A DNA stretch of 64,000 nt. Source: Octopus sinensis. Its lineage: Eukaryota. Made by a program: the position numbers and the translations under genes. Shown piece by piece: positions 1-64,000 of this stretch; the stretch's first letter is position 1; every line of letters starts with the position of its first letter. The notes below the pieces were generated by a model. That model was given only the letters and a program-made list of their open reading frames with translations, was not told the origin of the DNA and made no database searches. Location of the stretch: positions 1 to 64,000 of the forward strand of contig NW_021833065.1 in assembly GCF_006345805.1 (NCBI RefSeq). Reading direction: 5' to 3'.

Positions 1-467
1 AATTTAGCAACATGTACCCGAAAGGTTGCGTCATCACTCATGTAAATACCCAGGTCACGCACTGATTGTGCCTCTGGGATTGCAATTCCTCCGGGTCCAG
101 TGTATTCGTTGGGTATTGCATTTAGTTTTGCATGCTGATAGCATAAAGCTTGGAACTTTTCAGCATTGAACTGCATGCTATTCTTTTCAGCCCACTTGTA
201 TATTTTGTCCAGCTCACATTGCAGGCGTTTAGTGTCCTCAGGGTTCTGTATTGCCTGTGAAACTTTTGTATCATCTGCATAACTTGTGATCGTCGCTCTC
301 TACGTGGCTGAGGGCATGTCTGAGAGGGCCATTATGAATAGTAGTGGTCCCAAAACAGTGCCCTGCGGAACACTGCTCACTATTTGCGTGTTAATGGAAG
401 TGGCCCCATTGGCTACTACCACCTGACTTCTATCTTTCAGAAAGTAATTAAGCCATTCTCCCAGTTT
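1..467 (-). mobile_element. Non-LTR retrotransposon (CR1/L2-group-like) reverse transcriptase fragment, inactivated
   Basis: Minus frame reads [22 protein letters not shown]...[12 protein letters not shown]...SAT*RATITSYADDTKV...LQCELDKIYKWAEKNSMQFNAEKF. It has the RT PQG and YADD motifs and an in-frame TAG at 300-302. Confidence 0.85.
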
Positions 468-785
468 TCCATACATATACATTCTCCCAGTTTTCCATAC
501 ATATACATATATATACATATACATACATATATATACATACATATACATACATATATATATATACATATACATACATACATATACATACATATATATATAT
601 ACATATACATACATATATATATATACATATACATACATATATATATATACATATACATACATATATATATATACATATACATACATATATATACATACAT
701 ATACATATATATACATACATATACATATATATACATACATATACATACATATACATACATATACATATATATACATACATACATA
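468..785. repeat. Compound (TA)/(TACA) microsatellite
   Basis: Directly visible; source of the spurious Y/I/C/V/M-rich ORFs. Confidence 0.95.
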
Positions 786-799
786 GTCTTGTCACATTA

Positions 800-1620
800 C
801 TAGAATGTTGAAAAACCTCATAGCTAACATAAATAATAAGCTATGAAATCTCTCTTCCTCTAAAGAAATATTTGATAAGGCAGCCCCCTACTATATCAAT
901 ACCCTAGCTAATAGTGGCTTCACAGATAAGCTATATTAGAACCCTTCAAGTAAAAATATGAAACATAAATATAGATCTAAAAATAGATCTTGGAAAATAA
1001 TTTGGTTAACTCTTCCTTTCACTCTAACAGACAAAACATTCCTGTATCTGTTAGATAAGCATTTCCCAATAAATCACAAATACTAGATGATTTTTAACAG
1101 ATGCTCAATTGACATTTCATACAGTTTCTGCCCAAATACAAAGAACATTATAATTCATAAAAATCCCCAAGAGGTCACTCTCAATTGTAACTGTTGAAAC
1201 TCTGAAGCTTGTGCACTTGACTAGGTGTGTATTATAAACTCTGTCGTATACAAAGCAGAAGTAACAGCAATGTTTCAAGATAACTTTATTGAAAAGAATT
1301 ACATTGGGTCATGCAAAGGCAATCTCAAAAAATATTATGCAAACTACCTATCTTCTTTCCACCACATAGACAAAATAATGCAGCTAAGTTAGCTAGCTCT
1401 GTGTGGAATTTGATGACCAACTCCACACCACATACAATTAAGTGGAGAATCATGGAGAGATCCAAACCATAAATTAATGGACGTAAGAACTGCAATTTAT
1501 GCATAGCAGAATGACCTCATATTCTTCTTAGACCCAAAAATTCCAACACTGCTTAATTCAATATTTTAAATTTTTAGCAGGTGCAAACATACGGACAGGT
1601 TTCTTTTGTTGAACTGAAGG
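800..1620 (+). mobile_element. Decayed Penelope-like element, C-terminal region and GIY-YIG endonuclease
   Basis: Fragmented translations NLSSSKEIFDKAAPYYINTLANSGF, KIIWLTLPF, FLYLLDKHFP, SVVYKAEV...NYIGSC and NCNLCIAE match the PLE linker and GIY-YIG domain; multiple stops and frameshifts. Confidence 0.75.
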
Positions 1621-2029
1621 ACACTACAAGTGGAGTTGCTGTCTTGTTATTTTGTTCTACTCTAGCTGCATTAATTGTGGTTTCTGCAATCAAGGAGGAG
1701 GGGTATCTTGATATTTGGCTTTCACTTCTCTTTCCATCTTTTGCATCATCCTAGTTTTTAAAATATATCTGACACATAAAGATTGCATGATGATACAGGG
1801 CAAGTATCCTAAAATGGTGGTTCTCCAGCATGACCACAGCCACATGGCTGAAACGAGTAAATGCATGAAACTATTAGTAACTCTTTCAGTATGTGTATTA
1901 AATTGATATTTATCTCCCACTGGATGGACTACTTTTTTTGTTGATTCTACCTATTTTTGGATCTTTGAACTCTGTGTGTGTGTGTACATACACATATATG
2001 CATAAATGCACACACACACACTAGCACAC

Positions 2030-2190
2030 GATAGATATGTTTTCTTTCAATTTCTATAAACCAGTTCCACTCAGAAGGTCTTTGTTGGCCCTGAAACTAT
2101 AGTAGAGGATACTTCTTCAAGATGTCACAAAGTGGGATTGGACCTAGAAGTATATTTTAAACACAACATTCTTAATCACACAGCCACATC
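2030..2190 (-). mobile_element. Decayed tRNA-derived SINE
   Basis: Reverse complement resembles the SINE head and body seen at 14850 and 56835. Confidence 0.5.
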
Positions 2191-5100
2191 TATACACACA
2201 CACACCTGGGTAGAACTTTGAATTCTCTGACAATATGTACTTACCATTTTATGCATTCAATACTATTTTGAACAACTTCTATTTGATATTTTGGTTGTGA
2301 ATCCTGATTGATCTTTATATATGTTAATTCTTTTTGAAATTTCTACCTTCACTAATTGGAAGATGCTGACAATACTTTTATCAGCAACTTAAGTCTGTTT
2401 CATCAACAGTTTTTAATTTCAAGACTCTTATTGGCTATTCATTTGAAGTCTTGCTGACATTACTAGTAAATTTTTCTTTAGCCATGGTGAAACAGCAACA
2501 AAGAAATCTGTTAGAGAAGAAGCCCCTAAAGCCCAAAGAACTTTTCTCTTTGTAATGATGATGACAGTGATATTTTGAAAAACTGCCTTTATTGACTGAT
2601 ATTTTATAGCAGATTCTTCTGTAATTACTCTGACCTTGTATCTCCAGAATTACTGAGATAATGACCTCTAAAAGCTACTTGATGAGAGAATCAGGTCACT
2701 TAGGAAACTTTACATTAAATTATTTATCTTCATGCTAAAATATCAAAACATTTCTGTACATAAGCTATATCTTTGATAGCAAAGAAAAACTGAGTTCTAA
2801 ATTCAGTATGACCACATCTTCTATGGTAATCAAATTTTAAACTGTCATGCACAAATATTAAGCATTGGTTGTTAAGTGTTCTGCTACTTGTCTTCCACAA
2901 GGCTATGTTGAACCACCTTTGCTATTTTCCTTTTAACATTTAAAAAAAAATATTTTATTCCCAAAACTGCATCACTCTGAAACTCCATTTTCTGTATACC
3001 TAATAATCACCAATTTTTCAAACATTACATCAGTCACATGAATCTCGTTTATACTTTCCATTTCTTACTTCAAAAGAATCTACACAAAATACAGATAATC
3101 TATCCTCTCAAACAGATCCTCTGTCATAACAAACATGATGATACATGTCATACTGATTTGCGAAATGCTCATCTTGGCCTAAACATTTGAAATTCATACA
3201 GAAAGTTAAGTTGATGCCTATAAAACTTAAACAATGTTAAATAATCTTTATATAAATCATAATTGCATTTTTAATTATAAGATTCTTTTAAAACACAATT
3301 GGGTGGGGGGCTGTTTGGTAGCATTCAATTTCAATTCTGGTTATGTACTTAATAATTCTTGCTTTGCACAGAAATGACTGGAAGTTATCCAAATTCTGCA
3401 GGGACACCGGTTCATAATCAAGACTAGGAAACCAGTTAATCTGAAAATTTTCACATTTCCTAATTATCCTTGAACCCATTGAATATGGTTTTGAGTAGAA
3501 TGACAACTGTACAGGGTGGGTGTATAAATATTGGTGATCAGAATTAAAAAGATTAAGGAGTTTTAACCAAAGACCTCTATATATTTTAGTCTGAAAATAA
3601 TTTAGATACATTTTGAAACAAATGTACATTTACTTTTAAAAATCATATAGAATTAATGTACATTTACTTTCAGTATCCCTTGTGAGATCACAAACCATAT
3701 CTTTATGTAACCAATATCCGCAACAAGGAATCGGTTTATTTGTCTATTAGCACTAATATAGTCTCGAATATGCATATACATATATGCCCATATATGCAAA
3801 TTATCAATCACTACTTATCTATATAAATTTATAAAAATTAAAATCAGCCAAAATTTTACAGTCCTTGTGTATGCAACAAATATCAGTTTTGAAACCTTCA
3901 TAAAATTACAAAATGTTAAAAAAAAAAACAAAAAACAATGTGAATAATCTTCATAAACATGATTTAATGAATTGAAAATATTTCATTATATATTCCAGAA
4001 GCATAATCTATGTGAATATTTTACTAATAAAAGATCATACTGGTTGTTGGCGTTCGCATACATTAATTTTAATATTTAATTTTTTCAGATAACATCAATA
4101 GTGGTCAAAATTTGTACGTTAGGCTTCTACTTAGTATAAATAAATAATTACGTTTACACATTTAAGCTCTTTATACAAAAATCTTTTCTGCCTTATATCC
4201 TAAGTACACTTCGTCAAAATCGAGGTTAATGCTCCTACTATCAACATTCAAGACGAGTGATTTCATAGCATCTAAATCAATAACAGAAATCAAATTTTAT
4301 GTAAGGAAAAGCAGCAGCTAACCGCAATTTTGGTCGATATTTGCTATGTTGCGCTGAATATTCGTATTTTACAAAGATATGAAAAGGCAGAGTAAAAGGG
4401 ATCGAATCAAGAAGACCTATTACTACAAGTGTGTATGTATTAAAAATAAATTGCGTGCGTGCGTTTTTACACACACGTATGTATGTATGTATTGAGAGGG
4501 AGAAGGAGAGGGAAAAAGACAGAGATAATCGGTGATTAGCTCCCTTAAATAGAGTAAAGTCTAATGAGTACCAACATCATAATCAGAAGATTAAGAAATT
4601 ATTATTTCAATGCGGAGGTTTCAAGATTTTTTTTTTAATACTCAGTATTGTTAATAATAGGCAGATATGACAATTCATTGGGTCAATCGATAATGTGATA
4701 CCGAAGAAATCAACTGACACCTAAGTATTACAATTTGTTCAATACAAAATGACCTTTAAAAAATGATTAGGAATATCAGAATGAGGGTGTTATGTAAATG
4801 ATATTATTCAACTATACAGGTTATTTCATCGCTAGAAATGCAGCATCATAAGGTAAATAAAAAAAATACTAAAAGGAAGCAACTGTCAATAATGATATTC
4901 AGAGTATCTAATATCGTTCGGAAACAAATAACTGCCACAACTTCTAAATCTTTGTAACCCCCAAGGACTTAAGAGAAAAAAAATCTCATTCTTTGTAAAT
5001 CATCGCGAAATTAGATGGGTTTTCATGCGGATTTGAATCTCTGTCGTCTCGAGAATGTTATCAACTTAAATACGTGTGAAATACTACGCTATAAACACAA

Positions 5101-5821
5101 GTGCAATTACAGTGTATTCATCAAGTAGAACACGATCAAAGACTACTAGGAACTCATTCATTTTTCTAATAAATAAAACAATTTGATTATACATTTGATC
5201 TAAACAATTTTTTTTATTCATCAATAAATGAAAATATTAAAAATACAAATACTGCCTACATTTCTTAATAAAACTTAAAAATCGAGAGCAATTGCTGCCA
5301 AGTAATCGATGATCCAAAGCTTTCTCTATCTCTTCCTACCTATTACTCCTGTTTATCTTTATTGATTTTAGGGGATCCACTAGTTGTGCAATAGAGGTAT
5401 TGGCGATATTAAATGAGTTGTTTTTCACTTGAATTAATATACATTCGATAAATGCAAAATATCTTTTAGGTTATGACATAGAAGCTGAATTATCATAAAA
5501 GGAAAATAATTTCGAGATTTTACTTTCGACACTTTATATTTATTGAATCAAGTTAATATTAATTCAAGTCAGAAACAACTCATTGAATATCATTATTATT
5601 CAACAACTGGATCCCCTAAGAATACTGAACATGTACAAGAAGAATAGATAGAAAGCGATGGAGTGAGGAAGAGCGTGTAAACTAAAACCTGATCTGGCTA
5701 TGAAAAAAAAAAAAGAATTTTATCTGAAAATGTCAGGTGAACTAAAGAAATCACTTGATAGAAAAATAAACAATGGAAAAATAGTGTTTATGGTTTCTAT
5801 ACCAGAAAGAAATTTACTCAC

Positions 5822-6607
5822 CTGACATGCATTGTATAATATTTGATGCTCGTATTTCTTAACAGTTAATATATTCTGGAACATATCATAAAGTTGCTCT
5901 TTGCTAAGAATCAGTTCCGAAGCAGCAGTGGTCCCTCTCTGGGGATGTTTTCGAGGATCTTCTTCACCTCGAAATATCGCATCATATTTGGTCATCCAGG
6001 AACTAAGAACAGTTTCTTTACTGAGACCATCTATCTCCGGTAAACTCCTCACCCGTTTTTCTATATTATTCTTAAAAACCTCTCTGAAATCGTTAGCAGA
6101 TGACCCTCCGCTTTTGACCATTGCTAACACACGATCACTTTTAACGAATACTTCATAATAACTTTGTACAGCATTCGTGAAGGCTTCGTCAGCCACTATA
6201 TTAGTTTCTCCGTTCAAAAAGGCGCTGAATCTATCCTTGATAGTCTGCAGCTGTTGTTTAGTGATTTTGGTTTGTCGCCTGGCCATATCTGTCGGCTGCT
6301 TGGCATTAAACGGGTAAGCAATACACCGCATGACAAAGACATAAAGCTGCAATCGCCTTTTCCTTTCTTCTTCGGATTTTGCATCATTTTTATCAGCATC
6401 TTCACTTTTTTCCCTTTCACTTATTAGTGATGGACTAGGGCTAGATGGCCTTGCTTGACTGGTATTAGGTCGACTACTCTGCACACTCAGGTTATCCCCG
6501 CTTGCTGATAAACTCCGTTCAGCACTAGGTACACTAAGAACATCAGAATTCTCATCTTCGATAGTCTCATTTTCTGATTCTTCTTCACTGGATGATGGAT
6601 CAAGCAT
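5822..6607 (-). CDS. CADPS: Calcium-dependent secretion activator (CAPS/UNC-31), first coding exon (262 codons); gene continues beyond the left end
   Basis: [12 protein letters not shown]-terminus and [59 protein letters not shown] and [13 protein letters not shown] are diagnostic CAPS motifs. Phase-0 donor CAG|GTGAGT at 5822/5821. Confidence 0.96.
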
Positions 6608-6609
6608 AT

Positions 6610-7000
6610 TAGGTATTCACTTTTCCCGAGCTGAATACCCTCGCTCTAAAGTGGTGCTGATATACTAGTCTTTGACTCACAACTGGCTGACAATCAGGTT
6701 CGAAACCAGACTGACAATGGCCATACCTTTAGCGCATGCGCTTTATTCAAGCAGACGACATCAATGATAAAAACCTTTTATCTTTTATTTTAAAATTCAT
6801 ATACTAATATTTCCATTTAATTTATTGAAGCAAAATTTTAACAATATTTTTAGAAAATATTGTATATCATTTGTTAATTTAATAACTTATTTTAATGACG
6901 TCATGCAAAACTGTGGGGACCCTCTGGTACACAATAATAGGACCCCGTAGAACACACATTTATAATGGCAGCCATTATGCCGATTTGAGTTCAGTAATCA
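6610..7000. promoter_or_regulatory. Putative bidirectional promoter between CADPS (-) and KMT2E (+)
   Basis: NRF1/EWG palindrome GCGCATGCGC 6732-6741, full CRE TGACGTCA 6896-6903, and back-to-back YY1-like ATAATGGC-A-GCCATTAT 6962-6978. TSS positions are not visible. Confidence 0.6.
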
Positions 7001-7362
7001 TCCGTTTTGGATTGTAGTAAACATTGTACGTTGTTATTGACATTTAGAACGTCAGAAATTCCAGGGTAGCTGGGATGAAGGGTAGTATGGACAACGTTGC
7101 TTTGAGGAAACTTTACTTATTAACACAGAAAGGAAAAATTCTCCAATTTAGACGGATTTCTTGAACCAACTATTTTTGCATGAAATTACTTGCAGACAGT
7201 GTAAATAAACATACAGAACGGATCTTTTGTTACTTTCACTATTGTGATTGGAGAAAGTTATTCTCTGATTTTTCATTATCGTTTATTACATCGTATCGAT
7301 ACATTTCTTCATTAAGAAAACTTTTTTTTAACGCTGGAATATCGTCACCATAAGTAGAACGA
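6960..7362 (+). other. Candidate non-coding first (5' UTR) exon of KMT2E
   Basis: Non-repetitive CpG-containing sequence right of the promoter motifs, ending in the consensus donor GA|GTAAGT at 7362/7363. The start is approximate and the link to the 31115 acceptor is inferred. Confidence 0.4.
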
Positions 7363-7474
7363 GTAAGTACCTACGCAATCCATCTGTAAATATTGACGAA
7401 CGTATGTGTTTGTGTGTGTATGTATATATATATATATATAAATATATATATATGTGTGTGTACTATGTATACAT

Positions 7475-7507
<33 letters not shown>

Positions 7508-9240
7508 CGTGTGTGTATATGCATATATATATATATATCGATATCATATTTATATATAAAGTGAATGGGTGTGATCAATTATTCTGTTGTAATAAATATT
7601 GAGTTACATATTTCGGATTCATTTAGAAATTTTCAGTTTTTGGAATCTTTTTACAAATATGTTTCTGTCCTGATACTGCTTATATAGATTTCTTCCTCTA
7701 TTTACATACATTATGTGTGTGCGTGAGTGTATTTGTAACTCCCCGATTGAATAAAATATTTACCATGAGATATTTGTTTTATCTTAACGTATCGCTCAAA
7801 TGTGATATTGCATTTTGGATAGAATTCTATTTTTTTCTCTGTTAATTTTCTATGTAATACAAGAAAATTCCGAATATTTCTTCATTTTAAGTAGTAGCCT
7901 GTTTGTGTTGATAGTGCCAGTCGAACGTGTCTCACTAAACAGCCATATTAGTTCCCTTGCTAATCTGCTACTTTGAAAATATTCCTGTAAAAATTTCTTT
8001 TCAAACGAATACTTTCAGTTGTTTATTTCGTTTAAAAATATAAATTGTTTTTGCTTTGTTTATATTATTTAGATGATCTAAATTGCACGTGTAAATGTAT
8101 TAATTGAACGTTTCGTTTTATACTTTAAGAAATTATGCAAAAAAAAAAATAATAATAAAAGGTTCGGTGTTGGTTGTGCTTTGTTTCTGTTTAATTAAAA
8201 ACACATAATGTGAGATTCTAGTTCATTAATTTCATAATTATTCTGAAGCTTGATGAATTTTCAAAGATTTTTATTTGAGCTGAAATGTAAATAAATGAAA
8301 GCTGATATAAATCACTAAATTATGTTATGACCTTAATCAATTCAAAATGACCTGATTTTCATTTTTTACTTGCGTTGTCTTCTCTTGTGGCGTTCAACAA
8401 ACATGACGGCAATTTTTAATTGTTCGCGTGTGAATGGATATGTGATCTAATCTTTATGTTAAAGAAATACAGTTTCGAGGAAATTTTTTTATTCCTTCAT
8501 ATTCAATTTAGTTTCTAGACATGTGAATGTTTTATATATATATAAAACACACATATATAAAAATAATAATAAATCTCTGAATGCTAAATTGAAATATATC
8601 AGCAAAGGCTTATTTCTGATACACCTTTTTTTTCTTTTATTCCACTTAAAAATAAACTTTGACGTTTCCGTTGATAAAACATATAATTCAATCAATGGTT
8701 TACAAAGATGACGATATAACAAATGTGACTAGAAAATGTCAGCTACACTTTTGAATCGATACTATCGTTTGTCCACTAGTGTGTTCATATTGACACGAAA
8801 TTGCTAGTATTGCGATCATCGATTTTGCCCCTTCTGGTTCTCAAAACCAGCAAGGCTAACCACATAGTTGTTTTAATATCTTGTACGATACTTTTTTTTC
8901 CTCTTTGGAATATATATTTTTCCTGTAGTCAATGGATATAGTTTCGGTGTAACAAAATTTGATATTGTATTTCTTAAGGTTTTATTGCTTTAAACTATTC
9001 TTGGTATTTTTAACAATATTGTTTGAAATCAATGCCTTAGTTTAAATATTTTACTAGTTACATTTGTAAACTAATCTTTTTTTAGGAAATGTTATCTGTA
9101 GGCTATTTCTTTTTCACTTAATAGAGGTTTAATTTATTTTTTAAATGTTACGTTTTGAATTCAAAATAAAACCATTGCTGACTAAATGGAAAAATTATTT
9201 CTCCTCCATCTCTGTTTCAGTACATTATTTCTCTTTAAAA

Positions 9241-9279
<39 letters not shown>

Positions 9280-12200
9280 CTTTATTTATTTGTACTGGGG
9301 ATAGTTTATATGAATATCCTTTGACAGAGCTGGATTTTATTTGTCTAAATAGTATATCGTAAACATCAAATTTCTTTTCAGAAAGCGTCTGATTTACAAC
9401 AAAAAGGCTTTCTTTAAGATATCGGCTTTCAGTTTGAAAGTTTGATGTAGATATATTCAGTGAAATACATTGCTTATTTACTACAATAAACATGGTATCT
9501 CATTAAATTGTTCTGATGATGGTATATTTAATCGATACTTCTATGACTCTGGCCTGTAGAGATGGAGCATTAATGGGAGTTGATCTTTTAGCATCGTCGT
9601 AAAATATTCTTCTTACTTCCCTTTGCTAAATTTTCCTTAGAATTCGTGGGGTTTTTTCTCCCCCCCCCCCCCCTCTAATATCTTTCAGCTAACAAGTTTA
9701 TTACCTAGAATGTTCTATAATTTCTTACATAAAATGGCAATTCAATATTTTGAATATTTCAATCAGTCATTTTTCTCTCTGTGTGTCACACGCACACACC
9801 CACACTCAACAGGAACCTCGTTGCATTTCATTGGATTGCACATTTTCCGAACTTGCCTTCCTTTTATGAATTTGCAAACATACATATCTGTGGGTTAAAT
9901 TTATTGAATTTAGATTTAAAAGGAAGATAGATCATTGTAAATTATATATATATATAATACACATTGGTTCATATAGTTGGAAAGCAAAAAAAATTTTAAC
10001 TATTTTAGCTGTGACTTTGTGCTTTTAATATGTACATACGAAAATTAAACTTGATTTCTTCATTTAGCTATGCTCTCATTTCAATTATTTAGATAGCTAT
10101 TTTTCAGTGACTTTCTCATACACAGGATGTAGCTACATCATTTTGATGACTTCCTGTCTGTTACCGTTTCATAAAGATATTTATTTGTAAACTCGTCATA
10201 AATTCTTGCTGTTAAAATAGATTGATAATAAAATTTAATCCCGCGCCTTTTTGTCTGATTAGGAAACTGCTTTTCACACATCTGATCTTTATCATTTTAA
10301 TTCCTTGTTTGTATATTTAAATCAATTTCCAATCAACGTTCAACGCTTAGAAAGCAATGGAGTTTTAAGCACCAATGGAGAGAGCTTTATGGCATTGGCT
10401 GAGTTACTAAAGAATTCACGACTTCGAATTAAGTTCTCTTAGATAACTTCCCATTTAGATAAAAACGATATCTAAAGATAGCTTCATTGATTTTTTTTCT
10501 TTTCCTTTTCTGTATGTACTGTTGCTTCTACAAATGATATAATTTTGGTTTTTCTTGATTTAATTTTGATATTTGTTACATTAATTTTAATTTTTAAAAA
10601 TCTAAATAATTTTCGTTTCTGAAAATAAAATTATGTCGATGTAGTGTTTTGTAGCGAGGTATTATGCAATAACGTTTACTTCGTTTTAGATTTTTCATTT
10701 CCTTGACCACATAAAAAAATATCTAAGGCGTTTTTACGAAATATTAAATGCAAGCTTCAAGTTACTACACTCGATGTTTAAGACGTGGAATATGTCAAAT
10801 TCATCTAATTAACCTCAAAAAATAGATCGCTTTATTTTTATCGATTAAGTAGGTTGTATGTAATTTATTAATCAGCTCAATGATTTCCAGGTATAAATTT
10901 AAAATATCTTGGCGTTTAACATTCTGTGATTGACACAATAAATGCCACATATCTGCTATGATGAATATGGGGTCACCTCTCACTGCCTCTCCTCCCTCTC
11001 TCTCATTTGTTCTAGTAAAGCAACAAGATCCCTCCTCCCAATGTTAGATAAATGAGTGAAGAGGAATTCTTGCTCTTTCTCATAAGAGATGAAATTGAAA
11101 ATTTTGCTATCACAATTGAATTCCAAATATTGAAATAAATGTTGAATGCATCGTGAAGTACATGATGAATTAAATGCTAAAAAGATTTCTTACCAGTATA
11201 CAAAATCAAATGTAAGGTTGATGATGAAGATATATAATTATTATTAATATTATCTGTTTATCCATGCTATTAGTAATTGTGAGTGGGTCCACAAAAGCAC
11301 CTTTATTTCAATCACTGCTATCAATACTTTAAAAATTGAGACGATAATTAAACACTAAGTGTTGAATATTTTAGATTTCTTAGATTTTTTTTTAATGAAG
11401 AAGCATTCAGTCATTAGACAGATTCTTAAAGTTTGGTTTAGACTGAATCTAATACTAAAAACTATATTTTGTCTTTTAAAACATCAACTATATCAGTATT
11501 AAATGTTTACCTCATTATTGGTTTCTTTTATTCCATATGTTTGATTGTTGCTGTTTGGTCAGTTGATTTCAGAAAGTATCCACCAATAATGTTAATCATT
11601 AGGAATGTAGTATAAAAGCTAATATATATTAGCACCTAATTTTGATTAAGCAGAATTGAGGAAAATTTATGTATTTGATTATGCTCGTATACTATTAATG
11701 GGCTTTTGTGTTGTGTATTTTAGGAATGCTGGTGCGTTTTTGTTTTAGCTTATACTAAAATATGAAGTTATATATGTGTTGAAGAAAGAATAAAATATAT
11801 TAGTATTTTGAGATAAAGACATCAAAGAGGTATTGGTATTGAATGTTTCTTTCGTGACTTGACTCACGTTAAAATTGAGAGCTTTAAAGAGAAGTTTGTT
11901 TTCGACAAGGGAGCAATTATAAAACAGTGTTGTTTGGCTTAAGAAGATAATCATTATTTGGCTCATTAAAGCTTTATTGAACCACTTTATTGTAGCTTTT
12001 CCATGCAATCTTGAGTCTGTTCTGTTCAACAGAGTGGCCTATATTTCGATTCACTACTTCCAATCTATGTGGTTCAGCAGGAGAGAGTTTACTAAGAATG
12101 GCAATCAATTGTAGCCAAAAATCTTGTAAAATAGATAGGTTATAAAAAAAAAAGATCGTTTTGTCATGCTCTTGAATTTTGTGCATCATGTGTTAGTGGC

Positions 12201-14261
12201 AACATTGACTACACTTCTTCATTTGTGCAGGTGGGGATCTCAACTGATTAGTGTGTGAAACTCACTCTCTCTCCCTCTCTCTCAATATTACACTTCATTT
12301 CCTGCTACTGAGCAGCATCTTCTCAATTCATATATATCCATATGCTTATGAAAATGTTTCACTTGTTCTGAGGTAACTTGGAATTAAATTTGGATTATGG
12401 CTTCCCATATGTATTTGTGGTAACAGAGTACTGAAATATTTGAGCACTCTCTTTACAAAGACAGAAAATAGTAACTATATTTTGCATTTATAGACTTTTT
12501 TCATGAGCCATTTAATATTATAGTTCCCAACCATTAATTATCAAAAGGGTTTAGAGCAAAAAGAAGAATGTAGAAATTCTATCTCTTTATGCTTTGAGTT
12601 AAAGCTATGCCATGGTCAACTTTGCCTTTAGTCTTTTGGGGGATTAATAAAGAAGCATATAGCTAGTGGGCTGGTGATATTTTTAGATATCAGAAAAGAT
12701 AGCATGTGATATCTTCTGAGCTCAAATTCTAGGTTCCAGTGGCCAGGGGAAATTAATCACTTGACCACAGGGACATCCAATCACACCCAGAGTTGGCCAA
12801 TACACACAGCATAGATAAGCTGGCGACAAATTAATCTAATAATAGATTGTAAATAGATGGATAGCTGGATGAAGATTATATGGACTTATTTAAACTACAG
12901 CGGTAAAAGTAAATGTTAAATATTATAAAAGCCAAGTGTTATATCTTCCTGATAATTTTATTTCTAAAAGAACACACATTCTTTTTAAATTTTGGTTTAT
13001 TTAGTCTTTTTCTGAAGAAACTATCCAGTGCTCTTTTGAAAAGGTCACTTTTCTATGATACTTTTCCAGTAGTGTTAAAAACACTTATAGTGAAAAGCAT
13101 ATGACCAATGAAAATTACTATGATTATAATAGATGTGAAGTGTGTAAGTGGATTAAAGAAATAGGTAGGTTAATCATGAAAAACTCAATTAGAATGTTAT
13201 TTGGTTCTGATTGATTATACAGCTTAGAAGATTAATAAGGGGCGTAATGTGAGTTGTGTCAGTCAACAATAAAATCTAAATTTTCTTTTTCTTTTCACCT
13301 AGTACTTTTTCTTTTTTAAATAAAGGTATCTAGTATAAAAATTATTTTAAATGTCACCAGTTCCATTACTTTTAAGGTTTATTCATGTGTAGTTGTCCAA
13401 ATAAAGTAATGCATACTTTTATTTTTTATTCTCTCTCTCTCTCTGTATGTGTGTGTGATTTTATATATACATATAACTTGAGCAAAACAAACTTTAATTT
13501 GTTTTGCAGAAAATTGAGGGGGTTCTGGTCATTTGCCGTGCAAAACTTGTGTGTGAATGTGTATATGTAACTCTGTCTGCATGTGTAGTAGGTGCATGCA
13601 TGTTCAATCCCACTTGGGTAACTGTCTTCTACTGTAACCTCAGGCCAGCCAAAGCCTTGTGAATAGATTTGTATGTTCTTGGCTTCATATTGTATGATTG
13701 TTGTAAATGAATATCGTTCATTTCCACTATTTTGTAAAAATGTGTCATGCCATGAGAAAGTATCACCTTGGAAACACTTAATGGTTGGTGACAGGAAAGG
13801 CATCTGGCTATAGTTAATTCTACCTTAATTAAACTCTCACACACCTATGCAAGTAAGGAAAAGTGGATATTAAAATTGAGGTGGTGGTGATGTTGAAAAT
13901 ATAGGCTTGTTATAATGTGCTACGATAATTCTGTGTAAGAATCACATTAACAGTACACATATCTGTGGAATACTCAGTCATTTACATGCTATTTTGTAAT
14001 CAGAAATTCAATAAGTGTCATCAACACAACAGTTGCCCTACTTTGTCTCCAGCAGGCAACACTCATATTTATTTAGGAGTAGAAGATTTATGACCTGGGG
14101 AATTTGGATAATTTAGAAAGAAAGAAAAGATGGCTAGTCATAATTATTTGAAAAAGAGGACAAAAATGTGCGTATAAAGTGTAATAGATATGTATATTTG
14201 CACACACACACATATAAAAATCAAATCAGGGTAGTATACTCTAAAGTTATTTAGCATATTG

Positions 14262-14452
14262 GTTTCAAATTTTGGCACAAGACCATCAATTTCAAGGAAA
14301 TGCTAAGTTGATTAAATCAACCCTGGTGCTCAGCTGGTACTTATTTATCAACCTTAAAAGGATGAAAGGTAAAGTTGAACACAGAGCATAATGACATGAA
14401 ATTAGGCTAAGCATTTTGCCCAGCACAGTAATGATTCTGCCAGCTCACTGCC
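14262..14452 (-). mobile_element. SINE with 21-bp target-site duplication
   Basis: CTAAAGTTATTTAGCATATTG at 14241-14261 and 14453-14473; body is the same family as the copies at 58790-59170. Confidence 0.8.
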
Positions 14453-14849
14453 CTAAAGTTATTTAGCATATTGATTCATTTCAGTCACTATTACAAAGTA
14501 GATGTAAGAATTTCCTGACACAAAACTCGATACTCCTGTTATCAAAAGTTACTATGTGACATACTGTATACAGTCATACCTCACCATATTGTGGCTCACC
14601 ATCATGCACTCAGTATATCCAGGTTGCTACAGCCGATAGGTATTTATGTGTTTTTAGATTTTAATTATTTCTGTGGGAGCTTTTGGGACATAAAACCTGC
14701 AATAGTCAAGGGATTATTCTAGTAGCTTCTGAAAATCTGAGTTTTGGTGATTAGGTTAGTTAAAAAAAGCCTCTGGGTGTATATAGCTCTCTCTATCTAT
14801 CTCTCTCATATATATATGGAGGTATATGTGCACGTATTTGTTTGTATGT

Positions 14850-15205
14850 AGGGCATGCATGGCTATGTTAAGTTTGCTTCCTAACTCATGGTTCTGGGTT
14901 CAGTCCCACTGCTTGCTACCTGGGCAAATATCTTCTGCTATGGCTCTGAGCTGACCAAAATCTTGTGAGGGGATTTGGTAGAGAAAAACTGAAAGAAGCT
15001 CATTGTGTATGTTTGTCCCCTACCACCACTTGACAAGTGGTGTTGATTTGTTTACTTGCCCATAACTTATCAGTTGAGAAAAAGACTCTCATAGAATAAA
15101 CCCCAGGCTTTAAAAATATGTTGTGGGGTCAGTTTGTTTGACCTCTTTATGGTGGTGTCCCATCATGGCTGCAGTCCAATAACTGAAATAAGTAAAATAC
15201 AAAAG
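14850..15205 (+). mobile_element. tRNA-derived SINE
   Basis: Box A/B-like head (TGGCTATGTTAAG...GGGTTCAGTCCC) and 3' tail ...CTGAAATAAGTAAAA shared with other copies. Confidence 0.65.
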
Positions 15206-15454
15206 ATGGGTGCAGGCGTGCTTATGTGGTTATGGCGTTAACTTTCCAATGTCGTGGTTGCTCAACAACTTGGGTAGGAGCCTTCTATTATAGTTTGCAG
15301 CCTATAAAACCCTTGTGTGAGGATTTAGTAGACAAAGTTGCAGAAGCTCATCGTGCATGTGTATGCCAAGGGCATTCTGGCTGTAATGCCCAAATAATGT
15401 ATTTGTCCACTCATGCTCAAATATTTCTCTGTCTGTGTATCGATATATATGCAT

Positions 15455-15491
<37 letters not shown>

Positions 15492-15659
15492 AACATACAT
15501 ATATATACATATAATGGTTTGAGGTGCAGGAATGGTGTATTCTGAATGAACAAGGTAATGGGTAATGTAAACTGATGGTGGAAAGAATTCCACAAATTAG
15601 GTGTTCCAAAGTCAGTCAGAAGGCCGGGGTCTATATGAGCATGTGGTAAATAGTAAATT

Positions 15660-15990
15660 CAAAACAACAACAAACACACGAAAAAAAATAACACAAGGAC
15701 AAGGTACAGGCAAAATATTAGCAGATGTTCTGCGGAGGAAGGAAAGGTAGTTTTATGCTTTGAGCAGAGCTCTTTGTCAGAAACAAGATACAGAGGAGAA
15801 TGCAAGAGAACAGGGAGATGCAGGAAAAAGATTGCAAATGATCCACATGTGGGTACATTTTCAGTGTAACCACTGATTGTTAAAGATTTTTTCCTCCACC
15901 CTGCTTCTACTGTTTCTCATGAAGCACTTTGCTTAAAACGTAAAACTACCTTGCGTTGTTATTGTTTCTTTCTTCTTCTGTTTGTTCTTT
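15660..15990. mobile_element. Palindromic element with inverted decayed hammerhead-like motifs (Penelope-LTR-derived?)
   Basis: Arms 15744-15785 and 15911-15952 are reverse complements; central palindrome CCACATGTGG at 15843-15852. Outer boundaries are approximate. Confidence 0.6.
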
Positions 15991-16002
15991 TCTCTTTTTT
16001 GG

Positions 16003-16446
16003 ATATACATATATATATATATGTATATATTTATAGATATATGTATATATATATATATCTATATATATATGTGTGTGTGTGTATGTGTATATATCTATAT
16101 ATGTGTGTGTGTGTATGTGTATATATCTATATATATGTGTGTGTGTGTATGTGTATATATCTATATATATGTGTGTGTGTGTATGTGTATATATCTATAT
16201 ATATATGTGTGTGTGTGTATGTGTATATATCTATATATATGTGTGTGTGTATGTGTATATATCTATATATATGTGTGTGTGTGTATGTGTATATATCTAT
16301 ATATATGTATGTGTGTGTATGTGTATATATCTATATATATGTGTGTGTGTGTATGTGTATATATCTATATATATGTGTGTGTGTATGTGTATATATCTAT
16401 ATATATATATGTGTGTATATCTATTTATATATGTATATATACATAT
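16003..16446. repeat. Compound TA/TG microsatellite-minisatellite (unit approx. TATATCTATATATATGTGTGTGTGTGTATGTG)
   Basis: Directly visible. Confidence 0.95.
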
Positions 16447-16735
16447 GTGGAGGCGCAATGGCCTAGTGGTTAGGGCAGCGGACTCGTGGTTTCGATTCCC
16501 AGACCGGGCGTTGTGAGTGTTTATTGAGCGAAAACACCGTAAAACCCCACGAGGCTCTGGCAGGGGGTGGTGATCTCTGTTATACTCTTTCACCACTCTT
16601 TCTCCTACTCTTTCTTCTGTTGGCCTGCTCGCCTAGCCAGCGGGGTGGCATCATTCGAAGGCTAAAACAATGCGAACGCATTGTGACCAGCGATGTGTAA
16701 CTACATCTGATGGACTGGTCGGTCACGTGATGATA
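16447..16735 (+). mobile_element. Relatively young tRNA-derived SINE (CpG-retaining)
   Basis: GGAGGCGCAATGGCCTAGTGGTTAGGGCAGCGGACTCG..GGTTTCGATTCCC tRNA-like A/B boxes followed by a non-tRNA body; related decayed copy on the minus strand at about 36480-36755. Confidence 0.8.
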
Positions 16736-16807
16736 TATACATATATATATGTATATCTGTGACGGCACATGGCTTAGTGGTTAGGGTGTCGGCATCATTA
16801 TCTTAAG

Positions 16808-17220
16808 ATATGTATGTATATATGTGTATGTATATACATATATATATATGTATATATATATGTTTATGTATATATGTGTGTGTGTATATATGTATATAGA
16901 TATATATGTATATCTATATATAATGTATATCTATATATATATATTTATTTATCTATATATATATATGTATATCTATTTATCTATATATATATGTATATCT
17001 ATTTATCTATATATATATGTATATTTATATATATATATATATATGTATTTATATACACAAATATCTATACATGTATATATATATATGTGTGTGTGTGTAT
17101 GTATATTTGTATATGTGTGTGTGGTATGTATATTTGTATATATGTGTGTATATTTGTATATATGTATATATGTGTGTGTGTGTATATCTTTGTATATGTG
17201 TGTGTGTGTGTGTATATGTG
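16808..17220. repeat. Compound TA/TG microsatellite
   Basis: Directly visible. Confidence 0.95.
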
Positions 17221-18003
17221 CCTGAAGCCAACATGATCCGCTGAATGTGTAAAGTCAGTGTGCACATACGTCAGAGTGTAAGCACCCTGAGAGAAATGTT
17301 GGACATAAGAAGCATCGGATGTGGCATGCAAGAGTGACATTTGCGCTGGTGTGGTCATGTTCTACGGATGGATGAGGAGAGATGTGTGAAGAACTGCCAC
17401 TCCCAGACTGTTGAAGGAATCCCGGGTAGAGGTAGACCCGGGAAGATATGGGATGAGGTGGTGATGCATGACCTTTGAACATTGAGCCTCATAGGCAATG
17501 ATGGAAGACCGAGACCTCTGGAGATGTTCTGTGACTGCAAAGACCCAACAAATGAAGTGAGTTCATGGCTGTATCCTACACCATTTTCACACAACCAGCC
17601 CATTCAATGTACCCTGGATTGCAGGACGGCCTGCTGTGCTTACTTTGGATGGTGGGGTGACCTGTGCTTGAGGAGACTGATTGAGTCAAGTACATCAGCA
17701 TAAAAATCAAATGAAAAATGTAGTTGTGATGGCTGATGCCAGCGCTGCCTTGGTTGGCACGTAAAAAACAGTAGCTGATCATGGCCATTGCCTGCCTCCT
17801 CCAGCCCCTGTGCCGATGGCACACAAAATGCAGCTACTACAATTAAGGAGTGGTTGGTGATAGGAAGGGCATCCAGCTGTAGTAACACTGCAAGATCAGA
17901 CTGGAGCTTGGTGCAGTCTCCTGGCTTACCAGACTCCGGTCGAAGCATCCATCCTGTGCTAGCATGGAAAACGGACATTAAATGATAATAATGATGATGA
18001 TGA
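17221..18003 (+). mobile_element. 5'-truncated RTE-clade LINE 3' end
   Basis: Translates to SVSTLREMLDIRSIGCGMQE*HLRWCGHVLRMDEERCVK...EGIPGRGRPGKIWDEVV (RTE C-terminal LRWxGHVxRM / GRGRP..W); 3' tail GCATGGAAAACGGACATTAAA(TGA)n. Confidence 0.8.
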
Positions 18004-18004
18004 T

Positions 18005-18420
18005 GTACATGTGTGTGTATATGCATGTACATATCTGTATGATTGTATGTATATATATATGTTTATGTATATGTCTATGTGTGTATCTATATATATGTGT
18101 GTGTGTATATATACCTGTGTGTATATTTATGTATATGTATTTGTATGTGTGTATGTATGTATATGTCTATACGTGTACATATGTATATGTCTATATGTGT
18201 ACATATGTATATGTCTATATATGTACATATGTATATATGTATATGTCTATATATGTACATATGTATATGCCTATATATGTACATATGTATATGCCTATAT
18301 ATGTACATATGCATATCTATGTACATATATGTATACATATATATGCGTATGTATTTATATATATACACACACGCATATATATATATATGCCATATATGCA
18401 TATATATATATATATGCATA

Positions 18421-18462
<42 letters not shown>

Positions 18463-18560
18463 TATATATATATATGCATATATTTATATATATATATATA
18501 TGCATATATATATATATGCATATACACATATGAATGTTTATATATACATATATATGCGTA

Positions 18561-18596
<36 letters not shown>
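18005..18596. repeat. Compound TA/TG microsatellite
   Basis: Directly visible. Confidence 0.95.
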
Positions 18597-18597
<1 letters not shown>

Positions 18598-18775
18598 ATT
18601 AGAGATAAAACCACTATTAGGCAACTCAAATAGTGATAGACATAAAAACAAAAAATAAATATAATTTTATCTCTAATTTAATTTATATTGTGAAATTTGT
18701 TTTAATCCTAAATCTAATTTTTCCCTGTTAAGTTTGGATATACTCCCTAATATTATTATAATATATATATATATA

Positions 18776-19435
18776 TGCACTCGATAGAGTGTAAGTACTT
18801 TGAGAGAAAAGTTGAACCTAAGGTGTGCAAGAGAGACGACTGTGCTGGTATGGTCATGTGGCGAGAATGGATGAGGATAGCTGTGTGAAAAAGTGACACA
18901 CTCTGGCAGTTGAGGGAACCCGTGGAATAAGCATACCCAGGAAGACCTGTGATGAAGTGGTAAAGCACGACCTTCGAGCATTAGGCCTCACCGAGGGGAT
19001 GATTAGTGACAGCAACCTTTGTAAATATGCTGTGCTTGTGAAGACCCGGCAAGCCAGGTGAGACCATAACCTCGTGGCCTATGCCAGGGCTGTAATCAGC
19101 CCACTCATGCGTACCTTTTCTCCATTGGACACTAAACTCTGCTTGCGAAGACCTGTTGAGGCAAGTGAAATCGAATTCGATGACTGGCATCCATGCTCAT
19201 GAAAAAATATTCGAGCGAGGTCATTGCCACTGCCATCGAGCTGGCCTTCGTGCCGGTGGCAAGCAAAAGCATCCACTACACTCTCGGAGTGGTTGGCATG
19301 AGGAAGGGCATCCAGCTGTAGAAACTCTGCCAGATCAGATTGGAGCCATGTGCAGCCATCTGGTTCGTCAGTCCTCAGTCAAATCGTCCAACCCATGCTA
19401 GTATGGTAAGCGGACATTAAACGATGATGATGATG
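18776..19435 (+). mobile_element. 5'-truncated RTE-clade LINE 3' end (second copy)
   Basis: Homologous to 17221-18003 (WYGHVARMDEDSCVKK...); ends GGACATTAAACGATGATGATG. Confidence 0.8.
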
Positions 19436-19489
19436 CACACACACACACACACATATATATACACCTGTATATTTGTATATATATGTGAA

Positions 19490-20355
19490 AAGCAACTTTT
19501 GAGTGTGGTCATTGCCTGAAACGCCTGACTGCACTTTGTTACGGAGGGCATCCAGCTATAGAAACTTTGCAGATGATATTGAGCCTGGTGCAGCCTCTGG
19601 CCCCGCAGTACTCAGATCATCCAACCCATGCCAGCATGGAAAGCGGACGTTAAGCAACGACACTGATGATGTGTAAGTATATAGATACATATATATATGC
19701 TTACGTGTATACACATGCATATATATATATGTGTGTATGTATATACATATGTGTATGTTTATACATTTACATATGCATATATATGATGATGATGATGATG
19801 ATGATGATATATGTGTATTTATATACAAATATATATATTCGTATCTATATAAGCATATATATATGCTAGGGACATGCGTAAGCTTGCATGGAATGAAGCC
19901 AGTATGCTCCACTGGATTTGTAATGTCAGTGTGCATACTTCGAGCGTGATCGTTGCCAGAGCAGCTGACTGGCTTCCGTGCCGGTGGCACGTAAAAAGCA
20001 CCACTTCAGCGTGATCGTTACCAGCATCACCTCACTGTCATTTGTGCCGCTGGCACGAGATGAAATATTCGAACGAGGTCGTTACCAGTGCCGCTAGACT
20101 GGCCCCTATGTATGTGGCATGTAAAAACACCATTTGAGCGTGACCGTTGCCATTACCCTGAATGTCCCGCGTGCCAGTGGCACGTAAAAACACCCACTAC
20201 ACTCTCGGAGTGGTTGGCGTTAGTAAGGGCATCCAACTATAGAAACTCTCCCACATCAGATTGGAACCTGGTGCAGCCATCTGGTTCGCCAGACCTCAGT
20301 CAAATCGTCCAACCCATGCCAGCATGGAAAGCGGACGTTAAACGATGATGATGAT
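19490..20355 (+). mobile_element. Two further RTE 3'UTR-type fragments (19490-19670, 19865-20355) with internal GCCGGTGGCACGTAAAA subrepeats
   Basis: Same terminal GCATGGAAAGCGGACGTTAA(ACGATG) tail as the neighbouring copies. Confidence 0.7.
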
Positions 20356-23300
20356 ACATATAGATGGCTTGCTGGTTGTATATATAAATGGTTGGTTGTA
20401 TCTATGTGAGGATAGTGACATGTGTATAGATGTGTGTGAATGTGAAAACATATATATATATGAGAGAGAGAGTGTGTGTGTTGCTCTTGTTGTACCACTA
20501 AGTTGCACTAACATAAACTACCCCAGTTGCCAAATCCTTTTTTTTTGTTGTTGTTGTTGAACAAGGGCAATTTAAATGAAACTTGGAAGTCACTGTCAGA
20601 CTTTTCCTTGAGAAATGATTTATATGTATGCCTGCATAATGTATAAATGTGTGAGTATGTGTATTTGTATAAATGTATGTATGTTTATATTTATATCATC
20701 ATTTAACCTCCATTTTCCATCTGGCATGAGTTGGATAGTTCAACAAGATGTGGCAAGCCATAGGACTGCACCAAGCTCCAATGTCTTTGGCGTGATTTCT
20801 ACAGAGATACCCTTTCTAACACCAACCACTTTATGGTTGTACAGAGGGATGCCCTTCCTAACGCCATCCACTTTACTGAGTGTACTTGGTGCTTTTTACA
20901 TGGCACAGGCACTTGTGAGGTCACCAAGTAACTTGTAGGATAAGACTCCCTCAACTGAGTTGGATGTGTGTGTATATATATATATATATACCTTTGTCCC
21001 TTCCATACTCACTAAAGTAATTTCTGTACCTCTGGTCTTCACCTCTGTTCCTGTACAGCCATCAAAGGGGATCATAGATAAAAACGAATGAGGAACCCTG
21101 CTCTACAGGATTTCCCTATTTTCGGATCTATCTGTAGGTTTATTATATTGCTGCTCTCCATCCTTCCTATACCACAGCTTATCACTTCCCCCTTCCTGGG
21201 CTATTTCTTTTATCTTCTACCCCGAACTCATATACTGCAATTTCACTCTTGTACATCGTTCACTACATTAACCTATACCGCATGTCTAACAATCTACATC
21301 TTTGATTTTCAGCTACCCTTCCGTATTCTCTCAACTACTCACCTTCTTGTACACCTCGCCATCAACATCTTTATCTTCTTTCCAGCTACCCCATCCACTC
21401 CTACTTTAAAAGGTAGCTTCTGTATCTCTTCTATAGTATGACGCATGTGCCTGTCTCTCTGTCATACTTTGTCTTCTCAAGACTTGACATACAACAACCC
21501 TACTCAGTTGAGGGCTTCTTTTTCTCCTCATCTTAACTATTTACTTGGCAACCCCTCCGGTGCCGCTGTCTCGAAAAAAAAGACACCATCCACTACACCC
21601 TGTACAGTGGTTGGCATTGAGAAGTGCAACCCAACCATAGAAGCCGTACCAAAAGATACATTGGTGCTCGTTGGACCTTGTCAAACCGTCCAACCGATGC
21701 CAACATGAAAAACGAACGTAATGAATTAATGATTTATATGCTGAAACTCCGATGAAGCTATATGGTGATAGTCAGGAGCTCAACTATGAGTCCATTGTAT
21801 CTCATAGCAGAAACATTTGTAAGCTAATGAAGTTCATAGGATAATTATTTATTCTTTTGTCATCTCAATTTATTTGCACTTATGTATAATTACATGTGTG
21901 TGCATATGTTCGCTCAGAGATTTAAAACTAATATTTACATTTATATGTATGTATACACATATTTATATTTATGTATACATATGTGCGCGCGCGCGCGTAT
22001 CCTTGAAGTATATCATCTGAAATGTATACTTGTTTGCTGCGACATATTAAAATTAGTCGTGTGATTAGAATGTTTCTACCTTCATTGCTAATATCTGTTA
22101 TATTTAACTATTTGTATCACTTACTATTTGACTTTACCAAAACAATAAGTATATTGTATATATTTGTTGTGGTTATATCTTATAAAATAAATTTATTTTC
22201 TACTCATGTTTCTTGAGTTACATCGTTTCTTTAAATAAAATGCTAATATATTCAAGATGGATGACTTAACTACTGCTATCGATTTTCTAAGTTACTTCCC
22301 CTTTCAGAATACTTCCCCTTTGCGTATGGAAGCTAAAGCCATGTTTGTGTTTTGCATTTATTTTTAAATCTTTTTAATATACATGTCTCAGCTTTAACTT
22401 CGTTTTTGTATCTGGTTTGCAAAATTCTTTATGGGAATTCGTGTGTTGAAACAAATTTTCTTGTGTCTCTCTCCCCACTTTCAGCAAAGTTAGGTTTAAC
22501 TGTTGTCGGTGTATTTTCGAATAGAACCTGTTCTAAGTTTTTGCACTTTAATAAGAAAGAACTTATCTTCTTTTCTTTCTTAATTCAGTTTTCAGACACG
22601 AAATGTTACATGTTAAATTCACATATAAGCAAATAAGCAGTTAAGATTTATAGGTTGCTGGTTCAAATTTTAAGTAGTGTTATCTTTCAACGCACACTGA
22701 ATTCTATACTGGCTACTGTAGAAAACACATTTTTCTGGATAGTTTGAAATAAAAATTATTTATTCTAAATTTTGTTTACTTTTGTTTTTGAAGTATTTTA
22801 ATTTACTGCTTTTGATTAAATGGTTTATCAACCTTTAAATGGCATCATTTACTTTCTTTATATTGGTAAATTCTCTTAATTCATTTTATGTTGATAACTT
22901 AGATTAGAAAGATCACTATTTGGCTTATTAATTAAAATATGGTCCTTTAGAAGACAGATCCTCGAATTAGTGACTTTAGGTTGTATTCTCTAAACATAAT
23001 AGTCGCATCCTTAAAAGTACATGCCATTTTTATCCTGACACCATCCCTATTCTCTGTGTAGTTGTGGCTCTTACAACTATGGCAAATAGAACTACAGTAT
23101 TAGTACATGATTCTTAGTTAATGATAATGGCTTGTTTTATACTTTGCTTTTATAATATTTTACCATTGGCTTTTTGCCAATGATAGAAATCGTTATTTTA
23201 ATGAACTGCAGCCAAATGTTTTAGCATCTGCGTCGAACTAAGAACGGAAAAATCATTTTGTCGGGTATAACTGGGTATTTTATGAGTTGTTTCCCATCTC

Positions 23301-26300
23301 AATATAACTTTTTTTAGTTTTTATTCCATTTAGAAGTGATTTTTAGGGAAATGATGTAATCATAGTTCTGTTTTAACCCTTTTCTTGTTTTGTGTATCTG
23401 ACGTCCATGCATTGCATATCATACACATTCCCAATCTTTTTTGACCATCTGAAGAGTATCTTGGAACTTATGTAAGGAAAGCTTTGTATTACCTGAAATG
23501 TATAAAACAAGGGATAACTAAAGGCGTGAAAACAAGTATGGTTGTTTAGGACAGGCAAAGGGTTCAAGGATACATTGTTTTATAATTAATACTACAAAGT
23601 TATTTATTAATTTTATGGTCAATGTTACAATATAGCTAATTAGTTTTATTGACAATATTACAAAACCATACATGGTAAACAGTAGTTGGCTTACTTTCAG
23701 TATGTAAACTCAATTCATTTGCCTCAGAGCAAGATAGCAAGTATTGAATTCATGATTTTTAGATTCATAGTTTGGCATCCTATCACCAAAAAGTTGGTAG
23801 TAGTATTTTTAATGGATCTTGTGTATTTTTAAAATACATAAAACAGTGGTTATGAAGTTATGCCATTTTATGCTATCAATTAGATTTATATTGCTATTAT
23901 AGATCAAATGTGCATTGTCTCATCAACTTGGATGAAAGTGGTTCATTTCCACTCTTTTCATATTTTCACAAATATTTTCTGCATTGCCTTGTCAATATTT
24001 TGTATTGTATCTGGCCTATGATTTGTCTTTTTATTTTATATAGTAATTTGTGTAGTTTGGAAGGTTGTAAGTAACAATAACATTATTATATAATGGTTTC
24101 CAATAGGCTAGTCACTGCTTTACTGCATTTTGTTCATAAGAGTCTATGCACTGCCCTTGAATGCAGAGGTATGTGGAGACTTCTTTACCACACAGCTATG
24201 CCTGCTCCTAATATGTATATTTATATCTTAATCTTGCTAGATACAAGGCAATCATCATAAGTGCTGGTGCCAAGAAAAAGCACCCAGTACACTTTGTAAA
24301 GTGGATGGCATTAGGAAAAGCTTTCTGACAAAGAAACTCTACCAAAATACACAGTGCATAATTAAGTTCACCAACTCCTCAGACAAGTTACCCAACCTAT
24401 GCCAGCATGGAAGCTAGATGGTGATGATGAAGATGATATCATTTACAATTCTAGGTCCATAAAAGATATCCATACACACAGTAGACTTTACTACAGTTTC
24501 TGTTTTCCAAATCATTACCGACTTGGTTTTGAGGTGAAGGTAAAATTTGCAGGTAATACGAAGTATTATTTGACAGTGATTGCAATATAAACACTTCTAT
24601 TTTGATCCCTGGTGGAGCACTGTCCCACTCTGCCTTAGTAACCTTAGACCACACTCTCTCCTTTAGAAGAGCTTGTCAGAAACACCAAATTGATTGAAAC
24701 TGTTTCCTACAGAAACTGGAGGAAATCAACCCATGCTAAGAAAACTTGGCCCAGTGTTGAATAGTGCCTGCTGCCTAATCACTGGTGTCATGGAACCCAC
24801 CAATGCAAATTACCTGCTCCTTTTAACAGGTACTGCCTCTACTGATATCATAAAGTGGTCATTCAAATCAAGATGACAAAGGCTGTTATTGATGGATGTC
24901 AACTCCTGGCCCAGCAACTGTAGTCAAGAAGCTTATCACCATCTTGGGAAAAGAGACAGACTCCACTTCAAAAAATGTAAAAAAAAGAACTGTAGAAAGA
25001 ATTGAAAGAAATATTTTCCAGATTGCTCTCGTAAGGTATTTTTAATCCAAGGCTATGATAAAAGACATCTGAGATGTCATGCCATATGATTGAACTGATC
25101 TACATTAACAATAATTATACTACATAGTTCATCAGTAAGGCTTTATATATTAAAACAATTTTATTGGCTATTATAATCGTAGCTCTATACGCTTATATCA
25201 CATCAATAATTGTTAGCAGTCTCCAGCAATATTTCAGTTATGGCGAAAATAAAAAACACTTTCCTGTCATGTACATATTTCAATGCCTCATTCAGTTACT
25301 ACCACTTGGTATAGAACAATTATTATACAATACTGTATGGTATTTTTTTAAAATACTTTTCTGCAATGTTAGATGTTTCTGAGCATCTAATATTGCAGGG
25401 AGATTATCCTGGATAAGTATGCATCTAACAAGCCCTATTCACTAAAGCAATGTTGCTGGCCCATGATTTATGAATATCGGGAGGGGTCTTTTTTTTTTTT
25501 ATTTGATAACTTACTGAAAATGATTTCAATAAATGATGCATGTAAGGCAAAAAATTATGAAGACTGTTTTTTCCTTTTCTTTTTTAAGAAAAATGATGGA
25601 GGCAGTATTATGATAGCTATCACCTCTCATCCAGACAGCTGGTTGCTTGATCTCTGCAAGAGAATATTATTTTCCATTTATTTGTCAGAGCTCAAGTTCC
25701 AAACTACTGGCAGCACCCAGAATTCAATAAGCAATAAAATTGAGTTCTAGTTTTATGTATTAAGTTTGTTTCTTTACTGTTATTTTAAGGGATAATCTTC
25801 AAATGTTAACTACATCCTTAATACAGATAGAAAGCACTGTCATTCCTAACAAGACATTTATCTATAATAGTCTGATCCATCTAGATCTAAACCTTCATCA
25901 TGACTCCACCAAGACCAGAGTACTACCTCAAACTTATCAATTGCAAAAGCTCTCTCATTCATTCACGCACACACACATGCACAAACTCTGAAACATTAAA
26001 CTCTTCCTTTTGTTGCATACCAGCTCCTCATAACTCACACACTTCACAGTATAATTGGAGTTCTAGGTAGTTCAGTGCAAATTTTATGCTATTTTACATT
26101 GTGGTTAATAATATTTTATTGTTAATGGGAAGGTGCAGGTTGTAAAGAACTAAAACTGATGTCATGCTCTTTTCATGCTTTTTGAGTTTTCTTCCTCTCT
26201 ACTGTATGATGTATCCATTTGTTAGGTGGAGTGATGAAGGTGAAAGGGGAGAGAGAATGATAATAGAAGGTAGACAATTGTAAATTAAGTGATGGAAGAG

Positions 26301-26574
26301 TGTATCAAGTACAAACATCTCTGATCCTATATTTTATACTTAGACCTCATGGTGGGAAAGGTAGGTAGAGTGGTGAGGATGGTGGCAAGGGAGGATCAAA
26401 AACAGATAGATCCAGTTGTATTACTTATTTCAAAGATAGCATGGTACTGGAGTAGCAAAGTGTCAGAGAGATGCATGAATTGAAAGATCTAGTGCCATCT
26501 GCAAATACACTGATAGCATAGACAGAAAACGATGTTGTTTTTCCATGTTTGCAAGTGTTCTCTAGCATTCATGT

Positions 26575-27600
26575 AGCCAATCATGTCAGTCATTTATCAT
26601 CTTTGTGAGGCTCAGAACCTTTAGATCAGTCTTCACCTCTTTATCTCAAGTCTTCCTAGACCTCTCTCTTCCACATGTTCCATCAACTCTGAGCATCCTG
26701 CATTTCTTAATAGTGTAATCCTCTATATGCATTGCCTGTGCAGTCTTCTCTCTTGTATACTACATCAGATTACTCTCAGCTCATTTCTATTAATTATTCA
26801 TACACTCTAATATTACATGCCAACCTGAGCATGCCAAATTGTTTTCATTTTTGAGCAGTACTACAACTTTTTTCCAGCCTGTTATTACTACTATACTTTA
26901 GGAACACCCACCTCCACTGATAATTAGGTCACCTAAGTAACAGAAGCTATCAGCTACTGCTAGGGAGCCTTCTGAGCACTTGAAATAATGTTTCCCTTCT
27001 GCTTATTACCTTTGTGAATCTTTGATTCCATTACATCTTGTATGTCCATACTTTACACTGGGTATACTGTGTGAAATTCCTAACTAATCTTTGCTAAGTT
27101 TTCTTTGAGGCCTCTTGATCTAGGTTTTGCTAGTAAAGTATGGAATTTCCTTTCTAATCCTATTACAGATTGAGTTATGAAAACAAGGTCATTGCAACTT
27201 ATAGTTTTCATGGACAACCAATCTTAAATTCTTCTGTTATGGCTTAGAGGATTGGATAACCCCTACCTTCAAGCTAAATTTGTTGCTATACTCACTGCTT
27301 ATTCTCACCTTGCTGATTATAGCTCTCTACATGGTTTGTACAGCAGTCACCAGCTAATCCCCTACTCCTAACCTCTTTAGGTACCAACAGATTACAGAGT
27401 GTGGAACCCTTCCAAAAGCATTCTACGGGTCTGCAAATGCTAATTACAGTAGCTTACTCTTAACTAAGCTCTTTTCCTGGCACGGCGCCAGTTTGTATTT
27501 CAAGGTTAATTCTAATCAACTGATCTGTAACTCTTTATGCAACTTTGGTAACTAGGCCCATCAATTTGTACCTCTGTAATTTCCTTTCCCTAGTGCAATT
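26575..27600 (-). mobile_element. Heavily decayed RTE-type LINE fragment
   Basis: The reverse complement of 26600-26830 resembles the RTE C-terminal region at 17250-17500; no intact ORF; boundaries approximate. Confidence 0.5.
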
Positions 27601-28196
27601 CTTCTTAAAATGAGTGGGACCTCCTTCCAGGGGGTGCCAGTGAAAAACTTTATAGGAGTACAAGGGACTGTAGAGGAGTAATGGATGTATCTTTTAGTTG
27701 CTCTGATTTTCAAAAATAGTTTCAATTTTTATTCTGAGTGTGAATCAGCTGGTAATATTAATTGCTTCAAATGTTGTTTTGACATTCCATATTGATAGAA
27801 GGATTTCTGTGCTAGTAGTCTTTTTAGTGATCATCTTCTTAGCAGAAAATTTTGTGGTGTATTTAATCTTGTTCAGTTGTAGCAAGAGGGGTTGGTAAAG
27901 TATTAGTAAAATAAAAGATGATATTTAAAGAAAAATATTTAAGAAGCAGTGCACTTGTGCATCTCCTTTTCTCTCTCGACCTTGCTGACATTGTCCAAAG
28001 GAGTGCAGAGCATTACGTTCGGCACTAGCTTGGTTGCAGGGGCTCCACTCCAGATTTCTTTGAAGGTTGTCTCCTTTCCATAACCCTGGATAGGGGCCCA
28101 TACCGAGTACTGTCAGCTGGAGCCAGCTGAGCCCGGGACACGTGTCAGGCAGAGTTGTCACTCCCTGAAGTAGTGAAGAAAATCGCTACTCACTAC

Positions 28197-28273
28197 AGTA
28201 CTATTATGACACTATCTTCGGTACTATTATGGCACTATCTTCGGTACTATTATGGCACTATCTACAGTACTAT
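28197..28273. repeat. 23-bp tandem repeat (GTACTATTATGRCACTATCTTCG) x3
   Basis: Directly visible. Confidence 0.85.
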
Positions 28274-29085
28274 TTCACTACCACATCATATGTTACACTG
28301 GAACTATGCATCAGCCACAAACTAGATCTCCAGCCTTCAACAGGCTGTCATAAAAACTCCCCATTTTCTCTTTGCTCCTCCATTTGCTTTCCTACTTGTC
28401 CTTATCATCAGCTACAATCTCTCTCTATCCAAGACTAGCCAAGGGTTCTTTCAGCTTTTGTTTTCTTACTTCAAATCCTTCATGTGTGTGTATTGTTAAG
28501 TCTGAAAAAAAAAAGGCTTTTGCAGATTCTAAAAAACTAGTGTAATCAATGTGACTGATGTTCATAAATGATTGCAGGTTGACAGCTTGCAAGAAAAATA
28601 TAGGATGGTTGGGAATTTCTGAGGGATGATGTGCTAAAGACAAAGGACTGTAAAAGTAATTAATTCATCACTTGTAAATCACAATATACTGACTACCACT
28701 GCCAACAATACTTCTAAACTGATGGTATCACTCATCGCTCTTCCTTATCCTTCTTCCAGGTATCATCTAAACTCAGACATCATACTAAATCTACATTGTT
28801 TTTATGAATATAGACTGCAGAAACATCTCTAAAAGTATTGTCATCCATGTCTCATTCAATAGCACAAGGACACAATCACAATATATATATATATATAAAT
28901 AATATAGGATAAAATTTTCGAAAAAAATTTTATCAATGGCCAGCATATTAAAAAAATAACCTTTAAAGGTTAAATTTATAAACAACTTATAAACAACTTA
29001 TAAACAAATTATATGGTTATTGACAATTAAGTCTATTTTCAGCATATTTGGCATTGGAATTTTTTCTTTTGCCCTTGTTTATAAG

Positions 29086-29160
<75 letters not shown>
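29086..29160. repeat. (TA)n(GA)n microsatellite
   Basis: Directly visible. Confidence 0.95.
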
Positions 29161-29162
<2 letters not shown>

Positions 29163-29559
29163 AATCTCGTGCCCATCTTTAACACGAACAACATGAAATG
29201 AAAGCCCCCAAAATTGCTATATGCTAGAGTCACCATCACTGGTGATCTCTCTTGGAGATCTTATATCCTTAGCACAGCTAAGATCAGCTTGCTTCTTCAA
29301 GACCAGAAAATTACTCTTTGTAGTTAAATAACTTTCTGCAAAGTTTAAATGAGACACATAGTAGAATACTGCCCACACATCTGAGATGGTGCTGCCTGTA
29401 CTGCATAAAAAATAAAATACCTGGCTAATTGGCATAAAATCACTCACCAACACACTCCTGTCTCTGCTTTTCTCTACCTTAAAATTTTGTTATGTGTGTC
29501 ATTATTTTTAAATTAGCACAAATCAATTTGTGGTGCCTGAATAATTTACCATTTTCAGC

Positions 29560-30460
29560 AGTAAACACGTTTCTTTTTCTCAGCTCAGCTTACTGTTTTT
29601 CTTGAATGGTTGCAAGGGAGGGGGGAACTACGCATAGTAGTTTATAGTGGGCCTAGGATAGTGGACACAATATGGGTGACTAGAGAGGTGAATGAGTCAA
29701 GCATGCATGAATGAATGCAGTACAAGACTAACAAACTCTGAGGAGCAGAAGCCATAATGGTTGTGATAGAAGTGTTAAAGAAAGAAAGCAGTTTGTTGGA
29801 TGGCCTTTCTTTGGATGTAGTTTAGGAAGTCCGCATACAATAGATGTGAGAGCAGTGTTCTATTTTGGGTCTCACTTTAGCTTGGTAGTGGGTTAATAGT
29901 TGACCAAGACTGAAGGAATTTATGTCTCTGCAATGGTAGGACAGTTTTTACTGAGAGATTGTCAGTGATAGTGAAACCTAGCACTTACAGTGACTTGGTG
30001 AGCTCTAGTTGCAAGCTATTCATATTCAGAGAGGTAGGGTGCAGTGTTTTCTCTACATGTGTAGTTATTGTTTCTTTGTGCTCTTGAGGCAAGGTTGACA
30101 TAACTCCATTGGAATATATGTTCAAGGTCCCTGATCATGGAGTCGATGCAGGTTGGCTTCAAGTATTAACTTGTAGATGACATTTGGTTGCAGAATGTTA
30201 TGGAGAAATGCAAGAGGGTACCATCTACATAAGGTGTTGTTGGTGACAACAAATAGGTTGTTGTTTAGGAGTGTGAAGGTCAAAACTGATCCTTTGGGTA
30301 GTGTATGTTATTGTTCCATCAGTACATGTCACAATGATATAAATAAACCCATTTGGGTTTATGTAAATTCTAAAGAAAGTTGCTACAGTTAAAAATCTTT
30401 TGTTATCACATTTACTATTGTCTTGCAGCATATGTTTTGGGGATCAGTGACTATCTGTAG
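29560..30460 (-). mobile_element. Decayed LINE RT-region relic
   Basis: Higher-GC, coding-like minus-strand sequence with many stops; family not resolvable by eye. Confidence 0.35.
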
Positions 30461-30471
30461 GATTAGATATA

Positions 30472-30670
30472 TTAACCCTTTAGCATTCAGATTATTTTAT
30501 CAAATGTAATGCTTGTTTATTCTTGAATGATCATGTATTATCTTGTAGCTTCAAGACTTTGATGACCTGACTGTATATTTTTAGAATGACATTTTGGGGT
30601 TAGTGTAATAGATGGGATCTGGCTGATTTGAGTGTAAAGCAGGTAGACTATTTGGGTTGGATATAGCCAA
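30472..30670. mobile_element. Truncated piggyBac-like MITE (family of 32428 and 51588)
   Basis: Starts TTAA-CCCTTTAGCATTCAGATTATT; colinear with 32428-32636; second TIR missing. Confidence 0.7.
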
Positions 30671-30908
30671 AATAAAAATGTTATCTATTTGAAGAGTTGC
30701 AAATTTTATAATACATATAAATCAGTTTTTCACAAATTTTAGATCACTCTTAGTGTCTCCTTATATGTGCCTTTTTGTTTTGCTTTGTTTTGATTGTTTT
30801 TTAGCTAATTACTGTTCATGTTTCTGGTGGAAATACCACTGATGTAAATAAACCATTTTCTTTTTTCCACTTTCTACTATAATAAATTGAATCTCTTTGA
30901 GTTTTAAT

Positions 30909-31038
30909 CAGGGCTGTGGAGTTGAATTCAGAAACAATTAAGGGGTAGCTGGAGTTGGAGTCGGTAAAATAGACCACAATCACTTAATTACATAGAGGAG
31001 TCGGAGTTGAAGTTTTTTGTTTCGACTCCACAGCCCTG
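30909..31038. mobile_element. hAT-type MITE
   Basis: TIR CAGGGCTGTGGAGT / ACTCCACAGCCCTG with perfect 8-bp TSD GTTTTAAT (30901-30908, 31039-31046). Confidence 0.9.
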
Positions 31039-31126
31039 GTTTTAATTAATGCCATGTTCATTTTTTGTTCAATTTAATTTATAAGTAAAACAAATTTATA
31101 TGTTCCATTTACAGGTGGGGTGTGCC

Positions 31127-31201
31127 ATGCAAAGAAAAAAGAAGTCAGGCTCCTTGCACATTCTCCTATATTCAGAGCAGAATATCAAGCTATCATCATG
31201 A
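31127..31201 (+). promoter_or_regulatory. uORF (24 aa, [24 protein letters not shown]) whose TGA overlaps the KMT2E ATG
   Basis: GCCATGC at 31124-31130 in the exon beginning after the AG at 31113-31114; stop TGA 31199-31201 overlaps ATG 31198-31200. Confidence 0.6.
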
Positions 31202-31268
31202 GCTTGGTAGCCCGCCAGGAACTTATTGCACCTGCATCTGCAGCTGTCAAAATGGCTGCTGGTATTCA
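31198..31268 (+). CDS. KMT2E: KMT2E coding exon 1 ([23 protein letters not shown])
   Basis: Resembles the vertebrate MSIV...MAAGS N-terminus; donor CA|GTAAGT, phase 2. Confidence 0.8.
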
Positions 31269-34200
31269 GTAAGTTTATGATTAACAAATAATAATTTAAT
31301 ATAATTTACAAAAAAAAAAAAGCAGCAAAGAAAACATTAAACAACAGGGTTAACTTTTAGATTTGTTTTGATGCTTTATAAGCTTAAGGGAGATTTGTAG
31401 AAAATGTTTACCCTGTATAGCTTTTGACTTAATCAAGTTAACAATAACTCCTCCTAGATTGTATACTGATGTAATTTATACAAATAGATTTTCAGCTAAT
31501 TTTGTTTCAAATTATGTTATGCAAATCTCCTAAAACATATAATTAAAGATGAATTTTTTGCTGTACTTTTGTTACAATTAGTCTATTTATTTCAGTCCTG
31601 AATCTAGAGAAGCTGTTTGTGCAGCAGCTACAACTCAAGAGGATCCAAATTATCCACCTCCAGAAGCTTATGCTAGATGTTTTGGACTTCCTTATCAAGT
31701 TAAATTGGTAATTCTTTTCTTTTTATCATTTAGAATAAAAAAACTTTTGATGTTAGTGAGTTCACACTGTTTACTTAGGAAAATCCTGAAGCATAATATA
31801 TTTTATCCTATTGACTTCAATAGCACTCGGTAAGATTATTGGTACTGTTCTATTTTGGATAATTTATATTTGTCAAAATATAAATATAGGTGTCTGAAGT
31901 AAATAAAAATTCATTTTTCTGTTAATTATTTACTATTTTATGTGCTTTTATGTTAAACAGAAGATTATGAAATTACACAATTCAATTCAGTAATATCCTA
32001 GCATTTAGTGGTTTGGAGATATAATTACTTGTTAACAAGCTCTCAATATACATCTAAAGTAAGCAGGGAAACAAAATAGTTGATATTTTTTTAGTTATGA
32101 TTTAATTAGAAGTACATCATCTTTTTATTAATCTAAATTCTGTATCCCAAATCTGACTTTTTGCTTAGAAATTTAGAACACACTTTAAACCTTAGGCATT
32201 CCTGAGAATTAACTCCACTTTTATATGAAAGCACATGGCAGATATATATATCAGGCAGCACTCCCATACAATTTGGTATATATATTTTGGCAAGTAGACT
32301 ATGACATATAGAGTGTTCAGTCCAAAACACTGCAACATCTCTGCAGTGAATTTGAACCCATAACATGTGAATATTTAGTATGATACACTTGGTCACTCTA
32401 CTTCTACATGGTTTTTCTGGAAAATTTTTAACCTTTAGCATTCAGATTATTCTGTCAAATTTAACACTTATTCACATTGTTTTAAATTAATCATGCAGCT
32501 TTGAGATTTTCATGATGTGACTGCTTATTTTTAGGACATGTAGGGTAGATGTGAGAGGTTGCATCTAACTGGTTTAAACATAAAACAGGTTGAATATTTA
32601 GGCCGGATGTGGCCAGTTTGAATGCTAAAGGGTTAATATAGTTACCTATCACTGCTATGTAATAGGGTTTTTTTTTAACTATATGTATGTCCTGTTTGTA
32701 TTAGCACAGTCATCTTTCATGAAAGTTTAAATTGCCACTGCTTTTAATATAATTTCCTCATTTGTGCACATTTTATTTATTCCTATTTTTTAGCCTTGCG
32801 AATATGAATTGAATATTTTATCTATTTATCTAGGACCATAACTATGTTGCCCCACCACCTCCCACACCACCCCAATCACCTCCTCCTCTGCCAACACAAC
32901 CACCACCATCATCCAAGATTAATGGCCATTTGGAAATTGATGTCTCCTCTGTGCCTGCTGTTAAAGAAAAGGATGTTGATACTGAAGATAGTATAACAAG
33001 GTGTATATGTGAACTTCAGCATGATGATGGGTATATGATATGCTGTGATAAATGCAGGTGGGTTTTGTTTTTATTTTCTCTTCAAGAATATATAGTTGCT
33101 AAAAAAAAATGTAATTTAATGTAATCATATAAATATCATTAGTGTTTTATATTTGATATTCATATTTTTATTTGATTTGTCTTGATAATTTAATTTTTAT
33201 TCTTCAAATATTTTGCAAGTTATATTTTTTATATTTTTAGTGTTTGGCAACATATTGACTGTATGGGAGTCAGGAATAACATCCCTGACTCTTACTTCTG
33301 TGAGAAATGTGAACCTAGGCAAGTTGATGTTGAGAAAGCTCGTCTTATTCAAACAAGAAAATTGGAAGAATTAACAGGTAATATATTTCTTATAAAATTT
33401 TCATCTATGGTTTATGTATTTTCTGTAATAGTATAGTTTTCAGTTGCCTTCAGATTGTTATGGTTTTCTTACCAAAAATTTTAGTTTAATTTTTTTATTC
33501 ATTATTTTATATAATTATAATCATTTCTCTTAGTTATATTCTTTATGATAAAAATGTTTATATAATGTTAGTCTCAGACATCAGAGAACTCCAGAGAAAA
33601 ATATGAAAAGAGTATATCAAAGAAATTCTATGCATATGCATAAATGTATATGCATACTTCATTGGCTTCAGTCATTGAAATGCACCATGCTAGAGTTTGG
33701 CTAAAGGAGGGTAGAGAAGGAGGCAAGGCAGAATTTGTGAGTGGGGATACAGCATTTTACGTATGTATTTTATGTTTTTCGTGGTTAAAGTTCGCTCTAA
33801 CCTTACTACCTAGTGCCATATTTTTTTAATGACTTCAAAATGAATTGGTGTATATTGGAAGTGTTTGAGTCTTTTCCTGATAGTTTGTAACAGTCCCTCT
33901 AGTCCCCAATGTTTTATAAAAAGACCTAAGTTCTCCAAAAGGATTTTCAGAGTTTTTAGATTCTTTTGGTAATAATCTTTCAGTCGTTTAAGTCATTAGA
34001 CTGAAGCCATGCATGGGCATCGTCTTGAATGATATTAGTCAAACAAATCGACCTCAGTACCTATTTTAACTTTTGTTTTTTAATAATGCTTGGTATTTAT
34101 TTTACCAGTCTCTTTTGCTGATCTACTACGTTACTGGGACATAACAGTCAAGCAGTGGTGGGGACCAAAGACACACACATAAATAATGATGATAACAATT

Positions 34201-37200
34201 GTTAACTATATTTGCTTCTGTGATTTGAAGTGGCATTCTTGAGCACACGTTGCAGAAATGAAGATATTTAATAATACTTTTCTTCATATATAATATGTTG
34301 CATAGAATCTATTTTAGGGTGCAATACATCTCATTTTAAGATATAACCTAACCTAATACCTAGTGCCAAATTTTTTTAATGACTTCAAAATGTATTGGTG
34401 TATATTGGAAGTGTTTGAGTCTTTTCCTGATTTGAAAAACAAAACATTTTCTTAAATATGTGACTATTTATTTGTAACATAATAAACAAGATAAATGCAA
34501 TAAATGTGATGAGTCATTTCAACAAATAATTTACTGGATGCTAAGTTAGTTATTGTCTGAGGCACTGTTAGCTGAAACCTATTTAAAGTTATCTTGAATA
34601 TACTACATTTTGCCGAGCATTTCATTAAGCCTAGTTACAACTGGATTTAATTGTATAATGTTTTCAAAAAGTAAGCCAGATTTAACTAAGTTAAGGAAGA
34701 TAATCTATAGTCTTTGCATTCATTACTGTATGTAATATTTCTAATTAACTCTTTTAATAATTAGTAAGCAAGTTTTATGAAAAGATTGTAAGCTTTAAAT
34801 AAATGTGAAAATTTACTGCACATTTTGTTTTAATGAAATGCATGACTTCAATCAGTATTTTTCTTTATTTGTAATTTCATTTTTTTGTAAGAAATAGATT
34901 AACTTCTTACAAAAATTTCCTAATAATTAAGTGGAAGGTTTATTTGCAGCATTCATATTTATTTATACTGTTTTACTTCAGAAAAATATTTCTGGTTTCC
35001 AATATGGTGTGCCAAATTGGAAAAGTTTTCTTTTTTTCCTGTTGCTAATAGCTTTTCAGAATTATTCAAGTTGAAAGAAAACTAAAATTAAAATCTTGTG
35101 ATTAAATCAGTATCTATTACAGTAATTCTATTGTTGTGCATTGTTATGCAGAACACCAAATGCACTGCTTAAGGTTAATTACTATTCATATTTAAGTTTC
35201 AAATCATAAAAATGTTACTCAAATTATTAATTGTTCTTTATTTTAAATTTCTAGGTATTTTTATACTTTTTTTTTTTAGTAATTTGGTAATTGTAATAAA
35301 ATTACAATTTTCTGTTTTTATTTAGTTTGTATATTATTACTGCTAATATTTGATATTTTTTTTAAATAATTGACAATCCATTAGGTGCAGATTACAAAAG
35401 ATACTGTTGTTAATTCACTTTTTTTTTTTTATTTCTCTGAGTTTAATTTCTAAATATTAGAAATAATTCCAATAGGTTTTTTTGTGTGATTCTTTTTGTA
35501 ACAATTTCTAAATTTCTAAATTTCATAAAAGAGGCTAGCATATGAGATGTGTGCGTGTCAATTATAAAGTTTGTTTTAAAATACAAAGTATAGTATTGAC
35601 TCTATAATTAGCCTTTCTCTTCATTTGTAATCCAGACAGCCACACTGCTTTGATCGTCTAAGAATTTTGGTTATTAAAAAAAAATGTATTCATAAAAATA
35701 TTGGAAAGTTTCAATATCTATAGCAGTTAATATAGCTTTATCTAGTATCGTCTTAAATTTTCTTAATTTTATTGCATCTCTTTAGGTTTTATCTTGAAAC
35801 ATAATATTTTGGACATCTCAGAAATCATAGATTCAAACTTCCAGGCCTAGTTTAATATTTGCTTGTCTGTTTTACATAAATGTTCTGAAATTTGTTTCCT
35901 TTTAAATTACCTTGTTCTCTTCATCCATGTTGTGTCCACCCCACAGGCCCTGCACCACCCACTACACTTAGTTCTTCCCAAGGCATCAACTGTCTGGAAT
36001 TTCTGCATTGTATTTAACTTTCCTGCAGTTGTCAACTTGCACTCAGAGGTCCTGTAAAAGGTCCATCTTCCAGACCTAGTTATTGTATTTAATTATGTAT
36101 AATATACCTTTTTTCCTGTTCCATGTGTATGACATCCAGCACAACAGAAGTTACACCTATTGCCCAAGCTGTATAGTGGAGAGTTCACTTTAATAATGTT
36201 AGATTTTTCTATAATAGTGATAATACTTTAAGCATTCAATAAATTTCATTATTGTACCCATGTTAGAGATCATCTCAAAGGTGTTTACTATTTTACTAAC
36301 ACATTGAAATGGTTCAGAAATGTAAAACACAACCAATTAAAGAGTGATATGTGCTTGGTTTCTGATTATTCACTACTACATATTTCATGTTCACTATCCA
36401 ATCAGTATATATAATATATATACAATTTATATCTTAGTGAACAAATTTAGCATTATAGTAAATGATATTATTGTATTGACCAGACTATTGGATGTTACAC
36501 ACCACTGATCACAGTGCACTTCCTCACATTGTTATAGCTTTTGAACAATGCTTCCCCACTGGCTTGGTAGGCAGGCCAACATTCCTCTTGAACAGAACTC
36601 CAGTTTATTGCAGAGTTGCCCATTTACAGTTGAATGGACTGGAGCAACATGAAATGTAGTGTCTTGGTCATGAACACAAAGCATTGCCAGTCTGGGAATC
36701 AAAACCATGATCTTGCAAGCATGAGTGCAACACCCTAACCACTTGGCTATGCACATTCATTAAATGGTTTATATTGCATAATTAAAAAATAAAGCCACAT
36801 CTTGTATGTTACAAAAATCATAAAAGACTCTTTTATAAAAGCATAAAAAAGTTAGTTTTAAAATTCCACTTTTACATATGTTCTCTCTCTGTAAACCGGT
36901 AATAAAATTGAGCATTAAACATACTTTTTTAAGTGTCATTATCAAATTCAAATTGATTTTCTATAAAAAAAAAATGATGACTAAACACTTTTTTCTTTAC
37001 ATCTTAGTACTAAAGGAAAGTATTATACAAGATATACTTTTTCCAGCATTCCATTGCCAACCTATAACGAGTGGTGCACAGTATATATGTGTATTATGAA
37101 CAAATAAATAGAGTAATAAAATAAAATTTTAAAATAACCTTTTCATAATTGGAGAGATTTCAAAAGCTTTTTCTACAGTAAAATCAGTTCAAAATAGGTA

Positions 37201-40200
37201 AATGACGTAGTTACAATTATACACTGAGTTTCCTATGAGAAAAGAACTAACCTAAAATTAATTTACTTGTCATACATGTTCTCACTTGCAAATTATCTAG
37301 AAAAGGTTTATAGGCTCAGGCACCTGGGATTAATTTTTAACAATTTTGAATATAAATTCCGAAGATATGATCTGTATGGTAATTCAGTTGTATCATTTAG
37401 AATTTATGTAAATAGATATTGGAAAAGAATATCTCACCTAGGGCAAATTTGTCTTTCTCTACAAACATGTTTTATGCCAGTTATGTGACATTATTTAAGC
37501 ATCCCAGGAAAATAATTTAATATCTCTTATACTTAAAGCAAAAAACCATTTTTGATTGCCTTTGTTTTCGGGCATTAATATTTGTTTCAGCAATCAGCTT
37601 GTGCTTCTTTTTCATAATTTTTATTTGAAATATGTGATATATATTCAATTTGAAAAATATACACACATTATCTTTTGAAATTTTATCTTAGGAATGTTCC
37701 CTTTCATGAGAAAAGTATCTAATGTGTGGAGTTTTTGTTTGTGGTTATTCTATAATTACTATTAATTTTATTGTTACTTGCAGAGTTTATTAATTATTAT
37801 TATTGTTAATTTATACTATTTGTATAGAATTTAAAATATTGCCTTTTTTTTTATTCATTAGCATCAAATGAAAATTCTGATTGAAGAAATTGCAGTAATT
37901 TTATGTTTTTAGAATTTAAAAAAATTATATTTTATTAGTTTTTCATAAGTTACAACATTTCGCTAACGCTCAACATCAGTGATAATCTTACTGGGGATGG
38001 ATTAAAAAAATTGCTTAAGCTATGTAATTCAATTCTAAAATTCTCTTTTAACTGTTTCAGGCTCTTATTCAGACATCAGGTATGAGGCTGTTAAGGGAAA
38101 GAACAGGGTTACTGGAGAACATACTGGTAAGATTAAGACCTGACATCCCTTACTACAACTTTAATATCCTTATAGAATACTCCTCATACCAATAATTTTC
38201 CAGCATATATATATTTTTTTTTTTAAATCAAAATACTTATTATTTTATATTAATACAACAAAAGCTTTTTTCTTATTCATTTAGATTTGAAATCTTTGTT
38301 GATTAAATATTAGACAGATATTTTTATTTCAAGATCTATAAGTTTAATGTTCTGTAAAATTAAGATGTCCTTACTTTGGAATCTCTCTCCATTTCCAGAC
38401 AAACAAAATCATATACATATGCTAGCTTAAGTCAACAAATGTAAATGAAACTTGTACTAAACATAAGCAAACCGTCTCCTTATGATTGAAAATGAAATAA
38501 TTTTTTAATTCAGCAAAAACCTGGGAATACTTAGAAACTAAAAAAATAATCATACTATATTTTTAAATTATGAAACAATTTTTCAGATAAATTTCAATGT
38601 CTTTGAGATGTGAAGTATAAAGGGCCTGTTAAAAAAACTTTTTATGTATTTTATCACATTAAAATATGCATTTATTATTTTTGCTAATACTTTTATTTCT
38701 TTTTATAAAATTGATAAATATATAAATATTACAGTAATTTTAGCATCATAAATTACAATGAAATTTACATGCATGCTTCTAACATGTAATTATTTTGTCA
38801 ATGTTCTAAGAAGTACTGTTGTTAATGCATTCTTTGTAAATGTATATACTTCGATTTTTTACAACTTTGTAAACAAAATTTTTTCTTATGCACAGTAAAG
38901 CTTTTTGTAAATGAATACTAAAAGCACTATTAATTGCATTAAGAATCGTAAAGGAAATTTTATCAGTTTCTTTGAAATTTGGGGGCCATTAATAAAATCA
39001 GTGTGTTCTTTCAATAGCTTTTCTTTTTTTATGCAATTTTAAAATCTTTAATACGATCATACAACTAATTTCATACAAACATCAGTTGGTATAAATATCT
39101 GGAAACATGTATTTTTGCCTAGAAAAGACATTCCTAAGTAATATCAAATCTCCTTATTTTATTTTTACCAGATACCAGTGCAACTGATACTGACCCAGAG
39201 GAGGTAAATAACCGAATGATGGCTCTTGTAGAGAAGAATAAAAAGACCAAAAGAACAAAACAGAAGCCTGTCAAGAAAAAAAGAATGAAAGCAGCCAAAG
39301 AGAATAAAAAAGAAAATAAAGATAAAGAGCCAACAGTCAATAAAAAGCAAAAGGTAACTTTGGATCTTAATTTGAGCAGTTTTATTTTCAATAAAATATA
39401 TTATTAGGCCAAAACATATCTTGATGTAGAAAGGCTTGAGATCTTAATAACTAACAAATAGATTTTCTCTCTAAATGAAATAAATAGAATGGTCTGATAG
39501 ATACTATTTTGACGGTTAAAAAATTGACGATAAAAAAAAAACTATCCTAAAGTTCCTCTTTTCTACTTACTTCAAGAACTGTTATGTGAATGATAATTAT
39601 GACGTGAAATGCTAAATTAAATATGATTGGGATAAAACATGAAATAATTAATCAAATTTCCTACTAAATATTATGATCAGTCATAGATTTACTGGACTCC
39701 TTTATCAGAGGTATGACATTTTCTTCACAGTATAGCATAGACATAGATACAGGCTGAAGGAAATTAGTACAACACACTTTGAAAGACACAAATTTTTGAG
39801 AAACAAATGCATAATTGTTAGTGAGAGACTGAAGTCTGAGGTTACCTGACTACAGCAAGAATACCTCAATAAAACACTAGCCTTTTTTACATTTTCTTTC
39901 TGGGCTTCATTACTTCTGTAGGTTTTTTATCATATTTGTTAAAAGCTTTCAATATATTCATTAAAATTTTCTATGTAGATGCCAAAGGACACTGCGAAAA
40001 AAACACCTCGAACAAAGGTAAGTATTTTAATTCAATAATTGCACTTATAATAAAATTTGCACCACCATCTTTCTCCACTGCTAAATTATTAAAATTCTTA
40101 ATTTTTATTTTCTTAGGCTGCAAGAAAGGTTCAGATTTCATCTACTGTTGACAATGGTGATACTAGAGGACCATGGAACATATCAGCAAAGTAAGTCACA

Positions 40201-43200
40201 TGATTATTCTTTGATTTTTTTTTTTATAATTAAATTTATTTCTCCTTTTGAGAAATATTTACATTTGCCAAAATAGAACATTTTTTCATATGGATATTAA
40301 TACATATCTTTTTAGATCAATGGTCCAAGAACATGAAAAAGAGCATGAAAAGGGTAATGAGAAAGTGCATGGGAATATTTTAAGTATTGCTGTGCTTGAA
40401 GCATTATCTAAAGTTAAAGTAAATGGTCAAATGGTAAGTACTCTTAGTTGTTATGTCCAAGATACAGCAATAAAAATAGGCAGACCTGTCAAGGAAATTA
40501 GTACCTTCACAATTTAACCACATTATAATTCATTTCATAATTTCTGTTTATTAAAATCTCCAAGTGAATACAAATGTTCATTTATGAATTTCATTAGAGG
40601 CTGGTTGGTTCTAATTTTACTAACTTTTAAATTTAAAGTGGAAATGCTAATAAAATTAATTTTATTTCTTTTGGTATGTGATCCTTGTTTATTTTTTGTG
40701 ACTACATAGTTTCAGAATTCCTTGTTATTTATTGCAGAGTCCAGAGAAACATATAAAGCGAGAAGAGCTGCTGGTTCAGCTCTGTGAACTTGCTTGTCTA
40801 CAAAAAAATAAAAAAGTAAGTCTGTGCTTTTCTTCCTCTCTTGTATTATTAATATTAAGGGCTATTAGTAAAAGGTGTATATTATTTTTTGAGTGGGAAT
40901 GATTTTAAAATTTGTCACATGGTTAATATAAACAATTTCTAAGGTAACTAAATATATGAACCAACAATATGGGGTTTTATAAATAAAGTGCAATTATAAG
41001 TTACTTTGTGATCGTCAGCAATTATTTTTCTCATTTAAGTTCTCTTTTCAGGACAATTATTCATTGCTTCCCAGTATTAATCATACAAATTTAATTAAAT
41101 CTATATAAGTACATGTTGAAATGTATATGCATTTAAATCTAAAATTAGTTTTTATTGATAATAGGAATGGCTTCCTACCTTGCCATGCTGCATTTATTCA
41201 TTGAAAGTATGCTTATGTGTATATGCACAAACACTCTTGTGCATACACAGATTTATTGTAACTATGATAAAATTAGTTCTTTTTACACATTTTGATCATC
41301 ACTTAATTTTCAGGGGTTGCAGGCAACTGAAAACTTAAAAGAAGGTCAACTAATATCTGAGTATGTTGGAAGAGTATCTTTGAAAGAAGAGTGTATAAAT
41401 GCATCTATGAAAAGGTTTGTATTTATAGTTAATTTTTTTCAACCATTTTTATGTGTGCTCTTTCTCTAAGCACTTATAATTTTTTATTATTATATCTAAT
41501 TTTTCTATTTTAAATATTTTGCTTCAATTCAATATTTTTAATTTTCAGATTGAAGCCATTCACATTAGTATACTCCAAAGTAGAAGGAGCAGAATTGTTC
41601 ATAGATGCAAGTACTTTGGGTAATGTCTCAAGATATATACGACGATCATGCAGTCCAAATGCAGAGGTATGTATATTTCTAATTAATTTTTGCTTCATTA
41701 CTTTTTCTAAATATTTGCTACTTTAAATTTTAAGCCAAAACTGGATGTTTTATCAGCTCTTCCTAAATTATTTTCACTCTTCTATCCTTTGTGTTTATGT
41801 ATAACACTTTTTCATGTTTGCTTTTGTATGTTATATTTTTCACTCTGTCAGTTTAAACAAACCCAGTGTACCAACTTTTGGTTAAAATTATTCAGAGCAG
41901 TGAAAGATATATTCAGATGGTGGCAGATACTTGTGCAAGAGGTGTTTGTGGGTTGGGCTGCTGCACACCAACCATCACATACTGCTGCCTGTAATAAGAA
42001 ACAGTCCATATCCAAAGCATGGTAAACCAAGATTTGGTGAACACTTACTAGGTCCATATACCCTGACAGCTAGGTGACCATGTCACAACAGAGTTCTTTT
42101 CCAAAGATACAACAAAACGCTAACAGTGGACTTAAACTCACAACCTGTTCGAGAGTTTTCCAACTTCTTGTCTCCAATGTATATTATCAATGAATATATA
42201 ATGGGAATATACTTTCCAAACTTACTTTTACATAGATATTCAGTCTTAATGTTCAGTGGGATGAAAACTCTGCTATAGAAATATTATTTCATAATCTTTG
42301 TTTTTGTAGATAAAAATGTTAATGTAGCTTTTTTTTTTGTTTTGTTTTTTCCATGTCGTATCAACATACATAGTATTTTAACGTAAACATAAGTTCTTGT
42401 TCTTCTTGTTTTTAAGTTGTAGATTATGAAAATATCATTTGAGAAACCATACTGATTGTTCTTTTATATTAATTTTACCAACATATTAATTTTTTACATT
42501 AAAATTATTAAATTTGTAAGTTACTGATAGCCTGAATCACTTTTATTATTAATAGTTTGTTAAAGTTTTGGTATAGGACCATTGAAGATCTGATCAGGTG
42601 AAAATTCAGTTAGATATTTATACTTATAATAACTATTGAGAATGGGCTTCCTGGAAATGAAAAATAAATGTTCTGCTTCAAACAACCAACTCACACCACC
42701 ACCATCATTCTAAAGGATCTTCTTTCTTTGTTTCAGATGCGGCATTTACTACATCAAGGTTTCATTCGTTTCTTAATCTACTCTACTAAAGTGATATCGA
42801 AAGGTGCTGAAATAACAATACCATTTGATTTTACCCGGGAAGATGGGTGAGTTTAGGCTTTTATCTATTATTTGCTTCAGTCATTATGCTGGGACACTGC
42901 CTTGAAGTGTTTAATCAAACAAATCAACCCCAGTACTTATTCTTTTGCCAAATTGATAGGTTATATTTTTATGAACTTCATTGTGTGTTATTTTGAATGC
43001 TTAGACTATAGTGTTCATGTTACTTAGCATGAAGATTTTCTTTAAGCTCTTGTTTTCAAGCAATTATTAGACCATTTTTTAATTTACTAAACAGTTTTTA
43101 ATTGAAAATATCTTTTCCATGCTTCATAAATTATTGAGTAAAATTAATTTATCAAGTAATTTGTAGGAAGTCACTGCTTGATTTTGTTTTTAATCAGTGT

Positions 43201-46200
43201 CTTACAGTTATGAGTGACTGACCAATATTTCTATTCCAGTCTTTGTCAAATCTAATAAAAGACATATCTATAATTGTAAACTTCTTTGTATTTACTTTTG
43301 TTACAGTATCACACTCCTTATGTTTTTTTAACTTAAAATACAAAGTTAAGTATGCAATATTTTCCTCAATGTCTGAACTAAAATGTATTAATTCTCATTT
43401 ATTTAATTTTTTCCAGTGTTCTTCACACGGAATGTGCTTGCTCAAGAATTAATTGTCCTCTCAGTAAACCAAAAACTAAAAAGATTAATATTAACAGGTA
43501 ACCTTTCATTGACTTATGTTTTTGTGATTGGGAAAATTGTTTTCTTCACATTTAATTACTTTGCTTTTTACTTTATATAATTTCAGAAATCGGCGAAAAA
43601 TTAAAAACAAATCTATTTCTGAAAATATGTTGGATAGTGTATCTGATTCTGCTTGCATTGGAGTGGTGTCCAGTATCATCTCTAATACTACTAATACTAC
43701 TACTGATACAGATACTTCAGCAGCTGCTGTTGCTGCTGCAATGGCTGTAGCTGCCGCTGCTGAAGCACAACCTTTGGCTATTCCATTGGATATGAAGGTA
43801 TGGTTATAAATTTGGTTATTGCATAATGATACCAATTATATAGCTTTGTGTATGTGTAGTCCTGTACATGTGTATACACCTATAGATATTTAAATATGGA
43901 CAGCACAATGTGCTTAAGGTGTATATATGTGACCACTGATATGAATTGTTTCATTTATTAATTATTCTGTCATGCACTATTCAACTAGATAACTAGTCTT
44001 GCTTACTGCTAAATGGTATCTTCATGTTGTTATATATTTCATATTTGTGTATTTAGCAGTTAGGGAAATCATCTAAAATTTGTTATATGAATGATGGAAA
44101 GCTAGATATAAAAAAAAAATTAAAATGTGTTTTCATACAAAAGTTCATTTAGGATAATCTTCAAAAACAAGTTAACTTGTACTATTTGTAGCTTTGTACA
44201 ATTGTTTTCTAAGGAGCACTAAGAAAATTAAGTGTAGTTGAATGGTTTGCAGGAATCATGTAAGAAAAGTCAGGATTAGGAATGAGTTTCATGAAGAATT
44301 TAATTTACATGTTATCACCATCGTCTTAATGTCCACTTTTCCATGCTTGCATGGGTCAGATGGGTTGCATTAAGGAAGATTTTCTAAATCCAGATGTTCT
44401 TCCTCTTACAAACCTTCACCTGTTTACAAAGTAATATTTTCCCATAACCAGGCTTGTTTTCAGAGAGGATTGGAAATGAGAGACACTGTTACATAAGTTA
44501 CACCTATTTACAACTATTGCGCAGTGTCATGACAAGGAGACATGCTTATAACAGGCTTTTAAGTTTCTGTCTACTAGATCCACTCCCAAGGATTTGTAGT
44601 TGCATAGAAAGGCTCTGTGCTCATCCTCTTACTATTCAATTATAGCTTTTAGGCAATAGTGTTAAAGTTCAGAAATAGATTAGCTTGATAATTTTAATAT
44701 GCTGTTGGCTTTGTTCTCAGTGGACACATTTTCAAGAACAATAGGAACAGTTCTAAACTTTGAAGAATAGATTATAAAATTCAAGTTCAAAGACCTGGAA
44801 ATCAACTAAGTAAAACAACATTTGATCACCATTTAATATTAGTAACAGGGGACAAAATAATTATAACATCTGGGATGTGGCTTTACTCAGTATATAGTGA
44901 GACAATAAAACTTCAAAGTATTGTGCTCAGAGCAAGTACTAGGTACATGAAAGTTGCAGTGGGATTTCTTGACAGATGTAATAAATGTACAGAAATAGTG
45001 GAGAACTTTTGAGATTTTTATAAGTTAAATTGTGTTGGAATGACTATAGTGGAAACATAGTTGCTTAACTAAAAATGACGTGTAAAGAAATTTTAGTAGA
45101 TTTTAGTTTCTGTCTCAAACAAAAAAACTGGCAGATACATGACAAGTCATTAGTGTTGAATCTGCATTTCCTGGAGTAAAATGTGTTGAGTGTGTGATGC
45201 TCACTTGCATGAAAAGTGAAGCACAAGTGACACATGATGTAAATGAATTATGTTCTTGAAGAAAAGATGTTATGAGGTTGATTTGGAATGTATTCATAGT
45301 TAAAGAAATGGTGAAAGCAGATGATAAGAATAGATAAATGAACGTAACACGTTTAATTAATAGGCACTTCATTAACTTCCATTTCAAATTGAAATAAAAG
45401 TATGAGAAAAAAACGGTTTAAATAAAATGAAGGAGAAAATGTATGACACACTTAATAATATACATAATAAGAAAACCAGTGTCGAAACTTTTTTCTCTTT
45501 TCTTTTTCATAGGATATAACTTTATTTGTGAAATAACATTTTCTAGTAGATCATAACCTAATTTCATATATATGCTATATAAATTCAATAAGGTATCTTA
45601 AACCACTATGTATTCCACATTCTGCTGTTTTGCATTTTTGCCTGGTTCTACAGGTTTTCCAATGCAATGTGGCCTTGTTAATAAGATTTACAAATTGAAT
45701 TTTCTAATGTAAATGATTATACCTTGTCATGTTAAGAATATTTTAAGCACACTTCACATCACTTATTACTATTGTTCATGATAATATGAAATCCTGTATG
45801 TAATCTAGCTGTAATGTGTTTGCATCCCTTTTAGTCAAGAGAAAGAAAGCTTCCTTTGTAGTTTTATTAATTCCTCCAAATCTTCCTGAATTAGTAAGGA
45901 ACTGCTCAGTCATTTATCACATATATAATTTCACTCTTAACATAGCTTCTTATGCTATTCTGCATTCATGTTTCAAGTTCTTACACAATGCAGATTCATA
46001 TGAATACTAGTTTCTTTCAGTTTCAGTTACTGTTCTCAAAGCACGTATTCTTTCTGATGAATATTTCTTTTTTGACAATTTTTATCACCAACATCTGCTA
46101 CCCCTAGTATTTTGCCTCAATTCACAACCATGTGTATCACATATTAGATTGGAAAACAGCAATCCATTTTGTTTTTTTCTAACTTCTATTGTAAGGTCTG

Positions 46201-49200
46201 TCCATAGTTTCCAATCGAATTCTCTATAAATTGTAATTTGATATTTGTAAATACCCTTGTTACAAATCGGCCATTTTAGTCATCAGTAAGCAAGGAAGAC
46301 CAATGAAAAAATTTGGTTGTGTATTTATAGATGTAGTCAATAAGCAATAACTCTCCAGCAATGATTCTCTTTCATCAACCATTATATAAAACATCTCAAA
46401 ACTATCTCTGAAATACTTAGAAGTGCTAAATCTATCAAACATCATGATGTTTAAACTAAATTCCCCTTCAGTTCTGTCAAGAGGTTATTTTTCTGTATGG
46501 TCACTTCATTACCTGCAGATAGCAGGATTCCCTGTCTTAAGGAATATGCCATTCATGTATAAGAAAATTACAAATACAAAATATAACAAAATTACTTAAA
46601 AAAAGCCATTTGCATATAACTAAAGTATCTATTTCTTGAGTAATTCTAAATGACATCTCATGGAAATACAGGTTGGAAGAAGCATTGTTCTATATATATA
46701 GTCTTTATTTAATTGTATCAAAAGAGCCAACAAAAAAATTACATGTGATGTAAGGTAATTATGAAGAAGTGCCAAAAAGTGTAATTTATTCTAAATTTTA
46801 CTTCTTTTTTTTTAATGATTTTTATGAGACATTTTTTCTTTTTATTCTAGCCTCCACGCTCTTCCAATGCGAATGTCATCTATAAAACTATCCCTTCTTC
46901 TCCCTCTATTCCTACATCTATGGTAAAATTATATCCTCCTTCTCAAACTTCTCAGCCAGCTTCTCGATCCTCGGTTTATACTCATGCTAATACCACAGGT
47001 ACCTCTTTATCCCCAACTATTTCTTTACCAGTTTCTATTGTTTCTTCTGAACTTTCTATTCAAGCATCTCCAAATAATTGCTCAGTCTCTTCTATTTCTC
47101 TTCCTCCAATTCCATCTGCTCCTATGCCACTCACTATGCCAGCTAAATCAGCATGCACTCTTGAGGATTTGGCAGCAGTGGCCACGGCCCCCAATGCTGC
47201 TATGGCAGCTATTGCAGTATCTAACAATAGCAATAGTGATGCTCCTATGTTACAATTGCCTCCTCCACCAACCCCAACAGAAGCAGAAGCAGCTGCGGCT
47301 GCAGCAGCTGCTGTTGATGCCGCTGTTGCTGCTCCACCACTACCCACCCATGTGGAAGGTGAAATATCTCCAACTATTGATGATAATTTAGAACCTCCTC
47401 GAAAAATGGTAAGTCACTTTTTTGTATTAGTAACTGAATGTTTTTTTTTATCTAACTGAATACTTTTGTATTGTAAATATGGTAGATATAGATAACTTGA
47501 AATGTTTTATTGGTTCTAATTAGAAAGAAATCTAAATGTTTTTATGAAAATATTACAAAAATCTTTTAACTTACATTGCCATCAAAGGAGACACTTCAGC
47601 AAGATAAACAATATATGTGCAAATTCATGGTAACTAGTTTTCTTGAATGTATTGCTATATTTCTGTAAATATCCAGTATTAGATTTATCATAGTGCATCC
47701 TTAGATGCAGGTTATTTTTGTTGAGAATTTTGGCTACTGAAGTCTGTCTCACTTTGCTAGTGTGATTCACTTGGAAGCTTTTCAGGCTATCATCATTCAT
47801 AAGATCATGGTAACTGTATTGCCTAAAGGATTCCAAGAAATACCTATGAATGAAGAACTAGAAATAGAAGTGTATTAACATTATTATTCAGTTTCATCCT
47901 TTTATTAAAATTTCAAATAATTTTTGTATAGACAAGAGAAGAGAGGAAAATGGAAGCAATTGTTAAAGCATTTGAAAAACTGGAAAAACGAGAAGAAAGA
48001 AGAAAAGAAGCATTGGCTAGACTTGAAAATGCTCGGAAAAGTCAAGAAGAGAAAAAAAGAGTATGTTGGAATTGCATTTAACTTTTGTATTTCATAGAAT
48101 ATCTATCTACAGTGTATTTTATTAAATTTTTAAGAGATTTAAAAGAAGCATACTAGTTTTTAAGATCCTAGTTCCAGTAATATTGCTGAAGCACCACTTC
48201 AATATTTTGCACAAGCATTTTAGTACCATTTAACCCATTCAATACCAATGTGGTCATAACTGACTGAGAATGTTACCAACCCACCTGAAGACAGCTAAAT
48301 AGTCTTATTTAAATGAGAATTCCAGTGCAGATCTCGTTAGTACATTTGCAAAAACAGTAATTTCACTACATAAACAATTGAGTTATACTGTCCAACATTA
48401 TTTTACAAATTTGACTGCTGTGAAATTTTGGAGTTTTTTTTTTTTATCCTTCCCACTTTGATTGTAATGTTTCACTATGGACAAATTTACCTGTAAGATG
48501 TGTGACAAATTTTGTTTAATTTGTATCATGAATTATTGTATGTGTTTCTGTGTGTTTATGTATGCAAGTAAGTTTATTTAATTTAGCTGATGGCATGTTG
48601 ATTCCTAGATTTCTTTGATGACAGATTCCAGCATTTCATTCTGTTTTTCCTTTAATGGTACACCTGTCTTATGTACATTAAGTTTGATAGATAATTCAGT
48701 AATTTTCACGATTAGCTTTTATAAAATTTTGTTGTATAACTCCTTGAATATTAGCTAATAACTCATTTTAATGCTAATTTTTAAATAAAAGTAATAAATG
48801 GCAAATGATTACATTTTAGCAATTCATCTAAACATGAAATTAGCACTCTTTAGTATTTTTGTTTTACATTTACAGGAGTCACCGGAGGATGAGGAAAAAG
48901 TAGAACTAAAAGATATTAAACCTGATATTTCTACACTATCTAAACCCCCAAGCACAAAGTAAGCTTCTTATAAAGTAGACACTTCAATTTTAATTTGTTA
49001 CATTTACTTTTGTTCTGTGTGTGATTTCAATTACTTGTATTTAGATTTGCTATTGCAAAAGTTGTCATATGTTATATTTTCTTTCTTTTCAGGAAAAAGA
49101 AGAAAGCACATTCTATATCAACAAGAAGGTATTTTTTTTTTTATTTTAATTATATATAAAATGGCATAAAAGATAAAAACATGAATATTTATATTTTTGT

Positions 49201-52200
49201 TAACCACTCATTGTTATTACTCCAACTTCAAATTTTTTATTGAGCAATATTAGTGACTACATTCTGGGTTTTATTTTCATAATTATCCCTGGTGGATTTT
49301 TGTCTCTTCTTTAGACGCAGCCGAGTGAACAGTGGCGGCAGTTGTTCTGAAGCAGCATTGTCTCAAGATGAAAATAGCAATATGGGTAGCAATCAAACAA
49401 CAGCTCTTTCATCTCCACTGGCAGTAGCCCCTTCTCTGGTAGTTACCCTTGCTGGACAAATTTCTAGCCCACAGTCAGTAACTGTGACGGCACCTACTAC
49501 TGTAACTACTATAACACCAACTACTTCACTTTCATCAAGCCTTTCACAAACTCCTCCAGTTCAACCACCACCACAGTCTGCTCCACAAAATATAAATCAA
49601 CAAAATGACATTTCAAATACACCATCAAGTTTCAAGTTCAAAACCAAGAAAGTAGGTTATTTTCATAATTTAATTTTATAAAATGAAAATTTATGATGCC
49701 AAATATTTTCCAAACGTTTTTGTGTTCCTTTATTCAGTTATGTATTTAAGTAAGAAATTTTGAATAAGAAACTTTTCTAAACATAGATTTTATTATTCAT
49801 TTCTTTATTTTATTTAGATGAGTGAATGGCTAGAAGGCAAAGATACGAAAACAGTATTACCAGCTACCAAAACAGAACCATTGGAGGTCAACATAGAAGA
49901 AACTGCATTTGTTACTTGCTTCCATAGTCCACGTAGCTCATTGGAGCATCTTCATCGGAGAATGAGTCACATTTCAGTTTCTGGTAAAATGGACTCAAGT
50001 GTTGGATCTGCTAAAAAAGTAAGTAAATATAATTATAAATAATGATGGGGTGAAGTTTTTACTAAAATACTGCCTCATGATTTTCTTGTACAAGGAATGT
50101 GTGTATCAACTCAAAACACAAGTGATTAAAATAATTAAGTTGAATTGATTGCTTCAGTATTGATCAAAATAAAGACAACTACTTTTTCTATTGTAATATT
50201 AAAACCATATCTAGTTGTAAGTTGTTTGCTCCAACACAGTTACATAGTTATGTAATTCATACTAATGTGAGCAATATACGAATTTTATTAAACTATATAA
50301 ATACTTCTAACTATATCTTAATCAACATCTTTATTAGCAGTTCTTAATTTATCTGTAAAATTAATGCCATTTGTTTAGAGAAAATAAAGGTTTTAATTTT
50401 CTTGAGTATGTGTGAACATGGGAACCTAAAAATTAAATTGAAATTTTTTGTTTTCCTTTTTTTAGCGTTGGCTTCGTCAAGCTATGCATGAGACTGGTCC
50501 TACTGGCATGGACAGTGGCAAGGACTCCCCTCAACCCATCAATTCTGTAGTCTGTGATGTGGCAAGTCCAAATGCTGTTGCCTCCATGCCAAGTCCTGGA
50601 GCTTCTCCTCAAGCAGGTAAAATACCTTTATTCTAATTAACAAAAGATATAAACAAAGCAATAAAATATTTCTGATTTTTACCTGTTTGTTGACAACAAA
50701 AAAAAACAACTTTGTACTGCAGATTTTGTCACTCCACTGAAGAAACGAAGGTTAGCTAGAGAGTCTCTGTCATCAGATCAGCCACTCATGTCTACTCCGT
50801 CCACATCCTCACCATCACAGACATCTAACCTCGATGTACCGTCGACATCTGCTCACTCAATAAGCTTTGAAGATTCTGATATTAAGTCAAGTCAGCAATT
50901 AAAATCACCACCAGAAGATCTGCATTTAGAGGTAATTATTTTATACGTCAACACACATTCCAATATTTGAGAGATGAGGAATTATGTACATTTGACGGAT
51001 ATTTGTCCTTATCTTGTTTGTTGTTAACACAACGTTTCAGCTGATGTACTCTCTAGCCTTTTTGAGATATCTTGGAGAAGTTTCGAACCTGGGTTCTCAT
51101 CCTAAGATATTTTCCCAATATTATTTAGGTCACTGCCTGGAATTGAACTTGGAATCTTGGGGTTAGTAGCCCATGCTCTTAAACACTACGCCATATGCCC
51201 GTAGGTGTATGGCGTAGAGGTTAAGAGCATGGGCTGCTAACCCCAAGATTCCAAGATTGATTCCAAGCAGTGACCTGAATAATAATAATAACAATATTGG
51301 AAAAATACCTTAGGAATGAAAACCCAAGTTCGAAATTCCCCCAGGACACTTGATGAAGGCTGGAGAGTACATGAGCCGAAACGTTGTGTTAACAACAAAC
51401 AAGATGAGGACAAATATCCATCAAATGTAAATAATGTACACATTCCAACATTTATTTACTGGATCTAGTGGTCAATCCATACCAACATGGAAAGGGTATG
51501 TAAAACAATGATGTCAAGCATTCCATATTTAATTAACATTTTGTAAGTTTCCAAATATAATTACATTATATTTTAACAGTAGAACATTTAACCCTTTAGT
51601 GTTTAAACTGGCCATATCCGGCCAAAAGTATTCTGCCTGTTTTATGTTCAAACTGGCCAGATCTGGTCTCTCACACCAACCCTACAATATTGTTTTAAAA
51701 ATTAACAGCTACCTCATAGCTACAAAACAATGCATGATTAGTTCAAAACTATTTGGATAAAAAAGGATTAATTTTGGCAGAATAATGCAAACACTAAAGG
51801 GTTAAGAATTATGTTTTTCTTTGATAATTTTCTTTCTTTACTTTATCATCTTTCTAGAAATACAAATTGATCTCAGCTGAAGCTAACTATTCTGGAATGG
51901 GATCAGAACTCAGGGACTTAATAGAAAGTGATACATGTGAATCCCAACCACCACCTTACAGTGATTCTACTCGAGGAATATCTGACAGTGAAGAGACAAG
52001 TGGGCCTGAAGGATTGGAGAGTTTAGCTGCTGCTGCAGAACAATGCAGTGCAGTTGATGTATCATCTTGTAATTCTAGAACAAATCTTTTGTCACAAGTA
52101 ACAACTCTACAATCAATGACTGCTGATCATGTAAAATCTGAATGTGAAGATGACGAAACACTGGATGCGAGTGAAACTACAGAACATCAAAACCCAGACA

Positions 52201-53030
52201 CTCTTGATAGTGCCAACCATTTTGAACAAAATTCTATAAAAGAAGAAATTGCATGTGAAACAAAAGAGCTTACAAATACAAAACCTCTTTCAGAAAATTC
52301 TACATGGACTACATTATCTCATGATTCTGTAAAGGATCATGTTGAAGGAGAAATAAAGCATTCAGAAGCAATGGCATCTAACTCTCTTGCTGTCCAACCT
52401 GTTTTCACAAACTTTTCTAATGTATTTAAAAAACAAAAAGAGAATTCATCAGACATTCATCCCTTTGAAATTAAAAAGGAAAAAATTCAAGAGACCTGTG
52501 ATGATAAAAGTTCTAGTATTAATGAGGTAAAATCTGAATACTCACAAAAACATGTACTTGAAAATTCTGTTGATCATGCTGAAACCCCAACATGTGATAG
52601 TGGAACAAATATACATTTTTCATTAGAAAAAGAGGTACCCAAGTCTGAATGCAGTGTGCTGCCTATTCGACGAGACTCTTGTCAATTTTCCCCACAAGCG
52701 GGTAAAGATGGCAGAAATCAAGCCAGTGATGTAGTTGGTGTTGGTGAGAGTATAGACTCTAAAATCAGAGAAACTCACCACCAGAACACTTCATGTGCAA
52801 CACACCTACAATCTGATTTGTGTACTAGTGTTAGAATATCTGTTACAGAAAAAGAAAATTCTATTCGCAATGAAGTGGATATGGATACTTCTACAAATGT
52901 TGCCAATTATGGACAACTTCCAGCACCAGTAGAGATAGATACATTAATAAATACTGTACTACCTACTGTTCCTGCACCCAATTTAATTCTAGAATCCTCT
53001 CTACCTACAAAAGCTCCTTCAAAGAAAAAG
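31198..53030 (+). CDS. KMT2E: KMT2E/SETD5 (MLL5/UpSET-family) inactive histone-lysine methyltransferase; spliced CDS of 23 exons, 3' end apparently missing from window
   Basis: Phase-consistent GT-AG exons sum to 4524 nt. Motifs in MLL5 order: MAAG-PES, GLPYQ-DHNY-PPPTPP, PHD, SET ([11 protein letters not shown]), [35 protein letters not shown]|. Confidence 0.92.
31596..31698 (+). CDS. KMT2E: KMT2E coding exon 2 (PESREA...CFGLPYQ); alternative in-frame donor at 31707
   Basis: TTTCAG acceptor; PES and GLPY motifs; donors GTTAAA (31699) or GTAATT (31708). Confidence 0.85.
32428..32636. mobile_element. piggyBac-like MITE
   Basis: TTAA-CCTTTAGCATTCA ... TGAATGCTAAAGGG-TTAA. Confidence 0.85.
32834..33057 (+). 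CDS. KMT2E: KMT2E coding exon 3 (DHNY motif, Pro-rich, first half of PHD finger)
   Basis: [17 protein letters not shown]...[21 protein letters not shown]; AG|GTGGGT donor. Confidence 0.93.
33241..33377 (+). CDS. KMT2E: KMT2E coding exon 4 (second half of PHD finger)
   Basis: [26 protein letters not shown]; canonical splice sites. Confidence 0.95.
33807..34431. repeat. 75-bp dispersed direct repeat (33807-33881 and 34357-34431)
   Basis: TACCTAGTGCCA...GAGTCTTTTCCTGAT twice, with 2 mismatches. Confidence 0.9.
36480..36755 (-). mobile_element. Decayed tRNA-derived SINE
   Basis: Reverse complement has ATAGCCAAGTGGTTAGGGTG...GGTTTTGATTCCCAGAC, the same family as 16447. Confidence 0.7.
38061..38126 (+). 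CDS. KMT2E: Candidate KMT2E cassette exon (66 nt, phase 1-1; [22 protein letters not shown])
   Basis: TTTAACTGTTTCAG acceptor, G|GTAAGA donor, open frame compatible with both flanking exons. Confidence 0.6.
39172..39353 (+). CDS. KMT2E: KMT2E coding exon ([11 protein letters not shown], Lys-rich)
   Basis: DTSAT motif follows the PHD as in MLL5; phase 1 to 0. Confidence 0.9.
39979..40017 (+). CDS. KMT2E: KMT2E coding exon (39 nt, [13 protein letters not shown])
   Basis: TAG acceptor, AAG|GTAAGT donor, phase 0-0. Confidence 0.75.
40117..40190 (+). CDS. KMT2E: KMT2E coding exon
   Basis: [24 protein letters not shown]; TTAG / GTAAGT; phase 0 to 2. Confidence 0.8.
40316..40433 (+). CDS. KMT2E: KMT2E coding exon
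   Basis: SMVQEHEKE...KVNGQM; TTTAG / GTAAGT; phase 2 to 0. Confidence 0.8.
40738..40815 (+). CDS. KMT2E: KMT2E coding exon (pre-SET)
   Basis: [26 protein letters not shown]; GCAG / GTAAGT. Confidence 0.82.
41314..41414 (+). CDS. KMT2E: KMT2E coding exon (SET N-part)
   Basis: [21 protein letters not shown]; EYxG SET motif. Confidence 0.9.
41549..41666 (+). CDS. KMT2E: KMT2E coding exon (SET core)
   Basis: [37 protein letters not shown]. Confidence 0.95.
42737..42846 (+). CDS. KMT2E: KMT2E coding exon (SET C-part)
   Basis: [32 protein letters not shown]; GG|GTGAGT. Confidence 0.93.
43417..43497 (+). CDS. KMT2E: KMT2E coding exon (post-SET CAC..NCP)
   Basis: [17 protein letters not shown]; phase 2-2. 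Confidence 0.9.
43587..43797 (+). CDS. KMT2E: KMT2E coding exon (Thr/Ala-rich)
   Basis: Within ORF 43528-43809; TTTCAG / GTATGG; phase 2 to 0. Confidence 0.85.
46851..47408 (+). CDS. KMT2E: KMT2E coding exon (Ser/Pro/Ala-rich disordered region)
   Basis: In frame with ORF 46920-47459; TTCTAG / GTAAGT; 558 nt, phase 0-0. Confidence 0.88.
47932..48060 (+). CDS. KMT2E: KMT2E coding exon (conserved coiled segment)
   Basis: [28 protein letters not shown] matches the MLL5/SETD5 motif. Confidence 0.93.
48876..48958 (+). CDS. KMT2E: KMT2E coding exon
   Basis: [17 protein letters not shown]...; TACAG / GTAAGC; phase 0 to 2. Confidence 0.82.
49093..49128 (+). CDS. KMT2E: KMT2E coding exon (36 nt, basic [12 protein letters not shown])
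   Basis: Strong pyrimidine tract plus CAG, AG|GTATTT; phase 2-2. Confidence 0.78.
49315..49651 (+). CDS. KMT2E: KMT2E coding exon (...SSFKFKTKK)
   Basis: Within ORF 49292-49681; TTAG / GTAGGT. Confidence 0.87.
49818..50018 (+). CDS. KMT2E: KMT2E coding exon (MSEWLEGK...GSAKK)
   Basis: EWL motif; TTTAG / GTAAGT; phase 0-0. Confidence 0.87.
50466..50616 (+). CDS. KMT2E: KMT2E coding exon (RWLRQAM...)
   Basis: Completes the KKRWLRQA motif (MLL5 KKRWLKQA). Confidence 0.9.
50723..50931 (+). CDS. KMT2E: KMT2E coding exon ([13 protein letters not shown]...)
   Basis: TPLKKRR motif; phase 1 to 0. Confidence 0.9.
50969..51437. mobile_element. Palindromic retroelement: two head-to-head units of tRNA-like head plus minimal hammerhead-like tail, with 16-bp TSD
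   Basis: 50981-51197 is the reverse complement of about 51205-51435; TSD ACACATTCCAAYATTT at 50953-50968 and 51438-51453. Confidence 0.88.
51588..51805. mobile_element. piggyBac-like MITE
   Basis: 13-bp TIR CCCTTTAGTGTTT / AAACACTAAAGGG flanked by TTAA on both sides; opposite orientation to the 32428 copy. Confidence 0.9.
51858..53030 (+). CDS. KMT2E: KMT2E large coding exon (391 codons, acidic/Ser-rich, ends APSKKK)
   Basis: ORF 51867-53063; TTTCTAG acceptor and AAG|GTGAGT donor; phase 0-0. Confidence 0.88.
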
Positions 53031-54203
53031 GTGAGTTTTGGGCAAAATCTATGCAGCCATTAGCCCTTTATTTTTTTACAAATTTCTATATAAAATTGTT
53101 TAATTGATCATGGTGCTATTTTATCATTAATCACTGTATATGTACCTGGTAAGTAGTGCAACTATAACCCAACGTCCCTTATAGCATACACAATACTAAG
53201 TTTCCATTGCATTTTCAGTGATAAGCTCCACATTCAGTTGGGTTTAATAAATTGCAGCTGATAGCCAAATTTAAATTTGGTGTTCCTCAGGGATTCAAAC
53301 ACATTTCTGATATCTGTGTAATTGTCTCATCTTGTTACTTTTTTGTGTTTTTACTTGTAATTATAAAATCAATTATCAGTTGTGATATGTTCTAAGAAGA
53401 GGAAATAGAATTATACCAATGACATTTAACATTGTAGTTTTGATGAAAACATTAAAGATGGATCCTGTCTGTTAAGTGGGATACTTTATTTCTAGGTCAT
53501 TAAACTAAGAGCAACAACGTTTTAGGGTATCTTTTTCATCCTTAGTCTCAAGTCATGAATATGATTTTGTTCAACCTACATTTCAAATATAGTAGATCAG
53601 AATGAATGCTATCAACCAGTCCCTAAAGTATTAAAGTGAATACACTAACAATTGTCCCTTCATCGTAAGGTGCTGTTGTTGTCCTAGCTTTTGATAGCAC
53701 CCACTGTGCATGCATAATGTTTCAACATACAAATGGATTAAGACTGCCCAATCTGTTCTTGTATAATAGTTGTAAGCTGTTGGTTTTTTTATATTTTTTC
53801 ATTAATCAAATAAATTATTTGGGTAAGTGAATTTTGAGAGAGTGTGTGTGTAAGTACATATTGTTTGAACAGCAGACAAAATAGTTGGTTGTATTTGTTC
53901 AAGCTCTTTTACTTCCAAGTTCAACTTTGCCTTTTCATCCCTCCATATTTGATGAAGTACCTATTGAGTACTGAGGTCAATTTTATCAACTAACTTCCTT
54001 TCTCGAATTTCAGGTTGTTAGAAACAATTATTTAATAAAATGTAAAATATTTCCCTCTAATTATTTAATATTACATTTCAGTTTTATTTTACATGTTTGC
54101 TGTATCTTAGACAATTTTTTTTTCACAATATATTTATTTTCTAACTTGTCCAATATTCTATTGTATGCTTCTTGACATACGCTTTTTTAATACATTTTTT
54201 TAC

Positions 54204-54421
54204 TTAACCTTTTTAATACCAACCCACTAGAGAACACCTCCAGTTCTAATTTTAAATTGTTCGATTTTATTTTTAAAAATTTTCCATTAAATTACTTTCC
54301 AAACTATTTTAATAATTAGAAATTTAGTTATTTTATGAAATTCCTCCAAATTCTTGGCAAATTTTGAAAATTAAAAACAATATCTGTGTATTTCAATAGA
54401 GATATGGTGATGAAATGGTTA
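54204..54421. mobile_element. Decayed TTAA-flanked MITE, second family
   Basis: TTAACCTTTTTAATACC ... GGTGATGAAATGGTTAA imperfect TIRs. Confidence 0.45.
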
Positions 54422-56834
54422 AGTGAAAATAAGCATTCAAATATAATTGCATGTGTTATGAAATCCATTGTTCTCAGTTGCTATTCTATTTTACTCATAT
54501 TTCATTCATTCCAATATTTCTGGAGTTAATATTTGTCAAAGTACAGTAAAATTATCTAAATGTATAATGAAAGTCGTTTGACCACCTCTGAAATACACAA
54601 GGTATTAATACTCTCTTCATCAAAATTATTTATTTTACCCAAGTCTCTTTTGACTCTCTTGTTATACAAATAAATGGTCCCTGTGAGATTAAAGATTGCA
54701 GCACTATTTCAGACACCTTTCAGTGCAGTTTGTTATATTTGGATAGCTTCAACATAATTTGAAACTAACATCAACAGAGTTTATACCTTTCTGCTATTAT
54801 ATGAATATCTTATTTGGATCAAAATCCCTAATTCAGACATCCTTTAAAAATCTGTTTTTATCTCTGCAACATCTTTTAGTCAATAGACTTTCACTTCTTT
54901 ACGTTGATCAATCCAGGGGTGCAATCTTTATACTTTATATCTTCAGTTGCCTGAAGAATTAAAACCCTATTTTTTATCTTGCATAAAAATTGTAGCCATC
55001 AACTATTCCTAAATTATATTTATTAGTGCAATATAACTATTTAATTTGAGCTAAAAATCTACATTTTCCCAATAATTGTGACAGTGAATCCTGTCCTTTT
55101 TAAGCTACAATTGACATATCAAGTTGTGAGGGTTTCAGAAAATGCTGGACAGATACATTGAGAAGCTCAAGTGGAATGATATCTCCATGAACACTGTATA
55201 ACTTAGTCAATACTGTTATTTATATTTTGGTTTTTTTGTTTTTTTAATTCAGTACTTTTTATAAGTATATGTATATACTAAATGTACAAATGAGAATTTG
55301 TATTTTCTTTCAAAACCAAACTCATTGTAGTCCAGAATAACATCTAACTCCTAAACTGTGTGGGTCAGAAAATTAGCACTTGTTTGAAACTTGTTACATT
55401 TCGGCTTTTACTTAGCTAAAAGAATTCACTCTAAAGGAAATAACAACTGGAGTTTTTAAGTGAGTTGACAGTGGCTAATTAAGTTACAACTTTACAAAAC
55501 CCTGCCACACATTGCCAATAAAACAAGCTTTCTATTGAAAGGCACTTTCTCTAAATATTTCTACAAATATAGTAGTCAGGAGACTTCACATGTTGCTTCC
55601 GTTTACAGCATCGCCTGGCCCCTTAGTAGAATATATTGTTGCAAGCATTCAGGTTTCCTGTCTTAGAATTTCCTCCTACATGCTTTAAAGTTTCCTCCTA
55701 CATGCTTTAAAGTCTCTATAAAGTATCATAAGCATTGCCCTTCTCAGTCCCAGCAGACCTTACTCTGTTGTGAAGTATGCTTTTCAACCACATAGTTTTG
55801 AGTTTAGTCCCACTGCATGGCACCTTATACTTGTAAGATCCAGGCCAATCAATGGCTCATGAGTGAATTCCATAGAAGGAAATGTGTGTGTATGTGTGAC
55901 TGAATTTTTGTATTCAGTATGTTGCATGAAAAAGCACTTAGCTACAAGCACTGGAATTTGTTGTCATTCTCATTGCTGGCTCTGCACATTCAAAGATAAG
56001 TGGAATAAAATATCCCTTAGTTGAAAACAGGTAAGAATTAGCAACTGGAAGAACATTTAGCTATAAATGATGCTTCGATGATATGTATTCATGTAACCTA
56101 TGCTTGAATGGAAAAAATGGGCATAAAATGAACTAACAAATCCAAGGAATTAAGCAGTCTTCTCTGATGCTCTTCCAGCTAACTTTTTTCCCAAAGAGTG
56201 AAATGAGCCATTTTTTGCACGCGTTTGTTTATTGAACTTTCACTTTTCATCTTATTTACATTCTCATACACCATTTATTATAAGAAGCTACAATTTTCTT
56301 ATCATCCAACCTCTGAAAGACCCATAAGTTATCAACAGCAAGGTAGAATTATCTGCTCTCAGCAACAAATTAACTTGCTGTGGTCTCAAAAAGATAAGTT
56401 GTTTGTGGTTCAACAAGTGTTCTGGTAAATGTAACTAATGCATTGCCTTTTATTCTAAAGATAGAAATCCATATCTTGCCAAGAAGTATTCTGTAGGAAG
56501 TTTGTGAATATTCAAAGAACCAAATAGGGTGAAGATCATATAAATCAGAACTCTTTGAATAAAGTAATTATGGAAGTAAAGATGGTTTTTTTTTTTTATG
56601 TCTGTCTTTCTATATCTGAATGATAGAAAAATGTAGTACTTGTCTGAGTTATATAAAGGATGACAATTTGTTGTTAAGTAGAGGAAATAAACTTATGTCT
56701 CTTAAGTGGCAACTATGCAAAAATAGAATAAGTTTAATTTATGTTCAGTTTGTCAAGAACTTTAATTTAGCAGAAGTAGACGTAGTAATTATAATTGTAT
56801 TTGTTCAAGTTTACATAAATGTTACGGACTAAGT

Positions 56835-57250
56835 GCAGTGCAGGCATGGCTTTGTGGTTGGTAAGTTTACTTCCTAACCATATGGTTTCAGGTTCAGCCC
56901 CACTGCATGGCACCTTGGATAGCTGGTTTCTACTGGGTTGATCAAAGCTTTATGAGTGGATTTAATGAAAGAAATCTGTGTGTGGTGTGTGTATACATGG
57001 ATTCATATTTCCTTTCATCTTGTATGTTTGCTGATTATAAACAAAAGGTGCATTTAAAAATGTCATTTGTTTTCATTTCTCTGTATAATCATGTTTGTGT
57101 TATGTTGTTCGATATTATCTTGGTTAGAAATTAGTTGTTGAGGGTTTTCAGAAAAAGCATCCAGCTGTGAAAAAATTTCTGCTCTGATTTAGTTTTGTCT
57201 GACCCATGTAAGCATGGAAAAGTAGACAATAAAATGATGATAATGATGAC
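56835..57250 (+). mobile_element. Decayed tRNA-derived SINE with RTE-type tail
   Basis: GCAGGCATGGCTTTGTGG...GGTTCAGCCCCACTG head; tail GCATGGAAAAGTAGACAATAAAATGATGA. Confidence 0.65.
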
Positions 57251-58784
57251 ACGTTAAGAGCAGCCACTAACATAATAAATATACATAGTCCCTTGCTCTT
57301 AAAAAATTTTAAAACATATCTTTAATAATGTGTACTCATCATCATTTAATGTTCATCTTCCATGTTAGCATAGTTAGACAGTTTGAAAGGATCCAACAAG
57401 CCAGAGGATTTCATTAAACTCCAATGTCTGTTATGGCATAATTTCCTTGACTGGATGCCCTTAATACACCACTTTATAGGGTGCTTTTTTTCTATGGTAC
57501 CAACATTTTTGAAGTTGCCAAGTAACTCAAGACAACAAAAGGTTGGGAGTAAAGAAAATGATTTAATGCCAGGTGTTGAGAGGGTAAAATATGATAGAGG
57601 GACCGGCATACATGTCTTGATATATAGGAGATACATAGCTACCTTGCATTATATTACGAGTGGGTGTGAATAGCTGGAAAGAAGATGGTGGTGGTGGCCA
57701 GGTGTCAGAATATATTCTCAAGATACAAAATGAGAGAATATGGACGCAGAATCAGGAAGTGACAAGTTAGAGATGGGTGTAGAGACGGAGGAGTGGTTGG
57801 TGATAAATATTATAAGGTGTGATGAAGATGAAAGAAATGGCAGTACAGGATGGGTGGAGGAAAATAGAGTTGAAGTGCAATGTGAATGTGGAGGTGGTGG
57901 AATATGTACAGTGTCAGAGGTACATAGGAGTGGTTATAGTGAATGGAAATGGAGGTGGAGAGAGGCCACCAATGGTAGATATGAAAGGATGATAGTTAAG
58001 AGAGAGCATGGTAGCCCTAAGATGTAGCTTCAAGTAGAGGGAGTGATGGGTGATCAGGGAAGCTCAGAAAGGGTAATCAGTAAAAATAAAGTGGGAAGGA
58101 ATAATATTGAGAATGAGGGATGGATTTGAAAAAGAAATGGGTCTAAGGATATTTGAGAAAATCTATTTTCCATGTGCCCTTAGTGTTTATTGCTTGAGCA
58201 CGTTTACATACAAAGGTTACTTTCTCTGTTACCTTCTTGTGATTCCAATGCACCTCGTGTGTCTAAGTTTGCACTGGGTACACTATATGGAATTCCTGCC
58301 TGCAACTTTCCTACGTATGAATCAGGGCTATTTACCTGACAGGAGTTATGTCCTATCTATTTCCTACTGGCTAGGACCAAGTTTGTAATTCTATTTATAT
58401 CTAGTAGTAGCTGACTATAATGCTGCTACACCAGTCGTTGTGTATAACACATTCCTGTACAACCTGGTTAACTAGGCCAAATCTTATTCTACCAGATCTT
58501 TTAAGTATCTCAACAATGATTTCTATTGAGCCATAAGCTTTCTCCTGCCTTCATATCCATAATTGCTATATCTATCATACTCTTGTTGACTAGTATAATT
58601 GGTCCATATGAATTTTCCAAATTGTTGCAATGGTAGGTAACTTTCTTCAGGTGTTGTAGGCAGCAATTTTAGCAGTTGCACACGAACTACTTGAGAGACA
58701 GACCATAAAGAATGGTATCAGTCGTCTGCTTAACTGCCTTGTTTGGATACAGAGCAAAGTACAAGAGCTTAGAATAATAATTAT

Positions 58785-59170
58785 TATTTCTATTATAAAG
58801 ACGAGACCATATATTTTGAGAGAAGGAACAGCTGATTAAATTTCCCCAGTTCTTAACCCAGAGGCTTGGAAAAGCGAAGTCAATCGTCGGCTACTTTTAC
58901 CTACAATTAAAGGGGCGTAACTAAATATATTGTCCAATTTTGGATAGAAAATGGAATTATTATTTGTAAACATTAAGGCGGCAAAATCGTTAGTGGATCG
59001 AGCAAAATCTGACTTTTTACATTCAAGTTTAAATTTTGCCGAGGTCGACTTTGCCTTTAATCCTTTCGGAATCTATAAAATAAGTACCAGTTGAGCCCTG
59101 GGGTCGACGTGATCGACTAACGTCCACTCCTAAAATTGTTGACCATGTGCCAACATTTGAAACAATTATT
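58785..59170. mobile_element. Two SINE copies of one family in divergent orientation (minus about 58785-58940, plus about 58975-59170)
   Basis: Plus copy contains GTCGACTTTGCCTTTAATCCTTTCGG...ATAAGTACCAG; the left copy and 14262-14452 match its reverse complement. Confidence 0.6.
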
Positions 59171-60316
59171 TGTAAACACACGATTCTCTGCTTTAAGCAG
59201 TATTGCAGGCTTTATCTTTCAGCAAAACTAAATGGATCACTTATTAAAAAAGAAAGGAGTGAAACTTTTTGTATTCAATTGTTATTTCACAATGCCCACA
59301 TAAAAATATTAAATCAAATTATTACCTTGTAGGGGACTTCTTTTTTTTTTAAATGACCGGGGTATAAATGGAATATGTTTTTCAGAGAATTCTTTCGTGT
59401 TCATCAGGGTACTACGCTAATTTATATTCATTTATTCCTATGCTTTTGTTTTCATATTCGTTATTTTTCACTGCTGTTTATAATATAAAAGTGATTGAAA
59501 ATCTTTTTTTTTTTGTTTTGTCCAGGAACACGACAAAATCTGTTTTGTGTTTATTGCTTGTGCATATATACATACAAACATGTTGTTTCTAAATAGAGTA
59601 TGCATTACAAACAAAATATCGAAACCCATTATTACCTATTTAATATTGAACAATTCCAACATTCATTTTTCGTTCATCAAAAGTTGTTTTGATGCGTTAT
59701 AAGATTCAATATTCTCTCAACATCCCGAACAACGAGAATGTGCGTGTGAGCATGCATGCATGCATACACACACACACACGCACATTAATTTAGTGCAGAT
59801 GCAAACGCAAATGGCATACTGTACGATTATATTTATAAAACAAGACATTTGCTTGTATGGTAAAAATAGAGACGCCCGGAGTTATTTCGAGGACACAAGA
59901 AATAAATACCAAAACGATAGCTCAGAAATTTACTTACATTTACGAAAGGTGAGGAAAAAAGACAGATTAATTTCCCGGTCACAGAAGTTCGATAATGTAC
60001 AACTGAATCTCGAGTACCACATTGTTTTCAATTTTATTGTCATGCTATTTCCATAAATATTTAATATTGTGTGTGTGAATCTCGACATCATCCTGTCTGT
60101 GTATTGAGGCTGCGGTATTTAAGAGCATTCGGTATTTCGCGTAACCTTTACTGTTTTTATACACTCCTCGCATTTACCGTTTATTAAATATATGGTGGAA
60201 TATTGGGAGTGTCAGAGAAAATGCCTACAGTAATTTAGTTCTTTACTTTTCTTTATTCCTGTGTCGATAAAATAATTACCAGTCAAGTACTGAGGCTGAA
60301 TTAATATTCATTTAAG

Positions 60317-61065
60317 CACCCTAGGGCGGAGGTAAGGACATGGACCGCATCCGCTTTTTTTGACAATGGGGAATCCGAATCTGCAAAAACAATACTGCAT
60401 TTTCAAAATTTTAATTTTCACCCCACCACCACCACCACCACCTAATTTTTCACTTTTTTTTTTTTTTTTTTTTGGCTTGCGAAATATGTAGCAATATAAG
60501 GAGATTGTGATTTTGAAAAAAAAAAATTTGTAAAATTTCAATTTCCAAAAAATAAATAAACACCGCTCCCCGCCGTCAGGGCATCTGTGAAAGTGAACAT
60601 GTAGTTGAGGGTCTTTTGGAGTAAGAATTTTTTTTGGTACACACGCACACGGCAACAAAATGAATTGTCCTCCTCTCCACCCCACTGGCAAAGAAAAAAT
60701 GGGGATGGGGGAAATTAAAATTTTGAAAACGTGATTTGTCGTTTAGCTGCTGTTTCTACCATGTCGAGTTTTCTGTTCAGATACTTTTTTTGTCTGCTAT
60801 TTTAGTAGGAGGGGAACGATGTTTTTTTTTTTAATTGAAATTTTACAACTTTTTTTTTTCATAATCATAATCTCCATACTTTTCTACGTATTTTGCCCCC
60901 CCAAAAAATTCTAAAAGTGAAAAATGGGGGGGGGGGTAAAATTTTGAAATGCGGATTTTTTTTTTTTTTTTTTTGCAGACTCGTTATCTCCGCAGTCGAA
61001 AAAGTGGGTTTCTGTAGAAAAGGACCGAAAGTGGGGTGTGGTCCATATCCTTTAGCCCGCACTCC
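60317..61065. mobile_element. Foldback/MITE-like element with long imperfect inverted ends
   Basis: GCGGAGGTAAGGACATGGACCGCATCCGCTTT (60326-60357) versus AAAGTGGGGTGTGGTCCATATCCTTTAGCCCGC (61028-61060); inner inverted blocks TCTGCAAAAA / TTTTTGCAGA and TTTCAAAATTTTA / TAAAATTTTGAAA. Confidence 0.6.
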
Positions 61066-62592
61066 TTACATGAGTTAGTGAATGAAGGAAACGCTGTACT
61101 CTTGGCCCTCCGGGGTTGGCAGGGGATGTTGGGATCAATCAGGCAGCGATCTTCCGTACAGTTACTGTTGAGCAACTCGAGATTTTTGTCGACATGAAAC
61201 TGTGATAACACCCAGTGTGTTGTGCAGTGTGGAGTCCAGTTTCGAATCGAACTTCACAATAATCTTTCTCTCCAAAGTAGCAATTTCAGAGAAAGTGACA
61301 AAAATCAGTCCTATGTATAGGACTACTCATTGCTTAAACTTATTTGTCGGAAATAAATCGGTATTTATAGCACTGTTTTGATGTTTGCTATAGACCTAAT
61401 TATTTAAAATGTTTCATAAAAAAGCTTAAATGCACATCTCGTCAATCGAAGTTGCAAAATAAAAGACTGTATTTTAGCTTAAATAGCTAAAATTGTGCTT
61501 GCAATTAAATAAATAAACCGATTTTTTAAACTCTACTAACGATTGTCATTTTATATACATTTATATTAACTGTTATCATTTCTAGTTTTGCGGTTTAAAT
61601 CATTCGCATGGAAATGGGAAACTCGCATAAAGTTTTTGAGGTCAATATAAAGACCTTCACCCGGAAAAAAGAAAATAGAAAATTAACCAACCCCGGGGTG
61701 TTAACAAGTGTGTAGAAAATGAATATGAACAAAAAAAAATGGGCGCTGACGACCCCTAGGGGTGGGGAGGGGACTTTCGGAAAATTCACAAGATCCGATT
61801 TTTCCGTCATAAATATTTGAATCGGCACAAAGCATTTATTGGTGAAAGGAAAAGGGCACGAAGTTAGGAAACAAAAATGTAAAAAGTATTTTCAGAATCA
61901 TAATTTCCGTTAAGAATACTTTTTTTTTTAAATAGTGGGGATCTACCCAATTCCCTGCCCTTTTTCTTTCTCTTTGTACTTGTATAGCCCAAACTCAGTC
62001 TTGATCCAGCAGATCCGTGATTATTATTTTCTGCTCAAAGATTAGTGTATGTAAGAAAGGGTGGGAGGGGTGGTTAAGACTACTACTTCCAGTAAGTCGG
62101 GCGAATACATAGGAGAAAAGCTTTGTTGGAAAATGAAAATTTATCTTCACATATTTTTCTAGATAATTAATACCTACTATGAAAAATAATCAGTCATACC
62201 ATTTGCTTTTGCAGTCACACCTTTCTTTTAAATATAAACAAACGTTAGTAGTGAACTAGATCACAAATTTTGCAGTAGCTGATACGCTCACTTGACCTTT
62301 TCTATATGTAGATACATGCACGTGGTTGGTTAGTGACATGCAGTATAAAAAAACAGGGTTAGTGGCATAACGGTTATTGCCGCCCAGCTGTTATATTTCT
62401 CAGTAAACATTTTCATATTTCTTTGCAGATTTGTCTGAATTTTGATATCAGTTATGTCCCTTGCTCTCTTTATTTCTCCATGTAACTTTTCGGTCATCGT
62501 TACCAACGGCGATCACGTGTACTTTTTCTGATTGTTACGGGGATGGGGGGTTGAAGTTTACACAAACGCTTGACAATCATTATTCAATCAAT

Positions 62593-62594
<2 letters not shown>

Positions 62595-62646
<52 letters not shown>

Positions 62647-62772
62647 GCCTCTTAGTGTGAGGCATTTATGTGTAATAATGCCCTCTATACAATATATATA
62701 TATATATTATATATATATATATATATAAATGCCTCTTAGTGTGAGGCATTTATGTGTAATAATGCCCTCTAT

Positions 62773-62810
<38 letters not shown>

Positions 62811-62826
62811 GTGTGTGTGTGCGTGT
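62595..62826. repeat. (TA)n array with two identical ~52-bp hairpin-containing inserts
   Basis: ATAAATGCCTCTTAGTGTGAGGCATTTATGTGTAATAATGCCCTCTATACAA at 62641 and 62725. Confidence 0.9.
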
Positions 62827-63469
62827 GTATTAAAACAAAAATTGGGGCCCTCACAATCTTAGGGTAGTTCTCAAAAAAAAAAAAAACAAATTTATGAATC
62901 GTCTTCAGACACTTGGAAATGAAATATAAAGTGGGTACATTTTCAGTTTTCGTGAAACTTCAGAAAATGTTCCCCTGTGTCTTAAGGAAGATGGTGAAAA
63001 TAATTACATCATGTCATTTTCAGCGATTGATTCGCATGTGTGTGGGGTGGTGGTGGTGGTGGTTAGAAGCCAGAATGAAAAACAAAATCAATCTATGTTC
63101 GTGTAGACACACGGAATTCCTTTAAAAAGAAATAAATTGCCTCTTACATTACCTGGTTTCTGTCATTCTAGTTGTAATTGGTACGAGCTCCCTTAAGTGT
63201 CCATTTACGTATTGCTTCGATCACGTTGTTTCGCCCGAGGTCTGGGTAACCAAAGGTATTCCAATCATGATCACATCGTCTTTGAATCCGTCATAATGTA
63301 TTTTTAAACTACGTTATCCAATAAGTCCTTTTCTTAAGACGTTAATATGTGATTTGAGAGGGAGATCTGCATTTGGCAGCTCGAGCGACTACGTAGAGTA
63401 CCGCTGGCACGCTATCGCGTTATTGAAGTTTGTGCTAGGTATTTTTCAGCCACGTGTTGTTATCTCTCC

Positions 63470-63509
63470 TTCTTTCTCTCTGTCTTTCTGTCTGTCTGTC
63501 TGTCTCTCT

Positions 63510-63576
<67 letters not shown>
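63470..63576. repeat. (TC)n/(TCTG)n microsatellite
   Basis: Directly visible. Confidence 0.95.
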
Positions 63577-63578
<2 letters not shown>

Positions 63579-64000
63579 GCACACGCTCAGTAATAATAGA
63601 ATACAAAAGAACCTATAATGATATCTCGATAAAAATTGTATTTATGAGTATACAAATAAAACTTACCTTTAGAAATTTTTCATTCTCCGAAACAAAGTAT
63701 TTGACTGAAACTTTTTTCGTACAGTAAACCAACTTAGTTATTTTACTTTTGTAAAGCATTGGAGGATTGTTTGAGGGGTATATTTTATAGAAATCAGCAA
63801 CTGGTATAAAATTCCCATTAAATTGCATTTAACCTCACAATTTCCTTTCCTTCCCCCACCTAATCATTCTCTACCAATGATACGTGTAACAGGATGTTAG
63901 ATGTCTTTGCAGATAGAATATATTTCTGTTAGAAATCCTTGCGCACGCGGCATAACTACAGATGTATACTCCACCGAGTTTGTTGCCTCGTAATTTGCAG

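What the first reader, a model, noticed from the sequence alone, without database searches (positions are those of the whole stretch)
50953..51453. Palindromic tRNA-head plus hammerhead-ribozyme retroelement inserted as one unit
Seen: a ~455-bp near-perfect palindrome. Each arm reads outward from the centre as a tRNA-like head (TGGCGTAGAGGTTAAGAGC..GCTGCTAAC..GATTCC), an (AAT)n spacer, then a type-I minimal hammerhead layout: GACAC-[T]TGATGA-AGGCT..AGCC-GAAACGTT-GTGTT (51345-51390). Stem I is GACAC/GTGTT and stem III is a palindromic AACGTT. A single 16-bp TSD brackets both arms, so the dimer integrated in one event. Established: minimal hammerheads with palindromic stem III occur in Penelope-like element LTRs and work as dimers, and PLE LTRs can be inverted. 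Inference: this is a Pol III-driven, PLE-mobilised SINE/retrozyme hybrid that yields the same ribozyme-bearing RNA from either strand. The catalytic cores of this copy are mutated (TTGATGA; CTCAAAAA on the other arm).
Basis: partly seen in the sequence, partly recalled or inferred. Interest (0 to 1): 0.75.

Follow-up and report, generated by a model that had tools for sequence, protein, structure and literature searches.

The report
Penelope retrotransposon end with tRNA-like promoter
The palindrome is a decayed, back-to-back pair of end pieces of a protein-coding Penelope-type jumping gene, not a separate element; its end repeat carries a tRNA-like segment at which most short copies begin, so it likely acts as an RNA polymerase III promoter, which would be unusual for a protein-coding retrotransposon.

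Summary
The anatomy is real: two head-to-head arms (82% alike, not near-perfect), a 15/16 target-site duplication, tRNA-like heads and a minimal hammerhead that is intact in the family (844 exact copies) and broken here. It is not a stand-alone SINE. The arm is the terminal repeat (pLTR) of a coding Penelope/Poseidon-type element: 26 of 30 loci picked by the ORF carry the head after it (about 30 nt past the stop where read), and a full pLTR-ORF-pLTR copy shows the tail running into the ORF. Head-to-head pairs are this family's usual insertion scar (45 of 77 insertions; 36 of 39 two-armed ones have the optional tail on exactly one arm), best explained by reverse transcription from both nicked strands. 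The unusual part is the tRNA-like A/B-box module: 27 of 32 arms that reach it start there, and TTTT is scarce along the sense strand. That suggests Pol III transcription of short SINE-like RNAs, possibly of the whole element; untested. The copy lies in a normally spliced intron of a KMT2E-like gene. The scan reported this family before on other DNA; those notes gave the lead, which I tested.

The parts
50953..50968 (.). Left target-site duplication (inner 6 bases also match the element tail)
   Evidence: (D4)
50963..50990 (-). Optional PLE 'tail' (present on the left arm only, cut at family position about 262); in the full element it is coding sequence near the ORF start
51026..51071 (-). Left-arm minimal type I hammerhead, core destroyed (CTCAAAA)
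51123..51200 (-). Left-arm tRNA-like head; A box 51193-51183, B box 51148-51139 (GTTCAATTCC, close to consensus)
   Evidence: box consensus from established knowledge
51196..51207 (.). Junction of the two arms at the element's own short palindrome (TGCCC-AC-GGGCA in the family); centre 51201-51202
51203..51278 (+). Right-arm tRNA-like head; A box 51210-51220, B box 51255-51264 with two changes
51279..51295 (+). (AAT)n spacer, very variable in length among copies
51316..51437 (+). First codons of the PLE ORF (candidate ATG at 51316), overlapping the hammerhead
51345..51390 (+). Right-arm minimal type I hammerhead, C3U in the core and one stem II mismatch; predicted cut after GUU (51385)
51391..51437 (+). 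Right-arm 3' part ending at the inner (tail-less) end, family position about 238-241
51438..51453 (.). Right target-site duplication
   Evidence: D4
50932..51857 (+). Host intron (GT..AG, 926 nt) of a KMT2E/MLL5-like PHD-SET gene, spliced out in contigs of 4 of 4 presumed RNA runs

Best explanation
The palindrome is one insertion of two 5'-truncated copies of the end repeat of a protein-coding Penelope-type retrotransposon, joined head to head, likely because the element's enzyme nicked both DNA strands and copied the RNA from each, and most such copies begin at a tRNA-like segment that likely works as an RNA polymerase III promoter. Shown: the repeat follows the RT-GIY-YIG ORF and, in tandem, runs into its start; insertions carry 10-22 bp duplications; one arm has the ~30-nt tail and the other lacks it; 5' ends pile up at the head. 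Inferred: (a) a protein dimer starts one cDNA at the outer and one at the inner start site of the same RNA, and the two cDNAs are joined by short homology (about 0.75); (b) Pol III starts a few bases before the head, and every short copy is a new potential source of ~270-nt SINE-like RNAs that the PLE protein copies in trans (about 0.6); (c) the hammerhead would cut only as a dimer or with protein help and is not needed for insertion. This copy is a neutral relic. The PLE origin alone I put at about 0.97.
For: ORF link: 21 of the 100 listed head-intact copies continue upstream (my count); of 20 fetched, 8 run 387-840 nt into a GIY-YIG ORF; 26 of 30 ORF-selected loci carry the head; L321 is pLTR-ORF-pLTR with the tail reading into the ORF, whose N-terminus matches homolog P0003 (E 2e-20); a 551-aa frame has 1,697 homologs, those listed carrying PF26215 and mostly PF00078. 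Scar: 45 of 77 insertions head-to-head; 36 of 39 two-armed are tail+/tail-, 0 tail+/tail+ (expected mixed 50%, p 1.5e-8); TSD in 25 of 39 against 16 of 400 swapped-end controls; 12 of 13 in an independent ORF-bearing set. In 16 of the 36 (my count) the tail-less arm reaches further 5', so neither arm is contained in the other. Arms of one insertion share 15 derived changes against 4.7 +/- 2.1 between insertions, maximum 12 in 704 permutations. A purified PLE protein nicks and extends both strands from two start sites that bound the tail (PMC11167929, main text read). Promoter: consensus A and B boxes intact; 27 of 32 arms reaching the head stop at -12..+12, 3.5% per nt against 0.16-0.48% elsewhere; one private TTTT in 2,712 nt against 6.5 expected, T4/T3 1 of 25 against 30 of 115 in five other PLE ORFs, p 0.01; 19 T4 runs in 57.9 kb of aligned copies, none shared by more than 2.
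Against: No transcript start was observed. 5' ends also pile up at the (AAT)n spacer (28 of 75 arms), so pile-ups can arise without a promoter; the head start coincides with a 12-nt palindrome that favours fold-back or joining. TTTT scarcity is not significant against dinucleotide shuffles (P 0.07-0.39) or synonymous-codon shuffles (P 0.05-0.50), G4 runs are also absent (0 against 2.8), another Poseidon-like family here has only 1 T4 per 1.2 kb, and the test was chosen after a lead. In vitro the PLE showed no difference in start site between strands (PMC11167929), so the strict one-tail rule needs an extra assumption. Drosophila Penelope uses a promoter likened to TATA-less LINE promoters (PMC2377424, abstract and discussion). 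Pfam-A found no family on two ORF pieces directly. The loci were mostly chosen by similarity, not at random (random sample: 3 insertions in 400 kb). No parent tRNA was identified.
Confidence: 0.65

Rival explanations
1. Same PLE origin, but the tRNA-like segment is a passenger in the 3' UTR; short copies start there because a Pol II start lies at the same place or because the cDNA folds back or joins at the 12-nt palindrome.
For: The palindrome TGCCC-AC-GGGCA sits at the boundary and short inverted head pieces are common; the (AAT)n spacer is a second pile-up with no promoter; shuffle tests of TTTT are not significant; known Penelope pLTRs hold their own promoter (PMC2377424).
Against: Both boxes are canonical and correctly spaced; in at least 13 insertions the arm starts at the head although its partner has no head to anneal to (my count); RT stalling would be expected at the 3' entry of a structure, not beyond it (inference); T4 is depleted while T3 is not.
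Confidence: 0.25
2. A separate non-autonomous SINE (tRNA head plus PLE-derived tail) borrows the PLE enzyme.
For: About four in five head-bearing copies have nothing upstream, so in practice they look and may propagate like a SINE; ORF-linked repeats are 5.1% from the short-copy consensus against 3.5% for two-armed copies (sets chosen differently); Sm-alpha is a precedent for a tRNA-related SINE with a hammerhead.
Against: The head is not a SINE-specific addition: 26 of 30 ORF-selected loci carry it in the same place, and the junction upstream of the head is continuous with the ORF.
Confidence: 0.07
3. The inverted arm is made by one cDNA folding back on itself (self-priming), with the tail trimmed from one end when the intermediate is resolved.
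For: Palindromes at the junction; proposed in PMC3846280 and PMC8557442 (passages read); arms share derived changes; short inverted head pieces exist (L012, L021, L022).
Against: In 16 of 36 insertions, and 6 of 12 long ones, the tail-less arm holds 5' sequence that the tail-bearing arm lacks, so neither is a copy of the other without extra deletions. This concerns only the joining step and is compatible with either promoter reading.
Confidence: 0.2

Closest known systems
Penelope/Poseidon-clade EN+ PLEs (Poseidon of Anolis, PMC11167929; Drosophila virilis Penelope, PMC2377424; Adineta Pen families, PMC3846280)
   Same: Single RT + C-terminal GIY-YIG ORF, pLTR overlapping the ORF start, hammerhead in the pLTR, optional 30-40-nt tail on one end, inverted 5'-truncated arm, partial tandems, short TSDs.
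   Different: A tRNA-like A/B-box module about 30 nt after the stop codon, with a strong 5' boundary there; none of the passages read mention one. Clade not tested by a tree.
Minimal PLE hammerheads (PMC4209133, parts 1-2 of 4 read)
   Same: Short stem I (5 bp), 6-bp stem II with G10.1-C11.1, one extra base after A9, no loop 3, palindromic 15.2-16.2; that paper also notes pairs 100-700 bp apart on opposite strands.
   Different: Cleavage triplet GUU; activity untested here.
Sm-alpha / Sj-alpha SINE-like elements of Schistosoma (PMC2770079, PMC6765202; passages read)
   Same: tRNA-related sequence plus hammerhead, Pol III transcription proposed, thousands of copies.
   Different: Canonical active hammerhead, tandem arrays, no coding parent described in those passages; here dispersed, head-to-head and part of a coding element.
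Metazoan non-LTR retrozymes (PMC7229834 passages; bioRxiv 10.64898/2026.07.22.740005 part 1 of 5)
   Same: Short type I hammerhead repeats related to PLE pLTRs.
   Different: Defined as head-to-tail arrays giving circular RNA; not seen here.
TRIMp3 elements Cassandra, Helenus, Ajax (PMC10886601, passages)
   Same: Small-RNA-derived Pol III promoter inside a terminal repeat.
   Different: Non-coding LTR elements; here the repeat belongs to a coding non-LTR PLE.

Membership tests
EN+ Penelope-like element | RT plus C-terminal GIY-YIG in one ORF linked to the repeat | tested here: met
   (YVDD and GSPLSP motifs; homologs carry PF00078, PF26215, some PF01541); direct Pfam scan of two pieces was blank; all copies seen are broken or truncated
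EN+ Penelope-like element | pLTR formed by tandem arrangement, overlapping the ORF start | tested here: met
   L321, second junction in L326
EN+ Penelope-like element | Optional 30-40-nt tail on one end; inverted 5'-truncated arm; short TSD | tested here: met
EN+ Penelope-like element | Placement in the Penelope/Poseidon clade by RT tree | not tested
   assigned from domain order and motif likeness only
Minimal type I hammerhead | CUGANGA and GAAA core, UH site, stems I and II | tested here: met
   family consensus; core intact in 25 of 54 arms; not met in this copy
Minimal type I hammerhead | Stem covariation | tested here: inconclusive
   copies decay neutrally from one sequence (core 3.4%, other sites 3.4%), so the family cannot show it; no cross-species DNA alignment made; Rfam models do not hit this copy
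Minimal type I hammerhead | Self-cleavage as monomer or dimer | not testable with these tools
   only contigs were available
tRNA-derived SINE | tRNA-related head with A and B boxes | tested here: met
   parent tRNA not identified among 15 distinct tRNAs
tRNA-derived SINE | Head absent from the autonomous partner (separate non-autonomous family) | tested here: not met
   26 of 30 ORF-selected loci carry it
tRNA-derived SINE | Pol III transcription | tested here: inconclusive
   indirect only: 5' boundary, T4 scarcity
Non-LTR retrozyme | Head-to-tail arrays of full units | tested here: not met
   dispersed; only partial tandems such as L002, L096
Non-LTR retrozyme | Circular RNA intermediate | not testable with these tools
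   no raw RNA reads offered

The most novel reading that the evidence does not exclude
A protein-coding retrotransposon has captured a tRNA-type promoter into its terminal repeat and is transcribed, ORF included, by RNA polymerase III, so that one family is both the autonomous element and its own SINE, with each insertion built from two cDNAs started at two fixed sites of one RNA.
Probability: 0.3. Interest if true: 0.8.

Novelty: new variant of a known kind. Interest (0 to 1): 0.5.

Why it matters
The palindrome itself is ordinary for Penelope elements. Two things could matter. First, a tRNA-like promoter inside the terminal repeat of a coding PLE would be a direct route by which a SINE arises from within its partner, and if the 2.5-kb ORF is read by Pol III it raises the question of how an uncapped RNA with a ribozyme inside its first 25 codons is translated. 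Second, the strict one-tail rule and non-nested arms give genome-scale support to a two-strand priming model for PLE insertion, whose later steps PMC11167929 calls unvalidated; this 270-nt unit is a compact substrate for testing it. For annotation, some ten thousand or more 'SINE' copies in this genome are PLE ends.

Tried and rejected
Partner search by Pfam GIY-YIG: 30 loci, 12 more regions, 30 loci of a second Poseidon-like family and 20 long regions showed no shared repeat; the profile missed the right family, and I held the separate-SINE reading until the lead. A search with the 51-aa tail peptide (150 hits, longest frame 199 aa) and 20 of its longest frames found no ORF continuation; listing flanks of exact motifs did. 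Close same-strand hammerhead pairs on C1 were separate insertions or local duplications. ARAGORN at lowered thresholds gave many spurious calls and is not used. No RNA holder was listed as on record; contigs could not show starts, cleavage or editing. Summed contig depth is not used as copy number. Selection on the hammerhead core after insertion: none seen. A polymorphic empty site: contigs of four runs from four coded organisms each run 22-30 nt into the left end, so the insertion appears shared; none spans it. Look-up of earlier findings by sequence returned nothing. Papers not held: PMC4795812, 10.1038/nature14668, PMC5785218. Dfam and Repbase could not be searched, so the family may already have a name there. 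Print searches for a tRNA/Pol III module in PLEs listed no such report; subscription journals and bioRxiv supplements are outside the library.

Full report
Observation. The insert spans 50969-51437 between direct repeats at 50953-50968 and 51438-51453 (15 of 16 identical). The arms read outward from 51201-51202 and are 82% alike. Each has a tRNA-like head, a spacer and a hammerhead layout, as described; cores are TTGATGA (right) and CTCAAAA (left). ARAGORN and Rfam do not recognise this copy. It lies 37 nt into a 926-nt GT..AG intron (50932-51857) that contigs of 4 of 4 presumed RNA runs, from four studies, splice out. The host is a KMT2E/MLL5-like gene: PHD match E 7.5e-8 and a SET-like motif on the same strand; that these exons belong to the same gene is inferred. 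The genome (2.72 Gb, about 30 large contigs) looks octopus-like; this is a guess from general features and from earlier notes.

The family. The arm is a dispersed repeat. Thirty close copies give an intact minimal type I hammerhead, which folds with stems I and II and has the features listed in PMC4209133 (parts 1-2 of 4 read). Exact motif counts are 844 (44-nt hammerhead), 3,818 (tail) and 1,244 (head), each with 0 for the reversed control. Forty evenly spread 10-kb regions held 3 insertions, about 20,000 genome-wide (95% range 4,000-60,000); 322 kb chosen for other PLEs held none, so the lower half is likelier. Core and non-core sites decay alike (18 of 525 against 206 of 6,113): copies are neutral after insertion.

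The palindrome is an insertion scar. Of 77 insertions annotated in similarity-selected and random loci (two duplicate loci dropped), 45 are head-to-head, 30 single-orientation and 2 complex. Arm lengths vary from 16 nt to full length. 3' ends fall in two groups, about 235-245 and 262-271. Of 39 insertions whose arms both reach the 3' region, 36 have one end of each kind, 3 have two short ends and none has two tails (p 1.5e-8). TSDs were found in 25 of 39 against 16 of 400 swapped controls, and in 4 of 30 single-orientation cases, where ends are less certain. In an independent set of long, ORF-bearing insertions the split is 12 of 13. This window fits: tail on the left, none on the right. An optional 30-40-nt tail at one end and an inverted 5'-truncated arm are described PLE traits (PMC3846280 and PMC8557442, passages). 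PMC11167929 (main text read) shows that a purified PLE protein nicks and extends both strands and that the tail lies between two RT start sites. In 16 of the 36 mixed cases (my count) the tail-less arm reaches further 5' than the tailed arm, so neither is a copy of the other; arms of one insertion also share more derived changes than chance (15 against 4.7). I infer two cDNAs, probably from one RNA. Against this, that paper saw no strand difference in start site, and fold-back pieces do occur at junctions.

Not a separate SINE. My first partner searches failed. Earlier notes of this scan said that the repeat belongs to a coding PLE, so I tested it. Listing the 45 nt upstream of exact heads showed one recurring sequence in 21 of 100. 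Twenty of these were fetched; they lead into a GIY-YIG ORF whose stop lies about 30 nt before the head. Conversely, 26 of 30 loci chosen by that protein carry the head behind the ORF. L321 is a whole pLTR-ORF-pLTR unit of about 2.7 kb, broken by stops and frameshifts, in which the tail reads into the ORF; L326 shows the same junction; the N-terminus, hammerhead codons included, aligns with an 847-aa homolog. So the 'SINE' is the pLTR: 3' UTR with the tRNA-like module, then the first 52 or so codons.

What the tRNA-like module does. The consensus has canonical A and B boxes; no parent tRNA stood out among 15 tested. Among 80 arms chosen by hammerhead, tail or at random, 27 of the 32 that reach the head end within -12..+12 and 5 pass on; elsewhere the loss is 0.16-0.48% per nt. 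That is where a Pol III start is expected (established knowledge). The full-length copy has 25 runs of three or more T (27.3 expected) but one of four or more (6.5 expected), and that one is private; five other PLE ORFs give 30 of 115 (p 0.01). The limits are real: shuffle controls are not significant, the (AAT)n spacer is a second pile-up (28 of 75), a short palindrome sits at the boundary, and no start was observed. I put Pol III starts at about 0.6 and Pol III transcription of the whole ORF at about 0.3. Drosophila Penelope places its promoter in the pLTR too, likened to LINE promoters (PMC2377424, abstract and discussion), so the position is as expected and the type would be new.

The hammerhead. 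In a head-to-head pair the two motifs are on opposite strands and cannot dimerise in cis; in the host pre-mRNA the arms are predicted to pair into one long duplex. Such motifs cleave poorly even as dimers (PMC4209133), and in Poseidon cleavage needs the protein and is dispensable for insertion (PMC11167929). Nothing suggests ribozyme activity at this locus.

Comparison and verdict. It is a member of the EN+ PLEs by every feature tested; the clade was not tested by a tree. It works like a SINE in that most copies start at the head, but fails the test of being a separate family; it is not a retrozyme array. tRNA-related hammerhead SINEs (Sm-alpha; PMC2770079, PMC6765202, passages) and Pol III promoters in terminal repeats (PMC10886601, passages) are known; six searches listed no tRNA-type module in a coding PLE, and the word tRNA does not occur in the supplement of PMC8557442, but Repbase, Dfam and subscription papers were out of reach. 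Verdict: new variant of a known kind, interest 0.5.

Noticed in passing
window 51588-51805: A 218-bp element with 17-bp terminal inverted repeats and TTAA at both ends (piggyBac-like MITE, label recalled) in the same intron; a contig of run X17 (organism D) joins 51587 to 51802, i.e. the empty site, while that organism has the Penelope insertion. Related copies at 30472-30669 and 32423-32636.
   Followed up: partly
window 50969-51437: The arms are predicted to form a duplex of about 220 bp in the host pre-mRNA, 37 nt from a splice donor: a candidate A-to-I editing substrate; splicing appears normal.
   Followed up: partly
L099:8010-8070 and L113: A second minimal-hammerhead repeat (stem III loop palindromic) with its own inverted truncated arm.
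   Followed up: no
L105:880-930, L124, L138: A third hammerhead-like repeat with a short stem II and the same GAAACGT arrangement.
   Followed up: no
L109:4900-5200 (same place as L039): Head-to-head hammerhead pair upstream of a GIY-YIG ORF of another PLE family.
   Followed up: no
L216-L221: A young PLE family with several intact 760-880-aa frames; no canonical hammerhead was found within 1.5 kb downstream of its GIY-YIG.
   Followed up: no
consensus position about 145; window 51343-51345: A pyrimidine run followed by AG ends at the start of stem I, where the Drosophila Penelope intron ends (PMC4209133); a possible splice acceptor, not tested.
   Followed up: no
window 50010-50018 and 50683-50719: Alternative splice junctions of the host gene in the RNA contigs, including an exon skip 50010 to 50683.
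   Followed up: no
window 5720-6616 (-): A 298-aa exon-like frame of another gene on the minus strand; no Pfam hit.
   Followed up: partly
window 62589-62811 and 5324-5663: Two further self-complementary stretches in the self-BLAST.
   Followed up: no
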